Source: an uncultured delta proteobacterium
GTDB taxonomy: Bacteria; Myxococcota_A; Polyangia; Palsa-1104
Reading direction: 5' to 3'
Length of the DNA stretch: 64,000 nucleotides
Assembly: GCA_963785725.1 (NCBI GenBank)
Contig: CAWAWS010000005.1
Span: forward strand, 160,001 to 224,000
Shown: in pieces, positions 1 to 64,000 of the stretch
Layout of the letters: every line of letters begins with the position of its first letter
Position numbering within the stretch: position 1 is the stretch's first letter
Notes under the pieces: generated by a model
What the model was told of the DNA's origin: nothing
Databases searched by the model: none
What the model saw: the letters and a program-made list of their open reading frames with translations, nothing else
Position numbers and translations under genes: made by a program

Positions 1-193
1 CGACGCCGGCGAACGCCGACCCGTAGGTGCCGGGCTGCGTGAGGTCGCCGGCGCGCACGTCGACGCCCAGTCGCGCGAGCGCGTCACTCCCCTTCGGGCC
101 GTGGACGAGCGCGCGCACGCTCGCTCCACGCGCGCGCAGCTGGCGAACGAGACGGCTGCCGACCGTCCCTGTGGCGCCCGTCATCAAGATCAT
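1..193 (-). CDS. NmrA-like/NAD(P)H-binding oxidoreductase, N-terminal part (runs off window)
   Basis: Minus-strand translation MILMTGATGTVGSRLVRQLRARGARVRALV... has a Rossmann TGxxGxxG motif; GGAGG RBS upstream of the ATG at 193. Confidence 0.8.
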   Translation of the reverse strand, partial: MILMTGATGTVGSRLVRQLRARGASVRALVHGPKGSDALARLGVDVRAGDLTQPGTYGSAFAGV

Positions 194-420
194 CGTGGCC
201 TCCTCGCGACAGATCAGATGCAACGCGCGATCCGCTCCGCTCGCGCCTGACGCTGACAGTCGCGCGCCTGCTGTCGCCCGGTTCGCGGAAGGCTTACGAC
301 GACACCGCGTGCGGTGCCGCCGTGCGAATCGGCGCGGCGCGACGCCGGTCGGCTTCCTCGGCGACGACCCGAGGCGTTGCTCGTCGAACGGTTATGCGTA
401 CACTGCGCCCGGAGGTAACG

Positions 421-897
421 ATGAACGAGCGGAAACGGTGGCGATTCACGATTGGGCTCGGCGCGGCGGGGCTGCTCGCGCTGTCGGCGCTGACGCTTCC
501 GCGGCTCGGGCATGCCACGACCCCGCCGCCGGAGCGCTCGCCGTTCGAGTACGTGGGCGGGCTGGCGCTGCACGCCAATCAGCCGCAAGAGCTCGCCCGT
601 TGGTACTCGGACGTGCTCGGGCTTCCCATTCGAACGGTATTTCCCGGCGGCGTCTTCGGTGGCTTTCGCTCGGGGACGGTCGACTTCCACATGGCGATCG
701 TCGCGGCGAGCTCGAAGCATCCGGGACCGCCGCCCGGCACGACGTACGTGGTCCTGCGCGTCACCGACCTCGATGGGCGCGTTCGCGACCTGGCGAGCCA
801 CGGCGTCGTGCCGTACGAGACCACGCAAGACAAGAGCGGCCGCTTTGCCATGATTCACGATCCCGAGGGCAATACGATCGGGCTGTGGTCGCAATAG
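421..897 (+). CDS. VOC/glyoxalase family protein with N-terminal signal/TM segment
   Basis: WYSDVLG and FAMIHDPEGNTIGL motifs; GGAGG before the ATG at 421. Confidence 0.8.
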   Translation: MNERKRWRFTIGLGAAGLLALSALTLPRLGHATTPPPERSPFEYVGGLALHANQPQELARWYSDVLGLPIRTVFPGGVFGGFRSGTVDFHMAIVAASSKHPGPPPGTTYVVLRVTDLDGRVRDLASHGVVPYETTQDKSGRFAMIHDPEGNTIGLWSQ

Positions 898-989
898 CAG
901 CGGGCCTGCGCGCCGACGTCCGAAATGGTCGGAGACCACGCGCACAACGCGATAGTCGCAGCGTCCTCGTAGCGGCGCTCGCGCGTCGG

Positions 990-1691
990 TCAGCCGGGCG
1001 GCACGCAGCCGCCGGCGCCGTCGCACATCGTGCCGTTGCCGACGCTGCAGGGCGTGCCCGGCGCCGCCGGCGCGCTGCCGCACGTGTGCGCCGTCGGATC
1101 GCAGGCGCTGACGAGGCAGGGGTTCGACTGCGGCGGGCAGTTGCTGTCCATCAAGCAGCCGACGCAGGTGCCGCTGCCGTCGCAGACGGCGCCGTTGTCG
1201 TCGTCGCACTGGATGCCCGCGGGCGCGTCGACCACCATGCACATGAAGACCGTCGGGTTGCACAAGTTGGCCTGGCAGGCGGTGGTCGTGATGGGCGCGC
1301 AATCGGCCGGGCTGGCGCAGCCGAGGAAGCAAACGCCATGGCCGTCGCACACGTTGCCGCCGCTGTCGCTGCAGGGCGTGCCGGCGACGGCGTCGCTCAG
1401 GCCGCACATGCCGTTGGTCAGGCACGTGCTGCTCTGGCACGCGGTCGGCGGCGTCGGGCAGTCGCTCGGCACGTGGCACATGCCGCCGCCGTCGCCCGGG
1501 CTGGTCATGTCGAGCGGCGCGCCGGGACAGATCATGGCGCTGTCGATGCACGATCCGTTGCACGGCGATTGGCCGCTGAGACACGCGATCTCCGCCGGCG
1601 TCGAGCAGCCGCCGAGCCCGAGGCCGACCGCGGCTGCGACCACGACGCCGACGACCGCGCGCGCGATCATCAACCGCATCGGCGACTGCAT
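990..1691 (-). CDS. Cysteine-rich secreted lipoprotein, myxobacterial type
   Basis: Hydrophobic signal ending LGGC; three repeats of C..CxP...C...G..C.D....CDG.G.C; start may be a downstream ATG. Confidence 0.75.
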   Translation of the reverse strand: MQSPMRLMIARAVVGVVVAAAVGLGLGGCSTPAEIACLSGQSPCNGSCIDSAMICPGAPLDMTSPGDGGGMCHVPSDCPTPPTACQSSTCLTNGMCGLSDAVAGTPCSDSGGNVCDGHGVCFLGCASPADCAPITTTACQANLCNPTVFMCMVVDAPAGIQCDDDNGAVCDGSGTCVGCLMDSNCPPQSNPCLVSACDPTAHTCGSAPAAPGTPCSVGNGTMCDGAGGCVPPG

Positions 1692-1956
1692 CGGCGTTCT
1701 TCCCCCGTCAATGGCTCGCGCAATCAGCGAACGGTCGCTCCCCGCTTCATCTTGTCATTCGCGTGATCGCCGAGCCAAGAGAAAAGTTCGGTCTTGGAAT
1801 GGGGCGTGATAAAGTGGCGCATCCCGGATGACTACGACACCTCTCGATTCGAGCGGTAGCGCGGCGCCGGGCGCGCGCGGCCTGCGCGGCGGACTGCGAG
1901 CCGCGTGGCGGTCGGATCAGGCGGCCGCGGCGTTCCGTTTCATTTCATGGGGGGAG

Positions 1957-2409
1957 ATGATGCGGCATTCGTTCCGAGCGGCGCTCGCAGTGGCAGCGGT
2001 CGCGGCGCTCTCGACGGGCGCGCGGGCCGAGCCGACGGCGATCGGCAAGGCCAAGATCGTGAACGGCAAGGTGACCATCATCCGCGGCGCCAACAAGCTC
2101 GCGGTGAAAGTGGCCGACGCCATCAACGAGCACGATGTCTTCGAGACCGGGCCCGACGGCAGCGTCGGCATCACCTTCACCGACAACACGTCGTTCTCGA
2201 TCGGGCCCAACAGCCGCGTCGCCATCGACACCTACTTCTTCGATCCCAAGAACTTGAAGGGCAACCTCTTGGCGCAGCTCAAGAAGGGGACGATGATGGT
2301 GCGCTCGGGCGAGCTGACGCGACAGCAGCCGGGCTCGGTGCAGGTCAAGACGCCACGAACCGTGCTCGGCGTGCGCGGCACGACCTTCGTCGTCTCTGTT
2401 GACGAATAG
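1957..2409 (+). CDS. Stand-alone secreted FecR-domain protein
   Basis: Signal peptide followed by the FecR core ETGPDGSVGITFTDNTSFSIGPNS...VKTPRTVLGVRGTTF. Confidence 0.85.
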   Translation: MMRHSFRAALAVAAVAALSTGARAEPTAIGKAKIVNGKVTIIRGANKLAVKVADAINEHDVFETGPDGSVGITFTDNTSFSIGPNSRVAIDTYFFDPKNLKGNLLAQLKKGTMMVRSGELTRQQPGSVQVKTPRTVLGVRGTTFVVSVDE

Positions 2410-2414
2410 GCCCT

Positions 2415-5093
2415 GTGCTTCGCGCGCCTCGGTTCGGCTGGCCTCTGTGCATCGGTCTCGGCCTCGCGTGCGCGGTCGCGCGGCTGCCGTCGGCCGGCGC
2501 GCAGTCGGCGGGCTATCAGCTCAACCGCTACGAGCCGACGCCGGCCGGTGATCCGTTTACGCTCGTCGAGTATCCCTGGTACTCGGCGACGCGCTGGTTC
2601 GCCGGCGGGCTGACGCTCGACTATGCGCACCAACTGCTCGTCGCGCACGGCGCGCCGGCGCCGATCGCCAATCAGCTCGACGGACACCTCGACCTCGCCG
2701 GCTCGCTGTTCGATCGCGTCGCCGTGACGCTGAGCGTGCCGATGGTGCTGTACGAAGGCGGCACCGCCTTCAACGGCATCGGGCCGACCGGCGCCGTCGC
2801 CGGCAATCCGCGGCTCGGCGTGCGCGCGCGCCTCGTCGGCCAGCCCGACTCGCGCGTCTCGCTGAGCGCCAGCGCCTATCTCTGGATCCCCGTTGGCGAG
2901 CAGCACAACTTGGCCGGCGACGCGGGCGTGCGCTTCATGCCGCGGCTCAGTCTCGGCGGGCTCATGCTCGCGCAGCTGCCGTGGCAGCTGCGCTGGGCGG
3001 TCAACGCCGCGTTCCTCTATCGCGGGACGGCGCGGGTGGCGACCAGCGTCTCGCCGGTCGGCAACACGGTCGGCTCCGAGCTGCAGCTCTCGGCCGGCCT
3101 CAGCTTCGTGGCGCTCGAGCGCCGCTTCAGCATCGGTCCCGAGGCGCTCTTGTCGATCGCAGTGGCCGGCGATCTGCCGAGCGGACAGCAGCTGGCGACG
3201 CTGGAGCTGCTCGGCGCCGCGCACTATCTGGTGGCCGACACGGTGCAGCTCGGGCTCGGCATCGGCGGCGGCGTGGCCGGTGCGCCCGGTCCGCCCGACC
3301 TCCGCTTCATCTTCTCGCTCGCCTATGCGCCGCTGCGCCGGCGGACCTCGACGTTCGAGCGGGTGGTCGTGCTGCCCGACGAAGACGGTCACGTGGGCGG
3401 CGTCGTCGTCGACGACGGCAAAGCGCGCACGGTGCTCGACCAGGCTTACGCCGCGACGGAGATCGGCAGAAAGGACAAGCGCGCGCGGGCGGTGCAGAGC
3501 TCGGCGCAGGCGCTGCCGCCGGGCGTGGCGGCGTTGGCGCGCGCGCTGCCGCCGTCCGATCGCGACGGCGACGGCATCGTCGACGCGCAGGACGCCTGCC
3601 CCGATCGCGCCGGCGTGGCCTCGGCCGATCCGATTCGCCACGGCTGCCCCAAAGCGTCGGAGAAGGTGGTCGTGCTGCCCGACGCCGATGGACACGTGGG
3701 CGGCGTCGAGGTCGATGACGGCCGGACGAAGACGCTCATCGATCGGCCTTACGCCGGCGTCGAGGTCGGCGCCGACGGCCACGCGCAGGCGGTGGCGCCG
3801 CCGCCGGCCAAAGCCGTGGCTCGCTCGGTCGCGGCCGTCGCCGGCGCGCTGCCGCCGCCCGATGCCGACGACGACGGCGTGCGCGACAACGAGGACGCCT
3901 GCCCCGACCGCGCCGGCGTCGCCTCCGACGATCCCTTGCGCAACGGCTGCCCGGCGGCGCTCGAGCGGATGGTGGTGCTGCCCGATCCCGATGGGCACGT
4001 CGGCGGCGTCGAGGTCGACGACGGCAAGCGGCGCACGCTCGTCGATCAGCCCTACGCCAGCGCCGAGGTCGGCGGCGATGGCCACGTGCGCGCCGTGCCG
4101 CCTTCGCTGCGGTCGGCGGTCGAGCGCTCGGTGGCGGCCATCGCGCGTACGCTGCCGGCCGCCGACGATGACGCCGACGGCATCGCCGACGCCGACGATG
4201 CCTGCCCGGGTCGCGCCGGCGTCGCCGCGCCCGACGCCCTGCGCAACGGCTGCCCGAGCGTGCGCGAGCGCGTCATCGTCCTGCCCGACGCCGACGGGCA
4301 CGTCGGCGGCGTCGAAGTCGACGATGGCCAGTCGAAGACCGTGCTCGATCGCGCCTACGCGACCGCCGAGGTCGGCGCCGACGGGCGCGCGCAGCTGGCG
4401 CCGACCTCGCCGGTGTACGCCGTGACGCGGTCGATCCGCGCCATCGCCACGACGATGCCGCCGCCCGACCGCGACGACGACGGCGTCGCCGATCAAGACG
4501 ACGCCTGCCCCGATCGCGCCGGCGCGCCCAGCGCCGACTCCCTCCGCAGCGGCTGCCCGCGCACCGTCGAGCAGGTGGTCGTATTGCCCGACGAAGACGG
4601 CCACGTCGGCGGCGTCGAGGTCGATGACGGCCACGGCAAGACGCTGCTCGCCGAGGCCTACGCCACGTCCGAGACCGGCAGCGACGGCCGCGCCCGCGGC
4701 TTGAAGACGCTGCCGGCCGAGGTGGCGAAGACCTTCGCGCAGGCGATGGCCGCGCAGCCGCCGGGCGCGCGCCTCATCATCTACTTCGACAAGCGCGCCG
4801 AGCCGGTGCGCGACTTGACCGGCCCCATCGCCAACGTCGTCGCCGAGGTCAAGGCGCGCGCCACCTATTCGATCGACGTCGTCGGCCACACCGACGAGCG
4901 CGGCTCGCGCGCCGCCAATCAGCGCATCGGCCTCGAGCGCGCGCAGCTCATCGCCGACCGCCTGATCGCGGCCGGCGTTCCCGTCGAGCGCGTGCACGTC
5001 ATCTCCAAGGGAATGACCGAGCCGTCGGTGTCGGTGAAGAAGAAGAGCGTCGCCGAATTCCGCAACCGCCGCGTCGAAGTCTTCGTTCGTTAG
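2415..5093 (+). CDS. OmpA-family outer membrane protein: N-terminal beta-barrel-like region, five tandem modules with TSP3-like Ca-binding motifs, C-terminal OmpA_C domain
   Basis: C-terminal GHTDERGSRAANQRIGLERA...RNRRVEVFVR; DxDxDGxxDxxDxCP motifs; repeated VVVLPDxDGHVGGVEVDDG. Confidence 0.9.
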   Translation: MLRAPRFGWPLCIGLGLACAVARLPSAGAQSAGYQLNRYEPTPAGDPFTLVEYPWYSATRWFAGGLTLDYAHQLLVAHGAPAPIANQLDGHLDLAGSLFDRVAVTLSVPMVLYEGGTAFNGIGPTGAVAGNPRLGVRARLVGQPDSRVSLSASAYLWIPVGEQHNLAGDAGVRFMPRLSLGGLMLAQLPWQLRWAVNAAFLYRGTARVATSVSPVGNTVGSELQLSAGLSFVALERRFSIGPEALLSIAVAGDLPSGQQLATLELLGAAHYLVADTVQLGLGIGGGVAGAPGPPDLRFIFSLAYAPLRRRTSTFERVVVLPDEDGHVGGVVVDDGKARTVLDQAYAATEIGRKDKRARAVQSSAQALPPGVAALARALPPSDRDGDGIVDAQDACPDRAGVASADPIRHGCPKASEKVVVLPDADGHVGGVEVDDGRTKTLIDRPYAGVEVGADGHAQAVAPPPAKAVARSVAAVAGALPPPDADDDGVRDNEDACPDRAGVASDDPLRNGCPAALERMVVLPDPDGHVGGVEVDDGKRRTLVDQPYASAEVGGDGHVRAVPPSLRSAVERSVAAIARTLPAADDDADGIADADDACPGRAGVAAPDALRNGCPSVRERVIVLPDADGHVGGVEVDDGQSKTVLDRAYATAEVGADGRAQLAPTSPVYAVTRSIRAIATTMPPPDRDDDGVADQDDACPDRAGAPSADSLRSGCPRTVEQVVVLPDEDGHVGGVEVDDGHGKTLLAEAYATSETGSDGRARGLKTLPAEVAKTFAQAMAAQPPGARLIIYFDKRAEPVRDLTGPIANVVAEVKARATYSIDVVGHTDERGSRAANQRIGLERAQLIADRLIAAGVPVERVHVISKGMTEPSVSVKKKSVAEFRNRRVEVFVR
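3363..4760 (+). repeat. Intragenic tandem repeat, 303-bp (101-aa) period, 4 full copies plus 1 partial
   Basis: The VVVLPD module starts at 3363, 3666, 3969, 4272 and 4575, exactly 303 bp apart. Confidence 0.95.
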
Positions 5094-5097
5094 CGCC

Positions 5098-6504
5098 TTA
5101 GTGGTCGGAGCCGCCTTGCAGCTCGGACAGCCGCGCGTCGTGCTCGAGGAAGCGGTCGGCGAGCGCCTTGACGAACTGCCCCAAGAACGAGCTGCGCACC
5201 AGCTCCTCCAGCGCGTGACGCTCGACGACGACGGCGCTGACCTCGTCGATGGCGATGACGCTGGCCGAGCGCGGCGCGTCGGCGAAGATGGCCGTCTCGC
5301 CGAACACCTGCCCCGCTTCCAGCGTTCGCACCGTCACCGTGCGCGTCGGATCGGCGGCGTCGCGCTTGCGCACCTCGCAGCGGCCGCCGGTGATGATGAA
5401 GGCGGCGCGCGCCGGCTCGCCCTCGGCCACGATCACCTCGCCCGCGTGGAACTTCTGCATCGCGAACCAGTTGCCGCCGCGCAAGAACGCGCGCAGCTCT
5501 TCGGCCAGCTCCTCGACCGTTTGATGACGCTTGTTCGGGTCGGCCTCCATCGCCTTCATGGCGATGCGGCTCAGCTTCGGCGGCGGCTTGATGGCGACGC
5601 CGGTGCTCTCCTCGGGCGGCTTGAGCTGCCGGCGCTGCGCCAGCGGCAGCGCCTCCGGCACCGGGCCCGGATAAGGCGGCGAGCCGGTCAACATCTTGTA
5701 GAGGATGCCGCCGATCGCGAACACGTCGGTGCGCTGATCGATCTGCTGGATGTGACCCCAGGCCTGCTCGGGCGCCATGTACTGCACGGTGCCGATGACG
5801 GTGCCTTCGGGATCGGCGCGGCGCGGAATCTGCGAGCGGTGGCCGGCGCACACGTGCGCGCAGCCCCAGTCCATGACGTAGACCTGACCGAAGCCGCCGA
5901 CCATGATGTTGTCGGGCTTCAAGTCGCGATGAATGATGCCGCGGCTGTGCGCGAAGGCCATGGCGTCGCAGACCTTGACCAGGATCTCGAGCAGCCGCTC
6001 GAGGTCGCGCTGCGTCTTCTGCGCGGCGATGAGGCGCGTCAGCGTCTCGCCGTCGACCAGCTTCATCGTGAAGTAGCTGGGCACGCCGCGCGCGTCGAGC
6101 ACCAGCTCGTGCACGGGGACGATGTTGGGGTGGTCGAGCTGCCCGGTGATGCGCGCCTCGTCGAGAAAGCGCTCTTTGGAGTCCGGCTGCGCCGCCAGCT
6201 CGTTGTCGAGCACCTTCATGGCGATGTGGCGCAAGAGCTCGGTGTCGTAGAGGCGGCGAATCGAGCCCATGCCGCCGCGCGCGATCTCGCCCTCGTCGCG
6301 CAGGCGATCTTTGCCGCGCAAGGACGGCGGCGCCGCGGCCGGCGTCGGCGGCGGACCGGCGCCCTCGGCGCGCTCCGACTCCCAGGTGTCCACCGAGCCT
6401 TCGAACCAGGGGACATCGCTGGCCTCGTCGTCGACGGCGGAGCTGGGCTTGGCGCGCTGCAGACGGCCGACGGCGGTGACCGGATCATCGTGGCTCATAG
6501 ACAC
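5098..6504 (-). CDS. Hanks-type Ser/Thr protein kinase with C-terminal cyclic nucleotide-binding domain
   Basis: IARGGMG, IAMK, HRDLKPDN, DWG and GTVQYMAPE kinase motifs; C-terminal GEVIVAEGE...GQVFGETAIFADAPRSASV cNMP cassette. Confidence 0.92.
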   Translation of the reverse strand: MSMSHDDPVTAVGRLQRAKPSSAVDDEASDVPWFEGSVDTWESERAEGAGPPPTPAAAPPSLRGKDRLRDEGEIARGGMGSIRRLYDTELLRHIAMKVLDNELAAQPDSKERFLDEARITGQLDHPNIVPVHELVLDARGVPSYFTMKLVDGETLTRLIAAQKTQRDLERLLEILVKVCDAMAFAHSRGIIHRDLKPDNIMVGGFGQVYVMDWGCAHVCAGHRSQIPRRADPEGTVIGTVQYMAPEQAWGHIQQIDQRTDVFAIGGILYKMLTGSPPYPGPVPEALPLAQRRQLKPPEESTGVAIKPPPKLSRIAMKAMEADPNKRHQTVEELAEELRAFLRGGNWFAMQKFHAGEVIVAEGEPARAAFIITGGRCEVRKRDAADPTRTVTVRTLEAGQVFGETAIFADAPRSASVIAIDEVSAVVVERHALEELVRSSFLGQFVKALADRFLEHDARLSELQGGSDH

Positions 6505-6628
6505 TCCCGGTCGTCATCATACCCTCGCCGCGATTGACAGGTCCATAGCGCCGCTTCTACGATGAGAACGCCGTCGGCATCGGCCGGGAGTCATTCGTGC
6601 GTCTGGGGACGAGAGCGTTCGAGCGCTG

Positions 6629-9082
6629 ATGGGCAACCGCCGCGTCTGGCTCGTGCAACTGCCGCTGGTGCTGGTGTGGACGCTGGCGTTCACGATCGCG
6701 CAGCGCGGCGACGAGCGGACGCTGACGAGCCCGCTGCTGCGCGATCGCGTCTATCGGACGCTGCGCATGATGGAGGGCTTCGCCACCGACCTGAAGTTTC
6801 GCCTGCGCGGGCCGCGGCCGCTGACGCCCAAGATCGTGATGGTCGAGATCGACGAAGACGCCATCAACCAAGTCGGCCGCTGGCCCTGGCACCGCGACGC
6901 GATGGCGGTCCTCATTCAGTCGGCGTTCGACGCCGGCGCGCGCGTCGTCGGGCTCGACATCGTCTTCTCCGAGCCCGACGTGCGCGTGCCCGAAGCGGTC
7001 GGTGAGCTCTTGCGCGGGCACGGCCTCGGCGACCAGATCCCGGCGTTCGAGACCGATCTGACGTTACAGCGCATCATCGCGCTCCATCGCGATCGGCTCG
7101 TGCTCGGCTGGATGAGCGACGACGCCTGCGTGCCCGCCTGGGAACATTGCGATCCGATGCTGGCGCTGCCCAAAGGCTTCGAGAAGTTCGCCTACGGCCA
7201 CCTGAGCGGCACGTTTCGTCAGGACGGGACGGCGCTCGTGACCGTCCCCACCATCACCGCCAACATCGACGGCTTCGACGAGGCGGCCGCGCACTCGGGC
7301 TACTTCCAAGGCTGGCCCGATCCCGACGACGTGACGCGCCGGACCTTCTTGGCCGTCACCGCGAACGGGCACCTCTTTCCGTCGCTGCCTCTCGAGATGG
7401 CGCGCGTCGGCCTCGACGACGAGCTCGGCGCCGACCTCGACGGCCGCGGCGAGATCGCCAGCCTCTCGCTCTTGCGCGCGGGGCGGCGCCTGCCGGTCTC
7501 GAAGCACGGCGTCCTGCCGATCAACTTCCTCGGGCCCGGCTATCAAGAAGGCGCGTTTCCGTGGGTGCCGGCGATGCAGCTCATCGGCGACGCCGAGCGC
7601 ATCCAGTTCGTGCGCAAGCACAAGGTGGAGTCGGTGGCGCGCTCGGCGCTGTTTCAGGACGCCTACGTCTTCATCGGCTTGTCGGCGCAGGGTGTGAACG
7701 ATCTGCGTAACTTTCCCTTCGCCTCGCACGGGCCCGGCGTCGAAGGCCACGCGACGGTCTTGGAGAACATCCTGTCGCAGCAGTTCCTGCGCACCGGCGC
7801 CGGGCTCTGCGATGGACGGCTGGTGCTGGCGCTGATGACGCTGGGCGCGCTCCTGTTCGGCTGGGCGATGGTGCGGCTGGCGGCGCTGCCGGCGCTCTTG
7901 CTGTCGGTCGCGGTCATCGGTGCGCTGGCGGTCGTGGACGTGGCGCTGTTCAGCCGGCGCAACATCGATCTCGACTCCGTCTTCCTCTTCGGCGAGCTGA
8001 CGACGCTCTTCGTGGCGACGCTGGCGGTGAAGTACGTCCAAGAGGAGCGCGGCAAGCAGCTCATCCGCGGCACCTTCTCGAAGTACCTCGCGCCCGCCGT
8101 CGTCGACGAGATGCTCAAGGACCCGGGCAACGTCAAGCTGGGCGGCGAGACGCGCAAGCTGACCATCATGATGTCCGATCTGCGCGGCTTCACCGCCACC
8201 GCCGAGCGCCTGCGGCCGGAACAGGTGCTGGGCCTGCTCAACAATTACTTGGGGACGATGGCGGACATCATCGTCGACCATCAAGGCACGATCGACGAGT
8301 TCATCGGCGACGCCATCCTCGTCATCTTCGGTGCGCCGCTGGCGCGCGCCGACGACGCGCGCCGCGCCGTGGCCTGCGCGGTGGCGATGCAGCGGGCGAT
8401 GAAGGGCATCAACGAGCACAACGCGCGGCTCGGGCTGCCGGCGATCGAGATGGGCGTCGCGCTCAACACCGGCGAGGTCATCGTCGGCAACATCGGCTCG
8501 CAGCAGCACATCAAGTACGGCGTCGTCGGCAGCCACGTGAACCTGACGGCGCGCATCGAGTCCAACACCGTCGGCGGGCAGGTGCTGATCTCGGGCACGA
8601 CGCTGGCGTTGGCGGGCGCCGACCTCGTGCTCGGCGACCAGCAGCTGATCGTCGCCAAGGGCTTTCCGCAGCCGATTCCGGCGTTCGAGGTCCGTGGCAT
8701 CGGCGGCGAGTACGACCTCATGCTCGACGAGGTGGACCTGGCGCTGGTGACGCTCGAACGCCCGCTCGACGTGCGCTACCGGCTCGTCATGAGCAAGAAC
8801 GAGGAAGGGCCGGAAGCGGTCGGACAGCTGCGCGCGCTGTCCGCCAAGGGCGCCGTGCTCGCCGGCGACGGCGCGCTCGACGCCTTCGCCAACCTCAAGC
8901 TCACGATGGTGGCGCCCACCGGTGTCGCCATCGAGGGCGCGCTCTACGCCAAAGTCGTCGCCGGCGGCGCGGCGTGCACGCTGCGCTTCACGGCGGTGCC
9001 GCCGGAGGTCGAGCGCTTCGTCGCGCAGCAGCTCGAGCCGGCGACGCCCGAGCGTTCGAGCGAGCTGGCCGGACGCTCCTGA
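6629..9082 (+). CDS. CHASE2-domain membrane class III nucleotidyl cyclase, probably guanylyl (Cya2-like), with C-terminal PilZ-like beta domain
   Basis: CHASE2 motifs (IDEDAINQVGRWPWHR, GLDIVFSE, PGVEGHA), TM helices, catalytic motifs SDLRGFT, IDEFIGDA, KYGVVGSHVNLTARIE. Confidence 0.9.
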   Translation: MGNRRVWLVQLPLVLVWTLAFTIAQRGDERTLTSPLLRDRVYRTLRMMEGFATDLKFRLRGPRPLTPKIVMVEIDEDAINQVGRWPWHRDAMAVLIQSAFDAGARVVGLDIVFSEPDVRVPEAVGELLRGHGLGDQIPAFETDLTLQRIIALHRDRLVLGWMSDDACVPAWEHCDPMLALPKGFEKFAYGHLSGTFRQDGTALVTVPTITANIDGFDEAAAHSGYFQGWPDPDDVTRRTFLAVTANGHLFPSLPLEMARVGLDDELGADLDGRGEIASLSLLRAGRRLPVSKHGVLPINFLGPGYQEGAFPWVPAMQLIGDAERIQFVRKHKVESVARSALFQDAYVFIGLSAQGVNDLRNFPFASHGPGVEGHATVLENILSQQFLRTGAGLCDGRLVLALMTLGALLFGWAMVRLAALPALLLSVAVIGALAVVDVALFSRRNIDLDSVFLFGELTTLFVATLAVKYVQEERGKQLIRGTFSKYLAPAVVDEMLKDPGNVKLGGETRKLTIMMSDLRGFTATAERLRPEQVLGLLNNYLGTMADIIVDHQGTIDEFIGDAILVIFGAPLARADDARRAVACAVAMQRAMKGINEHNARLGLPAIEMGVALNTGEVIVGNIGSQQHIKYGVVGSHVNLTARIESNTVGGQVLISGTTLALAGADLVLGDQQLIVAKGFPQPIPAFEVRGIGGEYDLMLDEVDLALVTLERPLDVRYRLVMSKNEEGPEAVGQLRALSAKGAVLAGDGALDAFANLKLTMVAPTGVAIEGALYAKVVAGGAACTLRFTAVPPEVERFVAQQLEPATPERSSELAGRS

Positions 9083-9101
9083 GCTCCGCGCGCGCCGCCG
9101 C

Positions 9102-9975
9102 TCAGCGGCGAACGAAGCGGCCGAGCGACGGCTGCCACACCTCGACGGCGCCCTCGACGGCGATGGCGACGTTGGCGCAGCCGGCGGCGTGACGCGCGAA
9201 CGCGTCTTCGATGAGCCGATCCGACTGCAGCGGACCGTGATGGCCGGCGAGCACGCGCGTCTGCGGATGGCGCCGCGCCAGCTCGGCCGCGTACTCGATC
9301 GAATCCGTGCCCGAAGGTGTGCTGCGCGACGTCGCTGTGGTTGGCGTCGACGATGACGAGCTGCGCGGTCGCGACCACGGCGTCCTCCAGCGCGCGCGTC
9401 GCCGCCGTCGGCTCGTGATCACTCAGGTAGGCGACGGTCGGGCCGTCGGTGACGGCCAGCCGATAGCCGAGCGTGTCGAGGTAGCGCCGGTTGGGCTCGA
9501 GGCCGCTGTAGTGGTGGAGCGCCACGGTCTCGAGCGTCGCGCCCGGCAACGCCACGCTCGCGCCGGCCGCGAGCGCGACGAACGACAGGCGTCGCAGCGT
9601 GCCCAGCGCCAGCACCTCGAGCGGGACGAACGCCGGCGGCGCGTGCCCGGCGGCAATCGTGTCGAGCGCCTCTTGCGGGCCGAGCACCGTCAACTCGAGG
9701 CCGTTGTCGCGGCGCCACATCCACTCGGCGTCCTTGAGCCCTTCCCAATGATCGAGGTGCGCGTGCGTAACGAGCACGTGCAGTCGCTCGATCGCGCGCA
9801 GGCGCTCGTCGCCGGCGAGCGCGGCGGCGAGCGCGCCCAGGCCGCGACCGGCGTCGAAGACGAAGAGGTCGGCGCCGACCGCCAGCGAGTAGCACGACGT
9901 CGCGTTGCCGATCCGCGAATGCCACGTGTTGCGGCCGCCGCGACAACCCCAAATGTGCAGCTGCGTCTCGTTCAC
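9102..9975 (-). CDS. MBL-fold metallo-hydrolase (candidate cNMP phosphodiesterase); one apparent +1 frameshift near 9302
   Basis: WGCRGG, TSCY, FDAGRG, THAHLDH and YLSDHE motifs. Removing one base in minus-strand GGATTCGATC joins ...HTFGHG to SIEYAAELARRH...GHHGP. Confidence 0.8.
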
Positions 9976-9998
9976 GATGGCGGGCGTGGCCAACGCGC

Positions 9999-10982
9999 TC
10001 AGGCCCAGCCGAGCCGGTTGCGACCGGCGCGCTTGGCGGCGTAAAGGGCTTCGTCGGCGCGCTTCAGGAGCTCGGCGGCGCTCTCGCCGGCGCGGTATTG
10101 CGTGCCGCCCATCGTGGTCGTGATGCGGATGCCGCGGTCGTTGCCGGGATGGGGAAAGCTGCCGATGGCGGCGCGCAGCGTCTCGGCGCGGGTGCGCGCC
10201 TCCGCTTCGTCGAGGTCGGCGAGCAAGAGGATGAACTCGTCGCCGCCGACGCGGCACGGCAAATCGGACTTGCGCACGCCGTCCTGCAAGATGGCGCCGA
10301 CGGCTTTGAGCACGAAGTCGCCGGCGGCGTGACCGAGCGTGTCGTTGACGGGCTTGAAGTGGTCGAGGTCCATCGCGATGAGGACGAGCCCGCCGCCGAT
10401 GGCCCGCGCGCGCTCCATGAAGCCGTGCACCTCGGCGTCGAAGCAGCGGCGGTTGAAGAGGCCGGTGAGCGCGTCGGTGCGCGCCGTCTCCTCCTCTTGC
10501 GTCAGCCGCTTGCGCGTGAACTCGAGGCTCTTGATGGTGTCCTGCAGCTCGACGTTGCGCCGCCGCAGATCGGCGATCAAGTTGCGCTCGGCGTCGACCA
10601 AGAAGGCGCAGGCGCGGCGCAAGAGCGTGAAGATGGCACGCGGATGGGTCGCCAGCAGCGACTGAATGCTCGACTGGTCGACGACCTGCAGGCGCGCCGC
10701 GCTCGTGGCGACGATCGAAATGCTGCGCTGGTGGCCGGGGTTGATGAACGAGAGCTCGCCGAAGTAGCTGCCGGGGCTGTACGTGCGCACGACCTTGCCG
10801 GTGTCGAGGACGGCCTCGGCCTCGCCGGCGACGAGGAAGAACATCGAATCGCCGGGCTCGCCTTGCGTCAGGATGCGCTCGCCGGCCGCGCAGTGGCGCA
10901 GCGCGCCCGCCGCGAAGATGGCGTCGACCTCGTCATCGGTGAAGGCGTGCAACGGGGAATCGGCCGGGAATGCACTACGCAC
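9999..10982 (-). CDS. Diguanylate cyclase with N-terminal cNMP-binding domain (cNMP - coiled coil - GGDEF)
   Basis: QGEPGDSMF...SYFGELSF...QRS cNMP motifs; TDALTGLFNRR, DLDHFKPVNDTLGHAAGD, RKSD I-site, GGDEF. Start is GTG 10982 (TAAAAT 7 nt upstream) or ATG 11021. Confidence 0.92.
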   Translation of the reverse strand: MRSAFPADSPLHAFTDDEVDAIFAAGALRHCAAGERILTQGEPGDSMFFLVAGEAEAVLDTGKVVRTYSPGSYFGELSFINPGHQRSISIVATSAARLQVVDQSSIQSLLATHPRAIFTLLRRACAFLVDAERNLIADLRRRNVELQDTIKSLEFTRKRLTQEEETARTDALTGLFNRRCFDAEVHGFMERARAIGGGLVLIAMDLDHFKPVNDTLGHAAGDFVLKAVGAILQDGVRKSDLPCRVGGDEFILLLADLDEAEARTRAETLRAAIGSFPHPGNDRGIRITTTMGGTQYRAGESAAELLKRADEALYAAKRAGRNRLGWA

Positions 10983-11117
10983 GCGCTCGATTTTAACACC
11001 AATCGCGCGCCGGTGGCTCATCCCGATGGCGCCGGGCCGGGTTTGCCGAGGCGCCATCGCGCCGGGCGCCTGACGGTCTTGCCGTCGGAGCGCACCCGTG
11101 TATACCTTTCGCAAAGC

Positions 11118-11543
11118 ATGGCAGCACTCGGTGAAGTCGGTTCCGTCACGAGCGTGCACTTTCGCGTCAGCACCGCCAATCAGGCCGCTTTCCGCGCGCT
11201 CAGCGGTGACGACAACCCGCTCCATTTCGACGACGCCTTCGCCCGAGCGCGCGGCTTTGCCGGCCCGGTCGTCTATGGTGGGCTCATCGTCGCCGCCATC
11301 TCGCGCCTGCTCGGCAACGAGGTCCCCGGCGCCGGCTGCGTCTGGCACTCGCTCAAGCTCGACTTTCGCGCGCCGCTCTACGTCGACGAGCCGGCCACCG
11401 TGCAGGCGACCTTGACGCACTTTACCGAGGCGCTCGGGCTGTGGCGCCTCGGCCTCGACGTCGCCGTCCCCGGCCGGCGCATCGCCAAGGGCGAGGCCTC
11501 GGCGATGCTGCGCGACACCACCACCCGCGCCACCGCCGAATGA
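11118..11543 (+). CDS. MaoC-like hotdog dehydratase
   Basis: FRALSGDDNPLHFDDAFA...GPVVYGGL hydratase-2 motif. Confidence 0.88.
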   Translation: MAALGEVGSVTSVHFRVSTANQAAFRALSGDDNPLHFDDAFARARGFAGPVVYGGLIVAAISRLLGNEVPGAGCVWHSLKLDFRAPLYVDEPATVQATLTHFTEALGLWRLGLDVAVPGRRIAKGEASAMLRDTTTRATAE

Positions 11544-12202
11544 AAGCGGTCCTCGTCACCGGCGCCGGCGGCGCCATCGGCTCGGCCATCGCCAGCCTAG
11601 CGCGCGCGCGCGGCTGGGCCGTCATCGCCGCGCAGCGCGATCGAGCGGCGACGCTGCAGCTGCCGCTCGACGAGCCCGACCGCTTCGCCGACGTCTTGGC
11701 CACCGTCGATGCGTCGTTGGATGTGGCGGCGCTGGTGCTGTGCGCGTCGCCGCCGCCGCTGGTGTCGTCGTTCACGAAGACGCCGAGCGACGCGCTCGTG
11801 CAGCAGCTCCAAATCAATGTCGTCGCCGCGCATCGCCTGCTGGCCGAGTGCTGGAAGCGCTTTTTCCGGCCGCGCAAAGGCGGCCACGTCGTCGCCTTCT
11901 CGACGGCGGCGCTGGGTCCGCCGCCGACGCCGCACCTGGTCTCGTACTTGGTCGGCAAGGCGGCGGTCGAGGCGCTGGTCGAGGCGGCGCTCGCCGAGCT
12001 CGGCCCGGCCGGGCTGCGCGGCACGGTCATTCGTCCCGGGTTCACCGAGACGCCGATGCTGCGCGCATTTCCGACGCCCATCCTCGACGCCGCGCGCCAG
12101 TCGACGCGCTTTCTGACGCCGGCCGAGGTCGCGGCGGCCACCGTCGACGCGCTCGACCAACCGCCGGCCGAGCCGCTCCTGCGTAGGATTGAGCTGCCAT
12201 GA
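11540..12202 (+). CDS. SDR family oxidoreductase (ketoreductase-like)
   Basis: VTGAGGAIG, YxxxK (YLVGK), PGFTETPM; ATGA overlap with the MaoC gene. Confidence 0.88.
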   Translation: MKAVLVTGAGGAIGSAIASLARARGWAVIAAQRDRAATLQLPLDEPDRFADVLATVDASLDVAALVLCASPPPLVSSFTKTPSDALVQQLQINVVAAHRLLAECWKRFFRPRKGGHVVAFSTAALGPPPTPHLVSYLVGKAAVEALVEAALAELGPAGLRGTVIRPGFTETPMLRAFPTPILDAARQSTRFLTPAEVAAATVDALDQPPAEPLLRRIELP

Positions 12203-14073
12203 AGTGGTTACCCGCGCTCCCCAGCCACGACGCCTTCGCCGAGCTCCGCGCGCACACCAATCCGACGACGCGCCTGGCCGCCATCGTTCGCCTCGCCCAC
12301 TTCGATCTCGATTTTCTGCAGACGGCCAAGCTCGATCGCCTGCTGGAAAAGACCGTGCGCGAGCTCGATGGGCCGGCGCCGCTGCCGAATCTGACGCGCG
12401 TGCGGCTGGCCTGGCTGGCCTCCTCCACCGTCGAGCAGCTGCTGCCGGGCGCGCGCATCGCCGGCTTGCGTCGCGGGCTGTATCTCGACATCCATTTGGC
12501 GCCTTACGGCCAATATCAGCAGGCGCTGCTCGCGGACGAAGGCGCGCTCGTCGACTTTCAGCCCGAGGCGGTGTTCATCCAGCTCGCGCCCGAGGACGCG
12601 CTGCCCGAGCTGCCGCTGGCCGCCACCGCCGCCGAGGCCGCCACCGCCGTCGCCGAGCGCGTGGCCGAGCTGACGCAGCTGTGGTCGCGCGCGCGCGAGC
12701 GCCATCGCGCGCTCGTCATCCACGCCACCGTGCCCAACTTGGCCGAGCGCCTCTTCGGCTCGTACGAGCTGCAGATTCCCGGCGCGCGCTCGAGCCTCAT
12801 CGCGCGCCTCAACCGCGCGCTCGTCGACGCGGCGCCGGCGGCCGGCGCGATCGTGTGCGACCTCGACGGCTGGTTCGCGCGCCTCGGCCACGACGCGTTC
12901 GACCCGGTGCGCTGGTTCCAGGCCAAGCAGCTGGTCGCGCCCGCGCTCGGTCCCTTGTTCGGCGAAGAGCTGGCGCGTCTCGTCGCCGCCGCGCGCGGCC
13001 GCTCACGCAAGGCGCTCGTCCTCGATCTCGACAACACGCTGTGGGGCGGCGTGGTCGGCGATGATGGCGTCGACGGCTTGATCCTCGGTCAAGGCGACGC
13101 CGCCGGCGAAGCGTTCGTCGCCTTCCAGCGCTACGTCAAGCAGCTGGCGACGCGCGGCATCGTGCTCGCCGTCTGCTCCAAGAACAACGCCGACACGGCG
13201 TTGGCGCCCTTTGCCCTCCATCGCGAGATGGTCCTGTCGCGCGACGACATCGCCGTCTTCGTCGCCAACTGGACCGACAAGGCGACCAACCTGCGCACCA
13301 TCGCGGCCACGCTCAACCTCGGGCTCGACGCGCTCGTCTTCGTCGACGACAACCCGGTCGAGCGCGATCAGGTGCGGCGCGAGCTGCCCGAGGTCGCGGT
13401 GCCGGAGATGCCCGAGGATCCGGCCTATTTCGTGCGCACGCTCGCCGCCGCCGGCTACTTCGAGACCGTCGCCTTCTCCGCCGAGGATTGGCAGCGCAGC
13501 GAGCAATATCAGACCAACGCCAAGCGCCAGCGACTGCAAGAAGGCAGCTCCGACATGGACGGCTTTCTGCAGAGCCTGGGCATGACGATGGTGACGTCGC
13601 CGGTCGGCGGCAACAACCTGACGCGCGTCGTCCAGCTCATCAACAAGACCAACCAGTTCAACCTGACGACGCGCCGCTACACCGAGGCCGAGGTCGAGGC
13701 CGTCGCCGGCTCGCCCGACCACATCGCGCGCTGCTTTCGCCTGCGCGATCGCTTCGGCGACAACGGCATCATCTCGGTCGTCATCGCGGCGCGCGAGCAC
13801 GACGCCTGGAACATCGAGACCTGGCTCATGAGCTGCCGCGTCCTCGGCCGTAAAGTCGAGCAGGCGGTGCTGGCCGAGCTGGCGCGCGCGGTGCAATCGC
13901 ACGGCGGCCGCGCGCTCGTCGGCCGCTACCTGCCGACAGCCAAGAACGGGCTCGTCGCCAATCACTACCGAGACTTGGGCTTCCAAAAGGCTGACGCGAC
14001 CGATCAGCGCTGGACGCTCGACCTCGACACCTTCGTCCCCGCCCTCCTACCCATCGAGCTCATCCATGACTGA
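12199..14073 (+). CDS. FkbH-like HAD-IIIC glyceryl transferase/phosphatase
   Basis: LDLDNTLWGGVVGDDG, CSKN, FVDDNPVER, QLINKTNQFNLTT and MSCRVLGR motifs. Confidence 0.93.
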   Translation: MKWLPALPSHDAFAELRAHTNPTTRLAAIVRLAHFDLDFLQTAKLDRLLEKTVRELDGPAPLPNLTRVRLAWLASSTVEQLLPGARIAGLRRGLYLDIHLAPYGQYQQALLADEGALVDFQPEAVFIQLAPEDALPELPLAATAAEAATAVAERVAELTQLWSRARERHRALVIHATVPNLAERLFGSYELQIPGARSSLIARLNRALVDAAPAAGAIVCDLDGWFARLGHDAFDPVRWFQAKQLVAPALGPLFGEELARLVAAARGRSRKALVLDLDNTLWGGVVGDDGVDGLILGQGDAAGEAFVAFQRYVKQLATRGIVLAVCSKNNADTALAPFALHREMVLSRDDIAVFVANWTDKATNLRTIAATLNLGLDALVFVDDNPVERDQVRRELPEVAVPEMPEDPAYFVRTLAAAGYFETVAFSAEDWQRSEQYQTNAKRQRLQEGSSDMDGFLQSLGMTMVTSPVGGNNLTRVVQLINKTNQFNLTTRRYTEAEVEAVAGSPDHIARCFRLRDRFGDNGIISVVIAAREHDAWNIETWLMSCRVLGRKVEQAVLAELARAVQSHGGRALVGRYLPTAKNGLVANHYRDLGFQKADATDQRWTLDLDTFVPALLPIELIHD

Positions 14074-14308
14074 ACCCGAGATTTACGCGGTTTTACAGAC
14101 GCTCTTCCACGACATCTTCGACGACGAGTCGATCACGCTCACGCCCACGACCAGCGCCAAAGACATCGCCGAGTGGGACTCGTTCAACCACGTCAACATC
14201 ATCGTCGGCGCCGAGACCAAGTTCAAAATCAAGTTCACCACGTCGGAGATCGGCGGCCTCAAGAACGTGGGTGACTTCGTGCACCTCATCGCCCGAAAAA
14301 CCGCGTAG
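14066..14308 (+). CDS. Acyl carrier protein
   Basis: 80 aa, DIAEWDSFNHVN phosphopantetheine Ser motif; overlaps the FkbH gene. Confidence 0.92.
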   Translation: MTEPEIYAVLQTLFHDIFDDESITLTPTTSAKDIAEWDSFNHVNIIVGAETKFKIKFTTSEIGGLKNVGDFVHLIARKTA

Positions 14309-15801
14309 TGCTCTTCAATTCCTACACCTTCCTGTTCCTGTTTCTGCCGATCACGCTGGCGTTGGTGCTGGGCGCGAGCGCGCTCGGCTTGCGGCGCACG
14401 GCCAAAGTGTCGCTGCTCGTGGCGTCGCTGTTCTTCTACGGCTGGGCCAACCCGCGCTACCTGATCGTGCTCGGCGCGCTCGTCGCCTTCAACTACGGCA
14501 TCTGCCGCCTGCTCATGGCCGACGCCGGCGACGACGGCCGCCGCAAGGCCGTCTTCATCCTCGGCGTCGTCGCCAACGTCGCCACGCTGGCCTACTTCAA
14601 GTACACCAACTTCACCGTCACCACCGTCGACGAGCTCTTCGGCTGGCAGCTGCGGGTGGCGCGCATCGCGCTGCCGCTCGGCCTGTCGTTCATCACGTTC
14701 CAGAAGATCGCGCTCTTGGTCGACGTCTACGATCGCAGCGTCACGTCGTTCGGGCTGCTCGACTACTGCCTGTTCGTGACGTTCTTCCCGCAGCTCATCG
14801 CCGGTCCCATCGTCCATCACCGCGAGGTCTTTCCGCAGCTCGCCGACCCGAAGACGCTGCATTACTCGGCCGACGGCTTCGCGGCCGGCATCGCGCTCTT
14901 TTGCATCGGCTTCTTCAAGAAGGCCATGCTCGCCGACAGCGTCGCGAGCTTGGCCGGCCGCGTCTTCGACGGCGCCGCGCACGGCCAGCACCAAGGCGCG
15001 CCGATGCTCTGGCTCGGCGCCGTCGCCTACACGCTGCAGCTCTATTTCGACTTCTCGGGCTACTGCGACATGGCCATCGGGCTCGGCCGGCTGTTCGGCA
15101 TCCGCCTGCCCATCAACTTCGACTCGCCCTTCAAGGCCACCAACATCATCGACTTCTGGCGTCGCTGGCACATGACGCTGACGCGCTTTTTGACCGCCTG
15201 CATCTACAACCCGATCTTGCTCGCCATCAATCGCCGTCGCGCCGCCCAAGGTCTGTCGAGCGGCCGCCGCGGCATGACGCTGCCGGCGTTTACGCAGCTC
15301 GTGGTCCTGCCGACGATGGTGACGATGTGCATCGCCGGCATTTGGCACGGCGCCGGCTTCCAGTTCGCCGTCTTCGGCGCGCTGCACGGCCTGTACCTCG
15401 TGTGCAACCACGCCTGGCGCACGTTCGGCAAGAAGCGCAAAGCCTCGCCTCGCTTCGACATCCCCAAGACCGCCGGCACCTTCCTGCTCGTGGTCGTGGC
15501 GTTCGTCTTCTTCCGCGCCGACTCGGTGCACACGGCGCTGCGCATGCTCGGCGAGATGACCGGGCTGCACGGTCCCAACCCGCGCCCGCAGCTGACGTCG
15601 ATCGCCGGCACGGTGGTGCTGGCGGCGATCGCCTTCGCCGCGCCCAACTCCAACCGCGTCGTCGACGGCGCGGCCGGCGAGGCGAGCCGCTGGTGGGACT
15701 TCCGCCCGTCGCTGGCGTGGGGCTTGTGCATCGGCGCCATCGCGCTGGCGGCGATGCTGCAGCTCGACGCCTCCACCGAGTTTCTCTACTTCAATTTTTG
15801 A
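14308..15801 (+). CDS. MBOAT family O-acyltransferase (AlgI/DltB-like)
   Basis: MLFNSYTFLFLFLP, LPLGLSFITFQ, FFPQLIAGPI, YFDFSGY, FWRRWHMTL and GIWHGAG motifs. Confidence 0.95.
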   Translation: MLFNSYTFLFLFLPITLALVLGASALGLRRTAKVSLLVASLFFYGWANPRYLIVLGALVAFNYGICRLLMADAGDDGRRKAVFILGVVANVATLAYFKYTNFTVTTVDELFGWQLRVARIALPLGLSFITFQKIALLVDVYDRSVTSFGLLDYCLFVTFFPQLIAGPIVHHREVFPQLADPKTLHYSADGFAAGIALFCIGFFKKAMLADSVASLAGRVFDGAAHGQHQGAPMLWLGAVAYTLQLYFDFSGYCDMAIGLGRLFGIRLPINFDSPFKATNIIDFWRRWHMTLTRFLTACIYNPILLAINRRRAAQGLSSGRRGMTLPAFTQLVVLPTMVTMCIAGIWHGAGFQFAVFGALHGLYLVCNHAWRTFGKKRKASPRFDIPKTAGTFLLVVVAFVFFRADSVHTALRMLGEMTGLHGPNPRPQLTSIAGTVVLAAIAFAAPNSNRVVDGAAGEASRWWDFRPSLAWGLCIGAIALAAMLQLDASTEFLYFNF

Positions 15802-16780
15802 GCAGCTTGAGCGCGCTCAGCGCTTGCGCGAACAGCTCGGTGAACGGCGTCGCGTCGTGCCCGTCGATGTGCGTGCCGTCGGGACAGGCGAACGCCTGCA
15901 TCGCCGGGAAGTCTTGAAACGAGAGGCTGGGGAAGGTCTTTTGAATGAGCGCCCAATAGCGGGCATCGGGAAAGCGCTCCTCCTCGGCGGCCAGGACCGC
16001 CTGCGTCGCCAGCATGCGGAAGAAGATGACGTGGCCGCCGCGCGCGGTGATGGCGGCGACCCAGGCTTGCAGCTGGCTCAGGCGCGCGGCCATCTCGGCG
16101 TCGCTGGCGACGGTGCCGTAGTTGCGCAGCGCATCGGCGAAGAAGCGCTTTTTCTCGGCTAGGTCGGCGAGCGCGAAGCTCATCCGCAGCTGCCGCCGCG
16201 CGTCCATGCGGTAATAGGGCACGGGCGGCGCGCGATGGCGCTCGAGCGCGAAATGCGGGATCGAGGCCATGCCGAGCTCGGGCAAGAGGCTCACGAGCCG
16301 GCTCGAGAACCACGTGCGCACCGACGTCTCCACGCCGTCGAGCGGCGCGCGCGCGTGATACTTCTCGACCCACGTGTTGGTGGCGGTGTTGTCGCTGGTG
16401 AAGAGGTCGGCCGGCAGCACCTCGACGACGAGCGTGCCGTGAAACGTCGGATCCTCGGCGAAGTCGCGCAGCATGCCGAGCAGATGGCCGCTGTTGACCG
16501 ACAGCTGAATGAACTCGCGGCCGGGAAAATGGCGCTCGAGCACGTCGAGATCCATGGCCGCTTGCAGGCGCGACGAGCCGACCAGCGCCACCACGCGCGG
16601 ATCTTTGGAGGCGGCCGCGCGCCACACCGACCACAGCCCGTTGCTGTTGGACACCGAGGGGACGAAACCTTTGGCACGCCAGGTCAATTCCCAGCCGGCC
16701 GCCAGCGTCAGCGCCAGCGCCATCCCCAGGAAAAAGCGCCGCGGCCGCACGCCAACCGGCGCTGAAGAAGGTTCGGCCAT
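15791..16780 (-). CDS. Membrane-anchored SGNH-like protein (DltD/AlgJ-type partner of the MBOAT)
   Basis: N-terminal TM helix, LVGSSR (block I Ser) and C-terminal DGTH (DxxH); convergent with and overlapping the MBOAT gene. Confidence 0.65.
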   Translation of the reverse strand: MAEPSSAPVGVRPRRFFLGMALALTLAAGWELTWRAKGFVPSVSNSNGLWSVWRAAASKDPRVVALVGSSRLQAAMDLDVLERHFPGREFIQLSVNSGHLLGMLRDFAEDPTFHGTLVVEVLPADLFTSDNTATNTWVEKYHARAPLDGVETSVRTWFSSRLVSLLPELGMASIPHFALERHRAPPVPYYRMDARRQLRMSFALADLAEKKRFFADALRNYGTVASDAEMAARLSQLQAWVAAITARGGHVIFFRMLATQAVLAAEEERFPDARYWALIQKTFPSLSFQDFPAMQAFACPDGTHIDGHDATPFTELFAQALSALKLLKN

Positions 16781-16896
16781 GAGCGGTGAAGCGTTACGCG
16801 GCGGCGGCGGAAGGTCAAGGAGCGACCGCTTCGTCTACGTCGCGCCACTGATTGCAAGCGGCTCGTCGCCCCTTATCTGGTCGGCGGAGGTGCGGC

Positions 16897-18108
16897 ATGC
16901 GGATCTGGCTGGCCTGTCTCGTGCTCTGCGGCTGTGACGGCGCGAGCGATCTCGGCTCCAACGCTTCCGCCAAGCTCGTCACCGCCGACAGCCAGGCCGC
17001 GGACACCGCGGTGCCCGAAGGTCAGACGCTCTCGACCGACAGCGTGCGCCCCTTTGCCGTCGGCACCCTGCCCAACCCCGAGCACGCGCCCTGTCTGTGG
17101 GGCACGAGCGACGCCGCCGGTCACGTCGCCCTCGGCCGCGGCACCGACCTCGACGCCGTCTGGTCCTTCTATTCGCGCACCGGCACCGCGCTCGGCAGCG
17201 CCGTCAGCAACCCCGATCCGCTGCACGGCGACACGCTCGTGAGCGCGATCTTCCCGGGCAAGTCGAGCTTCCAGGTCGTCTCGCGGCAATTCGGCCTCGG
17301 CGACGGCGGGCTGCTCATCGAGTTCGCGCCGAGCGGCACGCGGCTCGTGCAGCTGCCGATCTACGGACGCCTCGACGATCTCCTCTACCTGCAGTCGATT
17401 CCGGCCGGCGGGGTCAACGCCACCACCTTCTCGAACCTGCAGCACGCCAACGACGTCCGCTGGATCGACGTCGCCGACGCGCTCGACGACGACGACGATA
17501 TCTTCGTCACGGTGCCCTACGACGATCTGCGGACCTTCGCGGTCACCGACCTCTTGGCGCACACGCTGGCGCTCTATCCCGGCCTCGGGACGCTGCGCGC
17601 GCAGTGGCTCAACGCCGACGGCTCGACCCGCGTCGGCGAATTCGCGCTGGCGCTGCCGGCGAACGCGCGCCTGTCGCCGCTCATCGGCGGCGGCTTCGCC
17701 GTGCGCAGCGGCGACGACTGGGTCGGCACCCTCGCCTCCGACGCCACGGCCATCGCCGCCGCGCCGACGTGGCTGGCCCATCGCCCGCGCACGCGCTTGG
17801 CCATCGTCGAGCACGGACGGCGCTATGCGCTCCTCTTCGACGACGGCGCGACCAGCCCCGGCCTGCCGCAGACGATCGAGCTGCGCCGCCGCAACGGTGA
17901 ATGGGCCGGGGCGCTGCTCGCTTGGCCGGCCGCGGGCAGCTTCGCGAGCCAGCAGACGCGCATCGGGCGCGATGGCACGGTGGTGCAGCTGTTGAGCCGC
18001 CCGCAGCCGACGGGCCTGCAGTGCGCCTATCGCTGGTGGCCGGGGCTGTTGCGCTCGGGCATCAACGGCGACGGCACCTCCGTCTGCGTCGCCGGCTCCT
18101 GCCCCTAA
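16897..18108 (+). CDS. Hypothetical beta-rich lipoprotein
   Basis: GGAGG RBS, short signal with lipobox LCGC, GC3-biased codons. Confidence 0.65.
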   Translation: MRIWLACLVLCGCDGASDLGSNASAKLVTADSQAADTAVPEGQTLSTDSVRPFAVGTLPNPEHAPCLWGTSDAAGHVALGRGTDLDAVWSFYSRTGTALGSAVSNPDPLHGDTLVSAIFPGKSSFQVVSRQFGLGDGGLLIEFAPSGTRLVQLPIYGRLDDLLYLQSIPAGGVNATTFSNLQHANDVRWIDVADALDDDDDIFVTVPYDDLRTFAVTDLLAHTLALYPGLGTLRAQWLNADGSTRVGEFALALPANARLSPLIGGGFAVRSGDDWVGTLASDATAIAAAPTWLAHRPRTRLAIVEHGRRYALLFDDGATSPGLPQTIELRRRNGEWAGALLAWPAAGSFASQQTRIGRDGTVVQLLSRPQPTGLQCAYRWWPGLLRSGINGDGTSVCVAGSCP

Positions 18109-18190
18109 TCGACGTCACCGGCCGCGTCGCGCCGACTGCGGCGCGCCTGGCCGGGCTTGGCCACGCCGCGCGCGCGTGCGACTCTGCGGC

Positions 18191-18742
18191 ATGCACGCGA
18201 ACCGGCGGCGCGCATTCGGCACGTGGGCGCTCATCGTGGCCGCCGGCTGCGGCGCCGACGGCGGTGGCGCGACCGACCTGTCGGGATCGGCCGCGCTCGA
18301 TCTCGGCGGCGGCCTGTCCGACGCGCTCGCGCCGGCAGCCGACGGCAGCGCAGCGGACGGCGGCGCGACGCCGTGCCAATGGGGCGGCGCGCCGGGCCAG
18401 TGTCTGCCATCGAGCGTGTGCGCCGCCATGGCCGACCATAGCCCGGAAGTCGGCAGCTGCCCGGGGCCGGCGAACATCCAGTGCTGCATCGTCACGCCCG
18501 CGGTCGCCGATAATCCGCCGCTGCCGGTGGGCTATCAGCTGATGGCGCAGTCGCAGGTGACGGCGGCGATGACCAGCTGGGCGGTCATGATCCTCGACGA
18601 TCCCACGGACTATCCGATGTTCGCGACCGCGCAGCAGACATTCGGGACGCAGCCGGTGCTGGCCCGCGTCGAGTGGCATCCGCCCGACTTCCAGAACAGC
18701 GTCGTGCATCGCGGCGTGACGCTGTATGTCCCGATTAGTTGA
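18191..18742 (+). CDS. Hypothetical lipoprotein with a small 6-Cys module
   Basis: Lipobox AAGC; CQWGGAPGQCLPSSVC...GSCPGPANIQCC. Confidence 0.7.
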   Translation: MHANRRRAFGTWALIVAAGCGADGGGATDLSGSAALDLGGGLSDALAPAADGSAADGGATPCQWGGAPGQCLPSSVCAAMADHSPEVGSCPGPANIQCCIVTPAVADNPPLPVGYQLMAQSQVTAAMTSWAVMILDDPTDYPMFATAQQTFGTQPVLARVEWHPPDFQNSVVHRGVTLYVPIS

Positions 18743-18752
18743 GCGCCGGCGG

Positions 18753-19775
18753 TCAGCGCGGGCGGCGGCCGCGTCGCGTGCGCTGACGCTCGTCGTCGGC
18801 GAGCTCGGCGCGCAGCCGCGTGTACTCGCTCCATCGTCGCGCCGGCAAGCGGCCGTCGGCGAGCTCGGCGCGCACCGCGCAGTCGGGCTCGCTCGCGTGC
18901 CGGCAGTCGCGGTGCGCACAGCGCTGCGCCGCGGCCAGCACGTCGGGGAACGCGTCGTCGAGCGTCTCGGCTTCGCCCGACAGGGCCAGCTCGCGGATGC
19001 CGGGACCGTCGATGATGAGCGCGCCGTTGGGCAGGCGAAACAGCTCGCGATGGGTCGTCGTGTGGCGCCCTTTGTGATCGTGCTCGCGAATCGCGCCCGT
19101 CCGCGTGATGGCATCGCCGAACAGCTGGTTGACGAGCGACGACTTGCCGACGCCGGACGGGCCCATCATCGTCGCCGTTCGGCGCGCACCGATGGCGTCG
19201 GCGACGGCGTCGGCGCCCTGTCCCGTCTGCGCGCTCAGCGTGCGCGTCAAGACGCCCGGCAGCCGCGCCTGCACCTCGGCCACATAGCTCGCCGGATCGG
19301 CGCACAGATCGGCCTTGTTGAGGACGACGATGGGCTCGATGCCGGCGGCGCGCGTGAGCGCGACGGCGCGCTCGACGAGGCCGAGGTTGAGCGCATGGTC
19401 GAGCGCCAGCACGACCAGCACGACGTCGACGTTGGCCGCCAGCGGCTGGGCGTCGGGCGCGCGACCGACGCGCCGGCGCGCCAGCAGCGTCTTGCGCGCC
19501 AGCACGTGGTCCATGAGCGCGCCTTCGGGACGCGGCGGATGCACGAGGAGCACCCAATCGCCGACGATGGGCAGCTCCGACGCCGAGGTCGCTTCATGCT
19601 TCAGCCGACCGGAGACGCTCGCCGGCATCGTCAGGCCGCCGAGGTCGACGACGAACGCGCCCTCTTGCCGCACGACGCGCGCCGGCACGTGCGTCCCGGC
19701 CGCCGGATGCAGGCGCAGGCGCTCCTCGAACGTCGCGTCCCAGCCGAGCGCCGCCAGCGGATCGTCGCCGTTCAC
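18753..19775 (-). CDS. rsgA: Ribosome small subunit-dependent GTPase A
   Basis: VGDWV, LAANVD, NKAD, GPSGVGKSS, KGRHTTT, DGPG and CAHRDCRHASEPDC zinc finger. Confidence 0.93.
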   Translation of the reverse strand: MNGDDPLAALGWDATFEERLRLHPAAGTHVPARVVRQEGAFVVDLGGLTMPASVSGRLKHEATSASELPIVGDWVLLVHPPRPEGALMDHVLARKTLLARRRVGRAPDAQPLAANVDVVLVVLALDHALNLGLVERAVALTRAAGIEPIVVLNKADLCADPASYVAEVQARLPGVLTRTLSAQTGQGADAVADAIGARRTATMMGPSGVGKSSLVNQLFGDAITRTGAIREHDHKGRHTTTHRELFRLPNGALIIDGPGIRELALSGEAETLDDAFPDVLAAAQRCAHRDCRHASEPDCAVRAELADGRLPARRWSEYTRLRAELADDERQRTRRGRRPR

Positions 19776-19898
19776 GCGCGGTGAGCCGCGGTTGGTGCCG
19801 AGGGGATGACTAGATTGACGACGTTCATGGGTCACGAGAGCAAGGCGCCGACGCGGCGCGATTGTCAACTGCCCCAAGCGGCGCAGGCGGCGGGCTGT

Positions 19899-21548
19899 TC
19901 ACTGCGAGCCAACTTCGCGCTCGATTCGCGCCAGATCATCGAGCGAGCGCTCACCCGGCCGCTCTTCGACGAGCTGGTGGATGCGTTCGAGCGTTCCCTT
20001 GAGCTGCTCGATGCGCACCGCCGCGTGGTCGACTCGGTCGAGCAGCACGGCCGCCGTCGGATGCTGCTGCCGCATCGCCGCCGCATTGCGACGCAGCGTC
20101 TGCAGCGGCACGTCCGTCAGCTCGCGGACCAAGAGCGACAGCTGCACGAAACGCTCGAGCCAATCGCGTTGCGCCCGCGTCCGCGCGACCGCGCGCGCGA
20201 GGGCCGCGTGGCGACGGCGCGCCCACAGCACCGCGGCGGCGACGGCGAGAATCGTCGCCGTCATGAACGGCTCGAGGTTGGGCATGCGCGCGTTGGTTCC
20301 GGCGGGCCAGCGCAGCGGCTGCACGATCGGCCCCAACATCGACAGGCCGAGGATCGCCGCGCCCAGCCAGCCCGACGGAGCGCTCATGGCGACGACCAGC
20401 GCCAGCACGCGGTTGGGGTTGAAGGGCACGAAATAGCCGCCGCTCGCCGCTTGCAGCTCGCTCGACAGCCAGCTGGCCAACAAGACTGCCAGCGACTGCA
20501 GCAGAATGAGGAGGAGGCTCACCCAGCGCGCCAGCCGCGGCAGCGCGAGCGTCACGCCCAGGCCGGCGAGGCCGAGCCCCGTGGCCAACATCCAGGTTCG
20601 GCGCGGATAACCACGCCACTCGGCCGTCGCGACCGAGATGAGCCCGCCCATCGCGCAGGCCCACGACATGTAGACGAGGCCGCCGCGCGCTTCGCTCCGC
20701 GGCTCGAGCTCGGCCGCGCGATGGCTGAGGTGCTGGCTCATCTCGTCGTGAATGGCGCCGACCGCGTCGAACGAGAGGCCTTCTTGGGGCCAGTCGCCGG
20801 CGGCCGCGAGCGGCGCCAACTTTTGGTCCAGCTGGCGCAGCTGCGTGATCGCGCCTTGCATATGACCCAGCGACGGACCGGCCGAGTCGAGCTCGAGGCG
20901 CAAGAGCTCCGTCGTCAGCGTGAGCGTCTGCAGCGGCGTATTCGCCAGATGGCGCACGAATCGCGACAGCCGGGCGGCGCGCTCGCTCCAGGCCCGATCG
21001 GCCATGGCCTGCGCGGCCTCCTTGCGCACGATTCGCTGGCGCTGCCGGCTGTAGCAGAGCGCGAGCGCCGTCAGGCCGATGGTCACGGTCTGCCAAGGCT
21101 CGAAGGGCGGCAAGAGCGCGCGCGACTCCGGCGACCACGCGAGCCACTGGATCAGCGGCAGAGCGGTGGTGAGCCCGACCAGCGCGACGCCGAGCCCGAG
21201 CGACGGCGCCAGGATGGCGACCATGACGACGGCGACCTTCTGCCCGCTGAACGCGGTAAATGGTCGGCCCGTCCGGCTCATCGCGGCGTTGTTGAGCCAG
21301 ACCGCTTGATTGGCGAACAAGACCGGCAGCGCGAACAGCGCCTGCATGGCGGTCGCGGGCAGCTTCCGACCCAACGTCGCGCACACGAGCACGGCGCCGC
21401 TGACGGTCGCGGCCACTTCCCACGGCCGCGTCGGGTAGCCCTTGACCCACAACACGACCGAGCAGAGCGCGCCGCCGAAGACGCAGATGCCGGCGAGATA
21501 AATCGTCGCGCGGCGTCGCTCGGCGTCCGACGCGTCGGGACCGTTCAC
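19899..21548 (-). CDS. Polytopic membrane protein made of two homologous halves, each ending in a HisKA/DHp-like segment; no HATPase domain
   Basis: Paired motifs GYPTRPW/GYPRRTW, FEPWQT/LEPFMT and RHLANTPLQTL/RELTDVPLQTL. Confidence 0.7.
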   Translation of the reverse strand: MNGPDASDAERRRATIYLAGICVFGGALCSVVLWVKGYPTRPWEVAATVSGAVLVCATLGRKLPATAMQALFALPVLFANQAVWLNNAAMSRTGRPFTAFSGQKVAVVMVAILAPSLGLGVALVGLTTALPLIQWLAWSPESRALLPPFEPWQTVTIGLTALALCYSRQRQRIVRKEAAQAMADRAWSERAARLSRFVRHLANTPLQTLTLTTELLRLELDSAGPSLGHMQGAITQLRQLDQKLAPLAAAGDWPQEGLSFDAVGAIHDEMSQHLSHRAAELEPRSEARGGLVYMSWACAMGGLISVATAEWRGYPRRTWMLATGLGLAGLGVTLALPRLARWVSLLLILLQSLAVLLASWLSSELQAASGGYFVPFNPNRVLALVVAMSAPSGWLGAAILGLSMLGPIVQPLRWPAGTNARMPNLEPFMTATILAVAAAVLWARRRHAALARAVARTRAQRDWLERFVQLSLLVRELTDVPLQTLRRNAAAMRQQHPTAAVLLDRVDHAAVRIEQLKGTLERIHQLVEERPGERSLDDLARIEREVGSQ

Positions 21549-21940
21549 GGAGCGCGGTTGGATTCCGCCGGCGCCGCTTGGAACAGGCGACGGAACGCAT
21601 CGAGCTCGATCGGCTTGCGCAGGCTCTCGATGCCGCCGAGCTGCGAGACGCGCCGGACCAGCGGATGATCGCCGGCGTGACCGGTGAGGAACACGATGCG
21701 ACCTGCAAAGCCCGCCGCGACGAGCAGCTCGTAGGCATCGAGACCACTCGGCTGATTGGCGCCGAGGTGAATGTCGAGGATGGCCAGCGCGCAGCCGAGC
21801 GCTGCCTCGCGTTGGCTGCGCAATTCGGCGACGTTCCGCAGCTTGAGTGAAGGGCGGCCACTGACGAGCCGGACGGTGTCGGCGAGCGTGTCGAGCAGGT
21901 CCTGATCGTCGTCGAGCAGCAACACGCCTTCAGCCGCCAT
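21545..21940 (-). CDS. Single-domain response regulator (receiver)
   Basis: LLLDDD, ILDIHLG, FLTGH and LRKP receiver motifs; 4-bp overlap with the downstream membrane gene. Confidence 0.88.
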   Translation of the reverse strand: MAAEGVLLLDDDQDLLDTLADTVRLVSGRPSLKLRNVAELRSQREAALGCALAILDIHLGANQPSGLDAYELLVAAGFAGRIVFLTGHAGDHPLVRRVSQLGGIESLRKPIELDAFRRLFQAAPAESNRAP

Positions 21941-22151
21941 TGGCCCGCCTCCCCCGATGAACAGTCGCCCGCTCGGTCAGTTTCGCCGATTCCCCAGGGA
22001 AAGCAATAAGGCGCGCGCCCGAGAGGCGAAGCTCGCCGGACGATATGACGGGGTCTCGCCGCAATAAACCGGCGCTCACGGCGAGCTGGGTCACACGATT
22101 GCGCGGCTCGTGCGGCAAGATCGAGCTGGTCTCTCGTGCGTTCCTCTATCC

Positions 22152-23246
22152 ATGGATGATTCGTCGATGAGCGCCTCTTGCCATGCTCGGCCGCGAACCC
22201 GCTGGCGCGCGCTGCGGCGACTGCCGTGGCTCGGCGTCGGGCTCGTCGTCGCCGGGATCGGCCTGCGCGACGCCGCCGCCGACGTCAGCGTGCCGCGCGA
22301 CGGCCACGCCGCCGACAGCCACGCGCGCGACGACCATGCCCTCGACGGCTGCGCCGGTCCAAGCGGCGCCAAGCGTCCGGGCTGCGCCGGTGTCGGCGTC
22401 ATCAAAGCGGCCAAGCCGACCGCCGCGTTCGTCTGCGGCGAGACGTACGGCCGCGGCCGCGTCGTCAGCGGCGTCAGCGACAGCGGCGTGCAAGAGGCGC
22501 TCCTCGGCGCGTCGGCGAGCGGCGCCACCCTCCTTTACCTGCGCGGCCCCAGCCACGCCTGCGTCGGCGGCCCGGGCTACGGCACCGCGTTGCTGGTCGC
22601 CGATCGCGTGGACGACAGCGGGAGCGCCTATACCATCACCGACGTGACGGGGCTGCCGGCGTTCGCGCGCTTCACCCGCCGCGAGGCCACGATGACCGTG
22701 AGCCCCGACGGCACCGGCGTCATCGGCGCCGCCACCAGCGGCGACGGCTTCCTCGTCTCCATCCGCAGCGGCAGCGACGGCACCGACTTCGGCACGCCCT
22801 CGGCCGGCCCATTTGCGACGATCAATGCCGCGCTGCCCAAGCCGGCGTGGGTCGGCTGGCCCGTCCTGTCCGCAGACGGCCTCGCGTTTTATTACAAGAT
22901 CCAAGACAGCGGCGACTCCGCCCGCGACGGCATCTACGAATCGGTACGCGGCAGTACCAGCGCTGCTTTTCCCGCCGGAACACGCATGCCGGAGCTGGTG
23001 CAAAAATGGGGCAGCGTCACCGGCGTCGCCCCCGATCATTTGACGCTGTACGTGACGCGCGACTTCGGCACCTGGCAGCTGACGCGCGCGTCGACGAGCG
23101 AGCCGTTCGCGGAGCACGCCACCGGCGTCTCGCCGACGTCGGCTTACCGCGTCTCGCCCGTCGGCGGCTGCCGGCTCATCGGCACCTGCGAGCCGGGCGG
23201 CTGCTGGCGCGAGGACATCTGCGTCTGGAGCGCCACCGCCAAGTAA
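22152..23246 (+). CDS. Hypothetical secreted protein with PD40/TolB-like repeats
   Basis: Signal-like segment; VSPDG, PVLSADGLAFYY and VAPDHLTLYV repeats; start uncertain. Confidence 0.6.
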   Translation: MDDSSMSASCHARPRTRWRALRRLPWLGVGLVVAGIGLRDAAADVSVPRDGHAADSHARDDHALDGCAGPSGAKRPGCAGVGVIKAAKPTAAFVCGETYGRGRVVSGVSDSGVQEALLGASASGATLLYLRGPSHACVGGPGYGTALLVADRVDDSGSAYTITDVTGLPAFARFTRREATMTVSPDGTGVIGAATSGDGFLVSIRSGSDGTDFGTPSAGPFATINAALPKPAWVGWPVLSADGLAFYYKIQDSGDSARDGIYESVRGSTSAAFPAGTRMPELVQKWGSVTGVAPDHLTLYVTRDFGTWQLTRASTSEPFAEHATGVSPTSAYRVSPVGGCRLIGTCEPGGCWREDICVWSATAK

Positions 23247-23474
23247 TCGCGCGCCCGGTCAGTGCCGTCGTGCGCTGCAATAGGCGACGCTCTCGGTAAG
23301 CGACGGTGCGTGCAGTCCCTGGTTTGCCAATCGACCCGCTCTGGCCGCGGCGCCTTTGCTCGTCGCCGTCGCGGCGCTCGTCTTCACTTGCGAATCGGGC
23401 CGTTCGGCCCACATCCGCCATCAGGAGCCGATGCGAGCTTCCGTCGCGCGCATTTTCGCTCACAGGAGGCGCCC

Positions 23475-24174
23475 ATGGGCACGAACATACTGATGGTGCT
23501 GACCTCGCACGACCAATTGGGGGATACCGGACAAAGGACCGGCTTTTGGCTGGAGGAGTTCGCCGCTCCGTACTTCGTGTTCCGCGATGCGGGGGTCCAT
23601 TTGACGCTGGCCTCGCCGCGAGGCGGGCAGCCGCCGCTCGATCCGCAGAGCGACGGGCCCGAGAATTGGAGCCTGGCCACGGCGCGCTTCAAAAAGGATG
23701 ACGCCGCGAAAAAGGCGCTCGCCCACACGCGCCGGCTCGCCGACCTCGACCCCGGAGATTACGACACCGTCTTCTACGTCGGCGGCCACGGCCCGATGTG
23801 GGATTCTGGTCGACAATCCGGTCTCCATCTGTTTGATCGAGTCCATTTACAATTCCGGTAAGCCGGTGGCCGCCGTTTGTCATTCGCCGGCCGTGTTCCA
23901 TCGCGTCAAATACCGGGGCGTGCCGCTCGTGCAGGGCAAGCGGGTCACCGGCTTCACCAACGGCGAGGAGGAGACCTCCCATCTGACGCGCGTGGTGCCG
24001 TTCTTGGTCGAGGACGAGCTCAAGCGAGTGGGCGCGCGCTACGAGAAAGCGCCCGATTGGAAGAGCTTCTCGATCATCGACGGCCGGCTCATCACCGGCC
24101 AAAACGCCGCCTCGTCGACCGCCGCCGCCCAATCGCTGCTGCAGGTCCTCGGCGACCATCCGATGGTGGGATGA
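23475..24174 (+). CDS. DJ-1/PfpI (type 1 glutamine amidotransferase-like, Hsp31-like) protein; +1 frameshift near 23804
   Basis: ILMVLTSHD...TGFWLEEFAAPY...GGHGPMWD continues in another frame as LVDNP...AAVCHSP...LITGQNAAS; extra T in GGATTC. Confidence 0.88.
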
Positions 24175-24445
24175 CCGCAGTCGCTGGCCACGGCGAGACC
24201 GAGCGCGCCGCCGATAGTCGCGACGCCGGTCGCCGCGGCTGAAGCGCCGTTTGCCCCACGTCGATGAAATTCCTCGGTCGCGGCCAGCTCGATAGCCTGC
24301 CGCCGGCGCTCATCGCGCCCTCCATCACGACAAAAATGCGCGAAGCGGTCACATTCGTGCGGCGCCATCCGTCATAGGGGTGAAGCGGGCGGGGTTTGGT
24401 GATAGCTCTCAGCTACGCCCCGTCGGTGAGGAACGAGGAGATCGG

Positions 24446-25336
24446 ATGCCCGAGAACGACTGGCTGGCCAAGCGCTTCGACGAGAGCCGGTCGCGGCTGG
24501 AGGCGGTCGCCTACCGGATGCTGGGCTCGGCCAGCGAGGCCGAGGACGCCGTGCAAGAGGCCTGGCTGAAGCTGAGCCGCGCCGACACGCGCGAGGTCGA
24601 GAACTTAGGCGGCTGGTTGACGACCGTCGTCGCGCGCGTCTGTCTCGACGCGCTGCGCGCACGCAAGTCGCGGCGCGAGGAGACGCTCGGGCAGGTGGCC
24701 GAGGTCGAAGCCGGCAGCACGCCCGAGAACGAGGTCGGGTTGGCGGATGCGATCGGCCCTGCCCTGCTCGTCGTCTTGGACCTGCTGGCGCCCGCCGAGC
24801 GCGTCGCGTTCGTGCTGCACGACATGTTCGATCTGTCGTTCGACGAGATCGCGCCCATCGTCAGTCGCACGCCGGAAGCGGCGCGGCAGCTCGCCAGTCG
24901 CGCGCGGCGTCGCGTGCGCGGCTCGGCGGCGCCGGCCGCCGACGTGGCGCGGCATCGAGCGCTGGTGGGCGCGTTCCTGGCGGCGTCGCGCGACGGCAAC
25001 TTCGAGCGGCTGGTCGCCGTCCTCTCGCCCGACGTCGTGCTGCGCGCCGACGCGCCGGCGGTACGGATGGCCGCCGCGAATCAGGGACACGGCGCGCCCA
25101 GCCTGGCGCCCGAGGCGCGCGGCGCCGAGCGGGTCGCCGACGCGTTCAAAGGGCGCGCGCGGGCCGCGTTGCCCGCGCTCATCGACGGCCACGCCGGCGC
25201 GGTCTGGCTCGGCGGCGGACAGGTGCGCGCCGCGTTCGCCTTTACGATCGAAGACGGCGAGCACGGCAAGATCACCGCCATCGACGTCATCATGGAGCCG
25301 ACGCAGCTGGCCCGGTTCGCCATCGAGCTCGATTAG
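24446..25336 (+). CDS. ECF sigma factor with C-terminal SnoaL-like domain (ECF41/SigJ-like)
   Basis: AYRMLGSASEAEDAVQEAWL, AFVLHDMF, RQLASRARRRV, then FLAASRDG...PDVVLRAD. Confidence 0.9.
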   Translation: MPENDWLAKRFDESRSRLEAVAYRMLGSASEAEDAVQEAWLKLSRADTREVENLGGWLTTVVARVCLDALRARKSRREETLGQVAEVEAGSTPENEVGLADAIGPALLVVLDLLAPAERVAFVLHDMFDLSFDEIAPIVSRTPEAARQLASRARRRVRGSAAPAADVARHRALVGAFLAASRDGNFERLVAVLSPDVVLRADAPAVRMAAANQGHGAPSLAPEARGAERVADAFKGRARAALPALIDGHAGAVWLGGGQVRAAFAFTIEDGEHGKITAIDVIMEPTQLARFAIELD

Positions 25337-25448
25337 CGGCTCACGACAAACGAGGCCGGCGACGCTCGCGCGCCGAGCGCGCCACGCAGCTGCGAGATGG
25401 CCTCCCACGGCGCACGCAACACGACGACGACACGACGGAGGGAACGCA

Positions 25449-25838
25449 ATGAAGATCAAATGGACGACCGTGTATGTGAACGATCAGGACAAGGCGCTGC
25501 GGTTTTATACCGACGTCCTCGGCTTCCAGAAGAAGGCCGATTTTTCGCAGGGCCCGTATCGCTGGCTGACGCTGACGTCGGCGGAAGATCCGAACGGCGT
25601 CGAGCTCGTGCTGGAGTCGATCGGCAATCCGGCGGGGAAAGCGTATCAGGAGGCGCTGTACGGGCAGCAGATGCGGGCGGCGCAGTTCCTCGTCAGCGAC
25701 GTTCAGGCGGAGCACGATCGGCTGGCGGCCAAAGGCGTGAAGTTCACGATGCCGGTCACGAAAGTCACCGGCTCGGTGATCGCGGTGCTCGATGACACCT
25801 GCGGGAATTTGATTCAGCTCGTTCAGCTGGCCTGGTGA
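25449..25838 (+). CDS. VOC family protein
   Basis: VYVNDQDKALRFYTDVLGF...DDTCGNLIQL; GGAGG RBS. Confidence 0.92.
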   Translation: MKIKWTTVYVNDQDKALRFYTDVLGFQKKADFSQGPYRWLTLTSAEDPNGVELVLESIGNPAGKAYQEALYGQQMRAAQFLVSDVQAEHDRLAAKGVKFTMPVTKVTGSVIAVLDDTCGNLIQLVQLAW

Positions 25839-25977
25839 GCGCGCGACGGCCGCGGCCCGTGCCACTTGGACTGCGGCTGTGGCCACCTCCTGCACGGCAG
25901 CGCTCGCGCGACGTCCTCCGCGCTATGCTGCGGCGGCTGGCATCAGGCTGGCCGGCGCAACGGAGGATGGAGAGAAC

Positions 25978-26394
25978 ATGAAGCCGACAAGTCGTCCCGA
26001 CGGCGATGCCGCCGCGGCGAACATCACGAAGCGGATCGAGGAGCTCGGCGATTGGCGCGGCGAGACGCTGGCGCAGGCCCGTCGGCTCATCCACGCGGCC
26101 GAGCCGGCAATCGTCGAGGAGTGGAAGTGGCGCGGCGTCCCCGTCTGGTCGCATGACGGCATCGTGTGCACCGGGGAATCGTACAAAGAGGTCGTGAAGC
26201 TCACGTTCGCGCGCGGCGCTGCCCTCGCCGATCCGAAGAAGCTGTTCAATTCGAGCCTGGAGGGCAACACGCGGCGGGCGATCGACTACCGCGAGGGCGA
26301 CAAGATCGACGAAGCGGCCTTCAAGCAGCTCGTGCGCGCGGCCGTGGCGGCCAACGCGGCGGCGCGGCCCGCCAAGCCGACGAAGAAGAAGTGA
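25978..26394 (+). CDS. DUF1801 domain protein
   Basis: DWRGETL...EEWKWRGVPVWSHDGIVCTGE...GNTRRAID. Confidence 0.88.
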   Translation: MKPTSRPDGDAAAANITKRIEELGDWRGETLAQARRLIHAAEPAIVEEWKWRGVPVWSHDGIVCTGESYKEVVKLTFARGAALADPKKLFNSSLEGNTRRAIDYREGDKIDEAAFKQLVRAAVAANAAARPAKPTKKK

Positions 26395-26546
26395 GCCGAC
26401 CGGCGCGGTTGGCGTTTGGGGTACACGTCGGCGCTTCGCGCGTGCGGCCGGAATAAACCTTCCACAGACTTGCCCGACTCCAAGCTGGCCGGTGCGTCGG
26501 AGCGGGGCCGCGCGCGCCCACCGGGCGCACGCCGCGGCCCCGCCAA

Positions 26547-26670
26547 TCGTCAACCGCCCGCCAAGCCGCGCTCGTCAACCGCTCGCCAATTCACGCTCGT
26601 CAACCGCTCGCCAATTCACGCTCGTCAACCGCCCGCCCATTCGCGCTCGTCAACCGCCGGCGAATCCGCG
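26547..26670. repeat. Intergenic tandem repeat, 5 x 25 bp (TCGTCAACCGCYCGCCAATTCRCGC consensus)
   Basis: TCGTCAACCGC recurs every 25 bp and copies 2 and 3 are identical; lies between convergent genes. Confidence 0.9.
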
Positions 26671-26683
26671 TCGGGCGCGCCGC

Positions 26684-28477
26684 TCAGCCCTTCTTGGCCA
26701 GCTGCAGGTCGATCCACGCCTTGACCCGCGACTCCAACACGTCGAGCGGCAACGCGCCGCCGCCGAGCACGACGTCGTGAAAGCCGCGCACGTCGAACCG
26801 CGCGCCCAGCCGCGTCTCCGCCAGCGTCCGCAGCTCGCGAATCTTCAGCTGCCCGATCTTATAAGCCAGCGCCTGTCCCGGCCAGACGATATAGCGGTCG
26901 ACCTCGACCTCGATATCGTGCTGCGGCCGCGCCGCGTGCGAGCGGAAATAGTCGATCGCCTGCTCGCGCGTCCACCCTTTGGAATGAATCCCGGTATCGA
27001 CCACCAAGCGAATCGCGCGCCACATCTCGAACGTCAATTGCCCGATCTTCGCATAAGGATCGGTATACAGCCCGAGCTCGCCGCCCAACGACTCGGCATA
27101 CAGTCCCCAGCCTTCGACGAACGCCGTATAGCCGCCGTTCTGCCGGAACTTGGGCAGCTCGCCCTGCTCTTGTCCCAACGCGATCTGCAGATGATGACCC
27201 GGCACCGCTTCATGCAAGACGAGCGCTTCCATCTCCCATTTCATTCGCGACTTCAAATCATAACAATTGGCATAGAAGATTCCGGCGCGACCGACATCGG
27301 GCGAGCCGGCATTGTAATAAGCGGCCGTCTGCGTCTTCTCATTCTCAGCCGGCACCGCGTCGACGCCGTAGGTGAGGCGCGGCAACTTGCCGAAGAGATG
27401 CGGCAGCTGCGGATCGACGCGCTTGGCGATGTCGCGATAACCAATCAACAACGACTGGCGATCGCCATAGACGAACTTCGGATCGCTGCGCAGATATTTG
27501 AAGAAGTCGGGCATCGTGCCTTTGAAGCCGGTGGCGCGCATCGCCTTGTCGAGCTCGCCGCCGATCCGCGCCACTTCGTCGAGCCCGATCTGATGGATGC
27601 GCTCGGGCGGCAGCTCGGTCGTCGTCGAGGCGCGCGCGTTGAACGCGTACCACGCGGCGCCGTCGGGGAGCGCCGACAGGCCGATCGTCTGCCGCGCGTG
27701 CGGCACGTATTCGCCGACGACGTAGCTGCGCAGCTGCTTGAGCGCCGGCATGACCTTGTCGGCCAGCACCTGCTTGGCCGCCGCTTGCAGTCGCTGCTGC
27801 TCGGCCGGCGCGATGCTGTCCGGCAGATGCGCGAACTCGATCTGATAGAGCGGCGTCTTCGTCACGTCATCGTTGATCTGATTGCCGATGAGCTCGCCGA
27901 GGCTCACCAAGGTCACCTTCGGCGGCGTCAAGCCCTTGGCCAAGCCGCGCTTCATGAGCGCCGTCGTCTGCTCGATGAGCCTCGGATAGAGCGCCAATCG
28001 CTTGAGGAAGCTCTCGTAGTCGCCGACGTTGCGATGCGGCGCCGCGCGGGCCAGCTCGCTCAGCCAATTGTAGACGCCGCCCATCTGCGTGATCGGCATC
28101 AGCTCGTCGGGAAAGCGCGCGCCTTCGACGTCGAGCTTGGCATTGCGCAAGAACAGATCGTAGTTGAGCTGATCGGCGGCGCTCAGCTTGGCGCGCGCGA
28201 TCTTCTGAATGCGCGGCACGAGCTCGCGCGCATGCCGCCGCCGCCGCTCGATCGCTTCGGGCGAGACATCGTCCAGCTTGTCGTCGTAACGCGGATCGCC
28301 GAGATAAGTGGCGCTGGTCGGCGACTCGCGCAGGCCATATTCCCACTCGTCATCGAGCAGCTGGTGAAAGCGGCGGCCTTCGGGATCGGCCGGCGCCGCC
28401 TGGGCGCGACCGGCGAACGGCAGCGCGGCGACGGACCACACGACCCACGCGACTACGAACGAGCGACTTCGGCGCAT
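26684..28477 (-). CDS. DUF885 family secreted protein (metallopeptidase-like)
   Basis: Signal peptide; HEAVPGHHLQ, AFVEGWGLYAE, RAIRLVVDTGIH and PGQALAYKIG motifs. Confidence 0.93.
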   Translation of the reverse strand: MRRSRSFVVAWVVWSVAALPFAGRAQAAPADPEGRRFHQLLDDEWEYGLRESPTSATYLGDPRYDDKLDDVSPEAIERRRRHARELVPRIQKIARAKLSAADQLNYDLFLRNAKLDVEGARFPDELMPITQMGGVYNWLSELARAAPHRNVGDYESFLKRLALYPRLIEQTTALMKRGLAKGLTPPKVTLVSLGELIGNQINDDVTKTPLYQIEFAHLPDSIAPAEQQRLQAAAKQVLADKVMPALKQLRSYVVGEYVPHARQTIGLSALPDGAAWYAFNARASTTTELPPERIHQIGLDEVARIGGELDKAMRATGFKGTMPDFFKYLRSDPKFVYGDRQSLLIGYRDIAKRVDPQLPHLFGKLPRLTYGVDAVPAENEKTQTAAYYNAGSPDVGRAGIFYANCYDLKSRMKWEMEALVLHEAVPGHHLQIALGQEQGELPKFRQNGGYTAFVEGWGLYAESLGGELGLYTDPYAKIGQLTFEMWRAIRLVVDTGIHSKGWTREQAIDYFRSHAARPQHDIEVEVDRYIVWPGQALAYKIGQLKIRELRTLAETRLGARFDVRGFHDVVLGGGALPLDVLESRVKAWIDLQLAKKG

Positions 28478-28559
28478 GAGGAACGGCATAACACGTCAGG
28501 TCCGCTCGCGTCATCGCCCGGCGCTGGAGTCGCGGCCGGTTTTGTCGCTACAATGGCCA

Positions 28560-29108
28560 ATGCCCGAAGAGATCGAAGTCCCGACCGAGCACTTGCACGA
28601 GACACTGCACGAGCATGCCGAGCAGCACGAGCACGGCGGCGGTCCGCCGTGGACGTCGGCGGTGGCGCTGAGCGCGGCCATCCTCGCGGTGCTGGCGGCC
28701 GTGGCGTCGCTGCTCGCCGGCCATCACGCCAACGAGGCCATGCTCGAGCAGATGCAAGCGAGCGATTCGTGGGCCTATTATCAGGCCAAGAGCATCAAGG
28801 CGTCGGTGCTCGAGACGCGGCTGCAGCTGCTGTCGGCGCTGGGCAAGCCGGGCAGCGACGGCGACCGCCAGAAGCTGGCGACCTACGAAGACGACGGCAA
28901 GAAGATCGAAGAGCAAGGCAAAGAGAACGAAGCCTCGTCCAAGAAGCACATGGAGCGGCACAATGGCCTGGCGCGCGCGGTGACGGTGCTGCAGGTCGCC
29001 ATCGCGCTGGCCGCCATCGCCGTCCTGACGCGGCGGCGCAACGTGTGGTTCGGCAGCCTCGGCTTGGGCGCCATCGGCGCCGTCTTCATCGCGCTGGCCG
29101 TCGTCTGA
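28560..29108 (+). CDS. DUF4337 membrane protein
   Basis: ASDSWAYYQAKSIK motif flanked by TM helices. Confidence 0.85.
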   Translation: MPEEIEVPTEHLHETLHEHAEQHEHGGGPPWTSAVALSAAILAVLAAVASLLAGHHANEAMLEQMQASDSWAYYQAKSIKASVLETRLQLLSALGKPGSDGDRQKLATYEDDGKKIEEQGKENEASSKKHMERHNGLARAVTVLQVAIALAAIAVLTRRRNVWFGSLGLGAIGAVFIALAVV

Positions 29109-29328
29109 CCGGCGGCGCGACACTGAAGCAGTCACTTCACTAAAGCATTCACTTCACGATCGTGATGGCCGCGACCAGGCGGATCCTTCGTGGGCGCCGA
29201 GCGTATCGTGGGTGATGCGTCCGCGGCTGATGGCGCTCCTGCTCGTCTACGGCTGGCGGCGCGCGACCGACTTGGCGCGCGGCCGCATTGGCGTCAGCCA
29301 CGCGCAGCGCGCCCACACGCCGACACCT

Positions 29329-30303
29329 TCACGAAGCGGCAGAAGTAGCGAACATCATGCGGTAGGCGTGCGGCGCGACGCCGAGGGCGCGCTCGAAGGC
29401 GCGCGTCATGCGCGGCGGCGAGCCGAACCCGCAGCGCGCGGCGATCGCCTTGGTGCCGAGCTGCGTCGTCGCCAGCAGCGTTCGCGCCTGCTCCACGCGC
29501 AGCTTCTCGACGAGCTTGGCCGGCGTCGTGTCGAGCGCGTGCAAGCAGTGACGATGCAGCGAGCGCACCGACATGCCCGCGCGGCGCGCCAGCTTGCCGA
29601 CGTCGACCGCGCCGCGCAGGTTGGCGCGCAGCCAGGCGACGACGGGACCGAGCGGATCGGACGCCGAGGTCTGCGCCACCAGCGCCTCCGAGAACTGCGA
29701 CTGAAAGCCGGGCCGGCGCGCGTACAGGACGAGGTGCGCGGCGACCGTGTCGGCGAGCTGGCGGCCGTGATCGTCCTCGACCATCGCCAGCGCCATGTCG
29801 ATGCCGGTCGAGACGCCGGCGGCCGTCCAGACGCGGCCGTCGCGCACGAAGATGGCCTCGGCGTCGACCTCGACCGACGGATATTGGCGCGCCAAGCGAT
29901 CGCACGACGACCAGTGCGTGGCCGCGCGCTTGCCGTCGAGGATGCCGGCGCCGGCGACGATGAACGCGCCGTCGCACACCGAGCCGATGCGGCGCACGAC
30001 GCGCGCCGCCCGCGTAAGCCAACGCGTCAGCGCCGCGTCGGCGACGGCCGTTTCGATGGCGCGATCGTCGCCGCCGGCCACGAGCACGGTGTCATCGGCT
30101 TTGGCGCGCAGCGTCTCCAGATTGCGCGCGGCGACCGACACGCCCGAGGTGAGCGTGATCACGCCGCCGCCGACCGCGGCCACGATCACGTCGTACGCCG
30201 GCGCGCCCAGCCGCCGCGACGCGCTCGAAAACACCTCGGCCGGGCCGAACAAGTCGAGCCCATCGGCGCCCTCGTAAGCGACGAGCAGCACACGTTTACC
30301 CAT
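29329..30303 (-). CDS. GlxA-family AraC regulator (DJ-1/PfpI + HTH)
   Basis: GSVCDGAF, ATHW, WTAAGVSTGIDMAL, QSQFS and a C-terminal double HTH. Confidence 0.93.
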   Translation of the reverse strand: MGKRVLLVAYEGADGLDLFGPAEVFSSASRRLGAPAYDVIVAAVGGGVITLTSGVSVAARNLETLRAKADDTVLVAGGDDRAIETAVADAALTRWLTRAARVVRRIGSVCDGAFIVAGAGILDGKRAATHWSSCDRLARQYPSVEVDAEAIFVRDGRVWTAAGVSTGIDMALAMVEDDHGRQLADTVAAHLVLYARRPGFQSQFSEALVAQTSASDPLGPVVAWLRANLRGAVDVGKLARRAGMSVRSLHRHCLHALDTTPAKLVEKLRVEQARTLLATTQLGTKAIAARCGFGSPPRMTRAFERALGVAPHAYRMMFATSAAS

Positions 30304-30338
30304 TGGCAGAAAATAGACTCTGTTTGTCATTCGTGCCA
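30304..30338. promoter_or_regulatory. TGGCA...TGCCA inverted motif in a divergent promoter, candidate operator of the adjacent AraC regulator
   Basis: TGGCA at 30304-30308 and TGCCA at 30334-30338 bracket an AT-rich spacer between divergent genes. Confidence 0.35.
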
Positions 30339-30376
30339 GCGCGTTTCGTCGTATCGGTGACGACAGGGAGGTTCAC

Positions 30377-31183
30377 ATGACGACCACGCGGCAAGATGGG
30401 ACGAGTCGGCCGAAGCTTTTGACGGTGACGGTGACGGTGACGGCGGCGGCCTTGGCGCTGGGCTGCGCCGGCGGTTGTGGCGCGCCGCCGAGCGGCGACG
30501 GCGGCGGCGCGACGGCGGTGACCGAGTCACTGTCGACCGACGCGCGGCACGGCAATCCGAATCCGGCGCTGTTCGCTAAAGAGGCGCGGCCGTTCGGCCT
30601 CGACATGACGCGCTGGTCCGAAGATTGGTGGCGCTGGGCCTATTCCCTGCCGACGGCGAGCAATCCCAATACGACGCTGACGGCCGCCTGCGACGCCGGC
30701 CAAGCGGGGCCGATGTTCTTCCTGCCCGGCTATTTCGCGGGCGGGCAGACGACGCGCACGTGCACGGTGTCGCGGCATCAGCCGATCGCGGTGTCGCTGG
30801 TGAGCCTGCTCAACGACTATCCCTGCCCCGATCCGACGTTCGCGCCGGCGCCGGGGCAGTCGCTCTACGACTTCCTGCTCGCGGGCGCGACCGCGGCGCA
30901 GACGGCGGAGGTGGCGTCGGTGGCCGCCAGCCTCGACGGCCGGCCGTTCACGGATCTGGCGAGCTACCACTACGATTCGCAGGCGCTGTTCTATCTGACG
31001 GGCGATCCGAGCCTGACGGCCATCGACAGCTGCGTGACCGGGACGCGGCAAGCGGCGGTCGCGGAGTCGTACTTCATCGTGCTCCAGCCGCTGACGCCGG
31101 GCCGGCACGTGTTGACGGCGAGCGTGACGACGCCGGCCGGCGCCACGCTCAGCCAAGCGACGACGACGCTCGACGTGCGTTAA
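30377..31183 (+). CDS. Hypothetical secreted/lipoprotein
   Basis: GGAGG RBS, signal peptide, WWRWAYSLP...QAGPMFFL...RTCTV conserved-looking core. Confidence 0.7.
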   Translation: MTTTRQDGTSRPKLLTVTVTVTAAALALGCAGGCGAPPSGDGGGATAVTESLSTDARHGNPNPALFAKEARPFGLDMTRWSEDWWRWAYSLPTASNPNTTLTAACDAGQAGPMFFLPGYFAGGQTTRTCTVSRHQPIAVSLVSLLNDYPCPDPTFAPAPGQSLYDFLLAGATAAQTAEVASVAASLDGRPFTDLASYHYDSQALFYLTGDPSLTAIDSCVTGTRQAAVAESYFIVLQPLTPGRHVLTASVTTPAGATLSQATTTLDVR

Positions 31184-31238
31184 GGGCCGCCACTTCCGCG
31201 GCGCCGCCTGCGACCGCCGTGTTAGGCTCGCAAACCCG

Positions 31239-31982
31239 GTGATTGTCGAGGTCCGCGCGCTAACGAAACGGTTCGGCGCCGAGCACGCGCTCGGGCCCAT
31301 CGATCTCGTCTTCGATCCCGGCACCACCGCGCTCATCGGGCCGAGCGGCTGTGGCAAGTCGACGCTCTTGCGCCTGCTCGTCGGCCTCATTCGCCCCGAC
31401 GAAGGCGAGGTCCGCTTCGACGACGCGCCGCTCACCGACGCCAACGTCGCCGCCCTGCGCCGCCGCATCGGCTACGTCATCCAAGACGGCGGCCTCTTCC
31501 CGCACTTGAGCGGTGCCGACAACGTCGCCCTGATGGCGCGGCAGATCGGCTGGGACAAAGCGCGCATCCAGGCGCGCCTCGGGGAGCTGGCGCTGCTCGT
31601 GCACTTGTCGGACGAGGCGCTGCTGCGCTATCCGCGGCAGTTGTCGGGCGGCCAGCGCCAGCGCGTCAGCCTCATGCGCGCGCTGATGCTCGATCCCGAC
31701 GTCATCCTGCTCGACGAGCCGCTAGGCGCGCTCGATCCGCTGGTGCGCTCGGAGCTGCAGGTCGACTTGAAGGGAATCTTCGCGCGCCTCGGCAAGACGG
31801 TGGTGCTCGTGACCCACGATCTCGGCGAGGCGGGCTTCCTGGCGCAGCGGATCGCGCTCATGCAGAGCGGTCGCGTGCTGCAGCTCGGGTCGATCGCGTC
31901 GCTGTACGAGACGCCGGCCGATCCCTTCGTCACCCACTTCGTGCGCGCGCAGACCTACAAATTGCCGTGGTCGCCGCAATGA
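31239..31982 (+). CDS. Osmoprotectant (glycine betaine/proline) ABC transporter ATP-binding protein
   Basis: GPSGCGKST, IGYVIQDGGLFPH, LSGGQRQR and LLDEPLGALD. Confidence 0.92.
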   Translation: MIVEVRALTKRFGAEHALGPIDLVFDPGTTALIGPSGCGKSTLLRLLVGLIRPDEGEVRFDDAPLTDANVAALRRRIGYVIQDGGLFPHLSGADNVALMARQIGWDKARIQARLGELALLVHLSDEALLRYPRQLSGGQRQRVSLMRALMLDPDVILLDEPLGALDPLVRSELQVDLKGIFARLGKTVVLVTHDLGEAGFLAQRIALMQSGRVLQLGSIASLYETPADPFVTHFVRAQTYKLPWSPQ

Positions 31983-33445
31983 CGAGGCCAATGATGAGAC
32001 TCGTCATCATTGCCTGTCTGCTCTCGTCGTGCGCGCGGCCGGCGCAGGTCGTCATCGGGTCCAAGAAGTTCACCGAGTCGGTGCTGCTCGGCGAGCTCTT
32101 GCGCCTCGAGCTCGAGCGCGACGGCGTGGCCGCCGAGCATCGCCGCGAGCTCGGCGGCTCGCGCGTCCTCTTCGAGGCCCTCCTGCGCGGCGACATCGAC
32201 GTCTATCCCGAATACACGGGCACGGTGCGCGCCGAGCTGGTGCCCAAGGCGCATTCGGACGCCGAGGCCGAGGCGCTGCTCGCCGAGCGCGGCCTGGTCG
32301 TGGGCGCGCGGCTCGGCTTCTCCGACACCTACGCGCTGGCCATGTCGCGCGCCCGCGCCGCCGCCCTCGGCATCACGACGATCTCCGACCTGGCCGCGCA
32401 TCCCGAGCTGCGCTACGGCTTCTCCGACGAGTTCCTGCGCCGCAAGGACGGCTGGCCGGCGCTGCAGGAGCGCTACGGCCTGCACACGCGCGAGGCGCGC
32501 GGCATGGATCACGACCTGGCCTACCGCGGCCTCGCCGCCGGCGCGCTCGACGTCGTCGACCTCTACTCCACCGACGCCGAGGCGCGCTCCGACAAGCTGC
32601 GCGTGCTGGTCGACGATCGCCACCAGTTTCCCGACTATCGCGCGCTCTATCTCTGCCGCGCCGACCTCTTTACGCGCGTGCCCGCGGCACGCCAGGCGCT
32701 GACGGCGCTCGCCGGCCGCGTCGACGAAGCCGAGATGGCGACGATGAACGCGCGCGCCAAGCTCGATCGCGTGCCCGAGACGCAGGTCGCCGCCGACTAT
32801 CTGGCGATCGACAACAGCACGCCGCGCGCGTCCTTGGCGCGGCGCGTGCTCGATCGAACGCGCGAGCATCTGGCGCTGGCGATGCTGTCGCTCATCGCCG
32901 CCATCGGCGTCGCGCTGCCGCTCGGCATCCTGGCGGCGCGCCGGCCGCGGCTCGGCGGCTACATCTTGGCGCTGGTCGGCGTCGTGCAGACCATCCCGTC
33001 GCTGGCGCTGTTGGTGGTGATGATCCCGCTGCTCGGCATCGGCGTCATGCCGGCGCTGGCGGCGCTGTTCTTGTACGGCCTTCTGCCGATCGTGCGGAAC
33101 ACCTACGTCGGCTTGCGCGATCTGCCGCCCGGCCTCATCGAATCGGCGGACGCGCTCGGGCTATCGTCGTGGCAGCGGCTACGGCTCGTCGAGCTGCCGA
33201 TGGCGTCGCGGGCGATCTTGGGCGGCATCAAGACGGCGGCGGTCATCAACGTCGGCGCCGCGACGCTGGGCGCGCTCGTCGGCGCCGGCGGTTACGGCCA
33301 GCCGATCCTGAGCGGCATTCGCCTGGCCTCGACGCCGCTCATCCTCGAAGGCGCCATTCCCGCGGCGCTGCTGGCGATCGCCGTCGAAGGCGCGTTCGAT
33401 CTCGCCGAATACCTGCTCGTGCCGCGCGGGCTGCGGGTCGACTGA
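31979..33445 (+). CDS. Osmoprotectant ABC transporter, fused substrate-binding (OpuAC-like) plus permease
   Basis: IGSKKFTE, DVYPEYTGT and YSTDA, then QTIPSLALL, LLPIVRNT and GAGGYG. Confidence 0.92.
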   Translation: MTRPMMRLVIIACLLSSCARPAQVVIGSKKFTESVLLGELLRLELERDGVAAEHRRELGGSRVLFEALLRGDIDVYPEYTGTVRAELVPKAHSDAEAEALLAERGLVVGARLGFSDTYALAMSRARAAALGITTISDLAAHPELRYGFSDEFLRRKDGWPALQERYGLHTREARGMDHDLAYRGLAAGALDVVDLYSTDAEARSDKLRVLVDDRHQFPDYRALYLCRADLFTRVPAARQALTALAGRVDEAEMATMNARAKLDRVPETQVAADYLAIDNSTPRASLARRVLDRTREHLALAMLSLIAAIGVALPLGILAARRPRLGGYILALVGVVQTIPSLALLVVMIPLLGIGVMPALAALFLYGLLPIVRNTYVGLRDLPPGLIESADALGLSSWQRLRLVELPMASRAILGGIKTAAVINVGAATLGALVGAGGYGQPILSGIRLASTPLILEGAIPAALLAIAVEGAFDLAEYLLVPRGLRVD

Positions 33446-33521
33446 GCGGACGTGCCGGCGATCACGCGCCACCCGTCGCGCGACTTGATCTCCGTCGACC
33501 CGAACGACTAACGTCGCGACC

Positions 33522-34070
33522 ATGGATGACGCGCGCCCGGAGCCGCAACCGACGCTGACGACGGCGCGGCTGGCGTTGCGCCCGCTCGTCGCCGCCGACG
33601 CGCCGGCGATTCGCGCGCTGGCCGGCGCCTACGAAGTCGCCGGCACGACCATCAACATCCCGTATCCGTATCCCGAGGGCGCCGCCGAGACCTTCATCGT
33701 CGCGCAAGCGGCCATGTGGCGCGACGATGAGGGCGCGACCTGGGCCGTGACGCTCGCCGGCGAGCTCGTCGGGTGCGTCGGCACGATCGGCTTTTCCCGC
33801 AAGCACGCGCGCTGTCGGCTCGGCTACTTTATCGCGCACGCCCACTGGAACCGCGGCTACGGCACCGAAGCGGCCGGCCGCGCCGTCGACTTCGCCTTCG
33901 CCGACGGCATCTACCGCGTCGAAGCCGACCACCTCACGCGCAACCCGGCCTCGGGGCGCGTCATGCAGAAGATCGGCATGCGCCACGAAGGCACCCTGCG
34001 CGCCTTTTACCGCCGCTTCGATCGCTCCGAAGACGTCGAGCTCTACGCGCGGCTGCGCGACGATCGCTAG
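33522..34070 (+). CDS. GNAT N-acetyltransferase (RimJ/RimL-like)
   Basis: LTTARLALRP, LGYFIAHAHWNRGYGTEA and NPASGRVMQKIGM. Confidence 0.92.
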   Translation: MDDARPEPQPTLTTARLALRPLVAADAPAIRALAGAYEVAGTTINIPYPYPEGAAETFIVAQAAMWRDDEGATWAVTLAGELVGCVGTIGFSRKHARCRLGYFIAHAHWNRGYGTEAAGRAVDFAFADGIYRVEADHLTRNPASGRVMQKIGMRHEGTLRAFYRRFDRSEDVELYARLRDDR

Positions 34071-34073
34071 CCC

Positions 34074-34910
34074 GTGCCGACGACACCGACGACGCCGCCG
34101 CCGCGCCACCCGAAGTCGACGCGCGCGCTCGCTTGGGCGAGCGGCGCCGTCCTCGCCGTCACCTGGCTGAGCGCGGCCATCTTCGGCGCCTACATCTTGG
34201 CGCATTACGTCGGCGCCGTCGCCCGCGCGCGCCTCGACGACTGGAACAGCGAGCTGCCACGGCTGTACGAGCCGGCGACGATCCTGGCCAACCTCGGCGT
34301 CGGCGTGCACTTCGTGGCCGGCGGCGTGCTCTTGCTGCTCGGGCCGCTGCAGCTGTTCGCGCGCATTCGCGAGCGCACGCCCGCCGTTCATCGCTTCATT
34401 GGGCGCGTCTACGTGGGCGCGGCCATCGCCGCCGGCAGCGGCGGGCTCACCTTCATCGCGCTCAAAGGCACCGTCGGTGGCGCGCCGATGTCGATCGGCT
34501 TCGGCGGCTACGGCGCGGCCATCGTCGCCGCGGGCGCCGCCTCCTTGTGGAACGCGCGCGCCCGCCGCTTCGAGCGCCACCGCGCCTGGTCGATTCGCCT
34601 GTTCGCGCTCGCCGTCGGCTCCTGGCTCTACCGCATGGATTACGGCTTCTGGCAGCTGTTCACGCACGGTCTCGGCCACACGGCGACGTTCGACGGCCCC
34701 TTCGACCGCTTCATGGACTTCTTCTTCTACCTGCCCAATCTGGCCGTCGCCGAGCTCTTCATCCGCGCGCGCACGCCGACGGCCAGCCCGGCCGCGCGCG
34801 TGACGGCGACGGCCGCGCTGACGGTGGCGGCGTCATTCCTGGTGCTCGCCACCTACTTCTTCACGCGCTATCAGTGGGGTCCGGCGATCGTCGGCTTGGC
34901 GAGCGGCTGA
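34074..34910 (+). CDS. DUF2306 membrane protein
   Basis: HRFIGRVYV and HRAWSIRLFALAVGSWLYR; multiple TM helices. Confidence 0.85.
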   Translation: MPTTPTTPPPRHPKSTRALAWASGAVLAVTWLSAAIFGAYILAHYVGAVARARLDDWNSELPRLYEPATILANLGVGVHFVAGGVLLLLGPLQLFARIRERTPAVHRFIGRVYVGAAIAAGSGGLTFIALKGTVGGAPMSIGFGGYGAAIVAAGAASLWNARARRFERHRAWSIRLFALAVGSWLYRMDYGFWQLFTHGLGHTATFDGPFDRFMDFFFYLPNLAVAELFIRARTPTASPAARVTATAALTVAASFLVLATYFFTRYQWGPAIVGLASG

Positions 34911-34951
34911 GGCGAGGATTTACGGCTGCGCGGGAAGTCGCGCGCGGCAAA

Positions 34952-34984
34952 GAGCGAGCGCGGCCGCGGTCACCGCGCTCGCTC
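34952..34984. terminator. 12-bp hairpin between convergent genes, possible terminator
   Basis: GAGCGAGCGCGG / CCGCGCTCGCTC perfect inverted repeat with a 9-nt loop; no clear U-tract. Confidence 0.45.
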
Positions 34985-34998
34985 GTGCCTATAGCGGG

Positions 34999-36333
34999 CT
35001 ACTTGCGCGGCGTCGCGCCCGGCGTGCCGTTGTACGGCCGCGCGACCTCTGCCGCCGGCGCGAACGTCGGCTCCGCCGTCCGCCGGCTCGCCGCGCCGCC
35101 GTCATTGCGCGTCACGACCTGCGCCGCCAACAGCGTCTGCACGACGCGCATGACGTCGTCCGATCCCGACGCCGCCGCGCTCTGCCCGCCCGAGCCCGTC
35201 GATCCGAAGTTGACGAACTGACCGTTCGCCAACGCCGCCGACACCTCCTTGGCCAGCTCCGGCGCCAGCTCCAAGCGACGCAAGTTCATGTACGAGTCGC
35301 CGGCCTCGAGCAGCGCCTGCGCCTTCATGCGGATCGCGCCCGCCTCGGCCTCGGCGACGGCACGAATACGCGCCGCCTGCGCGCGACCTTCGGCCTCCTG
35401 CTCGATGACGTTCTGGTCGGCGTCGGCCTGCGCTTGCGTGATCTGGCTGGCCGCCAGCTCGGCCTCGCGCTGCTTGCGCACCATCGCCTGCTTCTCGGCC
35501 TCGGCGTTGGCGATGGCCGCGCCGTTGGACGCGATCTGCATGTTGAGCGCGCGCTCCTGGTCATTGATCTTCTGCTGCGCCTCGAGCTGCGCGATGCGCG
35601 CGCGCTGCTCCTCTTGCGCCTGCACGACGTCGGCGCTGGCCTTGGCCCGCGCCGCCGACTCGCGCCGCCGCGCGTCGGCCACTTCGCTCAAGACAGCCTT
35701 GATGTTGAGGCTGTTGAACGACAAGCCCAAGTCCATGAGCTCGCGCGAGCAGGCGTCCTTGATGATGACCGCCAGCTCGTCGTCCTCGCCGCGCTTGGCC
35801 AGCGCCACCGACGGCGCGCCCGCGGCCGGCGCCACGACGTTGGCGGGATTGACCGGCGCCACCGAGCTGCCGCCGTTGAACAGCTGGTCGTGCCACAAGA
35901 GGTTGATGGCGCGCCGGCCCGCCGACGACAACACGTCCGTCAGCGTCGACATCTGCTCATTGCCCGACTTGGAGAAGAACTTGTTGGCGGCGGTGTTCAC
36001 CATCGCCTCGTCCTCGCCGACGCTGACGATGGCCGACGCGCGCACCGTCACCTTGACCGGCGCCGGCCGCGAGGCGCTGTCGCGATCGGCCGTTTGATCG
36101 GTGATCTCGATGTCGACGTTGATCGCCTGCGCGGGAATGCGGCGCACTTGCGTGATGACCGGAACGATCATCGCCTTGCACGGACCGCGATAGATGCGCA
36201 AATGGCGACCGCGACTGGCGAGCAAGATCTCGCCCGCGTCGACGCTCTTGAGAAACGTCGTAATGATGAAAGACGTCAGTAATAAGACGACGACTACCGA
36301 TCCACCGGCAATCAACAGCGGAAAGTCCGTCAT
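34999..36333 (-). CDS. Flotillin-like SPFH domain protein
   Basis: N-terminal TM, SPFH-like region, long Ala/Glu/Gln coiled coil (AEAEAGAIRMKAQAL). Confidence 0.8.
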   Translation of the reverse strand: MTDFPLLIAGGSVVVVLLLTSFIITTFLKSVDAGEILLASRGRHLRIYRGPCKAMIVPVITQVRRIPAQAINVDIEITDQTADRDSASRPAPVKVTVRASAIVSVGEDEAMVNTAANKFFSKSGNEQMSTLTDVLSSAGRRAINLLWHDQLFNGGSSVAPVNPANVVAPAAGAPSVALAKRGEDDELAVIIKDACSRELMDLGLSFNSLNIKAVLSEVADARRRESAARAKASADVVQAQEEQRARIAQLEAQQKINDQERALNMQIASNGAAIANAEAEKQAMVRKQREAELAASQITQAQADADQNVIEQEAEGRAQAARIRAVAEAEAGAIRMKAQALLEAGDSYMNLRRLELAPELAKEVSAALANGQFVNFGSTGSGGQSAAASGSDDVMRVVQTLLAAQVVTRNDGGAASRRTAEPTFAPAAEVARPYNGTPGATPRK

Positions 36334-36464
36334 GGCATTCTCCTGGGCGATTTACGCCCGTCAGACTGAAAAGGACTACGCGCGAAACACGGTCTCGTTA
36401 ATGGCCGCGACTGATGCCAATCACGAGCGCTTCCCCCACTCGACCAGCTAATAAAGGCAGCATG

Positions 36465-37109
36465 TTAATCCACTAAAACAGAGACGGTCAGTCGTTCATT
36501 CCGCGCGTCCACGTCCTCGACGCGCAGGCGATCACCGACGCGAACCGTCAGTCCCGCTTGGGCTTCGACGAGGCTGGCGGAGAACTGCACGGCGCGGCCG
36601 TCGCGCACGAGCGACACGATGCCGCGGCCGTTGCGAAAGGGCGTGACCGCGCTGGCCTCGGCCAAGATCAGCACTTCGAGCGGCGTCGACGGCTGACCTT
36701 GAAAGCGGAACAAGAGGCGCCACAGCGGCGTCACGAGCAGCCGCTCGACCAGCGCCGCCGGCAAAACCGCGACCAGCGCCGCGACGAGCGGCGTCAAGTG
36801 CGCGGCGTGCAAGAGCGCGTTGGCGAAGGCGCCGTACAGCGCCAGCAGGCTGAAGACGAGCCGCGGCGACGGCAAAAAGCGGGTAATTCCCGTCGGCGCC
36901 AGCGTCAGCGCGTTCGTCCCGTGCGTCTGCGTCGTGAGCGCTTGGGTCGCCGGCGTCGACAGCTGGGGCGCGTGGCCGTGCGCCAGCTGGCCGACGTGCG
37001 CGCCCGGGCCATGGCCGCCCAACGGATGGGCCGCGCCGTGATGGCCGAGCGCCGGCAGCGCCATCACCACGAGGCCCACGAGCCCCACGACCATGATTGT
37101 CAGGAACAT
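36465..37109 (-). CDS. NfeD/YqiJ-like membrane partner of flotillin, with His-rich loop
   Basis: TM helices, His/Gly-rich loop, C-terminal OB-fold-like segment (VRVGDRLRVEDVD); directly upstream of the flotillin gene. Confidence 0.7.
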   Translation of the reverse strand: MFLTIMVVGLVGLVVMALPALGHHGAAHPLGGHGPGAHVGQLAHGHAPQLSTPATQALTTQTHGTNALTLAPTGITRFLPSPRLVFSLLALYGAFANALLHAAHLTPLVAALVAVLPAALVERLLVTPLWRLLFRFQGQPSTPLEVLILAEASAVTPFRNGRGIVSLVRDGRAVQFSASLVEAQAGLTVRVGDRLRVEDVDARNERLTVSVLVD

Positions 37110-37252
37110 GACTTCTGGCCCATAAGGTGGCCCTTGCCGGGCTCGACCGCAAGAGGCGCGGGTCACTACGGCCGCGTAAGCATGCGAGACGACGTGTCTA
37201 TCGACAGCTTGCCTACATTGCTGCATTCGTCCGCTCACGCTACGATCGCGCC

Positions 37253-37774
37253 ATGTCGAAAGCGCTCACTTGCGCGAGCTGCGCGGCCCCGCTGCAGCCG
37301 ACCGGCCGCAGCCAACGCGTGCGCTGCGAGTTCTGCGGCGCCGATACGCTGCTCGACGCCGCGACGTTCGCGCAGCTCGCCGCGGCTCCGCCCGTCGCAC
37401 CGTCGGTGCCGATCGAGCGAATCCTCGGCAAGCTGCACCTCGACGTCGCCAACGCGGCGTCGTTTCTCGAGCAGCTGGCGGCGCGACTGGGCGCTGCCTT
37501 GCCCGACAAAGTGCGCGTCGAGACCAAAGGCGGCCTGTTCGCCAAGTCGCATATCGTCAAGCTGGAAGTCGATTTGGGCGAATATGTCTATACGGCGATA
37601 CTCGAAGGTCATCGCTTGTCGGCACGGCGCGCGCACGTCGTCCGCGGCATTGCGCTCAAGAATCAGGAGCTGCAGCCGGCGGAGCTGATTGACGCGCTCG
37701 CCGGTGAGCTGCACGAGCTGGCGCACCATAGTGACGAGACGCGCGCCGCGCTGACGCGGTTCTTGGCCGACTGA
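37253..37774 (+). CDS. Hypothetical protein with N-terminal zinc ribbon
   Basis: CASC...CEFC; C-terminal VVRGIALKNQEL...ALTRFL helical segment. Confidence 0.75.
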   Translation: MSKALTCASCAAPLQPTGRSQRVRCEFCGADTLLDAATFAQLAAAPPVAPSVPIERILGKLHLDVANAASFLEQLAARLGAALPDKVRVETKGGLFAKSHIVKLEVDLGEYVYTAILEGHRLSARRAHVVRGIALKNQELQPAELIDALAGELHELAHHSDETRAALTRFLAD

Positions 37775-37786
37775 CTAACGACTGAC

Positions 37787-38518
37787 TTAACGATTCGCCG
37801 TCAATATCGGCAGTATCGGCTCGTGCTGCTGCGGCTGTCCGGTCGGCGCAATCGAGGTTCCCAGCGCCGCGAATTCGATGATGTGCGAATGCCAGGCGTA
37901 GCTGCCTTCGGTCAGTCGCAAGCCGACGACGCCGGTCGCGCCCGTCGCTGCCGCTTCGGCTTGCAGCCGCGACATGGCCAGCTCGCGCGCGTCATATAAC
38001 GCGGTCGTATAAGCCTCGAGCTCGCAGTTATTGCCGACCGTCTTGAAGAACGCGCCAATTCCTTGGTGCGCGACATGATAGACGCACGCGCCCATCACCA
38101 ATCGATGCGGACGATAACCGGCGCGCACCAATGCCCAAAAGTCTTGTCCCGAGAGATCGCTGGTAAAGGGTTGACCGCCGACGCGCCAATCGCCGGCGCG
38201 CGCTTTGACGGCCGTTCCCGTGGCCAAGAACTCGGCGTGATGCCCGTGATGATCGACGACGAGCTTGACACCGACGACGCCGTCGGCGCCGACGCTGGCC
38301 GCGTGCGCGACGAGCTTGCCGAGCGCCAGCGCGCGCGCATGCACCATGGCCGCCGTCAAGGACGGCATCTCCTCGTTCTTGGTCCACGACGCGAGCGTAT
38401 AACCGATATGATAAAAGGCCGATCCGACGACGAATGAGCGCGGCTCGAAGCCGACCTCTTCGAGGAGCAGCGCTTCGTCGATCGATAAGTCGCTGGTGGC
38501 CGCGATCGGGGCCGTCAT
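37787..38518 (-). CDS. Tandem YbjQ-like (putative heavy-metal-binding) domain protein 3
   Basis: Two repeats of TSDLS...ARxLAxxRL...GAxGVVGV...EFxAxGT. Confidence 0.85.
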   Translation of the reverse strand: MTAPIAATSDLSIDEALLLEEVGFEPRSFVVGSAFYHIGYTLASWTKNEEMPSLTAAMVHARALALGKLVAHAASVGADGVVGVKLVVDHHGHHAEFLATGTAVKARAGDWRVGGQPFTSDLSGQDFWALVRAGYRPHRLVMGACVYHVAHQGIGAFFKTVGNNCELEAYTTALYDARELAMSRLQAEAAATGATGVVGLRLTEGSYAWHSHIIEFAALGTSIAPTGQPQQHEPILPILTANR

Positions 38519-39363
38519 TGATTGACCGTCAACACCAACGTCGGCGCATGGATCTGATGGTCGGCGGAGATGGGAATGACCGACGTCCCGACTGCAAAGA
38601 ATTCGATGACGTGCGTATCCCAGTTGCCGTGCGTCTGTTCGTGAATCTCGGTGCCGACGACGCCGACGGCGCCCGCCGACATCGCCTCGGTCTGCATGCG
38701 CTCCATCGCCAATTCGCGCGCGTCATACAAGGCCTGCGTGAAGTTGGGCATCTCGCAGTTGCGGCCGACCGTCTTCATCCAGCCGCCCAAGCCCTGATGC
38801 GCGACGTGATAGACGCAATTGCCCATGACCAACTCGACGGGACGATAGCCCGAGCGCAACAGCGTCCAGAAGTCCTGTCCCGACAAGTCGCTCGTAAACG
38901 GCTTTCCGGTCGGCGTGCGATGGGAGACGCCGGCGCCGTGGACGACGGCCGTGCCGACGGCGATGAACTCGAGGACATTCTCGCCCCAGGCGTGTCTTTT
39001 GACCTCCAAGCGCACCCCGATGATTCCGTCGGCGGCGAGCGCGTCGGCCTCGGCCTCCATCCGCGCCATGGCCAGCTCGCGCGCGTGATAGAGCGCCTGC
39101 GTCAAAACGCCCATCTCCTCGTTCTTGGACCAATGGCCGCGCTGATAACCGACGTGATAAATCGACGAGCCCATCACTAATCCCACGGGCTCGAAGCCGC
39201 TCTCTTTCACCAACAGGAATTCATTGACCGACAGATCGCTGGTGAAGAGGCCGCGCGCGCCCGGCACGCCGCGCATCTTTGCCAGTCGCTCTCTGGCGTG
39301 CGCGGGAAGATCGGCCAATTGACCGGCGACTGCATTATCGAGAGGCGCATTGGGATCAGCCAT
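38515..39363 (-). CDS. Tandem YbjQ-like domain protein 2
   Basis: FTSDLSVNEF and FTSDLSGQDF repeats, ARELAMARM, EFIAVGTAV. Confidence 0.88.
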   Translation of the reverse strand: MADPNAPLDNAVAGQLADLPAHARERLAKMRGVPGARGLFTSDLSVNEFLLVKESGFEPVGLVMGSSIYHVGYQRGHWSKNEEMGVLTQALYHARELAMARMEAEADALAADGIIGVRLEVKRHAWGENVLEFIAVGTAVVHGAGVSHRTPTGKPFTSDLSGQDFWTLLRSGYRPVELVMGNCVYHVAHQGLGGWMKTVGRNCEMPNFTQALYDARELAMERMQTEAMSAGAVGVVGTEIHEQTHGNWDTHVIEFFAVGTSVIPISADHQIHAPTLVLTVNQ

Positions 39364-40234
39364 GATGGTCTCCGTGCGGCATAGACTGCGCTGCCAGATC
39401 GATCGTTTTACCGCCGCCCAAATCGAGCACCAAGCGCGGTCGTGGCAAGGTCGGCGTGCTCTTACGAATGACCGCAGTGCCAATCATCAACACCTCGGTC
39501 TTGAAGGCCGTGTGCTCGCGGTCGGGATTGGAGGTGCTCCATTCGTGCTGATGGAAATGGCGCTGCAGCTCGACGCCGACGGCCGCGTGCGCCTGTAAAG
39601 CGCCAATCTCGGCCTGAAAGCGCGCGATCGCCAGAGACTGCGCCTGATCGATACTCTGCGTGTGGCCGGTCATGAGCTGATTGAACCAATTGCCGTCCGA
39701 GGAACAGTCGCAATGACGGTCGTACCAAGTGCAATTGCCCATCGCGATTCCGAGCGGCCATTGTCCCGCCAGCTCCAGCTTGTAAAGCGCTTGCGCCGAC
39801 AGATGCGTCAATATCGGTCGCCCGCCGCCGGTCGCTTTAGGCAGGCGAACGGCGGTGCCAATGGCGGTGAACTCCATGAGCTCGCCCGACCATTCGTAGC
39901 CTTTGACGGTCAGCTCGACCCCAATGACGGCGTGCGCGCCGAGAATCGCCGCCTCTTCTTCGAGGCGACCGAGCGCCAAGGCGCGCGCCTGTCGCTGGGC
40001 GTGCGTGACGTTGGTGAGCTCGCCGCCGCTCCAGCTCGCCGCCGTCGCCCAGCCCATGTGATAGATCGACGAGCCCATCACCTGGCCGATCGCTTCGTAG
40101 CCGGCGAGCCGGGCGATGGCGGTCTCGGCGACGGAGAAGGTGCTCGTAAAAAATCGCTGCGACTTCCCCGCCGCTTCCGTCACGCGCGCCCGCGCGCGCT
40201 CCGGCAGCCCGCCCTCTTCGAAGCTCAGCGCCAT
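39356..40234 (-). CDS. Tandem YbjQ-like domain protein 1
   Basis: FTSTFSVAE, ARALALGRL, GAHAVIGV and EFTAIGTAV; second repeat carries CTWYDRHCDC. Confidence 0.82.
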   Translation of the reverse strand: MALSFEEGGLPERARARVTEAAGKSQRFFTSTFSVAETAIARLAGYEAIGQVMGSSIYHMGWATAASWSGGELTNVTHAQRQARALALGRLEEEAAILGAHAVIGVELTVKGYEWSGELMEFTAIGTAVRLPKATGGGRPILTHLSAQALYKLELAGQWPLGIAMGNCTWYDRHCDCSSDGNWFNQLMTGHTQSIDQAQSLAIARFQAEIGALQAHAAVGVELQRHFHQHEWSTSNPDREHTAFKTEVLMIGTAVIRKSTPTLPRPRLVLDLGGGKTIDLAAQSMPHGDHHG

Positions 40235-40384
40235 GTTGCGATGCTAAGCGAAGCCGCGCGAGCCAGCCAATTTTGCGGCGATTTGCGCTTGCAGCGCCCG
40301 CCACTGACCGGCGGTCAGCGGACGTTGACAATCTTTCACTCGGCCGATATTTTGTGTGCTAACTAATTCGACGGGAGGCGCAAC

Positions 40385-40873
40385 CTGCTTCGTGGCGAGC
40401 TCAAAGAAGATCTCGATCGCATCGTCGAGACCATCATCTACTTGGTCACCGAGAGTCGGCGGCTGTCCAAGGAAGAGGCGACGCGCATCGGCGTCACGCC
40501 GACGCAGCTGTCGGTGCTCAAGCTGCTGCAGGAGATTGGCGACCTCTCGCTCGGTACGCTGTCGAAGCAGATTCGCGCGCACAACTCGACCGTCACCGGA
40601 ATCGTCGATCGCATGGAGACGGCGGGGCTGGTCGAGCGCGCGCGGTCGGACCAAGATCGGCGCGTGTGGATCATTCGGCTGACGGCGGCCGGCCGCAAGA
40701 TCGCCGAGCGCGCCCGGGTTTCGCCGTGGGACTTGCTGCGCCACGCGCTCAGCGAGCTGACGGCGGGCGATCAAGAGAAGCTGACGTCGGTGTTGCGCAA
40801 AGTGGCGGCCAATGTGCAAAGCGCCGCCGATCCCCAACTATTGAAGGAGATCAAGAATGGCTCTCGGCGATAA
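40385..40873 (+). CDS. MarR family transcriptional regulator (probable CTG start)
   Basis: GVTPTQLSVL...STVTGIVDRME...DRRVWIIRLT. The frame is open upstream to a CTG at 40385, with GGAGG 6 nt before it. Confidence 0.88.
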   Translation: MLRGELKEDLDRIVETIIYLVTESRRLSKEEATRIGVTPTQLSVLKLLQEIGDLSLGTLSKQIRAHNSTVTGIVDRMETAGLVERARSDQDRRVWIIRLTAAGRKIAERARVSPWDLLRHALSELTAGDQEKLTSVLRKVAANVQSAADPQLLKEIKNGSRR

Positions 40874-41714
40874 GGTCATCGTCACTTGTGCCGTCACCGG
40901 CGCGGTCACCACCAAGAAGCAGTGCGCCGCGATTCCTTATACCGCCGTGGAGATTGGCGAGGAGTGCCGGCGCGCCTACGAAGCGGGCGCCACCGTCGTG
41001 CACGTTCACGGTCGCAGCGACGAGGGTCAACCCTCTTACGAGAACGAAGTGTTCGAGGCCTACAAGCGCGAGATCGAAGCGCGCTGTCCCGTCATCATCA
41101 ACTTTTCGACGGGCGCCGTCGGGCTCACCAAAGAGCAGCGCATCGCGCATATCATCAAGACGAAACCGCATATCGGCGCGCTCAATATGGGCTCGATGAA
41201 TTACGCGAAGTATTCGAGCAAGCGTAAGGACTTCGTCTTCAGCCTCGTCTTCGCCAATCCCTTCGACGAGATCATTTATTACCTCAAGCAAATGAACGAA
41301 GCCGGCGTGCGCGCCGAGTGCGAATGCTTCGACACCGCGCACGTCGCCTCTTTGGATCCGCTATTGGACATGGGTCTCTTGCAGGGACCGATCGACATCA
41401 ACATCGTGCTCGGCGTCATGGGCGGCGCACCGTCGACGCCCGATCATTTGAACTTCATCGCCACGCATTTGCCCAAAGGCTCCGTGTGGAAGACGACGCC
41501 GATCTCGCAGGCGACGTGGCCGTTGACCGCGATGGCGCTGGGAATGGGCGGCAATGTGCGCGTCGGTCTGGAAGACAACTTCTATTTGCCGACCGGCGAG
41601 ATGGTGCAGTCGAACGGCGAATTGGTGGCGGCGGCCGTGCAGATGGCGCGTTCGGCCGGCCGCACGCCGGCGACGGTCGAAGAGACGAAACAGATTCTCG
41701 GCATTACGCGATAA
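40857..41714 (+). CDS. Beta-keto acid cleavage enzyme (BKACE/DUF849, Kce-like)
   Basis: VTCAVTGA, GATVVHVHGR, INFSTG, LNMGSMN and NVRVGLEDN. Confidence 0.92.
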   Translation: MALGDKVIVTCAVTGAVTTKKQCAAIPYTAVEIGEECRRAYEAGATVVHVHGRSDEGQPSYENEVFEAYKREIEARCPVIINFSTGAVGLTKEQRIAHIIKTKPHIGALNMGSMNYAKYSSKRKDFVFSLVFANPFDEIIYYLKQMNEAGVRAECECFDTAHVASLDPLLDMGLLQGPIDINIVLGVMGGAPSTPDHLNFIATHLPKGSVWKTTPISQATWPLTAMALGMGGNVRVGLEDNFYLPTGEMVQSNGELVAAAVQMARSAGRTPATVEETKQILGITR

Positions 41715-41727
41715 GGAACCATTGACG

Positions 41728-43290
41728 ATGAAGATGCGTGACCGCGTAAAAGACCTCGAAGAGCGCCGTGCCCAGATCAAGCAGATGGGCGGCGAAGACA
41801 AAGTCCGTAAGCAGCACGAGCGCGGCAAGTGGACGGCGCGCGAGCGGATGGACCGCCTGTTCGACGACGGCAAATGGTTCGAGGTCGGCATTCACGGCAC
41901 GCAGATGGCTTATTACGGCGACGACAAGCCGCCGGCCGACGCCGTCGTCTGTGGTTATGGCCACGTCGACGGGCGCATGGTGTGCGCCGCCGCTTATGAC
42001 TTCACGGTCAAAGGCGGCAGCATCGGGCAGACCGGCGAAGTCAAGGTGTCGCGCTTACGCGAGATCGCGCTGCGCAGCCGCATTCCGATGATCTGGTTCA
42101 TCGACTCCGCCGGCGCGCGCATCGATCCGCAAGCGGGACAAAATGGCGACTTATTGTCGCTCTTCGCCGGCGCGGGCGCGCTGTTTCGCGAAGAGGTCAT
42201 CATGTCGGGCGTCGTTCCGCTGGTCGCGGCCATGGTCGGTCCGGGCGCCGCCGGAACGGCTTACATTCCGGGATTGGCCGACTTCGTGCCGATGATGAAG
42301 GACGTCGGCTCGATGGCGCTTGGGTGGCCCGCCGCTCGTCAAAGCCGTCACCGGACAGGACATTGGCGAGCAGGAATTGGGCGGCAGTAAGGTTCATACC
42401 GAGAAGTCGGGCGTCGGCGACGTCGAAGTGGCCGACGACTCGGAGTGCTTCGGGGACGATCAAGGAATATCTGTCGTTCTTTCCGTCATCGTGTGAGATC
42501 GAAGCCGCCGATCATGGTCTGCAATGATCCGATCGACCGGCGCGAAGAGGCGCTGCTCGATCTGTTGCCGGAGTCGACGCGGCAGTCTTATGACATGTTG
42601 GAGATCATTCGCCACGTCGTCGACTATGGCCGACTGCTGGAATTGAAGCCCAAGTTCGCGCGCGCCATCATTACGGGGTTGGCGCGGATCGGCGGTCGTC
42701 CCTGCGGCATCGTCGCCAACAATCCGCGTCATATGGGCGGCATTCTCACCAATGACAGTGCCGACAAAGCGGCGCGGTTCATTCAGATTTGCGACGCGTT
42801 CAATGTTCCTTTGGTGTTCTTGATGGACGTGCCCGGCTTCATGGTCGGCAGCAAAGTCGAGCACGAAGGGATCATTCGCCACGGCGCCAAGATGCTGCAC
42901 GCGATGGCGTCGGCGACGGTGCCGAAGCTGACCTGCGTCGTGCGTAAAGGCTACGGCGCCGGCTATTTCGTCATGGCCGGACGGGCTTACGAGCCCGATC
43001 TGATCGTCGCTTGGCCGGGCGCCGAGATCAGCGTCATGGGCGCCGACGGCATGGTCGGCATCGCCGGTAAGAAGCTGTTTCCGGGCGGCGATCCGCCGCC
43101 GGAAGTGCGACAGCAGTTGGCGGCGGCCATTCAACAGCACATCGACGTCTATAAAGTCGCCGGCTGGGGATTGGTCGACGACGTCATCGATCCGCGCGAT
43201 ACGCGGCAGGTGTTGGCGCGCGGGCTCGAGCTGGCCTGGAACAAGAAGGTCGAGCGGCCGTGGCGCAAGCACGGGATCATGCCGGTTTAA
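41728..43290 (+). CDS. Acyl-CoA carboxylase carboxyltransferase (beta) subunit; three apparent +1 frameshifts (~42322, ~42453, ~42498)
   Basis: [35 protein letters not shown]...[12 protein letters not shown] and GIIRHGAK are spread over three frames. Confidence 0.9.
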
Positions 43291-43353
43291 AGCACGTCCT
43301 AAAGAGACAGACATAGCTCGCGACGTCCGCGGAACGGAACAACGGAGGCGGCG

Positions 43354-44559
43354 ATGATCGACTTTACCGACGAGCAGAAGATGGCGCAGCAGATGCTGCG
43401 TCAATGGACCACCAAAGAGCTGGCGCCGCACGTCGCGCGCATGGAAAAAGGCGAGATCCTGCCTTATGACATCGCGCGTAAGCTCATTTCGTCTTTCGGT
43501 ATCGACGAGATGGTGCGCGCGCTGTTCAAGAAGATGGAGACGAGCGACAAAGGCGCGCCTAAAGAACGTGCGATAGGCGATCCGAGCTTGATGGCGATTG
43601 TCTCACTGGAGCTGTCGCGCGTCTGTCCCGGCTTTTGCCTGGCCTTCGGCGCGTCGCTCGGGCTCGCCGGCGGCGCCATCATGGCCAAAGGGACCTTGGC
43701 GCAGAAGCAGCGTTGGGCGCTGCCGATTCTGGTCGGCGACAAAGTCGGCGCGTGGTCGATGACCGAGCCGGGCGCCGGCTCCGACGCGTTCGGCTCGATG
43801 CGCACGACTGCGCGCCGCGACGGCGCCGACTTCGTCATCAATGGACAAAAGACGTTCATTACCAATGCGCCTTACGCCGATACCTTTGTCGTGTATGCGA
43901 AGTTGGAGGGCGCGGACGCGGCGCGACAGCGGCCATTTCACGCATTCATCGTCGACAAAGGCACGCCCGGACTGAGCGTCGGTAAGCCCATGGACAAGAT
44001 GGGCATGCATTCGTCGCCGACCGGCGAAGTGTTCTTGAGCGACGTGCGCGTGCCCGCGAGTCAGCTGCTCGGCGAGACGCTGGACGAGCCGTCGCGCGAG
44101 CAGGCGCGCGACGTGTTTCACGGCGAGCGCACGGCCATGGCGCCGATGTGTCTCGGAATCATCGAGCGCTGTCTCGAGGATTCCTTGGCCTATGCCAAAG
44201 AGCGCGAGACGTGGGGGCAGCGAATCGCCGACTACCAGCTGATCCAGGAGAAGCTGGCGCGCATGTATATGCACCGCGAGAATGTGCGTAATCTATTGTT
44301 TCGGCAGTTCGAGAAGATGCATAAGAAAGTGCCGATTACGATGGCGGAGGCGTCGGCCTGTAAGCTGTATTGCGGGCGCGCCGCGACGGAGACGGCGCTC
44401 GAGGCCATCCAGATCATGGGCGGCAACGGGTATATGCGCGAATATCATGTCGAGATGTTGATGCGCGACGCCAAGCTGCTGCAGATCGGCGGCGGCACCG
44501 ACGAGATTCAGATCGTCACCGTCGCGCGCGCGCTCGTCAAAGACGGGTTGCCGCAGTAG
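43354..44559 (+). CDS. Acyl-CoA dehydrogenase
   Basis: MTEPGAGSD, INGQKTFITNA, DKMGMHSSPT, QIMGGNGY and IGGGTDEIQ. Confidence 0.95.
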   Translation: MIDFTDEQKMAQQMLRQWTTKELAPHVARMEKGEILPYDIARKLISSFGIDEMVRALFKKMETSDKGAPKERAIGDPSLMAIVSLELSRVCPGFCLAFGASLGLAGGAIMAKGTLAQKQRWALPILVGDKVGAWSMTEPGAGSDAFGSMRTTARRDGADFVINGQKTFITNAPYADTFVVYAKLEGADAARQRPFHAFIVDKGTPGLSVGKPMDKMGMHSSPTGEVFLSDVRVPASQLLGETLDEPSREQARDVFHGERTAMAPMCLGIIERCLEDSLAYAKERETWGQRIADYQLIQEKLARMYMHRENVRNLLFRQFEKMHKKVPITMAEASACKLYCGRAATETALEAIQIMGGNGYMREYHVEMLMRDAKLLQIGGGTDEIQIVTVARALVKDGLPQ

Positions 44560-44629
44560 CGTCCGTAAGACCGGCATTCATTCATGGGCGGCTTTCGTAT
44601 TCTTTAGCGAGCGGCTACGATAACGACGC

Positions 44630-45352
44630 ATGTCCGACCACGGGCACGACGAGCAGCACGAAGGCGCCTCGCGGGGCGCGGCGCTGCGCAACTTCGTCTT
44701 CGGCACGTCCGACGGGCTGGTCACGGTGTTGGCGTTCGTCGCCGGCGTCTCGGCGTCGCTGGCGTCGCGGCGGCTCGTGCTCATGGCGGGCGTGGCCGAG
44801 ATGTTCGCCGGCGCCGTGTCGATGGGCCTGGGCGCGTTCTTGGGCACGCGCGCCGAGCGCGACTGGTACGAGCGCGAACGGCAGCGCGAGGAGCTGGAGG
44901 TGGCGAAGATCCCGCACCTCGAGAAAGAAGAGCTGCGCGACATCTATCGCAAAAAAGGGCTCGACGGCGAGACGCTGGAGCGCGTCGTCGACGCCTTTAC
45001 CGCGAACGAGAAGCGCTGGGTCGACATCATGATGACCGAGGAGCTCGGGCTGCAGCCGGTCGAGAGCTCGCCCTGGTCGGCGGGTGTCGTGGTCGGCGGC
45101 TCCTACGTCATCGCGGCGGCGGTGCCGCTGGCGCCCTACCTCGCGCTCGTCGGCACGCCGGCGCTGGCGGTGTCGATGGCGGTGACGGCGGTGGCGCTGG
45201 GCGCGGTCGGCGTCGCCAAGGCGCGGCTGACGCAGCGGCCGCAGCTGCGCGCCGGCGTCGAGACGATGGCGACGGGGCTCATCGGCACGACGATTTGCTG
45301 GGGCATCGGCCGCGGCGTCGCCCACTTTTTCGGCGGCGGCGCCGCGCCCTGA
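44630..45352 (+). CDS. VIT1/CCC1 family iron/manganese transporter
   Basis: LRNFVFGTSDGLVT, AGAVSMGLG and MMTEELGL. Confidence 0.92.
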   Translation: MSDHGHDEQHEGASRGAALRNFVFGTSDGLVTVLAFVAGVSASLASRRLVLMAGVAEMFAGAVSMGLGAFLGTRAERDWYERERQREELEVAKIPHLEKEELRDIYRKKGLDGETLERVVDAFTANEKRWVDIMMTEELGLQPVESSPWSAGVVVGGSYVIAAAVPLAPYLALVGTPALAVSMAVTAVALGAVGVAKARLTQRPQLRAGVETMATGLIGTTICWGIGRGVAHFFGGGAAP

Positions 45353-45376
45353 CGCGACGCGAACAAGGAGCAGGCG

Positions 45377-46210
45377 ATGGCAATCAAGCTCGATCTCGTG
45401 GGCCAGAAGTCGAAGCCCATCCCGTTTACGTACGGCTGGAAAGATACGGCGCTCTATGCGCTCGGCGTCGGCGTCAAAGCGAGCCAGCTCGATTACGTGT
45501 ACGAGGCGCGCGGGCCCAAGGTGCTGCCGACGTTCGCGGTGGTGCCCTCGTTCACGTCGATGATCGCCGTCGCCGGTGACCTCGGCGCCAACCCGATGAT
45601 GATCCTGCACGGCGAGCAGCAGATCATCCTGCACCGGCCGATTCCGCCGGGCGGCACGCTCGCCACCGTCTCCGAGGTCAAAGGCATCTACGACAAAGGC
45701 AAGGGCGCGCTCGTCGTCGTCGAGGCGCGCACCAGCGACGAGAGCGGCGCGCCGGTCTTCGACAACGTGTTCTCGATCTTCGTGCGCGGCGAAGGCGGCT
45801 TCGGCGGCGAGCGCGGTCCCGAAGCCGTCAAAGCCGACCCGCCGGCGACGGCGCCCGACTTCGAGGTCGTCGAGACGACGACGGCCGAGCAGGCGCTGCT
45901 CTATCGACTGTCGGGCGACTACAACCCGCTGCACGTCGATCCCAACATGGCCAAGTTCGGCGGCTTCGATCGGCCGATCCTGCACGGCCTGTGCACGTAC
46001 GGCTTCGCCGGCCGCGCCATCCTCGCCGGCGCCTGCGGCGACGACCCGGCGCGCCTGCGCTCGTTCGGCGCGCGCTTCAGCGGCGTCGTCTTCCCCGGCG
46101 ACACGCTGACGACGCGCGGCTGGCGCGTGGCCGACGGCCGCTACGTCATCACCGTCGCGACGCAAGACGGCAAGCTCGTCCTGTCGAACGCCGTCGCCGA
46201 AGTCGCCTGA
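45377..46210 (+). CDS. Double-hotdog MaoC/hydratase-2 enoyl-CoA hydratase
   Basis: LYALGVG, LHGEQ and LYRLSGDYNPLHVDP...PILHGLCT. Confidence 0.93.
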   Translation: MAIKLDLVGQKSKPIPFTYGWKDTALYALGVGVKASQLDYVYEARGPKVLPTFAVVPSFTSMIAVAGDLGANPMMILHGEQQIILHRPIPPGGTLATVSEVKGIYDKGKGALVVVEARTSDESGAPVFDNVFSIFVRGEGGFGGERGPEAVKADPPATAPDFEVVETTTAEQALLYRLSGDYNPLHVDPNMAKFGGFDRPILHGLCTYGFAGRAILAGACGDDPARLRSFGARFSGVVFPGDTLTTRGWRVADGRYVITVATQDGKLVLSNAVAEVA

Positions 46211-46407
46211 CGCGCCGCGCGGCGCCGCGGCGTGTGCCGGCGCGCCTGCGCGAGCCATTGCGATGCAAGCGATCATGGCCATCGTCTTGGGGGCGCTCAG
46301 CACGTTCGACAGCCTGCTCGTCTACTTCGTGTGAGTCTCGGCATTCCCGTCTACCGCCTCATCGCGCGCAAGCAAACGGCCGATCGGTAGCCATCGCCGC
46401 GTTCGGG

Positions 46408-46413
46408 TATAAT
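46408..46413 (+). promoter_or_regulatory. Consensus -10 box (TATAAT) 6 nt upstream of ATG; probable leaderless transcript
   Basis: TATAAT at 46408-46413, ATG at 46420. Confidence 0.6.
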
Positions 46414-46419
46414 CGGGGG

Positions 46420-46716
46420 ATGGGCGATCCCTACGCCTCGAGCCGTCTTCAGCTGGAGCAGGTGGTCACCCGTGGCGCCGGGCACACCGAGCCGTCGCTC
46501 AGAGAGGCCATCGCGCGCGGCCAAGCGCCGCCCGAATTGGCCGCGCTCGTCGACAAGGTGCGGCGCCACGCCTACAAAGTGACCGACGAAGACCTCGCCG
46601 CGCTCAAGGCGACGTGGTCGGACGACCAGATCTTCGAGATCGTGGTCGCCGCGGCCTTGGGCGCTGCGGGCGATCGGCTGCGCGCAGGCCTGGCCGCGCT
46701 GGACGGAGTGGACTGA
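46420..46716 (+). CDS. Small AhpD/CMD-like helical protein without Cys
   Basis: LVDKVRRHAYKVTDEDLAALKATWSDDQIFEIVVAAA resembles the C-terminal half of CMD proteins; TGATG-coupled to the next gene. Confidence 0.75.
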   Translation: MGDPYASSRLQLEQVVTRGAGHTEPSLREAIARGQAPPELAALVDKVRRHAYKVTDEDLAALKATWSDDQIFEIVVAAALGAAGDRLRAGLAALDGVD

Positions 46717-47297
46717 TGCGACTCGCCAAGCTCGACCACGGGCACAGCTTCAAGCACAAGCTGCTGCTGCGGGCCATCAAGCTCTTCTCGGGATATCGCG
46801 CGCCCGACGTGGTCAAGACGCTCATCTATCGTGCGGCGTTCTTCGGCGACGCGCAGTCGCAGCTGACGCAGGAAGTGATGCGCGGCCCGTCGGAGTGGAC
46901 GGTCGGCGAGCGCGAGATCTTCGCCGCGTTCGTCTCGCGCTTGAACCAGTGTCTGTTTTGAACGAACGCTCATGCCGCGGTCGCGGCAATGTGCGTGGGT
47001 GACGAGCTGACCCAGCAGATCCTGGCGGACTACGAGACGGCGCCGATCGACGACAAGCTGCGCGCGATGCTCGGCGTCTTGAAGAAGCTGACGCTCGAAC
47101 CGGAGCAGGTTGGACCCGCGGACATGAAGCCGCTGCGCGCGCTCGGCCTCTCGAAGCAGAAGATCGCGGACGCGATGTACGTCATGTTCCTCTTCAACAT
47201 CTACGATCGGCTCGCCGACACGTTCGGGTGGGAAGTGCCGGTCCGCGCCGCGTTCGACGTCGGCGCAAAGCGGCTCCTTACGCGCGGCTATCGGTGA
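46716..47297 (+). CDS. AhpD/carboxymuconolactone decarboxylase-like peroxidase-related protein, probable selenoprotein (UGA-Sec at 46959-46961)
   Basis: EREIFAAFVSRLNQCLF-UGA-TNAH continues in frame into ...KKLTLEP...FNIYDRLADTFG; CxxU..H motif plus downstream hairpin. Confidence 0.85.
46966..46996 (+). other. Bacterial SECIS-like stem-loop
   Basis: ACGC-T-CA-TGCCGC [GGTC] GCGGCA-A-TG-T-GCGT; the apical loop begins with G, 17 nt after the UGA. Confidence 0.75.
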
Positions 47298-47482
47298 CGC
47301 GGATCGGGTTGCCGCAGCCGGCTGAGTCGCCGGACTTGTGGGCCGCGTCGTCGCGGAAGTCCGCTGCTTCCGCGCCCGCCACGCCAACGTCACCGCTGCC
47401 CCGCCCTTCACGCCCGCTCCGCTCTGCCTCGCCGCGCAACAAAAACTGTCGCGCCCGCCGATCGTCGACTACCCTTGCCTCG

Positions 47483-48313
47483 ATGGACCTGCGACGTGAG
47501 CTCGACCTCGCCATCGAGCTGGCACGGCGCGCCGGCGAGCGCATCCGCGTCCTGCGCAACGCCGGCCTCGCCGTCGAACAAAAAGCCGACGACTCGCCGG
47601 TCACGCAAGCCGATCGCGAAGCCAACGCCCTCATCGTCGACGGCCTGCGCGCCCACTTCCCCGCCGACGGCCTGCTCTCCGAAGAGCTGCCCGACGACGG
47701 CTCGCGCCTGACCGCGCCGCGCGTGTGGATGGTCGACCCGCTCGACGGCACCAAAGACTTCATCCGCGGCCGCGACGGCTTCAGCGTCATGATCGGCCTG
47801 CTCGTCGACGATCGCCCGGCGCTCGGCGTCGTCTACCAGCCGGTCGGCGACAAGCTCTATTTCGCGACGCTCGGCCACGGCGCCTTCGTCCGGCGCGCCG
47901 GCGCCACGCCCACGCCCATCCACGTCTCGCCCGTCGCCGAGATGGCGCAGCTGCGCATGGTGGCGTCGGCGTCGCATCGCACCGAGACGATTGACCGCGT
48001 CCGCGAGGCGCTCGGCGTCTCCGACGAGCTCAACATCGGCTCCGTCGGCTTGAAGCTCGGGCTCATCGCCGAGGGCGTGCGCGACCTCTACGTCAACCCG
48101 AGCGGCCACTCGAAGCTGTGGGACACGCTCGGCCCCGAGGCGATCCTCGTCGAGGCCGGCGGCCGCTTGAGCGACGCGCACGGCCAGCCGCTCGATTGGC
48201 GCGGCCCCGAGCTCGGCAACGTGCGCGGCCTCATCGCCTCCAACGGCGTCTTGCACGACCAAGTCGTCGCGCGATTGGCGGCGCTGTTCCCGAGCGGCCG
48301 CGCGCGCGAATAG
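47483..48313 (+). CDS. cysQ: 3'(2'),5'-bisphosphate nucleotidase / inositol monophosphatase family
   Basis: KADDSPVTQAD, LLSEE, WMVDPLDGTKDF, GSVGLK and WDT. Confidence 0.85.
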   Translation: MDLRRELDLAIELARRAGERIRVLRNAGLAVEQKADDSPVTQADREANALIVDGLRAHFPADGLLSEELPDDGSRLTAPRVWMVDPLDGTKDFIRGRDGFSVMIGLLVDDRPALGVVYQPVGDKLYFATLGHGAFVRRAGATPTPIHVSPVAEMAQLRMVASASHRTETIDRVREALGVSDELNIGSVGLKLGLIAEGVRDLYVNPSGHSKLWDTLGPEAILVEAGGRLSDAHGQPLDWRGPELGNVRGLIASNGVLHDQVVARLAALFPSGRARE

Positions 48314-48405
48314 CCGCCGCCGCTCGTTCACGCCATCGACCGCCGTCCGGCGCGTGCACCACATCACCGACGTGGCGGCGCGTCGGCGGTAGCATCGCGG
48401 CTACC

Positions 48406-49944
48406 ATGAAAGCCGCGCTCTTCGTCGCCGCGCTTGGCCTCTCGGCATTCGGCTGCGCGCACTACCAGATGGCCTGCCCCATCGCCGGCGGCCCCGAATG
48501 GCTGGAGCTCAAGTCGCCGCATTTCACGCTGCGGACCGACCTGCCCGCCGACCAAGCCGAGCGGCTCCTGCGCGACGACGAGACGCTGCTCGACACGCTG
48601 CAGGCGGCGGCGTCGGCGCTGTTGCCGCCCAGCGCCGACAAGGGGCGTCTCTCGCTCGTCATCTTCGCCGAGAGCTGGCAGTACGACAAGCTCGTCAAGC
48701 CCGAGCAGAGCGAGCTCGCCTCCGGCTTTCGTCGCATCCAAGTCTCCTCGCTGTTCGACGCCGACGAACGCGGGCGGCCGATGGTCGTGCTCACCCACGA
48801 TCCCGGCAACGACGCGACGCTGAGCTACGAGCTGGCGCGACAAATCGTCAACCAGCGGCTGCACGAGCCGCCGCCGTGGCTCTCGGGCGGCCTGGCCGAA
48901 TATCTCACCGCCACCTCGCGCCAAGCGGGCACGCTGGCGCTGGGCGGACCGACGGCGCGGCTCCTCGAATACAACCGCCAGCGCCAGCTCGGCGTGAACC
49001 CCGTCGTCTCCGCCTACCCGCTGCAGTCGGTGCAGAGCTTCCTGCAGGGCCTCTATCCGCAGCACGGCTTCATCGACTTCACCTTCGTGGCGGCGTGGGG
49101 TCTCGTGCACTATCTGGCCAACGGCGGCCCTGACCATCCGGCACGCTTTCGCACCTTCTTGTCGGCGATCGCCGACGGCGCGCCGGTCGCCGAGACGCTC
49201 ATCGGCCAATATGGCTCGCTCGACGCCATCGACGCCGCTTATCACCAGCAGCTGGCCGCGACGCAAGCGAACCAGCCGAAGCCGCAGCTCGTCGCCTATG
49301 CGCCGCCGCCGACGCCGCCGCGCATCACCGTGCGCACGCTCGACGACGCCGAGCTGCATCAGCTGAAGGTCATCTGGCAGCCGGCGACGCGCGACCGCGA
49401 GCTGGCGCTGGCCAAGGCGCACGCGCCGCAATCGCCCGCGCTGCACCGCTGGCTCGCGCTCTTGGCCGACGCAGAGGGCCACGACGCCGCGGCCGAGCAG
49501 GAGATCGCCGCGGCCGTGCGCTTGGCCGGCGCCGACCACTTTTACGCCTGCGAGCAGGCGCGGCTGCACCTCGAGCACGCGCTGAAGAAGCCGGAGAGCG
49601 AGCGGCACCTCGACCGGCTCGGCGACGAGCTGCGCGCGGTGGCGCACTGGGTCGACGAGCCGGCGCAGCTCGACTTCGTGGCGCGCTATTACCACCTCGT
49701 CGGTGACGATGCCTTCGCGGCCGCGTTCGCCGCGCGCGCCGTCGCGCTCGACCCGCAGTGCGCCCACTGCCTGGTCACGCAGGCGCAAATATTCCTGGCG
49801 CGCGGCGATCAGCCCAACGCGATCGCGGCGCTGCAGGCGGCGCTGCGGCGTTCCAAGGATCCGGCGGACGGCTACGGTGGCGCGGCTTTGCTGCTGGCGC
49901 GCTTGAAGCAGTGCGAGACGAGCGGCGGCGACTGCGCGAAGTAA
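48406..49944 (+). CDS. Lipoprotein with degenerate zincin-like (DUF1570-type) domain and C-terminal TPR-like repeats
   Basis: Lipobox AFGC; WLELKSPHFTLRTD; LSYELARQ...PPWLSGGLAEY; AWGLVHYL; helical C-terminus. Confidence 0.7.
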   Translation: MKAALFVAALGLSAFGCAHYQMACPIAGGPEWLELKSPHFTLRTDLPADQAERLLRDDETLLDTLQAAASALLPPSADKGRLSLVIFAESWQYDKLVKPEQSELASGFRRIQVSSLFDADERGRPMVVLTHDPGNDATLSYELARQIVNQRLHEPPPWLSGGLAEYLTATSRQAGTLALGGPTARLLEYNRQRQLGVNPVVSAYPLQSVQSFLQGLYPQHGFIDFTFVAAWGLVHYLANGGPDHPARFRTFLSAIADGAPVAETLIGQYGSLDAIDAAYHQQLAATQANQPKPQLVAYAPPPTPPRITVRTLDDAELHQLKVIWQPATRDRELALAKAHAPQSPALHRWLALLADAEGHDAAAEQEIAAAVRLAGADHFYACEQARLHLEHALKKPESERHLDRLGDELRAVAHWVDEPAQLDFVARYYHLVGDDAFAAAFAARAVALDPQCAHCLVTQAQIFLARGDQPNAIAALQAALRRSKDPADGYGGAALLLARLKQCETSGGDCAK

Positions 49945-49952
49945 ACGCGCGT

Positions 49953-51328
49953 TTACTTGCCGGCGAGCATCATCTTGGCGACGCGGAAGGTCGGGCACGC
50001 CGTCGAGCTGCGCAGGTCGAGGTCGTCACCGACGGCGTCGACGTCGTGCCACAGGTCGTTGAAGTTGGCGCTGACCGTGACTTCGCTGACCGGCTGGCCG
50101 AGCTTGCCGTTCTCGATAAGGAAGCCGCCGGCGCCGCGTGAGAAGTCGCCGGTGACGGCGTTGAAGCCGAAGCCCATCATCTCCGTCACGTACAAGCCGC
50201 GCGACACGCCGGCGATAATGTCGGCGGCCTTGCTCGTTCCCGCCTGCATGACGAAGTTGGACGTCGTCACGTGCGGCGAGCCGCCGACGCCGCGGCCGGC
50301 GCAGCCGTTCGACTGGCGGCCCAGTTTGCGCGCCGAGTAGACGTCGGTCAGATAGGTCTGCAGGACGCCGCCGTCGACGACGACGTTCTTGCGCGACGCC
50401 AAGCCGTCGCCGTCGTACGGCCGCGAGCCGGGACCGCGCACGATGAGCGGATCGTCGACGATGGTGCACAACTTCGACGCGATCGAGCTGCCCTCGCGAT
50501 CGAGCAAGTAGCTCGACTTGCGGTAGATGGCGCCGCCGGAAACGACGCCGAAGATGAGGCGCAGAAGCGCGCGGCCGGCCTCGGGATCGAACACGATCGG
50601 CATCTCGCCGGTGGCGATCTTCTCCGAGCCCAGCTTGGCGACGGTGCGGCGCGCGGCCTCTTGGCCGACCTCCTCGGGCGACTTCGAGCTTGGCGAGGAA
50701 GCGATCGGCCGTCCACCAGTGGCCGTTGCGCTTCTTGCCGTCGGCGTCGTCGCAAATCGGCTCGACGACGAGCGACTGATAGGTGCCGCGAAAGCTGCCG
50801 GCGAAGCCGTCGGAGCTGGCCAGCGCGCTGGCGCCGACGACGCGGCCGTAGGTCGCGCCTTCGGAGTTCGTGACCTTGGGCGAGAACCCGCGCGCCGCCG
50901 CTTCGCCGCGCTTGCACCACTCGATCGCGTCCTTGGCCGTCGACGCCGAGCGCCGCTTCATCCCACAATTCGAGCTCGGGGAAGGTCGTCGCCAGCTGAT
51001 CGCGCGGCGGCAGCTCGTTGAGCAGGTCGGGCTCGGCCAGCTTGGCCAGCTCCACCGAGTCGGCGACGAAGCGCTCGAGCGCCGCGTCCGACAAATCCGA
51101 CGTGTACGTCAAGGCGACGCGCTGATCGCGGAACACGCCGAGGCCGAGCGCGCGCGACGACGCCTCCTGCACCAGCTCGGGCTCGCCCATGCGCACCTTG
51201 ACGGACAGCTCGGCGCCGCCCTGCACCAGCGCCTCGGCCGCGTCGGCGCCGTGCTTGCGCGCCAGCTCGACAGGCCTGCTCGCGAGTCGCGATGCGCTCG
51301 CGAGCTCTTCGGTAGCGTGGCTCGCCAT
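49953..51328 (-). CDS. pmbA: PmbA/TldE family protein; frameshifted (~50955, ~50685)
   Basis: GSRPYDGDG, GLYVTEMMGFGFNAVTGDFSRGAGG and SEVTVSAN; N-terminal parts lie in other frames. Confidence 0.85.
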
Positions 51329-51331
51329 GCA

Positions 51332-52777
<1,446 letters not shown>

Positions 52778-52915
52778 TCGCTGCCCCTCTCGTCGGTCGC
52801 TCGTCGACCAGTCGAGTGATTGTAAGCGCGGACGGGCGAGCGGGCTAGCAATCGTGCAGCCGCCCGAGGCGAAACTTTACGGCTGATTTCGGGTGGAAAT
52901 CGTGCGCGAGCGTGG

Positions 52916-53533
52916 TTAGGCGTTGACCCGTCCGTCGACGGCGGCCAGCGTCTCGCCGATGGCGCGCGCCGCCTCGGCGATCTCGGCCTCGTCGCCGCCG
53001 AGCCACAGCCGGCCGACGGCGCCGAACGTGATGACCTCGAGCAGGTGGATGTTGGCCGCCTTCTCCGCCTCGTTCGCCGCCAGCGCCGCATACGCCGCCG
53101 GGTGCACCTCGAGCGTGTACAGCGTCTGCCCTTCGTTGATCATGTCGCCGTGCCGCATGCGATCGATGAGCGCCGCATGATGCCCGTCGATGCCGGTGAT
53201 CGTCTGCTCCGACAAGATGCGCGGCTTCAGCCGATCCTGCATCGAGACGCCCAGCTTCTCCAGCATCGCGTCGCCCGCATGCCGCACTTCGCCCTGGTCG
53301 AAGCTGTGGACCTCGAGCATGCCGTACGCGCGCTCGACGATCTGCATGCCCGGGATGACGCGCGTCTGCTTGAGCGCCACGTCGGTGATGGTGTTGATGG
53401 CGATGCCGGGCGCGATCTCGATCAACAGCGCCGCCTGATTGGCCAGCGGCAAGAAACCCGACGCGACCGTCTGAAAGAACGAGGCCAGCTGCGGCTGCAG
53501 CACGTCGAGATAGGTGAAGGTTCGCAGCTCCAT
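52916..53533 (-). CDS. Bacterial microcompartment shell protein, tandem-domain circularly permuted BMC-T (CcmP/CsoS1D-like)
   Basis: MELRTFTYLDVLQPQLA...EIAPGIAIN...PGMQIVERAYG...AANEAEKAA...FGAVGRLWLGG, closely resembling Haliangium ochraceum double-stacking BMC-T proteins as I recall them. Confidence 0.88.
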   Translation of the reverse strand: MELRTFTYLDVLQPQLASFFQTVASGFLPLANQAALLIEIAPGIAINTITDVALKQTRVIPGMQIVERAYGMLEVHSFDQGEVRHAGDAMLEKLGVSMQDRLKPRILSEQTITGIDGHHAALIDRMRHGDMINEGQTLYTLEVHPAAYAALAANEAEKAANIHLLEVITFGAVGRLWLGGDEAEIAEAARAIGETLAAVDGRVNA

Positions 53534-53586
53534 CTTGCGCGCGAGCCTATCACAACGGCTGCGCGCCAGAGGCTACTTGGCGACGG

Positions 53587-54402
53587 TCAGCGCCGGCCGC
53601 CGCGCGTGTCGGTCTTCTTGCCGCGCCGTCCCTTTTGGATCTCGGGCGCGCGCTTGCGCACCTTGGTGAACGTCTTTTTCGCGCCGCCGACGGCCTTCTT
53701 CAGCCGCTCGACCTCCTCCGGCTGCAACACGCGCGTCGTGCCGACCTTCAATTCGTCGAGGCTGAGGCCGGCATAGCCCACGCGCGTCAGCTTCAAGACG
53801 TTGAACCCGAGCGCCTCTGCGGTGCGGTGAATCTGCCGATTCTTGCCCTCGTGAATGCTCACTTCCAGCCACGTGTTCTTGCCCGTGTTGCCCATGATGA
53901 CGACGTCGGCTTCGGCCGTCTTGTCGCCGTCGTCGAGCGTCACGCCGCGCTGCCACGCCATCGCCGTCTCGGTGCCCGCGATGCCCTGCAGCTTGACGTG
54001 ATAGGTCTTGCGCACCTCGTGCTTCGGGTGCATGAGCGCGTGCGCCAAGTCGCCGTCATTCGTACAGATGAGGAGCCCTTCGGTGTTGAAGTCGAGCCGC
54101 CCGACGGGATAGACGCGCGCGCCCGCCCGCTTCAAGAACGTCATGACCGTCGGCCGATTCTCCGGATCCGACATCGTCGTCACGTAGCCGCGCGGCTTAT
54201 TGAGCATCAGGTAAACGGGACGCTCGGCCAACAGCCGCTTGCCGCCGAAGATGACCTTGTCCTCGTCGGGATCGACCTTCGTGCCGAGCTCGGTCACGAT
54301 CTGGCCGTTCACCTTGACGCGCCCGGCCGTGATCATCTCTTCCGCTTTGCGCCGCGAGGCCACGCCCGCCTGCGCCAAAAACCGCTGCAATCGAATCAAC
54401 AT
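53587..54402 (-). CDS. rluB: rRNA pseudouridine synthase (RluB/RsuA family)
   Basis: S4 domain RLQRFLAQAGVASRRKAE; NKPRGY, YPVGRLDFNTEGLL and EGKNRQI; scpAB-rluB synteny. Confidence 0.88.
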   Translation of the reverse strand: MLIRLQRFLAQAGVASRRKAEEMITAGRVKVNGQIVTELGTKVDPDEDKVIFGGKRLLAERPVYLMLNKPRGYVTTMSDPENRPTVMTFLKRAGARVYPVGRLDFNTEGLLICTNDGDLAHALMHPKHEVRKTYHVKLQGIAGTETAMAWQRGVTLDDGDKTAEADVVIMGNTGKNTWLEVSIHEGKNRQIHRTAEALGFNVLKLTRVGYAGLSLDELKVGTTRVLQPEEVERLKKAVGGAKKTFTKVRKRAPEIQKGRRGKKTDTRGGRR

Positions 54403-54420
54403 AATTCTACTTTCGGCTCG

Positions 54421-55899
54421 CTAAAGCTCTGGTTCGTCTTCGGGTGGCTCGTCGCCGTCGCCATCCGGCGATTCGGTGTCGTGGTCTTCTACATCGAGGA
54501 CGCCTTCGGGGCGCTTCTTTTTGCTCGTCGTCTCCGAATGATCGAACTCTTCGTCGACGTGCTCGAGCTCGGCCGGCACCTGCAGCGTGTTGGCGTGCAC
54601 GCGCGTCGGCTCATCGCCGGGCATGGCGTCGAACTCGCGCGTCGGCTCGCCCTCGAACTCGTCGGCCGGCGTCGCCTCCGGCTCGGCCGCCGGCTCGTCG
54701 GCGTCCGTCGCCACGCCCGCGGTGCGGATGAGCCGATCGATCTCCTCGAGCTCCTGCTCGTCCTCGACCGGAATCGTAATCTCGAGGCGCGTCAGCGGCG
54801 GTGGCCCCGGGTCGATGGGCGCGTCACCGTCTTTGCCCTCGATGACGCCCGGCGGCGCCACGCCTTCGAGCGCGGCCACTTGCGCCTGATGCTCCTCGGA
54901 CAGCTCGTGGAACTCGCGCAAGGTCGGCAGCTGCTTCAAGTCCCCCAAGTTGAAGAACTCGAGGAACTCCTTGGTCGTGCCGTACAAGAGCGGCCGACCG
55001 ACCTCCTCTTTCTTGCCCAAGATGCGCACGAGCGAGCGATCGAGCAGCGTCTTCAACGTGCCGCCCGAGTCGACGCCGCGGATCTCGTCGATCTCCGGCC
55101 GCGTCACCGGCTGGCGATAGGCCGCGATGGCCAGCGTCTCGATCTGCGCGCGCGAGAGCTTGACCGGCTTTTGCGCCAGCAGCTTCTGCACCCACTGCGC
55201 GTTGTCGGGGTTCGTCCGAAACTGATAGCCGCCGGCCACTTGGTGCAGCTGAAAGCCGCGCGACGCGAACGTCACCTCGATGGCCGCCACCGCCGACCGC
55301 ACGCGCGCGATCTCGGTCTCGCCCAATAAGTCCGCCAGCTGCTTGAGCGTCAGCGACTTGTCGGCCGCGAACAAGAGGCTCTCGACGATCGACTGCATGC
55401 GCGGCGAGGCCGCGTCGGCCGAGCCCGGATCGGGCGGTGACTCCTCGGGATGGTCCTCGGTCGCCTCCGCCGGCACGGGCTCGTCGCTCAAGCCGGCGCT
55501 GTCGACGTCGGAGGGCCCGGTGCTGACGCCGTTGCTGCCGGCGTGCTCGTGCGCCACCAGCTCGGGCGAATCGACCAGCTCGTCGGCGACGGTGTGCCCG
55601 CCGAGCAGCTCGTCGCCGCCCAGGTCCGCCTGCGCCGCGTCGTCGCCGATCGGCCCGTCGGCGTGGTCGTGCGCGGCCGGCTCGCCGGTCGTGACGCCGG
55701 CCGCGGCCTGCGCTTCGGACGCGCCCGGGTTCAACAGCTCGTCGCCCGCCGCCGCGTCGCGATCTTCGTCCCCCGCCGCCGCCTCCGCGTGCCGCTCGGA
55801 CGCGTCCGAATCCTTGGCGTCGCTGGCAGTTGGCTCCGTCGCCGCGCTGCCGTCCGCGGCGTCCTCCGCCTCTTTCGGCGGTGGCCCTGACTCGCTCAT
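54421..55899 (-). CDS. scpB: SMC-Scp subunit ScpB with long acidic N- and C-terminal extensions
   Basis: [38 protein letters not shown] and [13 protein letters not shown]. Confidence 0.93.
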
Positions 55900-56750
55900 T
55901 CTTTGTATTCCTCGGGCCGATCGCGCAGCGCTTCCGCTTGCAGCTTCAGATCGGCGCCTGCCTTCGTGATGTAGATGGCGCTCAACAGGTCGGCCTGCGT
56001 CAGCCGCACCATCTTCAAGCGCGTCATCTCCAAGATCGCCAAGAACGTCACGACGACCTGACCCTTGATCTGCGCCATCTCGCCGCCCTGCTCGACGAAC
56101 GCGAAGCAGCTCTCGAACGAAAATGACCCTTCGGCTTCGAGACGATCGGCGAGCTCGTTGATGCGATCGGTGATGCTGATGCGATCGGTGACGACGTCGT
56201 GCGTGAACGTGACTTTGGCGCGCGACAACACGCGCTCGAGCGACTCGATGAGCCGAAACACCGGCACCTCCGCCAGCGGCGCGCCGCCCGGCAAGACGTG
56301 CAGGCCGGCCGCGTCCTCGGCCGACGAGCCGCGCGGAAAGACGTTGCGCCCGGTCACCGGCCGATCGGCCAGCTTGCCGGCGGCGTCCTTGAACTTCTGG
56401 TACTCGAGCAGGCGGCGAATCAGCTCTTGCCGCGGATCGAGCTCCTCGTCGTCGTCGCCGGCCGTCGCCAGCGCGTCCTCGACCGGATCGGGCGGCACCA
56501 GCTCGCGCGACTTCAAGTGCGCCAGCGTCGCCGCCATCAGCAGATACTCGCCGGCGACGTCGAGGTCGAGCGAGCGCATGACGTCGAGCATGCGCAAATA
56601 CTGATCGGTGATGAACGCGATCGGGATGTTGAGGATGTCGAGCTCGTGCTTCTTCACGAGATGCAACAGGAGGTCGAGCGGCCCTTCGAACTCGGGCAGC
56701 TCCACCTTGTAGGCAATCGCGGGATCGCTCGTGTCGACCGGCTCGCTCAA
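55896..56750 (-). CDS. scpA: Segregation and condensation protein A (kleisin)
   Basis: [36 protein letters not shown] and [10 protein letters not shown]. Confidence 0.95.
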
Positions 56751-56877
56751 GCGGCGCGTCCGAACGCGGAAGTAGGCGCTTTATGTAACAACTTCGAATC
56801 CATGACCGGCCAGCAGTATGTCAGGGCTGGCGCGTGAAGTCACCCCGGACGACGTAGATCTCGGGCTCGGCCGGAAC

Positions 56878-57276
56878 CTAATGGACGGCGAACTGGACGA
56901 TGACGCCGCCGAGCGCGCAGGCGATGAACCCGGCGCCCAAGCCGGCGCCGATGTCGACGCGCTGCTCGTCGCTGGTCGGGCCGCTGGAAATGACGGCGAT
57001 CGACGCCGCCGCGAAGGCGATGGCGCCGCCGATGAGCACCCAGCCGACCGGCTTGACCCAGCGCGGCTTCGGCTGCGGCCCTTGCAGCGCCTGCGCCGGC
57101 TGCCGTTGCTGCGGCGCCGGCGCCAACAGCGGATTGAGCGGCGGCGCGCTCAGCTGCGGCGGCGGATTCGTCGTCGCGGTCGTCGCAGGCGTTTGCGGCA
57201 CCGGCTCGGCCTGCGCGTGCACGACGCCCGAGCCGAACAGCAACCCCAACCCGACGACGACCGCAAGCGCGCGCAT
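56878..57276 (-). CDS. Hypothetical membrane protein (signal, Pro-rich linker, two C-terminal TM)
   Basis: GGAGG RBS and TACAAT upstream; signal peptide; two hydrophobic helices. Confidence 0.65.
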   Translation of the reverse strand: MRALAVVVGLGLLFGSGVVHAQAEPVPQTPATTATTNPPPQLSAPPLNPLLAPAPQQRQPAQALQGPQPKPRWVKPVGWVLIGGAIAFAAASIAVISSGPTSDEQRVDIGAGLGAGFIACALGGVIVQFAVH

Positions 57277-57310
57277 GACCCTCCCGATTGTACGCTGTCC
57301 GCGCCGTCGC

Positions 57311-58216
57311 TCAAGCGCGCGGATGATGCTGCTTGACCACTGCCTTCAGCCGCTCGTTCGACACGTGCGTGTAGATTTGGGTGGTCCCGATGTCGGCGTG
57401 CCCGAGCATCGCCTGCACCGCGCGCAAATCGGCCCCGCGCTCGACGAGATGGGTGGCGAACGAGTGGCGCAGCTTGTGCGGCGACAGCCGCTTGCGAATG
57501 CCGGCCACGCGCGCGTAACCGGTGATGAGCTTCCAAAAGCCTTGGCGGGTCATGGCGCGACCGAGATGCGTCACGAACAGCGCCGGCGATTCGCGACCGT
57601 TCAGGAGCGACGGCCGCGCCGTGGCCACGTAGTCGCGGATGCGGTCGCGCGCGCGCTCGCCGAGCGGCACCAGCCGCTGCTTCTTGCCTTTGCCGACCGT
57701 CGACAGGAACATCTCGTTCAAGTTGACGTCGAGCTGGCGCAGATGGACGAGCTCGGACACGCGCAGCCCGGTCGCGTAGAGCGTCTGCAGCATCGCCTGG
57801 TCGCGCAGGCCGCGCGGGTGGTCGGTCGGCGGCGTCGCCAACAGCGCCTCCACTTCGTCGAGCGTCAGCACCACCGGCAGCGGCCGGCCGATGCGCGGCA
57901 GCTCGAGGTCGGCCGTCGGATCGCGCGCGATATGCCGCTCGGCGCGCAAGAAGCGGAACAGCTGACGCAGCGCGACGAGGTTGCGCGCCTGCGAGCGCGC
58001 CGCCAGCTTCGCCGTCGACAGCTCGACGAGATAGGCGAGCAGATGGCGATGCTCGACGGCGCCCGCATCGTCCCCGAGCTCGCCCTGCGCCGCGCAAAAG
58101 CGACGGAATTTCGCGAGATCGCGGCCGTAGGCGTCGATGCTGTTGCGCGCCAGCCCGCGCTCGAGCTTGACGTGATCGAGGAAGAGGTCGATCGCCGCGT
58201 CGAGCGCCAGGCCCAT
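57311..58216 (-). CDS. xerD: Site-specific tyrosine recombinase XerD
   Basis: LERGLARNSIDAY, LYATGLRVSEL, GKGKKQR, MTRQGFWK, SPHKLRHSFATHL and LGHADIGTTQIYTHV. Confidence 0.93.
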   Translation of the reverse strand: MGLALDAAIDLFLDHVKLERGLARNSIDAYGRDLAKFRRFCAAQGELGDDAGAVEHRHLLAYLVELSTAKLAARSQARNLVALRQLFRFLRAERHIARDPTADLELPRIGRPLPVVLTLDEVEALLATPPTDHPRGLRDQAMLQTLYATGLRVSELVHLRQLDVNLNEMFLSTVGKGKKQRLVPLGERARDRIRDYVATARPSLLNGRESPALFVTHLGRAMTRQGFWKLITGYARVAGIRKRLSPHKLRHSFATHLVERGADLRAVQAMLGHADIGTTQIYTHVSNERLKAVVKQHHPRA

Positions 58217-58329
58217 CGTAGGACGCTAACGCCGCGCTGCGATCGGCGCAAAAATCGTCTCCATTCATCATCCGCGCGCTCGGTGCTATTTTCCTGTCAC
58301 CTCGCCGGCGCTCGCGACATTGGATAGGC

Positions 58330-59730
58330 ATGAGCGACGATGAAGAAGTGCAACGGGCGCTCGAGCCTGGGCTTGGGCCCGACGAATTCGCGCGGTTCGT
58401 CGCGCGCTCGCAGTCGATCGCCTGCGCCGTCGCCTACAGCGCGCTCGGCGACCGCGCGCTGTCGGAAGATGTCGTACAGGAGGCGTTCTTGATCGCGTGG
58501 CGCGCGCTGCCGTCGCTGCGCGCGTCAACGGCGGAGCCGGCGTGGCTGTGCGGCATCGTCCGTCGCGTCGCCGCCAACGTTCGGCGCAAACGGCGCTGGG
58601 AGGTCACGACGATGGACAGCGCGCCGCAACGGCCCGCGCCCGGACCGAGCGCGCTCGACGAGCTGGTGACGCGCGAGGAAGAGCGGCTGGCCGCGCGTGC
58701 GCTCGCGGTGCTCGCGGACAAGTATCGCGAGCCGCTCGTCCTCTTTTACCGCGGCGATCAGTCGGTGCGAGAGGTCGCCGCGGCGCTCTCACTCTCGGAG
58801 GACGCGGTAAAGCAGCGCCTGAGCCGCGGGCGCAAGCTGCTCGAGCGGCAGCTGCCCGTGGTCGAGCGCGTGCTGCGGGCGACGCGACCGGGTCCGGCGT
58901 TCACGGCCGCGGCCGTCGCGGCGTTCGTGGCCTCGCGCTCGGCGGCTGCCGCCGCGTCGACGACGCCGGCGAGCGGCATCACGGCCGGCAATCTCGCGCT
59001 CGTCGCCGGCTTCGCGCTGCCGATCGTCGCCGGCGTCGCGATCGCGACCGCCTCGTTGGGCAAGCGCCACCTCGCCGCGCCGCACGCGCCGGCGACCGCC
59101 GCCGCAGCGTCGTCGCATGGCGCAGCGGAGGCGGCCGCGAAAACGGCCGGCAGCGCACGTGCACAGCCGAGCGGCGCGCGCGCCGCCGACGACAGGGGCG
59201 CCGCGGTCGCGCCACGCGCCGCATCGGCCGGGCACGGCTGGCGGGCCGCGTTCGAGCGCCGCATCGACCTCGATTTCGGTCAGGCCAACTCGTACGACAT
59301 GATCCGCCTCATCAGCGACGCGACCGACGTGCCGATCCTCGTCAAAGGCGACATCGCCGCGCGCGTGAACCTGCGCCTCACGGACGTCACCGCGCTCGCC
59401 GCGCTCGACGAAATATTGGCGCAGGCCGGCGCCAAGCGGGGTGAGAGCAGCGGCCTGCGCGTCGTTCGCGGCACGCCGGCGCCGGCGCCGCTCGACGGTG
59501 GCGAGCCGATCTCGGCCGAGTTCGCGGACGCCGAGCTGCCCGACGTCCTGCGCGCGATCGAGCCCAAGCTCGGCATGGCCATCGTCGTCGCCGGCGACGT
59601 TCCGCCGACGCGCGTGACCATCAAGCTCGACCACGTCGCGGCCGGCGCGGCGCTCGTCGCAATCCTCGACCAAGTGGGCTTGGCGGTCGAGCGCGTCCCC
59701 GCGCTCGAAGTCACGCCCGACGTCCCATGA
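58330..59730 (+). CDS. ECF sigma factor fused to a TM helix and two secretin-N0/STN-like domains
   Basis: Sigma2 (EDVVQEAFLIAW) and sigma4 (YREPLVLFY...VKQRLSRGR), TM LALVAGFALPIVAGVAIA, then IDLDFGQANSYDMIRLISD...VNLRLTDV...ALDEIL and a second similar domain. Confidence 0.85.
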   Translation: MSDDEEVQRALEPGLGPDEFARFVARSQSIACAVAYSALGDRALSEDVVQEAFLIAWRALPSLRASTAEPAWLCGIVRRVAANVRRKRRWEVTTMDSAPQRPAPGPSALDELVTREEERLAARALAVLADKYREPLVLFYRGDQSVREVAAALSLSEDAVKQRLSRGRKLLERQLPVVERVLRATRPGPAFTAAAVAAFVASRSAAAAASTTPASGITAGNLALVAGFALPIVAGVAIATASLGKRHLAAPHAPATAAAASSHGAAEAAAKTAGSARAQPSGARAADDRGAAVAPRAASAGHGWRAAFERRIDLDFGQANSYDMIRLISDATDVPILVKGDIAARVNLRLTDVTALAALDEILAQAGAKRGESSGLRVVRGTPAPAPLDGGEPISAEFADAELPDVLRAIEPKLGMAIVVAGDVPPTRVTIKLDHVAAGAALVAILDQVGLAVERVPALEVTPDVP

Positions 59731-59979
59731 GCGCGAGAGCACTACGGCGCTCAGGCGGTGAGCGTCGAGTCGACCCAGATCTGCGCGCCGTGATCGCTCG
59801 CGCCCCGCAGCAAATCAGCGTCAAATCTTCACCAGTTAGGTCGCGCTGTGGCCGACGCGGCCACAACCGCGACGAACGCGCCGTCACCCGGGCGCGTCGG
59901 GGTCGCCGCTCGGTCGTGAAGCGCGCGGCGGTGCGCAACATCGCGCCCGCGGCACGTCGGTTGCTCTTGCGGCTTCGGC

Positions 59980-60513
59980 ATGCGCCACATCGCACTCTGG
60001 ACCATCCTGTGCTTCGTCTCGCCCATGTTCGCCAGCCGCGCCCGCGCCGACGAGCCCGTCGCCGCGCCCGCGCCCGACGTCCCGGCGCCGCAGCCCGTCC
60101 CCGTCGCGCCACAGCCCGCAGTCGCGGCCACGCAGCCCGACGTTCCGACGCCGCAGCCCGACGCCGCAGCCACGCAGCCCGTCCTCGTCGCGCCGCAGCT
60201 CGTCCTCGCCACGCCGCCGCCCGGCATCAGCGTGGATCCGCGCCTGCACACGACGCGACGACGCAAGGCGCTGCTCATCACCGGCGGCGTGCTGCTCTCG
60301 GTCGCCGGCGTCCTTACGGTCGTCGGCGCCGCGCTCTACGTCAGCGGCAAGCAGACGGTCGACGCCTGCAACGACGACCCCAACGCGCCCTTCTTGTGCG
60401 GCTTGGGCGGCGCCATCGACCAAGGCATCGGCGAGAGCCTCCTCATCAGCGCCGCGCCCCACTTCGCCGCCGGCATCATCACGATCGCCCTCGGCAACGC
60501 CGATCACCGTTGA
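59980..60513 (+). CDS. Hypothetical membrane protein with Pro/Gln-rich linker
   Basis: Signal peptide, PQP repeats and two TM helices. Confidence 0.65.
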   Translation: MRHIALWTILCFVSPMFASRARADEPVAAPAPDVPAPQPVPVAPQPAVAATQPDVPTPQPDAAATQPVLVAPQLVLATPPPGISVDPRLHTTRRRKALLITGGVLLSVAGVLTVVGAALYVSGKQTVDACNDDPNAPFLCGLGGAIDQGIGESLLISAAPHFAAGIITIALGNADHR

Positions 60514-60533
60514 GTCGCCGGGCGAACGCGACG

Positions 60534-60905
60534 TCAGGTGAGCTTGAGCAGCTCTTTGACCTTGGCGATGACCTGCGGCGCTTGGATCGGCTTCGTAATG
60601 TAAGCGTTCGCGCCCAGGGCCAGCGCGCGCTGCCGATCTTCCTCGGCGCCCTCGGTCGTGATGATGACGATCGGGATCGACTTCAACGCCTCGTCGCTGC
60701 GCACGCGCTTGACGAGCTTGAGGCCATCCATGATCGGCATGTTGATGTCGGTCAGGATGATGTCGAGCTTCGTCGCCGCCATCTTGCGCAGGGCGTCGAC
60801 GCCGTCGTCGGCCTCGAGCACTTCGAGCCCACGAATGCGGCGCAGCGCGAAGACGATGAGCTGCCGCATCGTCGGAGAATCTTCCACCACCAGCGCGGTC
60901 GCCAT
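60534..60905 (-). CDS. cheY: CheY-like response regulator
   Basis: LVVEDS, LTDINMPIMDG, IITTEG and YITKP. Confidence 0.88.
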   Translation of the reverse strand: MATALVVEDSPTMRQLIVFALRRIRGLEVLEADDGVDALRKMAATKLDIILTDINMPIMDGLKLVKRVRSDEALKSIPIVIITTEGAEEDRQRALALGANAYITKPIQAPQVIAKVKELLKLT

Positions 60906-60909
60906 GGCT

Positions 60910-61764
60910 CTACACCAGATCCGCGGCGGCCCAGAGCTGCGGCTTTTTGCCCTTCAGCTCCGCGGCCAGCCACGCGCCCTGAAGGGACGAGGCAGCGTGC
61001 GCGGCCAAGAGGTTGAACAGCTCGTAATCGACATCGGCCAGCGCCGTCTTTTGCGACAACAGATCCCAAATGACGACCGCGCCGACCACTTTGTCGCGAA
61101 TCTTCAAGGGCACGATGATGAGCGGACGCTCGAGATCCGCGCGCGCCCGCAGCCGCTCGCCGTCGACGTAGGTCTGCCCGCTGGCCAGCACTTGGCCGAC
61201 GCGCCCGTCGGCGACGCCGCCTTCGGGCACTTTGGCGCGCTCGACGCCTTCGGCCGCCAGCGTGCGCAGCTTGTGCTGCTCCTCGTCGACGAGCTGGATG
61301 GCGAAGGTCTTGGCGCCGACGAAGTTCAACAAGATCTCGAGGATGATCTGCGTAACTTCGCGTAAATCGAGCGTCGAGTGCAGCTGGAACGAGGCCACGT
61401 ACAAGTTGGCCAGGTTGTTATTTTCGCGCTCGATGTCGTGGTAGCGATCGTTGAAGTCGCGGTTTTGCCGCTCGACGCCCGAGAAGCGCGACAGCAAGCT
61501 CTCGCGCTCGGCCTCCAGCGCCTCGATGCGCGCCACCAGCTCGCGCAGCGCCGCCGCGTTGGGCTTGTCGACGACGGGACCGCCCGCCGCCACCGAGCGC
61601 CGCTCCTCCTCCAGCTGCACGACGCGAAAACGCAGCTTCTCGTTCTCGCGCATCAGCTCTTCGGTGAACTCGGCGCCGCGCTTGAAAAAGGTCTCGATGA
61701 ACTCGCGCTTGGACTCGACGAGATCGAGCTCCTGCAGGTCCGGCTTGTCATCGGGCTTGGACAT
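60910..61764 (-). CDS. Coiled-coil + GAF domain protein of the chemosensory cluster
   Basis: N-terminal coiled coil; LANLYVASFQLHSTLD...VPLKIRDKVVGAV...LLAAHAA GAF pattern. Confidence 0.85.
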   Translation of the reverse strand: MSKPDDKPDLQELDLVESKREFIETFFKRGAEFTEELMRENEKLRFRVVQLEEERRSVAAGGPVVDKPNAAALRELVARIEALEAERESLLSRFSGVERQNRDFNDRYHDIERENNNLANLYVASFQLHSTLDLREVTQIILEILLNFVGAKTFAIQLVDEEQHKLRTLAAEGVERAKVPEGGVADGRVGQVLASGQTYVDGERLRARADLERPLIIVPLKIRDKVVGAVVIWDLLSQKTALADVDYELFNLLAAHAASSLQGAWLAAELKGKKPQLWAAADLV

Positions 61765-61814
61765 TCGCGTTCGCCGAGAATATCACAATCGCCGCCCGTC
61801 GCTAAAAAGCGACA

Positions 61815-61975
61815 CCTCCACCAACCAAGCCGGCAATGCCGCCGCCTCCACCAAACCAAGCCGGCAAGCCGCTGCCTTCGCTCACCGCCTCCACCGACCG
61901 AGCCGGCACAGCCGTCGTCGGCGCAGACGAGCCGGCAAGCCGTCAGCGACGCAAACAAGCCGGCAAAGCCGGCGT
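61815..61975. repeat. Degenerate intergenic direct repeats with AGCCGGCA core
   Basis: AGCCGGCA at 61828, 61859, 61901, 61930 and 61958; CCTCCACC at 61815, 61845 and 61888. Confidence 0.7.
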
Positions 61976-62007
61976 CGGCGCGGAGTCGCGCCGTGATCAA
62001 GGGTGGG

Positions 62008-62104
62008 GCCCCGACGGCTTCGCTACGCGAAGCTGTCGGGGCGGGACGGAACGTCCCGTTAGATCGAAGCGCTTCGCCTTTACTTCTTAGTAAAGGCGAA
62101 GCGC
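62008..62104. repeat. Three consecutive hairpins (REP/MITE-like or structured RNA)
   Basis: 16-bp stem at 62008-62042 (one mismatch), 7-bp stem at 62042-62058, perfect 16-bp stem at 62069-62104. Confidence 0.8.
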
Positions 62105-63174
62105 GTGATGAGGTCGGGGATGCTGCCGAGCGGCGCCACTTCATCGACGGCGCCGGTGGCGATCGCCTCTTGCGGCATGCCGAAGATGACGGCCGTCTCG
62201 GGCGCCTCGGCGATGGTGCGACCGCCGGCGCTCTTGACTGAGCGGACACCGCGGCCGCCGTCGCCGCCCATGCCGGTCAAGACGATGCCCAGCAGATCGG
62301 AGCCCATCGCCAGCGCCGCCATCGTCAGCATGCGATCGACCGACGGGATATAGCGATCGTCGGGCTGCTGCGCGACGATGTCGACTTTGAGCTGCCCGTT
62401 CTCGCGCCGCACCGCCAGCGAGCCCGAGCCCGGCGCCACGAGCACGAGGCCGGTCGTCACGACGTCGCCCGGCTCGGCTTCGCGCACGTTCCACGGCGTC
62501 GTGCGATCGAGCCGCTCGGCGAACGCCTTGGTGAACTTGGCCGGCATGTGCTGCGTGATGATGATGCCCGCCGGCAAGGTCGGCTCGAGCGCCACCAAGA
62601 TGCGGTTGATCGCCGGCGGTCCGCCCGTCGAGGCGCCGATGGCGATGAGCCGGTTGGGCGCCGGACCTTCCTTGCGCGAGACCGGCGGCGGCGCGTGCAC
62701 CGGCACCACCGGAAACGTGCCCGACAGCGTGCTCTGATTGCGGCTGCGCGCCGCCCGCTCGGTCAAGCTGACCATGCGCAGCTGCGTCACGAGCCGCACT
62801 TTGGTGAGCAGCTCTTCTTTGATCGACTTGAGCTCGGGCGTGATCGTCCGCGACGGCTTGGCCACGAAGTCGAGCGCGCCCAGCTCCAGCGCCTTGAAGA
62901 CGTTCTCGCGCGTCGCGTAACCCGAAATCACCAGCACCGGCGTCGGCTGCCGCGCCATCAAGAGGCGCAGGAAGGCAAAGCCGTCCATCTTCGGCATCTC
63001 GAGATCGAGCGTGATGACGTCGGGCGTGAGCGCGAACGCCTGCTTCAAGCCCTCTTCGCCATCGGCGGCGCGACCGACGACCTGAAAGTCGGCCTGGCCT
63101 TCGAGCATGGCGGTGATCGTCTGGCGATTGAACGCCGAGTCGTCGATCACCAAGATGCGAATCGGCTTAGCCAT
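62080..63174 (-). CDS. cheB: Chemotaxis methylesterase CheB (REC + CheB)
   Basis: IDDSAFNR, TLDLEMPKMDG, IGASTGGP, QHMP, PSVD and LTGMGGDG. Confidence 0.95.
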   Translation of the reverse strand: MAKPIRILVIDDSAFNRQTITAMLEGQADFQVVGRAADGEEGLKQAFALTPDVITLDLEMPKMDGFAFLRLLMARQPTPVLVISGYATRENVFKALELGALDFVAKPSRTITPELKSIKEELLTKVRLVTQLRMVSLTERAARSRNQSTLSGTFPVVPVHAPPPVSRKEGPAPNRLIAIGASTGGPPAINRILVALEPTLPAGIIITQHMPAKFTKAFAERLDRTTPWNVREAEPGDVVTTGLVLVAPGSGSLAVRRENGQLKVDIVAQQPDDRYIPSVDRMLTMAALAMGSDLLGIVLTGMGGDGGRGVRSVKSAGGRTIAEAPETAVIFGMPQEAIATGAVDEVAPLGSIPDLITRFAFTKK

Positions 63175-64000
63175 GCGCGGGCTTTCTATAAACCATATCG
63201 TTCTTCAAATGCACGAGGTCGAACGCCGTCGTCACGTTTATCAATGATTCAGAATGGCCCAATAATAGATATCCGCCACGAACCAATTTTTTATGCAGTG
63301 TGGCAATGACCTTGCGCCGCGAGATGGCATCGAAATAGATGAGCACGTTGCGACAGAAGACAACGTCGACGTCACCGACGAGCCGCATCATGGAGTCGTC
63401 GATGAGGTTGATCTGGCCGAAGCTGCACAGGGCGCGCACCTCGTCACGCACCTGTTGCTTGCCGTCGACTTCGCGAAAGTAGCGCCGCCGTAGGCGATCG
63501 TCGGTGGCGCGGAACGACGCGCGGCCGTATTGCGCTTTGCGCGCCGTGTGCAAGCAGCGACGCGAGATGTCATTGCCGAAGACGCGCACGTCCCATTCGG
63601 AGAAGAGGCCGGTCTCCATGATGAGGATGGCGATGGTGTACGCCTCTTCGCCGGACGCGCAGCCGGCCGACCAGACGCTCAAGCGTCGTCCGCGCGGCTT
63701 GTGCTGATAGAGCTCGGGCAAAATCTCGTCACGAAAGGCGTCGAGCTGATAGCTCTCGCGAAAGAAGTAGGTCTCGTTGGTGGTGACGCGGTCGACGACC
63801 TCTTCGAGCTCGGCCTTGCGCGCGCTGCCGTCGACGGAGATGAGGTAGCGATAATATTCGGCGAAGTCGGCGAGCGACAGATCGTCGAGCCGCGGCTGCA
63901 AGCGACGATGAATGATGTAGGCGTTGTCGTCGGCGAAGAAGATGCCGCAGTGCTCGTAAATGAGGTCGCGCAGGAGGCGAAACGTCTCCGGCGACAACCG
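63167..64000 (-). CDS. cheR: Chemotaxis methyltransferase CheR (start probably beyond window edge)
   Basis: TTNETYFFRE, WSAGCASGEEAYT, FCRNVLIYF and GGYLLLGHSES. Confidence 0.95.
   Translation of the reverse strand, partial: RLSPETFRLLRDLIYEHCGIFFADDNAYIIHRRLQPRLDDLSLADFAEYYRYLISVDGSARKAELEEVVDRVTTNETYFFRESYQLDAFRDEILPELYQHKPRGRRLSVWSAGCASGEEAYTIAILIMETGLFSEWDVRVFGNDISRRCLHTARKAQYGRASFRATDDRLRRRYFREVDGKQQVRDEVRALCSFGQINLIDDSMMRLVGDVDVVFCRNVLIYFDAISRRKVIATLHKKLVRGGYLLLGHSESLINVTTAFDLVHLKNDMVYRKPAHG

Follow-up and report, generated by a model that had tools for sequence, protein, structure and literature searches.

Six adjacent genes at the start of the window (the whole 64,000-nucleotide stretch of DNA analysed here) raise the question of whether a bacterium can carry, within about 9 kb, a complete cyclic-nucleotide pathway with its own input, synthesis, readout and removal. 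An earlier note had read the locus in this way. Having compared the locus with its relatives in genomes, metagenomes and protein databases, we lean towards the view that this conserved six-gene island is a cGMP pathway with a writer, two readers, an eraser and an envelope input.

Organisation of the locus

Gene calls at 1957-10982, made by GC3 frame analysis and Pfam, confirmed the six contiguous genes that had been described, and Pfam detected all six of the expected architectures:

1957..2409, + strand: secreted FecR-domain protein, 150 aa (Pfam PF04773, FecR, E 9.5e-12)
2415..5093, + strand: OmpA-family outer-membrane protein, 892 aa (Pfam PF00691, 2e-10; TSP_3, 5.3e-6)
3540..4693, + strand: 303-nt (101-aa) tandem repeat array within the OmpA gene (Tandem Repeats Finder)
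5098..6504, - strand: Ser/Thr kinase with one C-terminal cNMP_binding domain, 468 aa (Pfam Pkinase, 8.6e-38; cNMP_binding, 4.8e-18)
6629..9082, + strand: CHASE2, TM segments, class III cyclase and PilZ-fold C-terminus, 817 aa (Pfam CHASE2, 2.7e-44; Guanylate_cyc, 6.1e-22)
8699..9079, + strand: PilZ-fold C-terminal domain of the cyclase, residues 691-817 (homologue Pfam matches, AlphaFold, Foldseek)
9102..9976, - strand: MBL-fold hydrolase, about 290 aa (Pfam Lactamase_B_2, 1.1e-12)
9999..10982, - strand: cNMP_binding and GGDEF diguanylate cyclase (DGC), 327 aa from a GTG at 10982 (Pfam cNMP_binding, 9e-16; GGDEF, 4.5e-41)

The OmpA gene starts 5 bp past the FecR stop, and on the opposite strand 22 bp separate the DGC gene from the MBL gene that follows it. 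The kinase and cyclase genes diverge, as had been noted, across a spacer of 124 bp. Since the genes run in three transcription directions, the island in the window is not one operon.

Candidate envelope input

The FecR reading frame is open from 1828, and the start at 1957 fits the N-termini of the orthologues, which show 65-88% identity (alignment A4). The protein carries a Sec-type signal peptide, recognised by eye, and is predicted to be a periplasmic partner of the CHASE2 sensor; in genome G021, a CHASE2 cyclase gene comes directly after the FecR gene. The OmpA-family protein consists of a signal peptide, a TraB-like N-terminal region (residues 94-420; NCBIfam, E 1.8e-20, under the family cut-off), thrombospondin-type-3 repeats and a C-terminal OmpA peptidoglycan-binding domain. 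Its description as repeat-expanded holds, with an array of period 303 in 3.8 copies with 74% matches. The two input genes track the sensor type: across 37 loci that carry the MBL family (see below), FecR/OmpA matches are confined to those whose cyclase has CHASE2, and the 14 loci whose cyclase is of the HisKA-REC kind have none.

Predicted writer and readers

Among solved structures, the catalytic domain of the cyclase best matches Cya2 (2W01; E 2.2e-62), a guanylyl cyclase from Synechocystis. The segments GTIDEFIGD and KYGVVG align with GTIDEFMGD and KYGVVG of Cya2, and the Glu/Gly substrate pair is kept, in agreement with the label 'guanylyl-type' that the protein had been given. With this pair, the enzyme is predicted to be a guanylyl cyclase and thus a maker of cGMP; two residues alone are no proof of substrate choice.

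The cyclase ends in a PilZ-fold domain that had been overlooked. Its AlphaFold model (pLDDT 82.2) retrieves PilZ domains or PilZ-containing proteins in all of the best ~40 PDB matches listed by Foldseek, with Alg44 (4RT0) first (E 2.8e-4). Pfam PilZ matches this region at E<=0.1 in 14 of 22 aligned homologues, scoring 25.3 bits (cut-off 22.5) in the homologue at L059, and does not match the window cyclase's own C-terminal domain. The domain lacks the RxxxR motif and the canonical c-di-GMP-binding motifs.

The first candidate reader joins Pkinase (residues 71-330) to cNMP_binding (350-438) and shows HRDLKPDN, DWG and APE motifs in its translation; both domains are present in 120 of 120 relatives among the matches listed. 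We predict a cGMP-regulated kinase. The phosphate-binding motif of its cNMP domain is RSA, a motif that occurs in cAMP binders too, and the domain shows no clear cGMP signature. The link to the island holds for the closest orthologues only: relatives at 41-55% identity have no such cyclase adjoining, and of 16 kinase-cNMP metagenome loci flanked by 5 kb or more to either side, just one has the island (L074, also the closest relative). The comparison with a eukaryote-like cGMP-kinase pathway survives as an analogy only, the kinase having a single C-terminal cNMP domain, in contrast to the N-terminal tandem of PKG.

The second candidate reader has GGDEF and an RxxD site (RKSD), and its cNMP domain aligns to 5H5O_A, matching the residue numbering of XC_0249 of Xanthomonas at an offset of 22. 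XC_0249 is described as binding cGMP at 0.29 µM, with DGC activity that rises with cGMP; E146 binds guanine N1/N2 and N145 contacts guanine O6 (PMC3770947). Four of the six alignable cGMP contacts are kept in the window protein (E90, L91, H98, E146), which differs from XC_0249 at V142 (Leu) and N145 (Ala). The segments FGELSxINPGH.RS and FLVDAERNLI do not vary among 10 orthologues. From these residues, we predict a cGMP-activated DGC.

If cAMP or a nucleotide mixture served as the messenger instead, the locus would encode an adenylyl cyclase whose substrate pocket is unusual, and the readers would sense cAMP. Orthologue database names are all 'adenylate cyclase' or 'adenylate/guanylate cyclase domain-containing protein', Cya2 itself also turns over ATP, its preference resting on turnover rather than affinity (PMC4284465), and neither the kinase cNMP domain nor the Ala in place of N145 speaks for cGMP. 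Against this stand the retained guanine-binding E146 of the DGC and the invariance of the Glu, which occupies the position of the Lys in the engineered adenylyl form (6FHT) and is present in the window protein and in 25 of 25 cyclases linked to the MBL family (the second site being Gly in 22 and Ala in 3); the single change E488K gives Cya2 adenylyl cyclase (AC) activity (PMC5995499). We regard cAMP, or a mixture, as an unlikely messenger here.

The MBL-fold hydrolase as candidate eraser

The MBL gene is a Lactamase_B_2 gene, as far as its domain goes, whose reading frame is broken in this assembly: one extra base (AA at 9302-9303, + strand) splits it over two frames. At that site, the G002 and G004 orthologues show one base only, and their frame is intact. 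The insertion is probably an assembly error, because two short public contigs, which come from two studies and share 98-99% identity with the window, are one base shorter at 9302/9303. Contig C39 of this genome holds a distant paralogue of the MBL gene that is likewise split between frames, which fits an assembly prone to indel errors. If the frameshift is real, the strain is without its predicted eraser.

The family is rare, with 27 cluster representatives at E<=1e-30 among 1.84 billion proteins, and occurs in 2 of the 401 Myxococcota genomes sampled, each time with the orthologous cyclase adjoining. HxHxDH, HHYSG, DHEP, FGHGS and HHGP are invariant in the family alignment (A2). Fold neighbours of the G004 orthologue model (pLDDT 89.7) include the cNMP phosphodiesterases YhfI, yeast PDE1 and Apyc1, of which YhfI is described as preferring cAMP/cGMP (PMC9117128). 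RNase Z, PhnP, PqqB and arylsulfatase score similarly. Curated cNMP-phosphodiesterase families give no match, Pfam gives Lactamase_B_2 only, and NCBIfam gives only weak RNase Z and PhnP matches.

Of the proposed roles, that of eraser gained the most, and it did so from gene linkage. We surveyed 37 MBL-family loci in three phyla (14 Myxococcota and 23 Acidobacteriota/Actinomycete), and in 25 of them, spread over the three phyla, a Cya2-like catalytic domain (57-92% identity) lies within 10 kb. The cyclase is convergent with the MBL gene in 11 of the 14 Myxococcota loci; among the 23 Acidobacteriota/Actinomycete loci, 13 have it immediately after the MBL gene in the same orientation and one has it 8.9 kb upstream. 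No catalytic domain is seen at 12 of the 37, and for six of these (L035, L044, L051, L054, L055, L056) the flank on the side that matters is 2.6 kb or longer; L039 shows only a C-terminal piece of the cyclase, at a contig end. In four proteins (L057, P0267, P0273, P0274), Lactamase_B_2, HisKA, REC and Guanylate_cyc share one reading frame. The cNMP readers beside the MBL-cyclase pair vary: a cNMP-GGDEF protein and a protein with two cNMP domains at L045, a transporter-HEAT-cNMP protein at L047, a cNMP-T2SSE ATPase at L057 and a kinase-cNMP protein at L059.

We therefore predict that the MBL-fold protein is a cGMP phosphodiesterase, a claim in which the linkage is observed and hydrolysis of cGMP is what we infer from it. 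The protein might instead be tied to the cyclase in another role, as a regulator of it or in cleavage of c-di-GMP/pGpG, 2',3'-cyclic phosphates or RNA. The family matches and fold scores above would suit such a role, the MBL gene sits directly behind the DGC gene in Myxococcota, and one database protein (P0283) joins a GGDEF fragment to MBL. Yet in the 13 Acidobacteriota/Actinomycete loci, the MBL gene directly precedes the cyclase; only L045 in those groups has an XC_0249-like cNMP-GGDEF gene nearby, the GGDEF gene at L060 being unrelated; and the four full-length fusions join MBL to the cyclase, none of them to a GGDEF enzyme. Pairing a maker with a breaker would also follow the usual logic of second messengers, and we hold these other roles to be improbable to about the same degree as a cAMP messenger.

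Co-occurrence of the six genes

The co-occurrence check that had been proposed, run across related genomes, had a positive outcome: five genome loci (L031, L033, L034, L038, L040) and one metagenome contig (L074) each carry the complete set inside 10 kb. The set is rearranged between loci, with at least three different gene orders and varying orientations. These counts are not independent events, because related genomes are kin. Five of the six genes are present in G004, where the cNMP-GGDEF gene was not found, and four in G349 (cyclase, FecR, OmpA and kinase), where there is no MBL or cNMP-GGDEF gene within about 9 kb. The congeners G001 (93% complete) and G003 (99%) gave no cyclase, MBL, kinase-cNMP or cNMP-GGDEF match with these queries.

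Shared ancestry within one genus, with no joint function, could account for neighbouring genes that run in three directions and of which several are singly absent from some relatives, but this reading is already disfavoured and, in our judgement, very improbable: the set stays together through its rearrangements, is present or absent as a block within the genus, and contains an MBL-cyclase pair kept in three phyla and fused four times. A Pycsar-like anti-phage system, in which infection would lead to a cyclic nucleotide acting on cNMP-domain effectors, is more improbable still. PADLOC finds PycC in the cyclase domain (2.6e-21), PycTIR/effector models in the cNMP domain (2.3e-14), and PD-T4-6 and mad6 in the kinase domain, but these matches are restricted to shared domains, and none of its models matches the MBL, FecR or OmpA protein. 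The catalytic domain is much nearer Cya2, the sensor of the cyclase is an extracytoplasmic CHASE2 domain whose predicted partners are FecR and OmpA, and the effector domains are kinase and GGDEF with no membrane-disrupting or TIR domain in Pfam.

Concluding remarks

The linkage of the six genes exceeds synteny in its recurrence, joint absence, MBL-cyclase pairing and fusions, and comparative genomics therefore supports the complete input-writer-readers-eraser reading of the earlier note. The proposed cGMP pathway would operate in four steps:

(i) The FecR-domain and OmpA-family proteins would likely relay an envelope signal to the CHASE2 cyclase.

(ii) The cyclase would respond by making cGMP.

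(iii) The cNMP domain of the Ser/Thr kinase would read cGMP into protein phosphorylation, and the XC_0249-like cNMP-GGDEF enzyme would read it into c-di-GMP synthesis.

(iv) The MBL-fold hydrolase, presumably co-transcribed with the DGC, would remove cGMP.

The suggestion that no such complete cassette had been characterised needs one qualification, as a guanylyl cyclase paired with a cNMP-GGDEF protein is already described in Xanthomonas (PMC3770947). If the reading is true, the island would be a complete bacterial cGMP pathway, of a kind hardly studied in bacteria.

Organization of the Island

Genes in the window, whose G+C content in this region is ~70%, were chosen by third-position GC and then confirmed with Pfam, and on this basis all six architectures that the earlier note had claimed at 1957-10982 were confirmed, together with a C-terminal cyclase domain that it had overlooked:

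1957-2409, + strand: small, secreted FecR-domain protein (Pfam)
2415-5093, + strand: OmpA-family protein of 892 aa, starting 5 bases past the FecR gene
3540-4693, + strand: tandem array within the OmpA gene (303-nt unit, 3.8 copies)
5098-6504, - strand: Hanks-type Ser/Thr kinase with one C-terminal cNMP-binding domain (kinase-cNMP), convergent with the OmpA gene
6629-9082, + strand: CHASE2 receptor with a class III cyclase domain, 817 aa, divergent from the kinase gene with 124 bp between them
8699-9079, + strand: PilZ-fold C-terminal domain of the cyclase, residues 691-817
9102-9976, - strand: metallo-beta-lactamase (MBL)-fold hydrolase, convergent with the cyclase gene
9999-10982, - strand: cNMP-GGDEF protein (DGC), on the strand of the MBL gene and 22 bp upstream of it

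The OmpA-family protein carries thrombospondin-type-3 (TSP3) repeats. Over its N-terminal third it shows a weak likeness to TraB, a protein of outer-membrane exchange in Myxococcus, with a score under the family cut-off.

Immediately upstream of the FecR gene lies a 259-aa ORF (1030-1809, + strand) with good third-position GC, which has no match in Pfam or NCBIfam, 57% identity to a sequence in the congener G002, and weak similarity in a second congener, G004. Past the island, a short-chain dehydrogenase, an FkbH-N/GDSL-like protein, and an MBOAT acyltransferase share one strand (11441-15801, +) and form a possible acylation cluster for lipid or polysaccharide; this cluster is not kept beside the island in G002 or G004. 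No public sequencing run contains more than 12% of the window's words, and no RNA run is among those listed.

Conservation of the Gene Set

The grouping claimed for the window recurs in related genomes, in several gene orders. All six genes are present in G002 and five in G004, which lacks cNMP-GGDEF, while two further congeners (G001, 93% complete; G003, 99%) have no match for the cyclase, MBL, kinase-cNMP, or cNMP-GGDEF. An MBL-anchored scan of one genome per species gave 37 family loci, three others (L067-L069, 23-26% identity to the MBL query) having been excluded before all counts as non-members; the gene content of the loci was read by tblastn with the window's domains. A Cya2-like catalytic domain, named for the Synechocystis guanylyl cyclase and 57-92% identical, lies within 10 kb of the MBL gene in 25 of the 37 loci; L039 shows only a C-terminal piece of the cyclase, at a contig end. 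Six of the 12 loci without a cyclase match have less than 1.1 kb of flank on the relevant side, and in L035, L044, L051, L054, L055, and L056 the flank is sufficient and the cyclase is truly absent.

The cyclase gene is convergent with the MBL gene in 11 of 14 Myxococcota loci, and the cNMP-GGDEF gene is directly upstream of MBL on the same strand in nine of the 14; one more has it at another place in the locus. All six genes fall within 10 kb in five loci (L031, L033, L034, L038, and L040), in at least three gene orders, and a metagenome contig (L074) is a sixth full instance. Pairwise identities of MBL and cyclase are correlated (r = 0.82; 25 loci, 300 pairs), a value to which we give no weight because both proteins would track the species tree anyway. 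Three Kofleriaceae/Haliangiales loci (including L034:17114-19165 and L040:16412-18268) encode a secreted cysteine-rich protein (EGF_3, TNFR_c6, DUF4215) between the FecR and kinase-cNMP genes; it is absent from the window's island.

The Cyclase Is a Predicted Guanylyl Cyclase with a PilZ-Fold Tail

An N-terminal extracytoplasmic CHASE2 sensor spans residues 45-402 of the cyclase (Pfam, 2.7e-44), and the closest solved structure to its catalytic domain is Cya2 (2W01; E 2.2e-62 over 182 residues). The class III site is complete (Pfam Guanylate_cyc, 6.1e-22): SDLRGFT, IGDA, and VNLTARIE align to their counterparts in Cya2, and both metal-binding Asp residues are in place, as is the Asn/Arg pair of the transition state. 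The two positions that define the substrate are occupied by Lys and Asp/Thr in adenylyl cyclases. The window's cyclase has Glu (GTIDEFIGD) and Gly (KYGVVG) there, aligned with the two residues of Cya2, and the engineered adenylyl form 6FHT has Lys at the first. Passages of PMC5995499 describe Cya2 as a CHASE2-regulated guanylate cyclase that the E488K change turns into an adenylyl cyclase. Taken together, the alignment with Cya2, the Lys of 6FHT, and the E488K passages support, at the level of sequence, the "guanylyl-type" label given to this cyclase earlier, and we predict that it converts GTP to cGMP in preference to making cAMP from ATP. All 25 MBL-linked cyclases retain the Glu; at the second site, 22 have Gly and three Ala. 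A more distant CHASE2 cyclase (52% identity) occurs in a more distant genome, G021 (L029, 9403-13841), with a FecR gene directly upstream and a cNMP-domain protein ~0.6 kb downstream; no MBL, OmpA, or kinase-cNMP match was found within ~20 kb of it.

In Pfam, 14 of the 22 homologues aligned over the PilZ-fold tail match PilZ at E<=0.1; one homologue passes the family cut-off, and the window's own copy has no match. The AlphaFold model of the tail (pLDDT 82.2) has the PilZ fold, with six strands and one helix, and the best PDB matches of the model by Foldseek are the PilZ domains of Alg44, BcsA/CeSA, YcgR, and MapZ. Canonical PilZ domains bind c-di-GMP through the motifs RxxxR and (D/N)xSxxG. 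None of the 22 aligned sequences has a conserved RxxxR ahead of the first strand, and the second motif has shrunk to xLSxxGA, with no conserved Asp or Asn; with the motifs absent or reduced, the sequences make canonical c-di-GMP binding by the tail unlikely. Feedback by c-di-GMP through this domain was weighed against the same missing motifs and survives only within the wider reading presented at the end of this text.

A region search with the C-terminal domain returned 25 CHASE2-cyclase orthologues, all close. Cya2 too has a C-terminal extension, called structurally uncharacterised in the relevant passage of PMC5995499, which may or may not be the same PilZ-fold domain. Cyclases with both catalytic and PilZ-like domains (39-53% identity) are widespread in a 401-genome Myxococcota sample, and several CHASE2 cyclases have a conserved ERSSELAGRS-type tail after the PilZ-fold domain (9040-9079 in the window, and in orthologues).

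The MBL Protein as the Putative Eraser

Members of the MBL family are ~290 aa long, show the MBL fold, and retain every ligand of the HxHxDH / His / Asp / His metal site: H82, H84, D86, H87, H166, D197, and H234 are invariant in the family alignment, and H256/H257 nearly so. The family also has invariant motifs of its own (WGCRGG, HxHxDHWEG, HHYSG, DHEP, FGHGS, and HHGP). It does not fall in the curated family PDEase_II; Pfam at E<=0.01 gives Lactamase_B_2 and Lactamase_B only, NCBIfam only weak matches to RNase Z and PhnP, and a sequence search of the PDB nothing below E 0.3. The modelled G004 orthologue (pLDDT 89.7) sits in the phosphodiesterase branch of the MBL superfamily, with B. subtilis YhfI (6KNS, TM 0.77 on target), yeast PDE1 (4OJV), and phage Apyc1 (7U2S, 7U2R) as neighbors; the fit of the model to RNase Z, PhnP, PqqB, and an arylsulfatase is about as good. 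According to passages of PMC9117128, Apyc1, YhfI, and PDE1 are MBL-fold class II phosphodiesterases, and YhfI prefers cAMP/cGMP. Since the sequence families say little and the fold neighbors are mixed, the assignment rests mainly on genomic context, an indirect line of evidence (a Cya2-like cyclase beside the gene in 25 of 37 loci, and four fusions), which leads us to lean, by a modest margin, toward a cGMP phosphodiesterase.

In the window assembly, the MBL gene switches frame at an extra base at 9302/9303, where the + strand reads AA; the base was placed by alignment with the orthologues of two congeners, both without the insertion. Two short public contigs (from soil and root runs of two studies, 98-99% identical to the window) have a single A at this site. 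The window's genome also has, on contig C39, a distant MBL paralogue that is likewise split between frames, which suggests that the assembly is prone to indels. A real, strain-specific loss of the MBL gene is possible, and an assembly indel is the most likely explanation. In G002, the kinase-cNMP orthologue (L027, ~12419) changes frame between the kinase and cNMP domains: tblastn splits it into two pieces in different frames, and the genome search shows one internal TGA.

In 13 Acidobacteriota/Actinomycete loci, the MBL gene is followed directly by a cyclase gene on the same strand; these cyclases keep the catalytic domain and usually the PilZ tail, and HisKA-REC replaces CHASE2. No FecR or OmpA matches occur in these loci, so the envelope genes track the CHASE2 sensor and not the catalytic domain. 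In L057 (9830-12700), MBL, HisKA, REC, cyclase, and PilZ-like parts form one 957-codon frame. When 1.84 billion representative proteins were searched with a profile, 27 members of the MBL family reached E<=1e-30, three of them fused in the same way (P0267, P0273, and P0274; 878, 899, and 880 aa). Such fusions are natural single-chain constructs. They occur in Acidobacteriota-type sequences, with a PilZ-like tail in L057 and a HisKA without an adjoining ATPase domain. The MBL family is rare, being present in two of 401 evenly sampled Myxococcota genomes (five candidates scored per genome), both times beside an orthologous cyclase.

The neighbors of the MBL-cyclase pair vary by lineage. They include a cNMP-GGDEF and a double-cNMP protein (L045), a transporter-HEAT-cNMP protein (L047), a cNMP-T2SSE ATPase (L057), and a kinase-cNMP protein (L059), as expected of a maker-breaker core with exchangeable readers.

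The Two Candidate Readers

The DGC combines an N-terminal cNMP domain (Pfam, 9e-16) with a GGDEF domain (4.5e-41) in which RVGGDEF is intact and an RxxD site, RKSD, lies five residues upstream. Its cNMP domain aligns to 5H5O_A (E 6.5e-12; XC_0249 numbering is offset by 22). According to PMC3770947, XC_0249 contacts cGMP through F73, E90, L91, H98, V142, N145, and E146, of which E146 makes two H-bonds with guanine N1/N2 and N145 contacts O6; cGMP is bound at sub-micromolar levels and raises DGC activity. E90, L91, H98, and E146 are kept in the window's protein, V142 is replaced by L and N145 by A, and F73 lies beyond the printed alignment. The cNMP motifs are invariant across 10 orthologues, and the cNMP domains of Plasmodium PKG are among the best solved matches. 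The DGC is a candidate XC_0249-type enzyme, predicted to be activated by cGMP.

The kinase shows the catalytic motifs expected of an active Hanks enzyme, and the NCBIfam models that match its kinase domain include the bacterial Hanks-type PknB and PknD. Among the matches listed, Pkinase and cNMP_binding occur together in 120 of 120 relatives, whose names are generic only. The earlier note had written of a eukaryote-like cGMP-kinase pathway. What stands is the joining of a Ser/Thr kinase domain and a cNMP domain in one polypeptide, as in PKG; the PKG architecture is not reproduced, since a single C-terminal cNMP domain (350-438) follows the kinase domain (71-330), whereas PKG has an N-terminal tandem of cNMP domains that autoinhibits a C-terminal AGC kinase domain. 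The likeness to PKG is thus one of analogy, not membership.

Across 80 metagenome loci with kinase relatives, those with long flanks show the island only in L074, which holds the closest relative; a 1-kb contig (L088) shows the end of the adjoining OmpA gene beside its kinase relative. Fifteen further loci with flanks of 5 kb or more on each side (42-52% identity) lack the island, so the kinase-cyclase tie comprises one orthologous group and one acidobacterial case. It is not a trait of the whole kinase-cNMP architecture.

Comparison with Known Systems

Set beside described systems, the island shares parts with several of them:

(i) XC_0250/XC_0249 of Xanthomonas campestris pair a guanylyl cyclase with a cGMP-activated cNMP-GGDEF DGC (An et al. 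2013, PMC3770947). The island likewise links a predicted guanylyl cyclase gene to a cNMP-GGDEF gene with an intact GGDEF. XC_0250 is described there as a soluble TPR-repeat protein whose catalytic site is atypical, having Ala as its substrate residue and other residues in place of the Asn/Arg pair. The window's cyclase, by contrast, is a membrane-bound CHASE2 receptor that has a Cya2-type site and ends in the PilZ-fold domain. The paper reports no kinase-cNMP, MBL, FecR, or OmpA gene linked to the Xanthomonas pair.

(ii) Like Cya2 of Synechocystis sp. PCC 6803 (PMC5995499, PMC4284465), the window's cyclase joins a CHASE2 sensor, a transmembrane region, and a class III catalytic domain with an identical Glu/Gly pair. 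The sole cGMP phosphodiesterase reported for this organism is Slr2100, not an MBL gene linked to cya2.

(iii) The MBL protein shares its fold and HxHxDH metal site with YhfI, PDE1, and Apyc1. Unlike these class II phosphodiesterases, it has no sequence-level family match and has its own invariant motifs.

(iv) The Burkholderia "BiofilmReg" operon encodes a LysM-FecR protein and a CHASE2 histidine kinase (passages of PMC5192318), and the S. meliloti CHASE2 cyclase CyaD1 goes with the FecR-domain protein SMc02177 (passages of PMC5498481). In the window and in G021, too, the gene of a CHASE2 cyclase is accompanied by one for a FecR-domain protein; the island differs in its Cya2-type output, its OmpA/TSP3 protein as fixed third partner, and the lack of LysM.

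(v) In myxobacteria, cNMP domains have also been recorded in PP2C phosphatases (PMC2887360).

A Pycsar anti-phage role, in which a pyrimidine cyclase is paired with a cNMP-domain effector that kills or arrests the cell, was set aside, having no support beyond shared domains: PADLOC matches are at domain level only, the cyclase is a CHASE2 receptor nearest Cya2, and the effectors carry kinase and GGDEF domains.

Conclusions

Comparative genomics supports the interpretation of the island as a cGMP pathway, every biochemical step of which is inferred. The logic of cyclase plus cNMP-GGDEF is already known from XC_0250/XC_0249 (PMC3770947), though the Xanthomonas cyclase is of a different, atypical type. 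New are the fixed partnership between the MBL family and the cyclase, the kinase-cNMP protein as a linked reader, the PilZ tail, and the joining of these in one conserved island. Searches of open-access papers turned up no account of the cassette, nor of any bacterial kinase-cNMP protein that goes with a guanylyl cyclase or any MBL phosphodiesterase that goes with cyclases of the Cya2 type.

A bolder joint reading, which we put forward as possible rather than probable, is that the MBL protein is the founding member of a cGMP phosphodiesterase family not recognised before, which has travelled with, and has repeatedly been fused to, Cya2-type cyclases in Myxococcota, Acidobacteriota, and an actinomycete. 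In Polyangia, this core would have expanded to a full pathway, with OmpA-TSP3/FecR input to CHASE2, a PKG-like cGMP-dependent Ser/Thr kinase, and a cGMP-activated DGC. The PilZ tail may carry feedback, by which c-di-GMP or a partner protein would act on cGMP synthesis.

Very few cases of cGMP signalling in bacteria have been studied; they include Synechocystis Cya2, the XC_0250/XC_0249 pair of Xanthomonas, and the Rhodospirillum centenum cyst pathway. The island supplies candidates for parts that are mostly missing from this picture:

(i) A candidate family of dedicated cGMP phosphodiesterases, marked out by its linkage to the cyclase and its fusions with it.

(ii) A candidate cGMP-regulated protein kinase.

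(iii) A candidate envelope input for a CHASE2 receptor, a class whose ligands are unknown according to passages of PMC5192318.

Follow-up and report, generated by a model that had tools for sequence, protein, structure and literature searches.

The window, by which we mean the whole 64,000-nucleotide stretch of DNA that was analysed, carries a gene that fuses a Ser/Thr kinase to a cyclic nucleotide-binding (CNB) domain. On balance, we consider it probable that the product is a soluble kinase switched on by cGMP, the nucleotide predicted for the CHASE2 cyclase encoded beside it, and that it is a convergent bacterial protein kinase G (PKG) within a Cya2-type cGMP circuit. This reading draws on sequence, and we lean towards cGMP because the CNB domain carries a Leu/Val-Arg pair on strand beta5 and the neighbouring cyclase is of the Cya2 type with a Glu-Gly specificity pair. 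The cGMP reading is well supported for the clade of the window kinase and unproven for the family as a whole, whose remaining members may respond to cAMP, or to cGMP supplied by a source that went unrecognised. The features discussed here are collected in Table 1.

Table 1. Positions of the kinase-CNB gene, its domains and motifs, and the neighbouring genes of the module in the window.
Feature	Position	Strand	Remarks
FecR-domain protein	1957..2409	+	signal-peptide-like N-terminus; start assigned by eye to Met44 of the listed ORF
Outer-membrane protein	2415..5093	+	TraB-like N-terminal region, TSP3 repeats, OmpA domain
Kinase-CNB fusion gene	5098..6498	-	466 aa from ATG 6498; 468 aa from GTG 6504
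Long C-terminal helix	5110..5187	-	residues 440-465; matches CRP C-helix region; acidic residues 454 and 456 conserved
CNB domain	5194..5469	-	residues 346-437; joined directly to last kinase helix
Phosphate-binding cassette F401-V416	5257..5304	-	G402, E403, R412, S413; FGE 401-403 and PRSASV 411-416
beta5 V392-R393	5326..5331	-	equivalent of Plasmodium PKG CNB-D L472-R473 (guanine contacts)
Hanks-type (PknB-like) kinase domain	5479..6303	-	approx. residues 68-342; DWG for DFG; activation segment acidic at 231 and 233 (D/E)
Conserved PWFxG motif	6397..6411	-	low-confidence N-terminal tail (pLDDT ~42-47)
Overlapping divergent sigma70-like promoter matches	6516..6563	.	inside the 130-bp kinase/cyclase gap
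Membrane class III cyclase	6629..9082	+	TM, CHASE2, about three TMs, Cya2-like catalytic domain, C-terminal extension
Cyclase specificity pair	E557 at 8297-8299, G631 at 8519-8521	+	Glu-Gly as in Cya2
Metallo-beta-lactamase-fold hydrolase	9102..9978	-	candidate cNMP phosphodiesterase; frame shifted
CNB-GGDEF diguanylate cyclase	9999..11021	-	GGDEF and RxxD (I-site) intact; CNB with beta5 Val-Arg

We take the kinase-CNB open reading frame to be a real gene because its GC3 is 0.93, compared with 0.70 for the frame on the opposite strand. ATG 6498, which has GGGAG 5 nt upstream, is more likely to be the start than GTG 6504; residue numbers are counted from GTG 6504 throughout. A start at ATG 6498 leaves a gap of 130 bp to the ATG of the cyclase gene, so that the divergent region described in an earlier, sequence-only reading of this DNA stands as a divergent pair, with its length amended from the claimed ~125 bp. 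Two sigma70-like divergent sites were found between positions 4900 and 9400, against a chance expectation of 0.2 +/- 0.5, and both lie within this gap. The divergent partner of the kinase is not constant, and in other genomes a fecR or GGDEF gene is found opposite it. Pfam identified both domains of the protein, Pkinase at residues 71-330 (E 9e-38) and cNMP_binding at residues 350-438 (E 5e-18), bearing out its first description as a soluble Hanks kinase with a C-terminal cNMP-binding domain. The peak 19-residue hydropathy was only 1.12, indicating that, as had been proposed, the protein has no transmembrane (TM) segment; only one of 120 homologues exceeded 1.6.

The kinase domain displays the full set of Hanks-type features, comprising the Gly loop, beta3 Lys, alphaC Glu, HxDxKxxN, DxG, APE, subdomain IX Asp and subdomain XI Arg, and all of the catalytic residues are in place (K97, E116, H192-R-D194, K196, N199, D212, APE246, D260 and R326). 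These residues are invariant in 119-120 of 120 homologues, with the exception of R193 (110/120), and non-RD variants make up 27 of 99 representatives. The catalytic motifs are complete, as first read, with the one correction that the DFG motif is DWG, a substitution found in 120/120 homologues. PknB of M. tuberculosis (1mru, 5u94) is the closest kinase domain by sequence (phmmer 1.7e-43) and by fold (VIA Z 30.4, rmsd 2.4 A over 260), and the same comparison with human PKG gave Z 24.9 and an rmsd of 2.8-3.1 A; the wide fold search used the kinase domain as its sole query. Unlike PknB, the window kinase is soluble, lacks a TM segment and PASTA repeats, has DWG for DFG and an acidic activation segment, and carries a CNB sensor.

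Eukaryotic PKGs, represented by Plasmodium PKG (5dyk) and human PKG I CNB-B (4ku7), similarly combine kinase and CNB in one chain and share with the window kinase the beta5 Leu/Val-Arg and the cassette Arg-Ser/Thr. However, PKG is an AGC kinase with an AGC tail and tandem N-terminal CNBs, whereas the window kinase is of the PknB type with a single C-terminal CNB and a CRP-like C-helix, in which the capping triad was not identified. The kinase-first order, noted from the outset as the reverse of that in eukaryotic PKG, was upheld by Pfam, which placed one CNB C-terminal to the kinase. Likewise, the proximity to PknB, the single C-terminal CNB and the lack of an AGC tail agree with the earlier proposal that the kinase was assembled independently. 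Since a PknB-like kinase domain is joined here to a CRP-like C-terminal part without a helix-turn-helix (HTH), the protein is not a member of the PKG family, yet it likely works like PKG.

We found that the CNB domain has the canonical beta-roll and a G-E...R-(S/T/A) cassette, and that the FGE...PRSASV sequence recognised at first reading is intact. The best PDB matches of the domain are PKGs, and in a gapless alignment V392, R393 and S413 correspond to L472, R473 and T493 of Plasmodium PKG, which the available text of PMC4412288 names as guanine contacts common to human PKG I CNB-B. The part of a second study that we could consult ties cGMP selectivity to beta5 residues (PMC3765643). Position 392, Val in the window kinase, is Leu in 111/117 homologues. 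No PKG-type capping residue over the guanine was identified in the CNB; T404 occupies the position of PfPKG R484, and a conserved aromatic residue at 440 together with the acidic residues 454/456 are candidates for capping.

In the source genome, beta5 Arg was present in only 2 of 18 CNB domains (11 parsed, all 18 read), those of the kinase and of the CNB-GGDEF gene 3.5 kb away (Fisher p 0.0065 for both in one locus). Among background CNBs of five other genomes, where 51 domains were recovered from 40 regions that took in most of the 67 Pfam hits, it was found in 2 of the 41 that were parsed and 1 of the 10 that were read by eye. Two further residues were rejected as markers of cGMP: the Ser after the cassette Arg, which had already been judged not decisive, is common in background CNBs, and the acidic residue 456 has an Asp at the same place in two CRP-like proteins of the source genome as well.

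The best natural match of the cyclase catalytic domain was Synechocystis Cya2 (2w01, 2e-66, ~54% identity by hand count), with which the window protein shares the CHASE2-TM-cyclase-extension layout and the Glu-Gly pair. The metal-binding Asp pair (D517, D561) is intact, N638 and R642 are present, and E557 is Lys in the engineered adenylate-cyclase variant 6fht (E488K). The available text of PMC4215837 gives E-G as the specificity pair of Cya2, states that a Tyr boosts its guanylate cyclase activity and reports equal binding of ATP and GTP. This Tyr, situated before the catalytic Arg, is replaced by Ala641 in the window cyclase and by Ala in all module orthologues read. The window cyclase also differs from Cya2 in adjoining candidate receptors; discovery of the Cya2 receptor was still awaited as of 2023 (PMC10187061). 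Of the 10 class III cyclases in the source genome, 8 were readable by pattern at the specificity position, and Glu was found only in the CHASE2 cyclase, which we predict makes cGMP. The C-terminal extension of this protein (8720-9079, + strand) is 53-68% conserved in orthologues, has no Pfam match and appears PilZ-like by eye; its single-sequence model (pLDDT 54) was too poor for fold comparison.

At least 120 homologues of the kinase-CNB protein were listed, nearly all with Pkinase and CNB and mostly from Myxococcota where named; the L001 orthologue is 79% identical to the window kinase. Of the 150 top representatives at 50% identity, 102 are direct kinase-CNB fusions. Where genome records are named, Myxococcota MAGs predominate, and Paraliomyxa miuraensis is the sole cultured isolate among 80 loci. 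A quick tree built from 99 kinases placed the window kinase in a 12-member clade with support of 100; L008, whose frameshifted kinase was kept outside the tree, was counted with this clade on identity, giving 13 loci from genomes that are kin, so that the counts are not independent. An E-G cyclase lies within 8 kb of the kinase in 8 of the 13 loci, in three gene orders, with a fourth order in the truncated L009, and three clade loci stop at contig edges adjoining fecR or ompA. An E-G cyclase orthologue with 75-77% identity is present in four of the five remaining clade genomes, L015 being the exception, which brings the cyclase to 12/13. The five- to six-gene module (kinase, cyclase, FecR, OmpA-like, phosphodiesterase-like and CNB-GGDEF) recurs in several gene orders, and the link between kinase and cyclase first suggested by their shared promoter region is wider than one promoter. 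The sequence-only reading had called for a search for this architecture beside CHASE2 cyclases; among the 80 loci, the majority do not have the module. Within the family to which the window belongs, 3 of 15 genomes have the kinase, the cyclase and the hydrolase, and in the other 12, some of them incomplete, none of the three was found.

The association of the clade with Glu-Gly cyclases in 12/13 genomes, the occurrence of the rare beta5 Arg in an unrelated effector of the same locus (the CNB-GGDEF enzyme) and the reported ability of Glu or Lys at E488 to switch Cya2 between GTP and ATP (available text of PMC5995499) all argue against the strongest alternative. This holds that the kinase responds to cAMP, or makes no distinction between cAMP and cGMP, as is the case for Clr, with the beta5 Arg being ancestral and the cyclase being dual or an adenylate cyclase. 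We regard it as unlikely, though it has a real claim on attention, as it draws strength from the wider family: beta5 Arg occurs in 69/99 wider representatives, while nine of ten out-of-clade genomes had only Lys-type cyclases among the 37/44 matches read, and a full Pfam scan of four out-of-clade genomes revealed no Glu-type cyclase among 32 matches, a few of which were unreadable. The Arg alone is therefore no proof of a cGMP source. A cAMP or dual reading would also fit the absence of the Cya2 Tyr, the match of the C-terminal helix to CRP-family proteins and the precedent of Clr, described in the available texts as a dual cAMP/cGMP receptor fed by CHASE2 cyclases (PMC10187061, PMC13001267).

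A family-wide link between the kinase and Cya2-like cyclases was not supported by co-occurrence across 151 genomes of the phylum, in which we counted 21 carriers of the kinase-CNB and 16 strong Cya2-like carriers (>=180 bits), with an overlap of two plus the source genome. Of the CNBs near 15 other Cya2-like cyclases, 3/8 had the beta5 Arg. In favour of the cGMP reading, receiver-fused Glu-type cyclases adjoin three distant kinases (L070, L075 and L097), which fall on branches of their own. In a sister clade (L013, L014, L017, L018, L020, L023, L024, L030, L031, L035, L043, L053 and L059) the cassette Arg is followed by Asn, the cassette is altered, and only Lys-type cyclases were found among the matches read in the five genomes checked; the ligand of this clade may differ. 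Paraliomyxa miuraensis (L067 genome; L146 / L158) encodes a kinase-CNB member and, elsewhere in the genome, an E-G cyclase with 59% identity, making it a possible live test system.

An AlphaFold2 model of residues 29-468, built on a 73-sequence alignment, had a pLDDT of 90.9 and a pTM of 0.87. In this model the last kinase helix continues straight into the CNB beta-roll, without a separate N-terminal CNB helix, through a linker with the conserved sequence F-L-R-G-G-N-W-F. The chain ends in a 26-residue helix, a candidate dimer helix, and neither Pfam nor the model placed an HTH after it, so that the protein stops where CRP/FNR transcription factors continue. No solved structure was found to span kinase and CNB (best query TM-score 0.53). 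Within the kinase domain, the activation segment is acidic at position 231 in 118/120 homologues and at position 233 in 107/120, and Thr235 is kept in only 56/120. The fixed acidic residues, the lack of a conserved phospho-Thr pair and the non-RD variants mentioned above suggest that ligand binding to the CNB, rather than phosphorylation of the loop, would set kinase activity. The N-terminal PWFxG motif is well preserved among aligned homologue rows (W in 94/96, F in 88/97) and is a candidate autoinhibitory or docking element.

The same acidic segment could also give a constitutive kinase, and we identified no pseudosubstrate segment, leucine zipper or AGC tail in the protein. Together with the missing N-terminal CNB helix, the acidic segment and the lack of a pseudosubstrate leave some room for the view that nucleotide binding inhibits the kinase or only steers its dimerisation or localisation, or that the CNB is a structural appendage of a constitutive kinase. 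This appears quite improbable to us, as G402, E403, R412 and R393 are invariant in 117/117 homologues, which argues for selected ligand binding, and the conserved linker and the pTM of the model suggest a defined interdomain geometry.

We additionally examined the other genes of the module. Compared with its counterparts in L001 and L008, the hydrolase gene carries a single additional base near 9302-9304, and the resulting frameshift is confined to this assembly; it is likely an assembly error because a near-identical short-read contig (n=1, depth 2.7) lacks the extra base. Atlas neighbours of the hydrolase include clusters with Apyc1 in 16-50% of members. Apyc1 cleaves cyclic mononucleotides; the hydrolase is a phosphodiesterase candidate, and by this analogy it may clear the cyclic nucleotide. 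Its family, which has no curated NCBIfam assignment, tracks Cya2-like cyclases (5/6 carriers, among 31 relatives). The CNB-GGDEF gene recurs in L008, L009, L012 and L159, and alignment of its C-helix to PDB 5h5o gave chance-level matches only. The OmpA-like protein contains four long repeats (3351-4750, + strand), each made of a VVLPD..GHVGG-type unit and a TSP3 calcium-binding repeat.

That the locus is a Pycsar-like anti-phage system using a cyclic pyrimidine, with the kinase as abortive effector, is very improbable: the module is patchy within genus and family, PADLOC gave domain-level matches to PycC and PD-T4-6 kinases and the hydrolase resembles Apyc1-like proteins, but PycC was matched far less strongly (best 2.6e-21) than Cya2, the PD-T4-6 matches fall on the kinase domain, the effector genes encode a kinase and a GGDEF enzyme, with no TIR or membrane effector, and the FecR, OmpA, CHASE2 and GGDEF partners suit envelope signalling.

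In the cGMP circuit that we favour, the FecR and OmpA/TSP3 proteins would pass a signal from the envelope on to the CHASE2 domain, upon which the cyclase would make cGMP. The nucleotide would then bind two parallel readers, the kinase-CNB protein and the CNB-GGDEF enzyme, the latter raising c-di-GMP when occupied, and the metallo-hydrolase would act as off-switch by clearing cGMP. In the kinase, the CNB would be rigidly fused to the C-lobe, and once the cassette and hinge close, the CRP-like C-helix would shift, probably within a dimer, releasing the kinase; the conserved linker, the C-helix and the N-terminal PWFxG motif are candidate transmitters of this movement.

Parts of this circuit have counterparts in known systems. 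In Xanthomonas campestris, the guanylate cyclase XC_0250 is encoded beside XC_0249, a CNB-GGDEF enzyme reported to be stimulated by cGMP and laid out like the window CNB-GGDEF protein; unlike the window cyclase, XC_0250 bears TPRs, and the available text mentions neither CHASE2 nor a kinase effector (PMC3770947). Outer-membrane or FecR input to CHASE2 cyclases has been described in Sinorhizobium, where NsrA feeds CyaD1/CyaD2/CyaK and the cAMP is read by the CRP transcription factor Clr (available text of PMC13001267), and in a Campylobacterota cluster of CHASE2 cyclase, phosphodiesterase and FecR, described as a cAMP system in the part of PMC9239204 that we could consult. They resemble the window in this input and in having a phosphodiesterase in the cluster, but the window differs in its Glu-type cyclase and in having a kinase and a diguanylate cyclase as the predicted readers. 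Bacterial cGMP receptors described in the available texts are the CRP-type transcription factors CgrA and Clr and the diguanylate cyclase XC_0249 (PMC10187061, PMC3770947), and a kinase gated by cGMP, as this one likely is, would be a kind of receptor that we did not find described in bacteria. In the portions available, Kannan 2007 lists 'kinases' among the partners of bacterial CNBs, and a Planctomycetota survey includes CNB among kinase-associated domains. Our literature search found no functional study of a bacterial cNMP-regulated Hanks kinase, and cNMP terms had no match in the main texts of kinase surveys and a signalling survey, whose supplements may catalogue the architecture. A 2008 paper on the myxobacterial kinome reportedly gives domain architectures and may name the kinase-CNB.

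If the cGMP reading is true, a kinase directly gated by cGMP represents a new effector class of bacterial cGMP, the PKG design arose convergently, and one route is revealed by which soluble myxobacterial kinases receive input; the protein might, moreover, be put to use as a small kinase tool that responds to cGMP. The evidence appears evenly poised on a broader account, according to which a myxobacterial protein kinase G evolved independently, with the same guanine-reading residues, a PknB-type kinase and reversed domain order, in a complete envelope-to-cGMP circuit split into phosphorylation and c-di-GMP branches, and in which CNB-first fusions elsewhere in the phylum suggest a repeat origin.

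Such CNB-first kinase fusions, with the domain order of PKG, were observed at L160:9290-10909(-) and L171:9549-11138(+). Both have HRD and DFG motifs, a beta5 Arg and a cassette Arg-Thr, and both directly adjoin a Cya2-like cyclase, which has the E-G pair in L160 and is fused to a kinase, with Asp at the specificity position, in L171; they are possibly a second independent PKG-like design. Clade-level kinases with no module nearby were found on two Rubrivivax-labelled contigs (L015 and L016), reflecting either transfer or mis-binning. Finally, outside the module, a cluster at 11420-16780 encodes an FkbH-domain protein, an acyl carrier-like small ORF and a DltB-like membrane O-acyltransferase, along with ORFs that appear by eye to be short dehydrogenase- and dehydratase-like.

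Follow-up and report, generated by a model that had tools for sequence, protein, structure and literature searches.

The closest described relative of the cyclase studied here is Synechocystis Cya2. A single E488K swap turns this guanylyl cyclase into an adenylyl cyclase, wild type and variant each being specific (PMC5995499), and the Glu is held to be the main guanine determinant (PMC7384201). A tyrosine of Cya2 is reported to raise its guanylyl cyclase activity (PMC4215837, citing Rauch 2008; PMC6005667). The structurally uncharacterised 118-aa extension of the enzyme stimulates it and is needed for good activity, the isolated core showing very low activity without it (PMC5995499), and the receptor of its cGMP 'is awaiting discovery' (PMC10187061). 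In Xanthomonas campestris, the guanylyl cyclase gene XC_0250 lies beside the cNMP-GGDEF gene XC_0249 (An et al. 2013, PMC3770947). Cyclase genes cluster with a cNMP reader in Rhodospirillum centenum (gcy/cgrA) and Sinorhizobium (CyaD1/D2/K-Clr), the readers being described as CRP transcription factors (PMC10187061, PMC5498481). The Sinorhizobium enzymes are reported to make cAMP, and CHASE2 cyclase signalling there is tied to a FecR-domain protein that is dispensable for signal perception (PMC5498481). Finally, PKG (Plasmodium CNB-D, PMC4412288; human PKG I) combines a Ser/Thr kinase and cNMP domains in one chain.

The locus described here, part of a 64,000-nucleotide stretch of DNA (the window), encodes a cyclase that shares with Cya2 the CHASE2-TM-transducer-cyclase layout followed by an extension of ~118 aa. 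Its catalytic domain aligns with that of Cya2 without gaps at 54% identity and has the Glu, the supporting Lys, the Gly and all catalytic residues. It differs from Cya2 in having Ala for the Tyr, in its myxobacterial host, in a CHASE2 domain that aligns only weakly with a cyanobacterial homologue, and in its linked candidate readers. As in Xanthomonas, a guanylyl-type cyclase is encoded near a cNMP protein with an intact GGDEF domain, whereas XC_0250 is a cyclase-TPR protein, the window cyclase is of the CHASE2/Cya2 type, and the account of the Xanthomonas locus describes no kinase, metallo-beta-lactamase (MBL), FecR or OmpA gene. The clustering with cNMP readers is shared with Rhodospirillum and Sinorhizobium, and the presence of a FecR-domain protein with Sinorhizobium; in contrast to these systems, the readers would be a kinase and a GGDEF protein instead of CRP factors, and the predicted product is cGMP rather than the cAMP of Sinorhizobium. 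The kinase resembles PKG in its combination of domains, but its kinase domain is bacterial PknB/PknD-like, not AGC, and a single cNMP domain follows it, whereas PKG has tandem N-terminal cNMP domains. Judged by its sequence, it is best regarded as a PKG analogue and not as a PKG member.

The Cya2 enzyme class and the pairing of a cyclase with a cNMP-GGDEF protein, as in Xanthomonas, are already known; added here are a class-wide test of Glu-type against Lys-type cyclases, a within-genome control, a fold assignment for the tail and the FecR/OmpA input. In the literature searched we found no work on myxobacterial cGMP signalling, on the window-type kinase-cNMP family or on any cGMP-activated bacterial Ser/Thr kinase. 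The features of the locus are:

1957..2409, + strand: small FecR-domain protein with a signal-peptide-like N-terminus (domain match)
2415..5093, + strand: outer-membrane protein with a TraB-like N-terminal barrel, TSP3-type repeats and an OmpA peptidoglycan-binding domain
5098..6504, - strand: soluble Ser/Thr kinase with a C-terminal cNMP domain, candidate cGMP-regulated
6516..6563, no strand: two overlapping divergent sigma-70-like promoter matches in the gap between kinase and cyclase (consensus match only)
6629..9082, + strand: Cya2-clade class III cyclase, 817 aa (ORF, Pfam domains, AlphaFold model, hydropathy)
6761..7834, + strand: CHASE2 extracytoplasmic sensor domain of the cyclase, aa 45-402 (Pfam PF05226, E 2.7e-44)
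8138..8731, + strand: catalytic domain, aa 504-701 (gap-free against 2W01)
Catalytic-site codons: D517 at 8177, E557 at 8297, D561 at 8309, K629 at 8513, G631 at 8519, N638 at 8540, A641 at 8549, R642 at 8552, K677 at 8657
8726..9046, + strand: predicted PilZ-fold C-terminal domain of the cyclase, without RxxxR and D/NxSxxG (model, Foldseek)
9102..9975, - strand: MBL-fold hydrolase (HxHxDH), candidate cNMP phosphodiesterase, frame broken near 9302
9999..11021, - strand: cNMP domain, coiled coil and intact GGDEF domain with RxxD inhibitory site, candidate cGMP-gated diguanylate cyclase

The cyclase and its purine-specifying residues

The cyclase is composed of an N-terminal TM segment, CHASE2, a TM bundle, a transducer element, the catalytic domain (Guanylate_cyc, aa 509-661) and the predicted PilZ-fold tail, with hydropathy peaks at aa 5-25 and 391-443. 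An antisense ORF of 490 aa (7064-8536) is a shadow of its frame. The source genome contains eight class III cyclase domains, comprising six of Lys type, one degenerate domain and the window cyclase, and no plasmid match was found at E 1e-40.

Among solved structures, the top relatives are 6FHT (E 7.9e-71) and 2W01, the Cya2 structure (E 1.5e-66), both gap-free, whereas the match to the adenylyl cyclase CyaB is far weaker (E 1.3e-36, ~100 bits lower). The AlphaFold model (mean pLDDT 88) superimposes on 2W01 with Z 32.5 and rmsd 1.4 over 198 residues at 54% identity; residues 27-224 of the model correspond to residues 435-632 of the 2W01 chain, at a constant offset of 69 between window and Cya2 numbering. 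The first-pass annotation had assigned to this enzyme a guanylyl-type Glu and Gly pair, together with an intact metal-binding Asp pair and transition-state N/R pair, and its motifs were located at nt 8288-8320, 8486-8530 and 8537-8560. All of these residues were recovered in the structural alignment: E557 and G631 align with Cya2 E488 and G562, the metal ligands D517 and D561 with D448 and D492, and N638 and R642 with N569 and R573; the phosphate residues R519 and K677 further match R450 and K608, and the supporting Lys of Cya2 is retained as K629. In class III adenylyl cyclases adenine is read by Lys and Asp/Thr, and both are absent from the window cyclase, which has Glu557 and Gly631 instead. 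The window cyclase is identical to Cya2 at each of the eight residues that the table in PMC6005667 gives for the latter. The structure 6FHT is a phytochrome-Cya2 chimera carrying E488K (Etzl et al., PMC5995499). Since the same alignment column holds K in 6FHT and E in both 2W01 and the window cyclase, the alignment to Cya2 places Glu557 at the purine-specifying position. Glu and Gly are both present in 120 of the 120 nearest homologues, and the best 150 cluster representatives have Glu in 144 cases and Lys in none, so these residues are not a chance occurrence.

A third determinant had been overlooked, as the Tyr that precedes the transition-state Arg in the Cya2 motif VNLTYR is replaced by Ala641. 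In the mycobacterial cyclase Ma1120, the variant with Glu and Gly and without this Tyr is reported still to prefer ATP (kcat/Km 1.92 vs 0.29), and the one with Glu, Gly and Tyr to be neutral between the nucleotides (PMC4215837). The selectivity of the window cyclase may therefore be weaker than that of Cya2. Ma1120 is a distant scaffold, and the point about the Tyr holds nonetheless. Tyr occupies position 641 in none of the 120 near homologues and in 10 of the best 150 representatives, where Ser, Ala or Gly is found in 138; in the literature searched we met no characterised clade member that lacks the Tyr. The proposal of an active cGMP-producing enzyme is thus upheld by the Cya2-like site and the gene context and tempered by Ala641, and we consider that the window cyclase probably converts GTP to cGMP.

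A search with the cyclase and its tail gave at least 4562 matches among 8000 scored candidates, every class III type being counted, and Cya2-type matches are present in 46 of the 301 genomes of the class; the closest named homologues belong to Polyangia (80-83%). The first-pass annotation described cGMP as a messenger rarely documented in bacteria; the enzyme type is not rare among sequences. In a tree built without the four specificity columns, where Tyr-bearing relatives of Cya2 were included and Cya2 itself was not a row, the window cyclase falls together with Tyr-bearing Cya2-like proteins in a group of 39 rows with support 99. The ten Tyr-bearing representatives form one group of the tree, and the three of their ten clusters that are named are all cyanobacterial. 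This grouping, taken with Ala641, places the window cyclase in the broad Cya2 clade and outside its Tyr-bearing subclade. Two HAMP cyclases (L251 and L253) lay outside the clade in this tree, and an independent origin of Glu-Lys-Gly considered for them was rejected, as a tree uniting all 41 Glu/Asp-Lys rows was better by 20 log-likelihood units (p-AU 0.73).

The C-terminal extension

The tail is present in 149 of the 150 representatives, and the last 120 residues of the window cyclase align continuously with the tail of the cyanobacterial CHASE2 protein P0271 (44%). Within the full model, it superimposes on 3KYF (Z 11.0, rmsd 2.9, 102 aligned) and 4P00 (Z 10.9, rmsd 2.8, 98 aligned), the matches at Z ~11 being the PilZ domains of PP4397 and BcsA. 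In a Foldseek search with the tail alone, ranks 1-10 are all PilZ domains (E 4e-4 to 1e-3). At the level of sequence, Pfam PilZ is weakly matched in 7 of 20 tails, the window tail alone has no Pfam domain, and the tail profile gave chance matches only against the sequences of solved structures. The model thus predicts a PilZ beta-barrel with a C-terminal helix.

PilZ domains that bind c-di-GMP carry the consensus motifs RxxxR and D/NxSxxG. The window tail has no RxxxR, and Ala replaces the D/N of the second motif, which occurs in 0 of 149 representative tails; RxxxR near the start is found in 10 of these, and RxxxR is present in 11 of 120 near homologues, which belong to the REC-type subgroup. 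Because these motifs are missing, we read the tail as a probable structural activator rather than a c-di-GMP receptor. Its homologues suggest that the tail of Cya2 is PilZ-like as well, a description of the Cya2 extension that we met in no paper of the literature searched. The PilZ fold would supply a structure for the Cya2 extension, without which, according to Etzl et al., the enzyme lacks proper activity.

The six-gene cassette and its candidate readers

The cyclase sits in a conserved six-gene cassette. The kinase gene is transcribed away from it, and the MBL and cNMP-GGDEF genes converge on it from the right. A promoter scan of positions 1700-11200 gave 2 matches, against 0.3 +/- 0.6 in shuffled sequences, and two terminator-like sites, fewer than expected by chance, were found. 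The TraB model match of the outer-membrane protein (E 1.8e-20) lies far below the cut-off of that model. The HxHxDH metal motif of the MBL hydrolase is kept in 12 of 12 homologues; its database matches are to generic MBL proteins, and none to any known phosphodiesterase family was found. The extra base that breaks its frame near 9302 is missing in three relatives and in a 151-base record that has two other differences, a pattern consistent with an error in the assembly or with a strain-level lesion.

Eight of the 301 genomes of the class, belonging to two families, contain a close orthologue of the cyclase (at least 69%). All eight, and no others, also have the MBL orthologue (at least 58%), which is always adjacent, and the cNMP-GGDEF orthologue (at least 68%) occurs in seven of the eight and in no other of the 301. 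In a synteny set of 14 loci with a full-length-type cyclase orthologue, several of them on contigs that end early, the OmpA gene was found in 12 of 12 and the FecR gene in 10 of 10 loci where the upstream DNA suffices, the MBL gene in 11 of 13, the GGDEF gene in 10 of 13 and the kinase gene in 8 of 14. The cassette genes occur in at least three orders across these loci, and beyond the genus of the window the order FecR-OmpA-cyclase is co-directional. The GGDEF query gave 80 metagenome loci, only 4 of them with a close orthologue; a cyclase match was absent from all of the 75 weakest.

In the Plasmodium enzyme PfPKG, guanine is recognised by R473 and T493 (PMC4412288). Plasmodium PKGs are the best PDB matches for the cNMP domain of the kinase as well as for that of the GGDEF protein. 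Both domains have Arg at the position of R473 and Ser at that of T493, which in the kinase correspond to a beta5 Arg and an Arg-Ser in the phosphate cassette. Of the 18 cNMP domains found in the source genome with the kinase-family profile, only those of the two cyclase-flanking genes have the PKG-type beta5 Arg. The combination of this Arg with Arg-Ser/Thr is present in 24 of 24 kinases beside Glu-type cyclases versus 50 of 89 others, while the beta5 Arg is frequent in the kinase family even with no cyclase nearby (55/94). In one branch of the kinases the beta5 Arg is lost and the cassette Arg is mostly followed by Ala; no member of this branch lies beside a Glu-type cyclase. Both pocket marks are kept in 11 of 11 close GGDEF orthologues; two distant ones are without the Arg and have no cyclase in their loci. 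The cNMP domain of the GGDEF protein also matches 5H5O, which we take to be the cNMP domain of XC_0249, over 71 to 71 residues. Its invariant Glu, Leu, His and Glu have the spacing of XC_0249 E90, L91, H98 and E146; for the N145/E146 dyad, placed by spacing only, the Glu is found in 9 of 9 and the Asn would be Ala/Thr. The Arg-Ser motif also occurs in the cAMP receptor CAP (PMC10187061), and, given in addition how common the marks are in the kinase family, the pocket residues are suggestive only. On these grounds the flanking kinase is a candidate cGMP-regulated kinase and the cNMP-GGDEF protein a candidate cGMP-gated diguanylate cyclase.

A census of the 301 genomes located 54 Cya2-type cyclase places, spread over 46 genomes, and 117 places of the kinase-cNMP family, spread over 85. 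A kinase lies within 10 kb of the cyclase at 21 of the 54 Cya2-type places, a pairing that spans cyclases with CHASE2, REC and HAMP inputs. The cyclases in the region of the 117 kinase places are of Glu type in 24 cases (10 families), a count favoured by up to three loci because ten of these regions were longer (20 kb) and pre-selected for a cyclase, of Gln/Val type in six, and of Lys type in one, located ~5 kb off the kinase. For 87 of the 117 kinase places no cyclase was found in the region; contig ends truncate 30 of the first 100 regions. The background sample came from six genomes that were picked because they hold the pair; of their 83 cyclase places, the 60 with the best scores were used, which comprise 49 Lys-type, 9 Glu-type (7 Cya2-type and 2 animal-type) and 2 other cyclases, and no cNMP domain was found within 1.5 kb of the 49 Lys-type ones. 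Cyclase adjacency requires 9 changes on the kinase tree compared with 21 after shuffling, so that the kinase places are not independent and kinship inflates the counts; the contrast between Glu-type and Lys-type cyclases at kinase places is still large. That the kinase accompanies Glu-type cyclases and hardly ever Lys-type ones is evidence for cGMP independent of the active-site residues.

Proposed pathway and alternative readings

We propose a scheme, likely as a whole, that leads from an envelope signal through CHASE2 and cGMP to a kinase and diguanylate cyclase readout. A signal would be relayed to CHASE2 by the TraB-like/OmpA protein of the outer membrane and the FecR protein of the periplasm. 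The TM bundle and transducer element would turn on the cyclase homodimer, in which the PilZ-fold tail would serve as an activating structural element, like the extension of Cya2, and not as a c-di-GMP receptor. Binding of the cGMP formed to the Ser/Thr kinase and to the GGDEF protein, through the cNMP domain of each, would alter phosphorylation and c-di-GMP levels, and the MBL hydrolase would terminate the signal. Gene order is the sole ground for coupling the FecR and OmpA proteins to the cyclase.

Alternatively, the cyclase could be weakly selective and produce cAMP as well as cGMP, with neighbours that answer either nucleotide. In favour of this are Ala at position 641, the ATP preference of the Ma1120 Glu/Gly mutant, of which only the form with the added Tyr is neutral, and an Arg-Ser mark that is not diagnostic; Sinorhizobium Clr is reported to be activated by both nucleotides (PMC10187061). 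We find this unlikely, as the scaffold shares 54% identity with Cya2, for which wild type and E488K are each reported to be specific, both readers have the PKG-type Arg, and the small residue at 641 in 138 of 150 representatives is a rule of the clade, so that other residues may compensate for the Tyr. Highly improbable is a third reading, in which ordinary cAMP readers flank an enzyme that makes cAMP or a sensor with almost no activity. The very weak activity of the isolated Cya2 core without its extension (PMC5995499) and earlier mispredictions of class III cyclases from sequence (PMC4215837) speak for this, but the window cyclase has neither of the adenine-reading residues (Lys; Asp/Thr), its catalytic residues and extension are invariant or nearly so among homologues, and the kinase family avoids Lys-type cyclases.

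The tail could also add a loop to the scheme, if c-di-GMP from the neighbouring GGDEF protein bound to it and fed back on the cyclase. Its PilZ fold, the linkage of the GGDEF gene at 10 of 13 loci and the reported stimulation of Cya2 by its extension (PMC5995499) would fit such feedback, which nevertheless appears very unlikely: the window tail has no RxxxR and Ala for D/N, D/NxSxxG is found in 0 of 149 and RxxxR near the start in 10 of the representative tails (11 of 120 near homologues have RxxxR), and the tail is present in 149 of 150 representatives, a GGDEF neighbour having been looked for at a minority of them.

The proposed scheme thus remains the preferred reading. Its fullest form, a complete myxobacterial envelope-to-kinase cGMP pathway with an outer-membrane/FecR/CHASE2 sensor, an independently built counterpart of animal PKG and a diguanylate cyclase as cGMP targets, an eraser from an unstudied MBL family and, as the activating tail of Cya2-type enzymes, a repurposed PilZ domain, is put forward tentatively, as possible and somewhat short of probable.

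Only a handful of cGMP pathways are understood in bacteria so far, and this locus offers candidate readers. The cassette names a maker, two candidate readers, a candidate eraser and an input, all small enough for expression and assay. Whether Glu, Lys and Gly suffice without the Tyr of Cya2 decides the annotation of most of the large Cya2-type family. A cGMP-activated bacterial Ser/Thr kinase, if true, would be new as far as the literature was searched, and the locus may represent a bacterial parallel to animal cGMP-kinase signalling.

Genes flanking the cassette and related loci

Two features of the window lie beside the cassette:
990-1691, minus strand: Cys-rich ORF, secreted or lipoprotein-like
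11115-16780, plus strand: consecutive MaoC dehydratase, SDR, FkbH-like and MBOAT genes

The Cys-rich ORF had no match in a Pfam search and stays adjacent to FecR in two genus relatives. The plus-strand row probably forms a cluster for acyl/glyceryl transfer and has no relation to the cassette. Positions 2415-5093 contain five copies of the module 'VVLPD.DGHVGGV.VDD', which take turns with TSP3-type Asp-rich repeats in the stretch separating the TraB-like region from the OmpA domain.

At one comparison locus (L100:9962-20200) the cyclase paired with the cNMP-GGDEF orthologue is of the Glu type but more divergent, and an OmpA-like gene is present as well, an arrangement that suggests module shuffling. 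At two loci of one genus (L073:10759-13966 and L078:5674-8866), the Glu-type cyclase/kinase pair is preceded by a CofD-like gene and others, including a RimK-like gene in L073 and an HPr-kinase-like gene in L078.

The MBL hydrolase and the kinase-cNMP family

The reading frame of the metallo-beta-lactamase-fold (MBL) hydrolase (window 9102-9975) is broken by a single extra base near 9302, which is missing from three relatives and one near-identical record. More distant relatives of this hydrolase (about 50%) at L096/L375 (G027:C55) and L097 (G025:C26) adjoin a cyclase whose specificity residue is Gln, and the G027 relative also adjoins a cNMP protein carrying the beta5 Arg; at the locus of a third, L374 (G029), no cyclase was seen.

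One branch of the kinase-cNMP family has no beta5 Arg (L243, L250, L257, L263, L266, L269, L272, L274 and L275), and eight of its nine kinases have Ala after the cassette Arg, a cAMP-type pattern. No cyclase was found in the regions of these nine kinases. The kinase orthologue of the closest relative (L022:6777, G002) has a frameshift upstream of the cNMP domain, possibly an assembly error.

Cyclases with other specificity residues

The family members at L012-L015 keep the PilZ-like tail, but in their cyclase domains the Glu is replaced by Ala, Leu or Gly and the supporting Lys by Gln; these substitutions point to base specificity that may have been altered or lost. Two cyclases from genomes of this taxonomic class show the guanylyl signature of animal enzymes (Glu, Arg, Cys):
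L311, G260:C1:1347823-1348359
L315, G095:C22:885472-886002

A gene with a cNMP domain lies at most 1.5 kb from the L315 cyclase. With these two, myxobacteria may have a second type of guanylyl cyclase.

Follow-up and report, generated by a model that had tools for sequence, protein, structure and literature searches.

The window analysed here, meaning the whole stretch of 64,000 nucleotides, carries on its forward strand two adjoining genes, the second of which contains an in-frame TGA and is predicted to encode a selenoprotein of the AhpD-like family. The features of this locus, in positions of the window, are the following.

46420-46716, forward strand: partner gene of 98 aa, a Cys-free paralogue without the catalytic hairpin, whose stop overlaps the next start by one base (TGATG).
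46716-47297, forward strand: AhpD-like gene, a predicted selenoprotein of 193 aa, with its ATG at 46716 and its stop TGA at 47295-47297.
46914-46973, forward strand: predicted relay codons E67 (46914-46916), C79 (46950-46952), U82 and H86 (46971-46973), in the arrangement E-x11-C-x-F-U-x3-H.
46959-46961, forward strand: in-frame TGA at codon 82, a putative Sec by homologue comparison, at the second position of CxxU.
46966-46996, forward strand: full hairpin predicted by RNAfold, with a bulged lower stem whose pairs are not conserved one by one.
46973-46988, forward strand: conserved SECIS-like core, a 6-bp stem (46973-46978/46983-46988) with a GGUC loop (46979-46982), present in 126/126 TGA loci.

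The two pieces given for the second gene in the list of open reading frames, one ending at 46961 and the other starting at 46989, lie in the same frame, and the sole internal TGA of the 46716-47297 frame sits in the translated stretch SRLNQCLF-U-TNAH. The first-pass annotation had described these pieces as a single frame split by TGA, which yields a 193-aa protein on read-through, and this could be reproduced from the sequence; 46716-47297 is one intact gene and not two short frames. It has no frame break of the indel type, while elsewhere in the window the genes at 41554-43290 and 50026-52777, which from their translations we take to be acyl-CoA carboxylase-like and TldD/PmbA-like, respectively, are broken across frames in the same list, suggesting indel errors in the assembly. 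On the reverse strand, a 205-aa open reading frame at 52916-53533 (MELRTFTYLDVLQPQLASF...) presumably resembles a bacterial microcompartment shell protein. A promoter and terminator scan returned no promoters and one terminator-like site, on the minus strand and at chance level. The TGA is unchanged in contigs of close relatives from two sequencing runs, X1 and X4, both of study P1: X1 record 4 bridges codon 82 with 6 differences in 168 nt, and X4 record 8 does so with 20 differences in 181 nt, the X4 contig also carrying a change from U-A to C-G at 46973/46988, which is a stem pair. A search of sequencing runs returned no run with half of the query words and listed no RNA run.

Homologues were drawn from the order (21/42 genomes), a sample of the phylum (21/401), a Gaiellaceae record, which was the only locus found by a single-protein search of genome contigs, a sample of the latter's phylum (16/301), and the best 80 of 568 metagenome matches. 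At codon 82, the resulting 142 loci have TGA in 131 and Cys in 11, with no other stop. Seven distant loci (<36.5% identity; five with TGA and other hairpins, two with Cys) were set aside, leaving 135 close loci of at least 36.5% identity, the window included, with TGA in 126 and TGC or TGT in nine, a set which is biased in that 80 of its members are top-ranked metagenome matches and in which related sequences are not independent. Homologues with either TGA or Cys at this codon, as had been anticipated, were thus recovered. Past the TGA, 125/126 loci have a further 108-125 codons without a stop, the remaining one being cut off by the end of its contig. By genome, 45 of those sampled carry the TGA form, as opposed to seven with the Cys form. 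In a tree built by a quick method from 72 rows (without locus L152), the Cys forms are scattered among the Sec forms, with five changes; its starred branches force only one Sec/Cys change and its root is unsure, and therefore no Sec-to-Cys direction is claimed.

Among the more distant loci, L028, L030, L031 and L032 (genomes G022, G001, G003 and G038) and L029 (G034) are 30-34% identical and have TGA at the same codon, in the motifs CFY-U-T and CRY-U-M; their hairpins differ (GUU or GGUCA loops), they have no partner gene, and they probably form a separate CFYUT-type family. The genome of the window (G000) also encodes, at C47:172915-173409 (L036), a Cys-type (CEFC) TIGR01926-like paralogue that is 33% identical and without a partner.

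Bacterial SECIS elements are hairpins with a small, G-containing apical loop located 16-37 nt after the UGA (PMC10778597, PMC1088965). The first-pass annotation had proposed a bulged stem-loop at 46966-46996 that fits this geometry. RNAfold does predict such a stem-loop, with its GGUC loop 17 nt after the UGA and so within the published range, while the lower stem did not hold up as a conserved feature, since the next pair below the conserved 6 bp (+11/+28) is formed in only 17/126 TGA loci. The hairpin alone is thermodynamically weak and modestly better than chance: a 42-nt window folds with z -2.46 (2/200 shuffles), longer windows give z of -1.2, -0.3 and -0.6, the Rfam scan found no SECIS model that matches it, and GGT-loop hairpins of similar type follow 77 of the 185,324 TGA triplets of the genome. 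It is the homologue comparison, not the fold, that places the hairpin beyond chance.

All six stem pairs form in each of the 126 close TGA loci, and the codons GCG GTC GCG at +16 to +24 are found in every one of them, corresponding to 47/47 clusters at 70% identity. At the invariant four-fold residues G44, A70 and A109 the commonest codon reaches only 55-66%, and in the genome's proxy ORFs 248 of the 2117 occurrences of Ala-Val-Ala are encoded by GCG GTC GCG. Cys forms that retain Ala-Val-Ala use GCG GTC GCG in 0/5 cases, and each of three stem pairs is kept in only 4/9 Cys forms, this control being a small one of nine loci. Three of the six pairs vary on both sides (22 cells among 46 representatives, with 0/500 shuffles as high), and the covariation score is 0.269 versus 0.075 in shuffled alignments and at most 0.076 in slid controls; the other three pairs are invariant and uninformative on covariation, and relatedness inflates such counts. 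The conservation of the TGA together with the hairpin, expected from the first reading of the locus, is thus borne out in relatives by a stem in 126/126 loci and by two-sided changes, while the Cys forms lose the fixed codons. Judging from these alignments, the RNA constraint also appears to show in the protein as paired residue changes at +5/+9, where the combinations that keep the stem are G/S (78 loci), A/A (31), S/E (11), T/V (4) and D/S (2). If true, a SECIS lying in frame would here be imposing coupled residue substitutions next to an active site.

The first-pass annotation had implied that Sec genes would lie elsewhere in this genome, and all four were located. In the 8.9-Mb genome, which is 88% complete, selA, selB and selD are on contigs other than the window's and score over the curated profile cut-offs (557.5, 303 and 332.7 bits, respectively), and a tRNA-Sec with anticodon TCA (UCA) scores 73.4 bits. 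The selD gene (G000:C19:97308-98228) is a Cys form, CGGCAAK. A selA match is present in 43/45 TGA-bearing genomes; the other two, G139 and G403, have selB, and G139 has tRNA-Sec as well. G234, with only the Cys form, gave no match for selA, selB or tRNA-Sec. Since selA is widespread across the groups sampled (40/42, 248/401 and 205/301, or 62-95%, the third tally including three unpublished genomes, G442, G489 and G561), this co-occurrence is supportive but weak. When L152, which comes from the unpublished genome G529, is left out, the counts become 125/125 loci and 42/44 genomes, and no claim depends on this locus. A Sec-type formate dehydrogenase was not found in G000 at its 88% completeness, the best match (E 1e-12) being under the cut-off and without an internal stop, and the Sec trait may be kept in this genome for small redox selenoproteins.

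On these comparisons the TGA at codon 82 is very probably recoded as selenocysteine, and the original proposal of Sec recoding gains support from the Sec genes, from the TGA and Cys homologues, and from the joint conservation of TGA and hairpin. An in-frame ATG at 46989, past the TGA, and the presence of both halves as separate protein-database entries could be taken to mean that the TGA really terminates translation, or that it arose by nonsense mutation or assembly error, the gene then being split or dead; this is very improbable, as the column of 126 loci has the same TGA and never TAA or TAG, termination there would divide the C-x-x-U-x3-H site, the downstream RNA structure goes with the TGA, and the contigs of relatives retain it. 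A variant genetic code in which TGA is decoded as Trp or Gly, to which 11 database homologues written CxxW (P0123-P0125 among them, with Trp at the Sec column) might point, has next to no likelihood, given that TGA terminates both the AhpD-like gene and its partner and that the selA, selB and selD frames are free of internal stops; the CxxW entries correspond to TGA-type sequences, gene-caller mistranslation being the simplest explanation.

Outside the window, a second gene with an in-frame TGA was observed at G000:C7:817940-818278 on the reverse strand (L163/L165, P0171), which encodes about 110 aa with the motif QDEYTHD...D(T/C)T-U-LG. Within the order, 22/42 genomes match it, and in every one of these a match contains the TGA; in the phylum sample it was found in 8/80 selA-positive versus 0/80 selA-negative genomes, seven of the eight having TGA and the last a distant homologue (L187) in which Cys occupies the aligned position. 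GGTC is present at +18 to +21 in all 20 parsed loci (3/23 were not parsed), and in 14/20 a stem of 5-6 bp abuts it directly, the other six having a shifted stem or none folded. Fourteen members gave no NCBIfam match, no Pfam match over cut-off was obtained either, and the gene is not recognisable by motif in the available text of the review table (PMC13188914). From its sequence, it may represent an undescribed selenoprotein family, and it is probably more novel than the AhpD-like gene.

For the AhpD-like protein itself, searches were performed with U read as C. The peroxidase-related model TIGR01926 is matched by a narrow margin (88.8 bits versus a cut-off of 81.8), two Cys relatives falling under it (69.8 and 58 bits), Pfam CMD is just exceeded (23.3 versus 23), and TIGR00778 is under its cut-off (23.6 versus 27.8). 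The predicted structure (pLDDT 93.4) gave Foldseek TM values of 0.72-0.77 to 2pfx, 3c1l, 2oyo and 6k40, and its best match, 2pfx (TM 0.77, E 1.4e-8), points to an AhpD-like, all-helical fold; the closest solved sequences are 6k40 (E 1.8e-17), 2oyo, 2pfx, 3c1l and 2prr. Relative to codon 82, Glu at -15, Cys at -3 and His at +4 are present in 126/126 TGA loci. In database homologues the first Cys is replaced and the second kept in 16/194, and the reverse is seen in three, so that position 82, as far as the alignment goes, looks like the key residue. In Mycobacterium tuberculosis AhpD, Cys133 is the attacking thiolate, with which this pattern of replacements agrees.

The upstream partner gene, which the first-pass annotation missed and which is an addition to it, has a counterpart beside or fused with the AhpD-like gene in 131 of the 135 close loci: it lies upstream of 122 TGA and seven Cys forms and is fused downstream in two Cys forms, while of the four loci without it two lack the flank and in two none was detected. 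Stop and start overlap by 1 nt in 54/129 and by 4 nt in 35/129 (89/129 in total), and 105/129 partners have no Cys. An hhalign comparison relates partner to enzyme (95%, E 2e-8), except that the partner skips about 36 columns, those of the C79/U82/H86 segment; what it keeps includes its C-terminal helices and the RGP turn. The model of the partner (pLDDT 95) resembles the PDB family matched by the enzyme, with TM values of 0.70-0.76 and weak E-values (E > 0.001). An atlas search of the partner returned only unnamed clusters (0.97), the nearest named cluster having CMD in 13% of its members (0.82). Single-ORF fusions were found with the partner last (L145, L149, P0189, P0279, P0301, P0248, P0277 and P0297) and with the partner first (P0140); those counted are all of the Cys type and none of the Sec type. 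By eye they occur in several lineages, L145/L149 and P0140, the only fusions placed in the tree, being in separate clades. P0161, P0164, P0168, P0230 and P0265 look like products of frameshift or chimerism and were not counted as fusions, and a search for longer proteins containing the partner returned two, neither of which is a clean fusion. In 55 loci with flanks of 1.5-3 kb, no other neighbour is conserved beside the gene pair, and no reductase, peroxiredoxin or AhpC-type gene was seen. The other neighbours in the window (acyl-CoA dehydrogenase, VIT1, MaoC hydratase and inositol monophosphatase family) appear incidental.

Taken as a whole, the locus very probably holds an intact gene whose UGA is recoded and whose product is a predicted AhpD-like selenol/thiol oxidoreductase, likely working with the Cys-free paralogue. 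By analogy with established bacterial Sec biology, SelB with Sec-tRNA(UCA) would bind the hairpin whose GGUC loop lies 17 nt past the UGA, and Sec would be delivered at codon 82. By analogy with AhpD chemistry, U82, activated by H86 and E67, would then attack a peroxide or an oxidised partner, C79 would resolve it through a selenenylsulfide, and a cellular reductant would reset the site. The 98-aa protein, from the gene overlap and the fusions, would be co-translated and pack against the enzyme without a catalytic part.

A peroxidase or disulfide-reductase role is, by this analogy, reasonably probable. Bmp8 uses one Cys, and deiodinases provide Sec-based dehalogenation. It is rather unlikely that Sec is inserted for non-peroxidase reductive chemistry of this kind (for example, Bmp8-like dehalogenation), with the partner shaping the substrate pocket; this alternative draws on the fold shared with the debrominase Bmp8 (TM 0.70, E 4e-7), on the first Cys being dispensable in 16/194 homologues, which fits single-nucleophile chemistry, and on a His132-equivalent that is Phe or Tyr with no AhpC-type gene conserved beside the pair, whereas the peroxidase-related group is much closer than Bmp8 (E 5.5e-35 versus 4e-7; the fold likewise) and C79 is retained in 126/126 Sec forms. 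As for the partner, its adjacency or fusion in 131/135 loci makes it likely to be a subunit, and on balance the Cys-free paralogue would be a co-translated, non-catalytic structural subunit in complex with the enzyme. The broader reading, in which a two-subunit selenoenzyme consisting of a Sec AhpD-like chain and a pseudo-enzyme paralogue moves across phyla as a cassette and has been fused repeatedly, has about an even chance of holding. A stand-alone homo-oligomer, with the upstream gene being only a co-transcribed paralogue or regulator that makes no stable contact, is a real possibility, if somewhat short of even: solved AhpD-like proteins are homo-dimers, trimers or hexamers (PMC3141380), the partner is predicted to fold confidently alone (pLDDT 95), and the seven more distant loci have no partner nearby, as opposed to the adjacency or fusion of the two genes in 131/135 close loci, which span two phyla and include Sec forms as well as Cys forms, with stop/start overlap in most of them and fusions in both orders. 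If the two-subunit reading is true, a fold known from homo-oligomers would gain a heteromeric member, which might act on a substrate of its own.

AhpD-like CxxU selenoproteins (COG2128) were described in 2005 from the Sargasso Sea, with 27 sequences (PMC1088965), followed in 2006 by an AhpD-like selenoprotein in two genomes (PMC1794560), and the GOS survey listed 299 as 'AhpD-like 1' (PMC2398784). An 'AhpD-like protein, TIGR01926, CxxU' is among the predicted families (PMC13188914, PMC9312934), and BSepDB probably holds AhpD-like CxxU entries (PMC13326102), so that the remark in the first-pass annotation that such proteins are known from computational surveys is borne out by lists published since 2005. 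Because the family has been predicted since then, the gene is a further member of a known predicted family that was missed by annotation. In Table 1 of a 2026 review it is 'predicted with high confidence' and stands outside the experimentally verified section, so that 20 years of prediction have not brought it onto that list in the available text (PMC13188914). The gene is split or mistranslated by gene callers, with some database entries stopping at CxF, others beginning beyond it, and others again having Trp. Those with Trp at the Sec column are P0123-P0125, P0150-P0155, P0176 and P0249, probably from TGA mistranslated under another code. Since Sec forms outnumber Cys forms in the genomes sampled (45 versus 7), the family is undercounted.

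The finding leaves knowledge of Sec recoding itself unchanged. The part for which no description was found in the literature, in searches that were few and word-based, is the gene pair with its conserved pseudo-enzyme partner. The locus offers a clean test case, with a 16-nt core that is near fdhF in loop and spacing, natural Cys forms and natural fusions, and for expression of the selenoprotein the upstream partner should be included.

Compared with known systems, the (seleno)protein models NF041238 (AhpD_rel_CFYUT; 34.2 versus a cut-off of 175), NF053654 (YciW-related; 17.5 versus 310) and NF041047 ('distant AhpD'; no match) have the AhpD/CMD fold with CxxU in common with the gene described here, which scores far under their cut-offs. 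The spacing of E67, C79, U82 and H86 equals that of Glu118, Cys130, Cys133 and His137 in M. tuberculosis AhpD (PMC3141380), whereas the position of His132 is Phe in 117 and Tyr in nine of the 126 TGA loci, the overall likeness is weak (TM 0.41, E 0.14), and no ahpC is conserved near the gene; in the lack of both the His at -1 and a conserved ahpC linkage, the gene departs from true AhpD. The Deinococcus radiodurans AhpD-like protein DR1765 (6k40), like the peroxidase-related proteins 2oyo, 2pfx, 3c1l and 2prr from structural genomics, shares E-x11-CxxC-x3-H and is among the closest folds, while these solved proteins have Cys in place of Sec, are about 25% identical structurally, and have no partner subunit in their entry titles. 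Functional data are for Cys relatives only, the D. radiodurans AhpD mutant being H2O2-sensitive and the CxxC being needed (PMC8945050). With the published AhpD-like family (representative MCB9421940.1), to which it is assigned by model and motif, the gene has in common the TIGR01926 match, CxxU, a SECIS-like hairpin inside the ORF and Cys homologues, and the Cys-free partner and the fixed GCG-GTC-GCG hairpin are not mentioned in the available text on that family. Finally, when the Escherichia coli fdhF sequence was folded in the same analysis, a GGUC loop on a short stem was found to be common to both elements, at 18 nt after the UGA in fdhF versus 17 nt here, while the stem sequences differ and 6 bp are conserved in the stem at 46973-46988.
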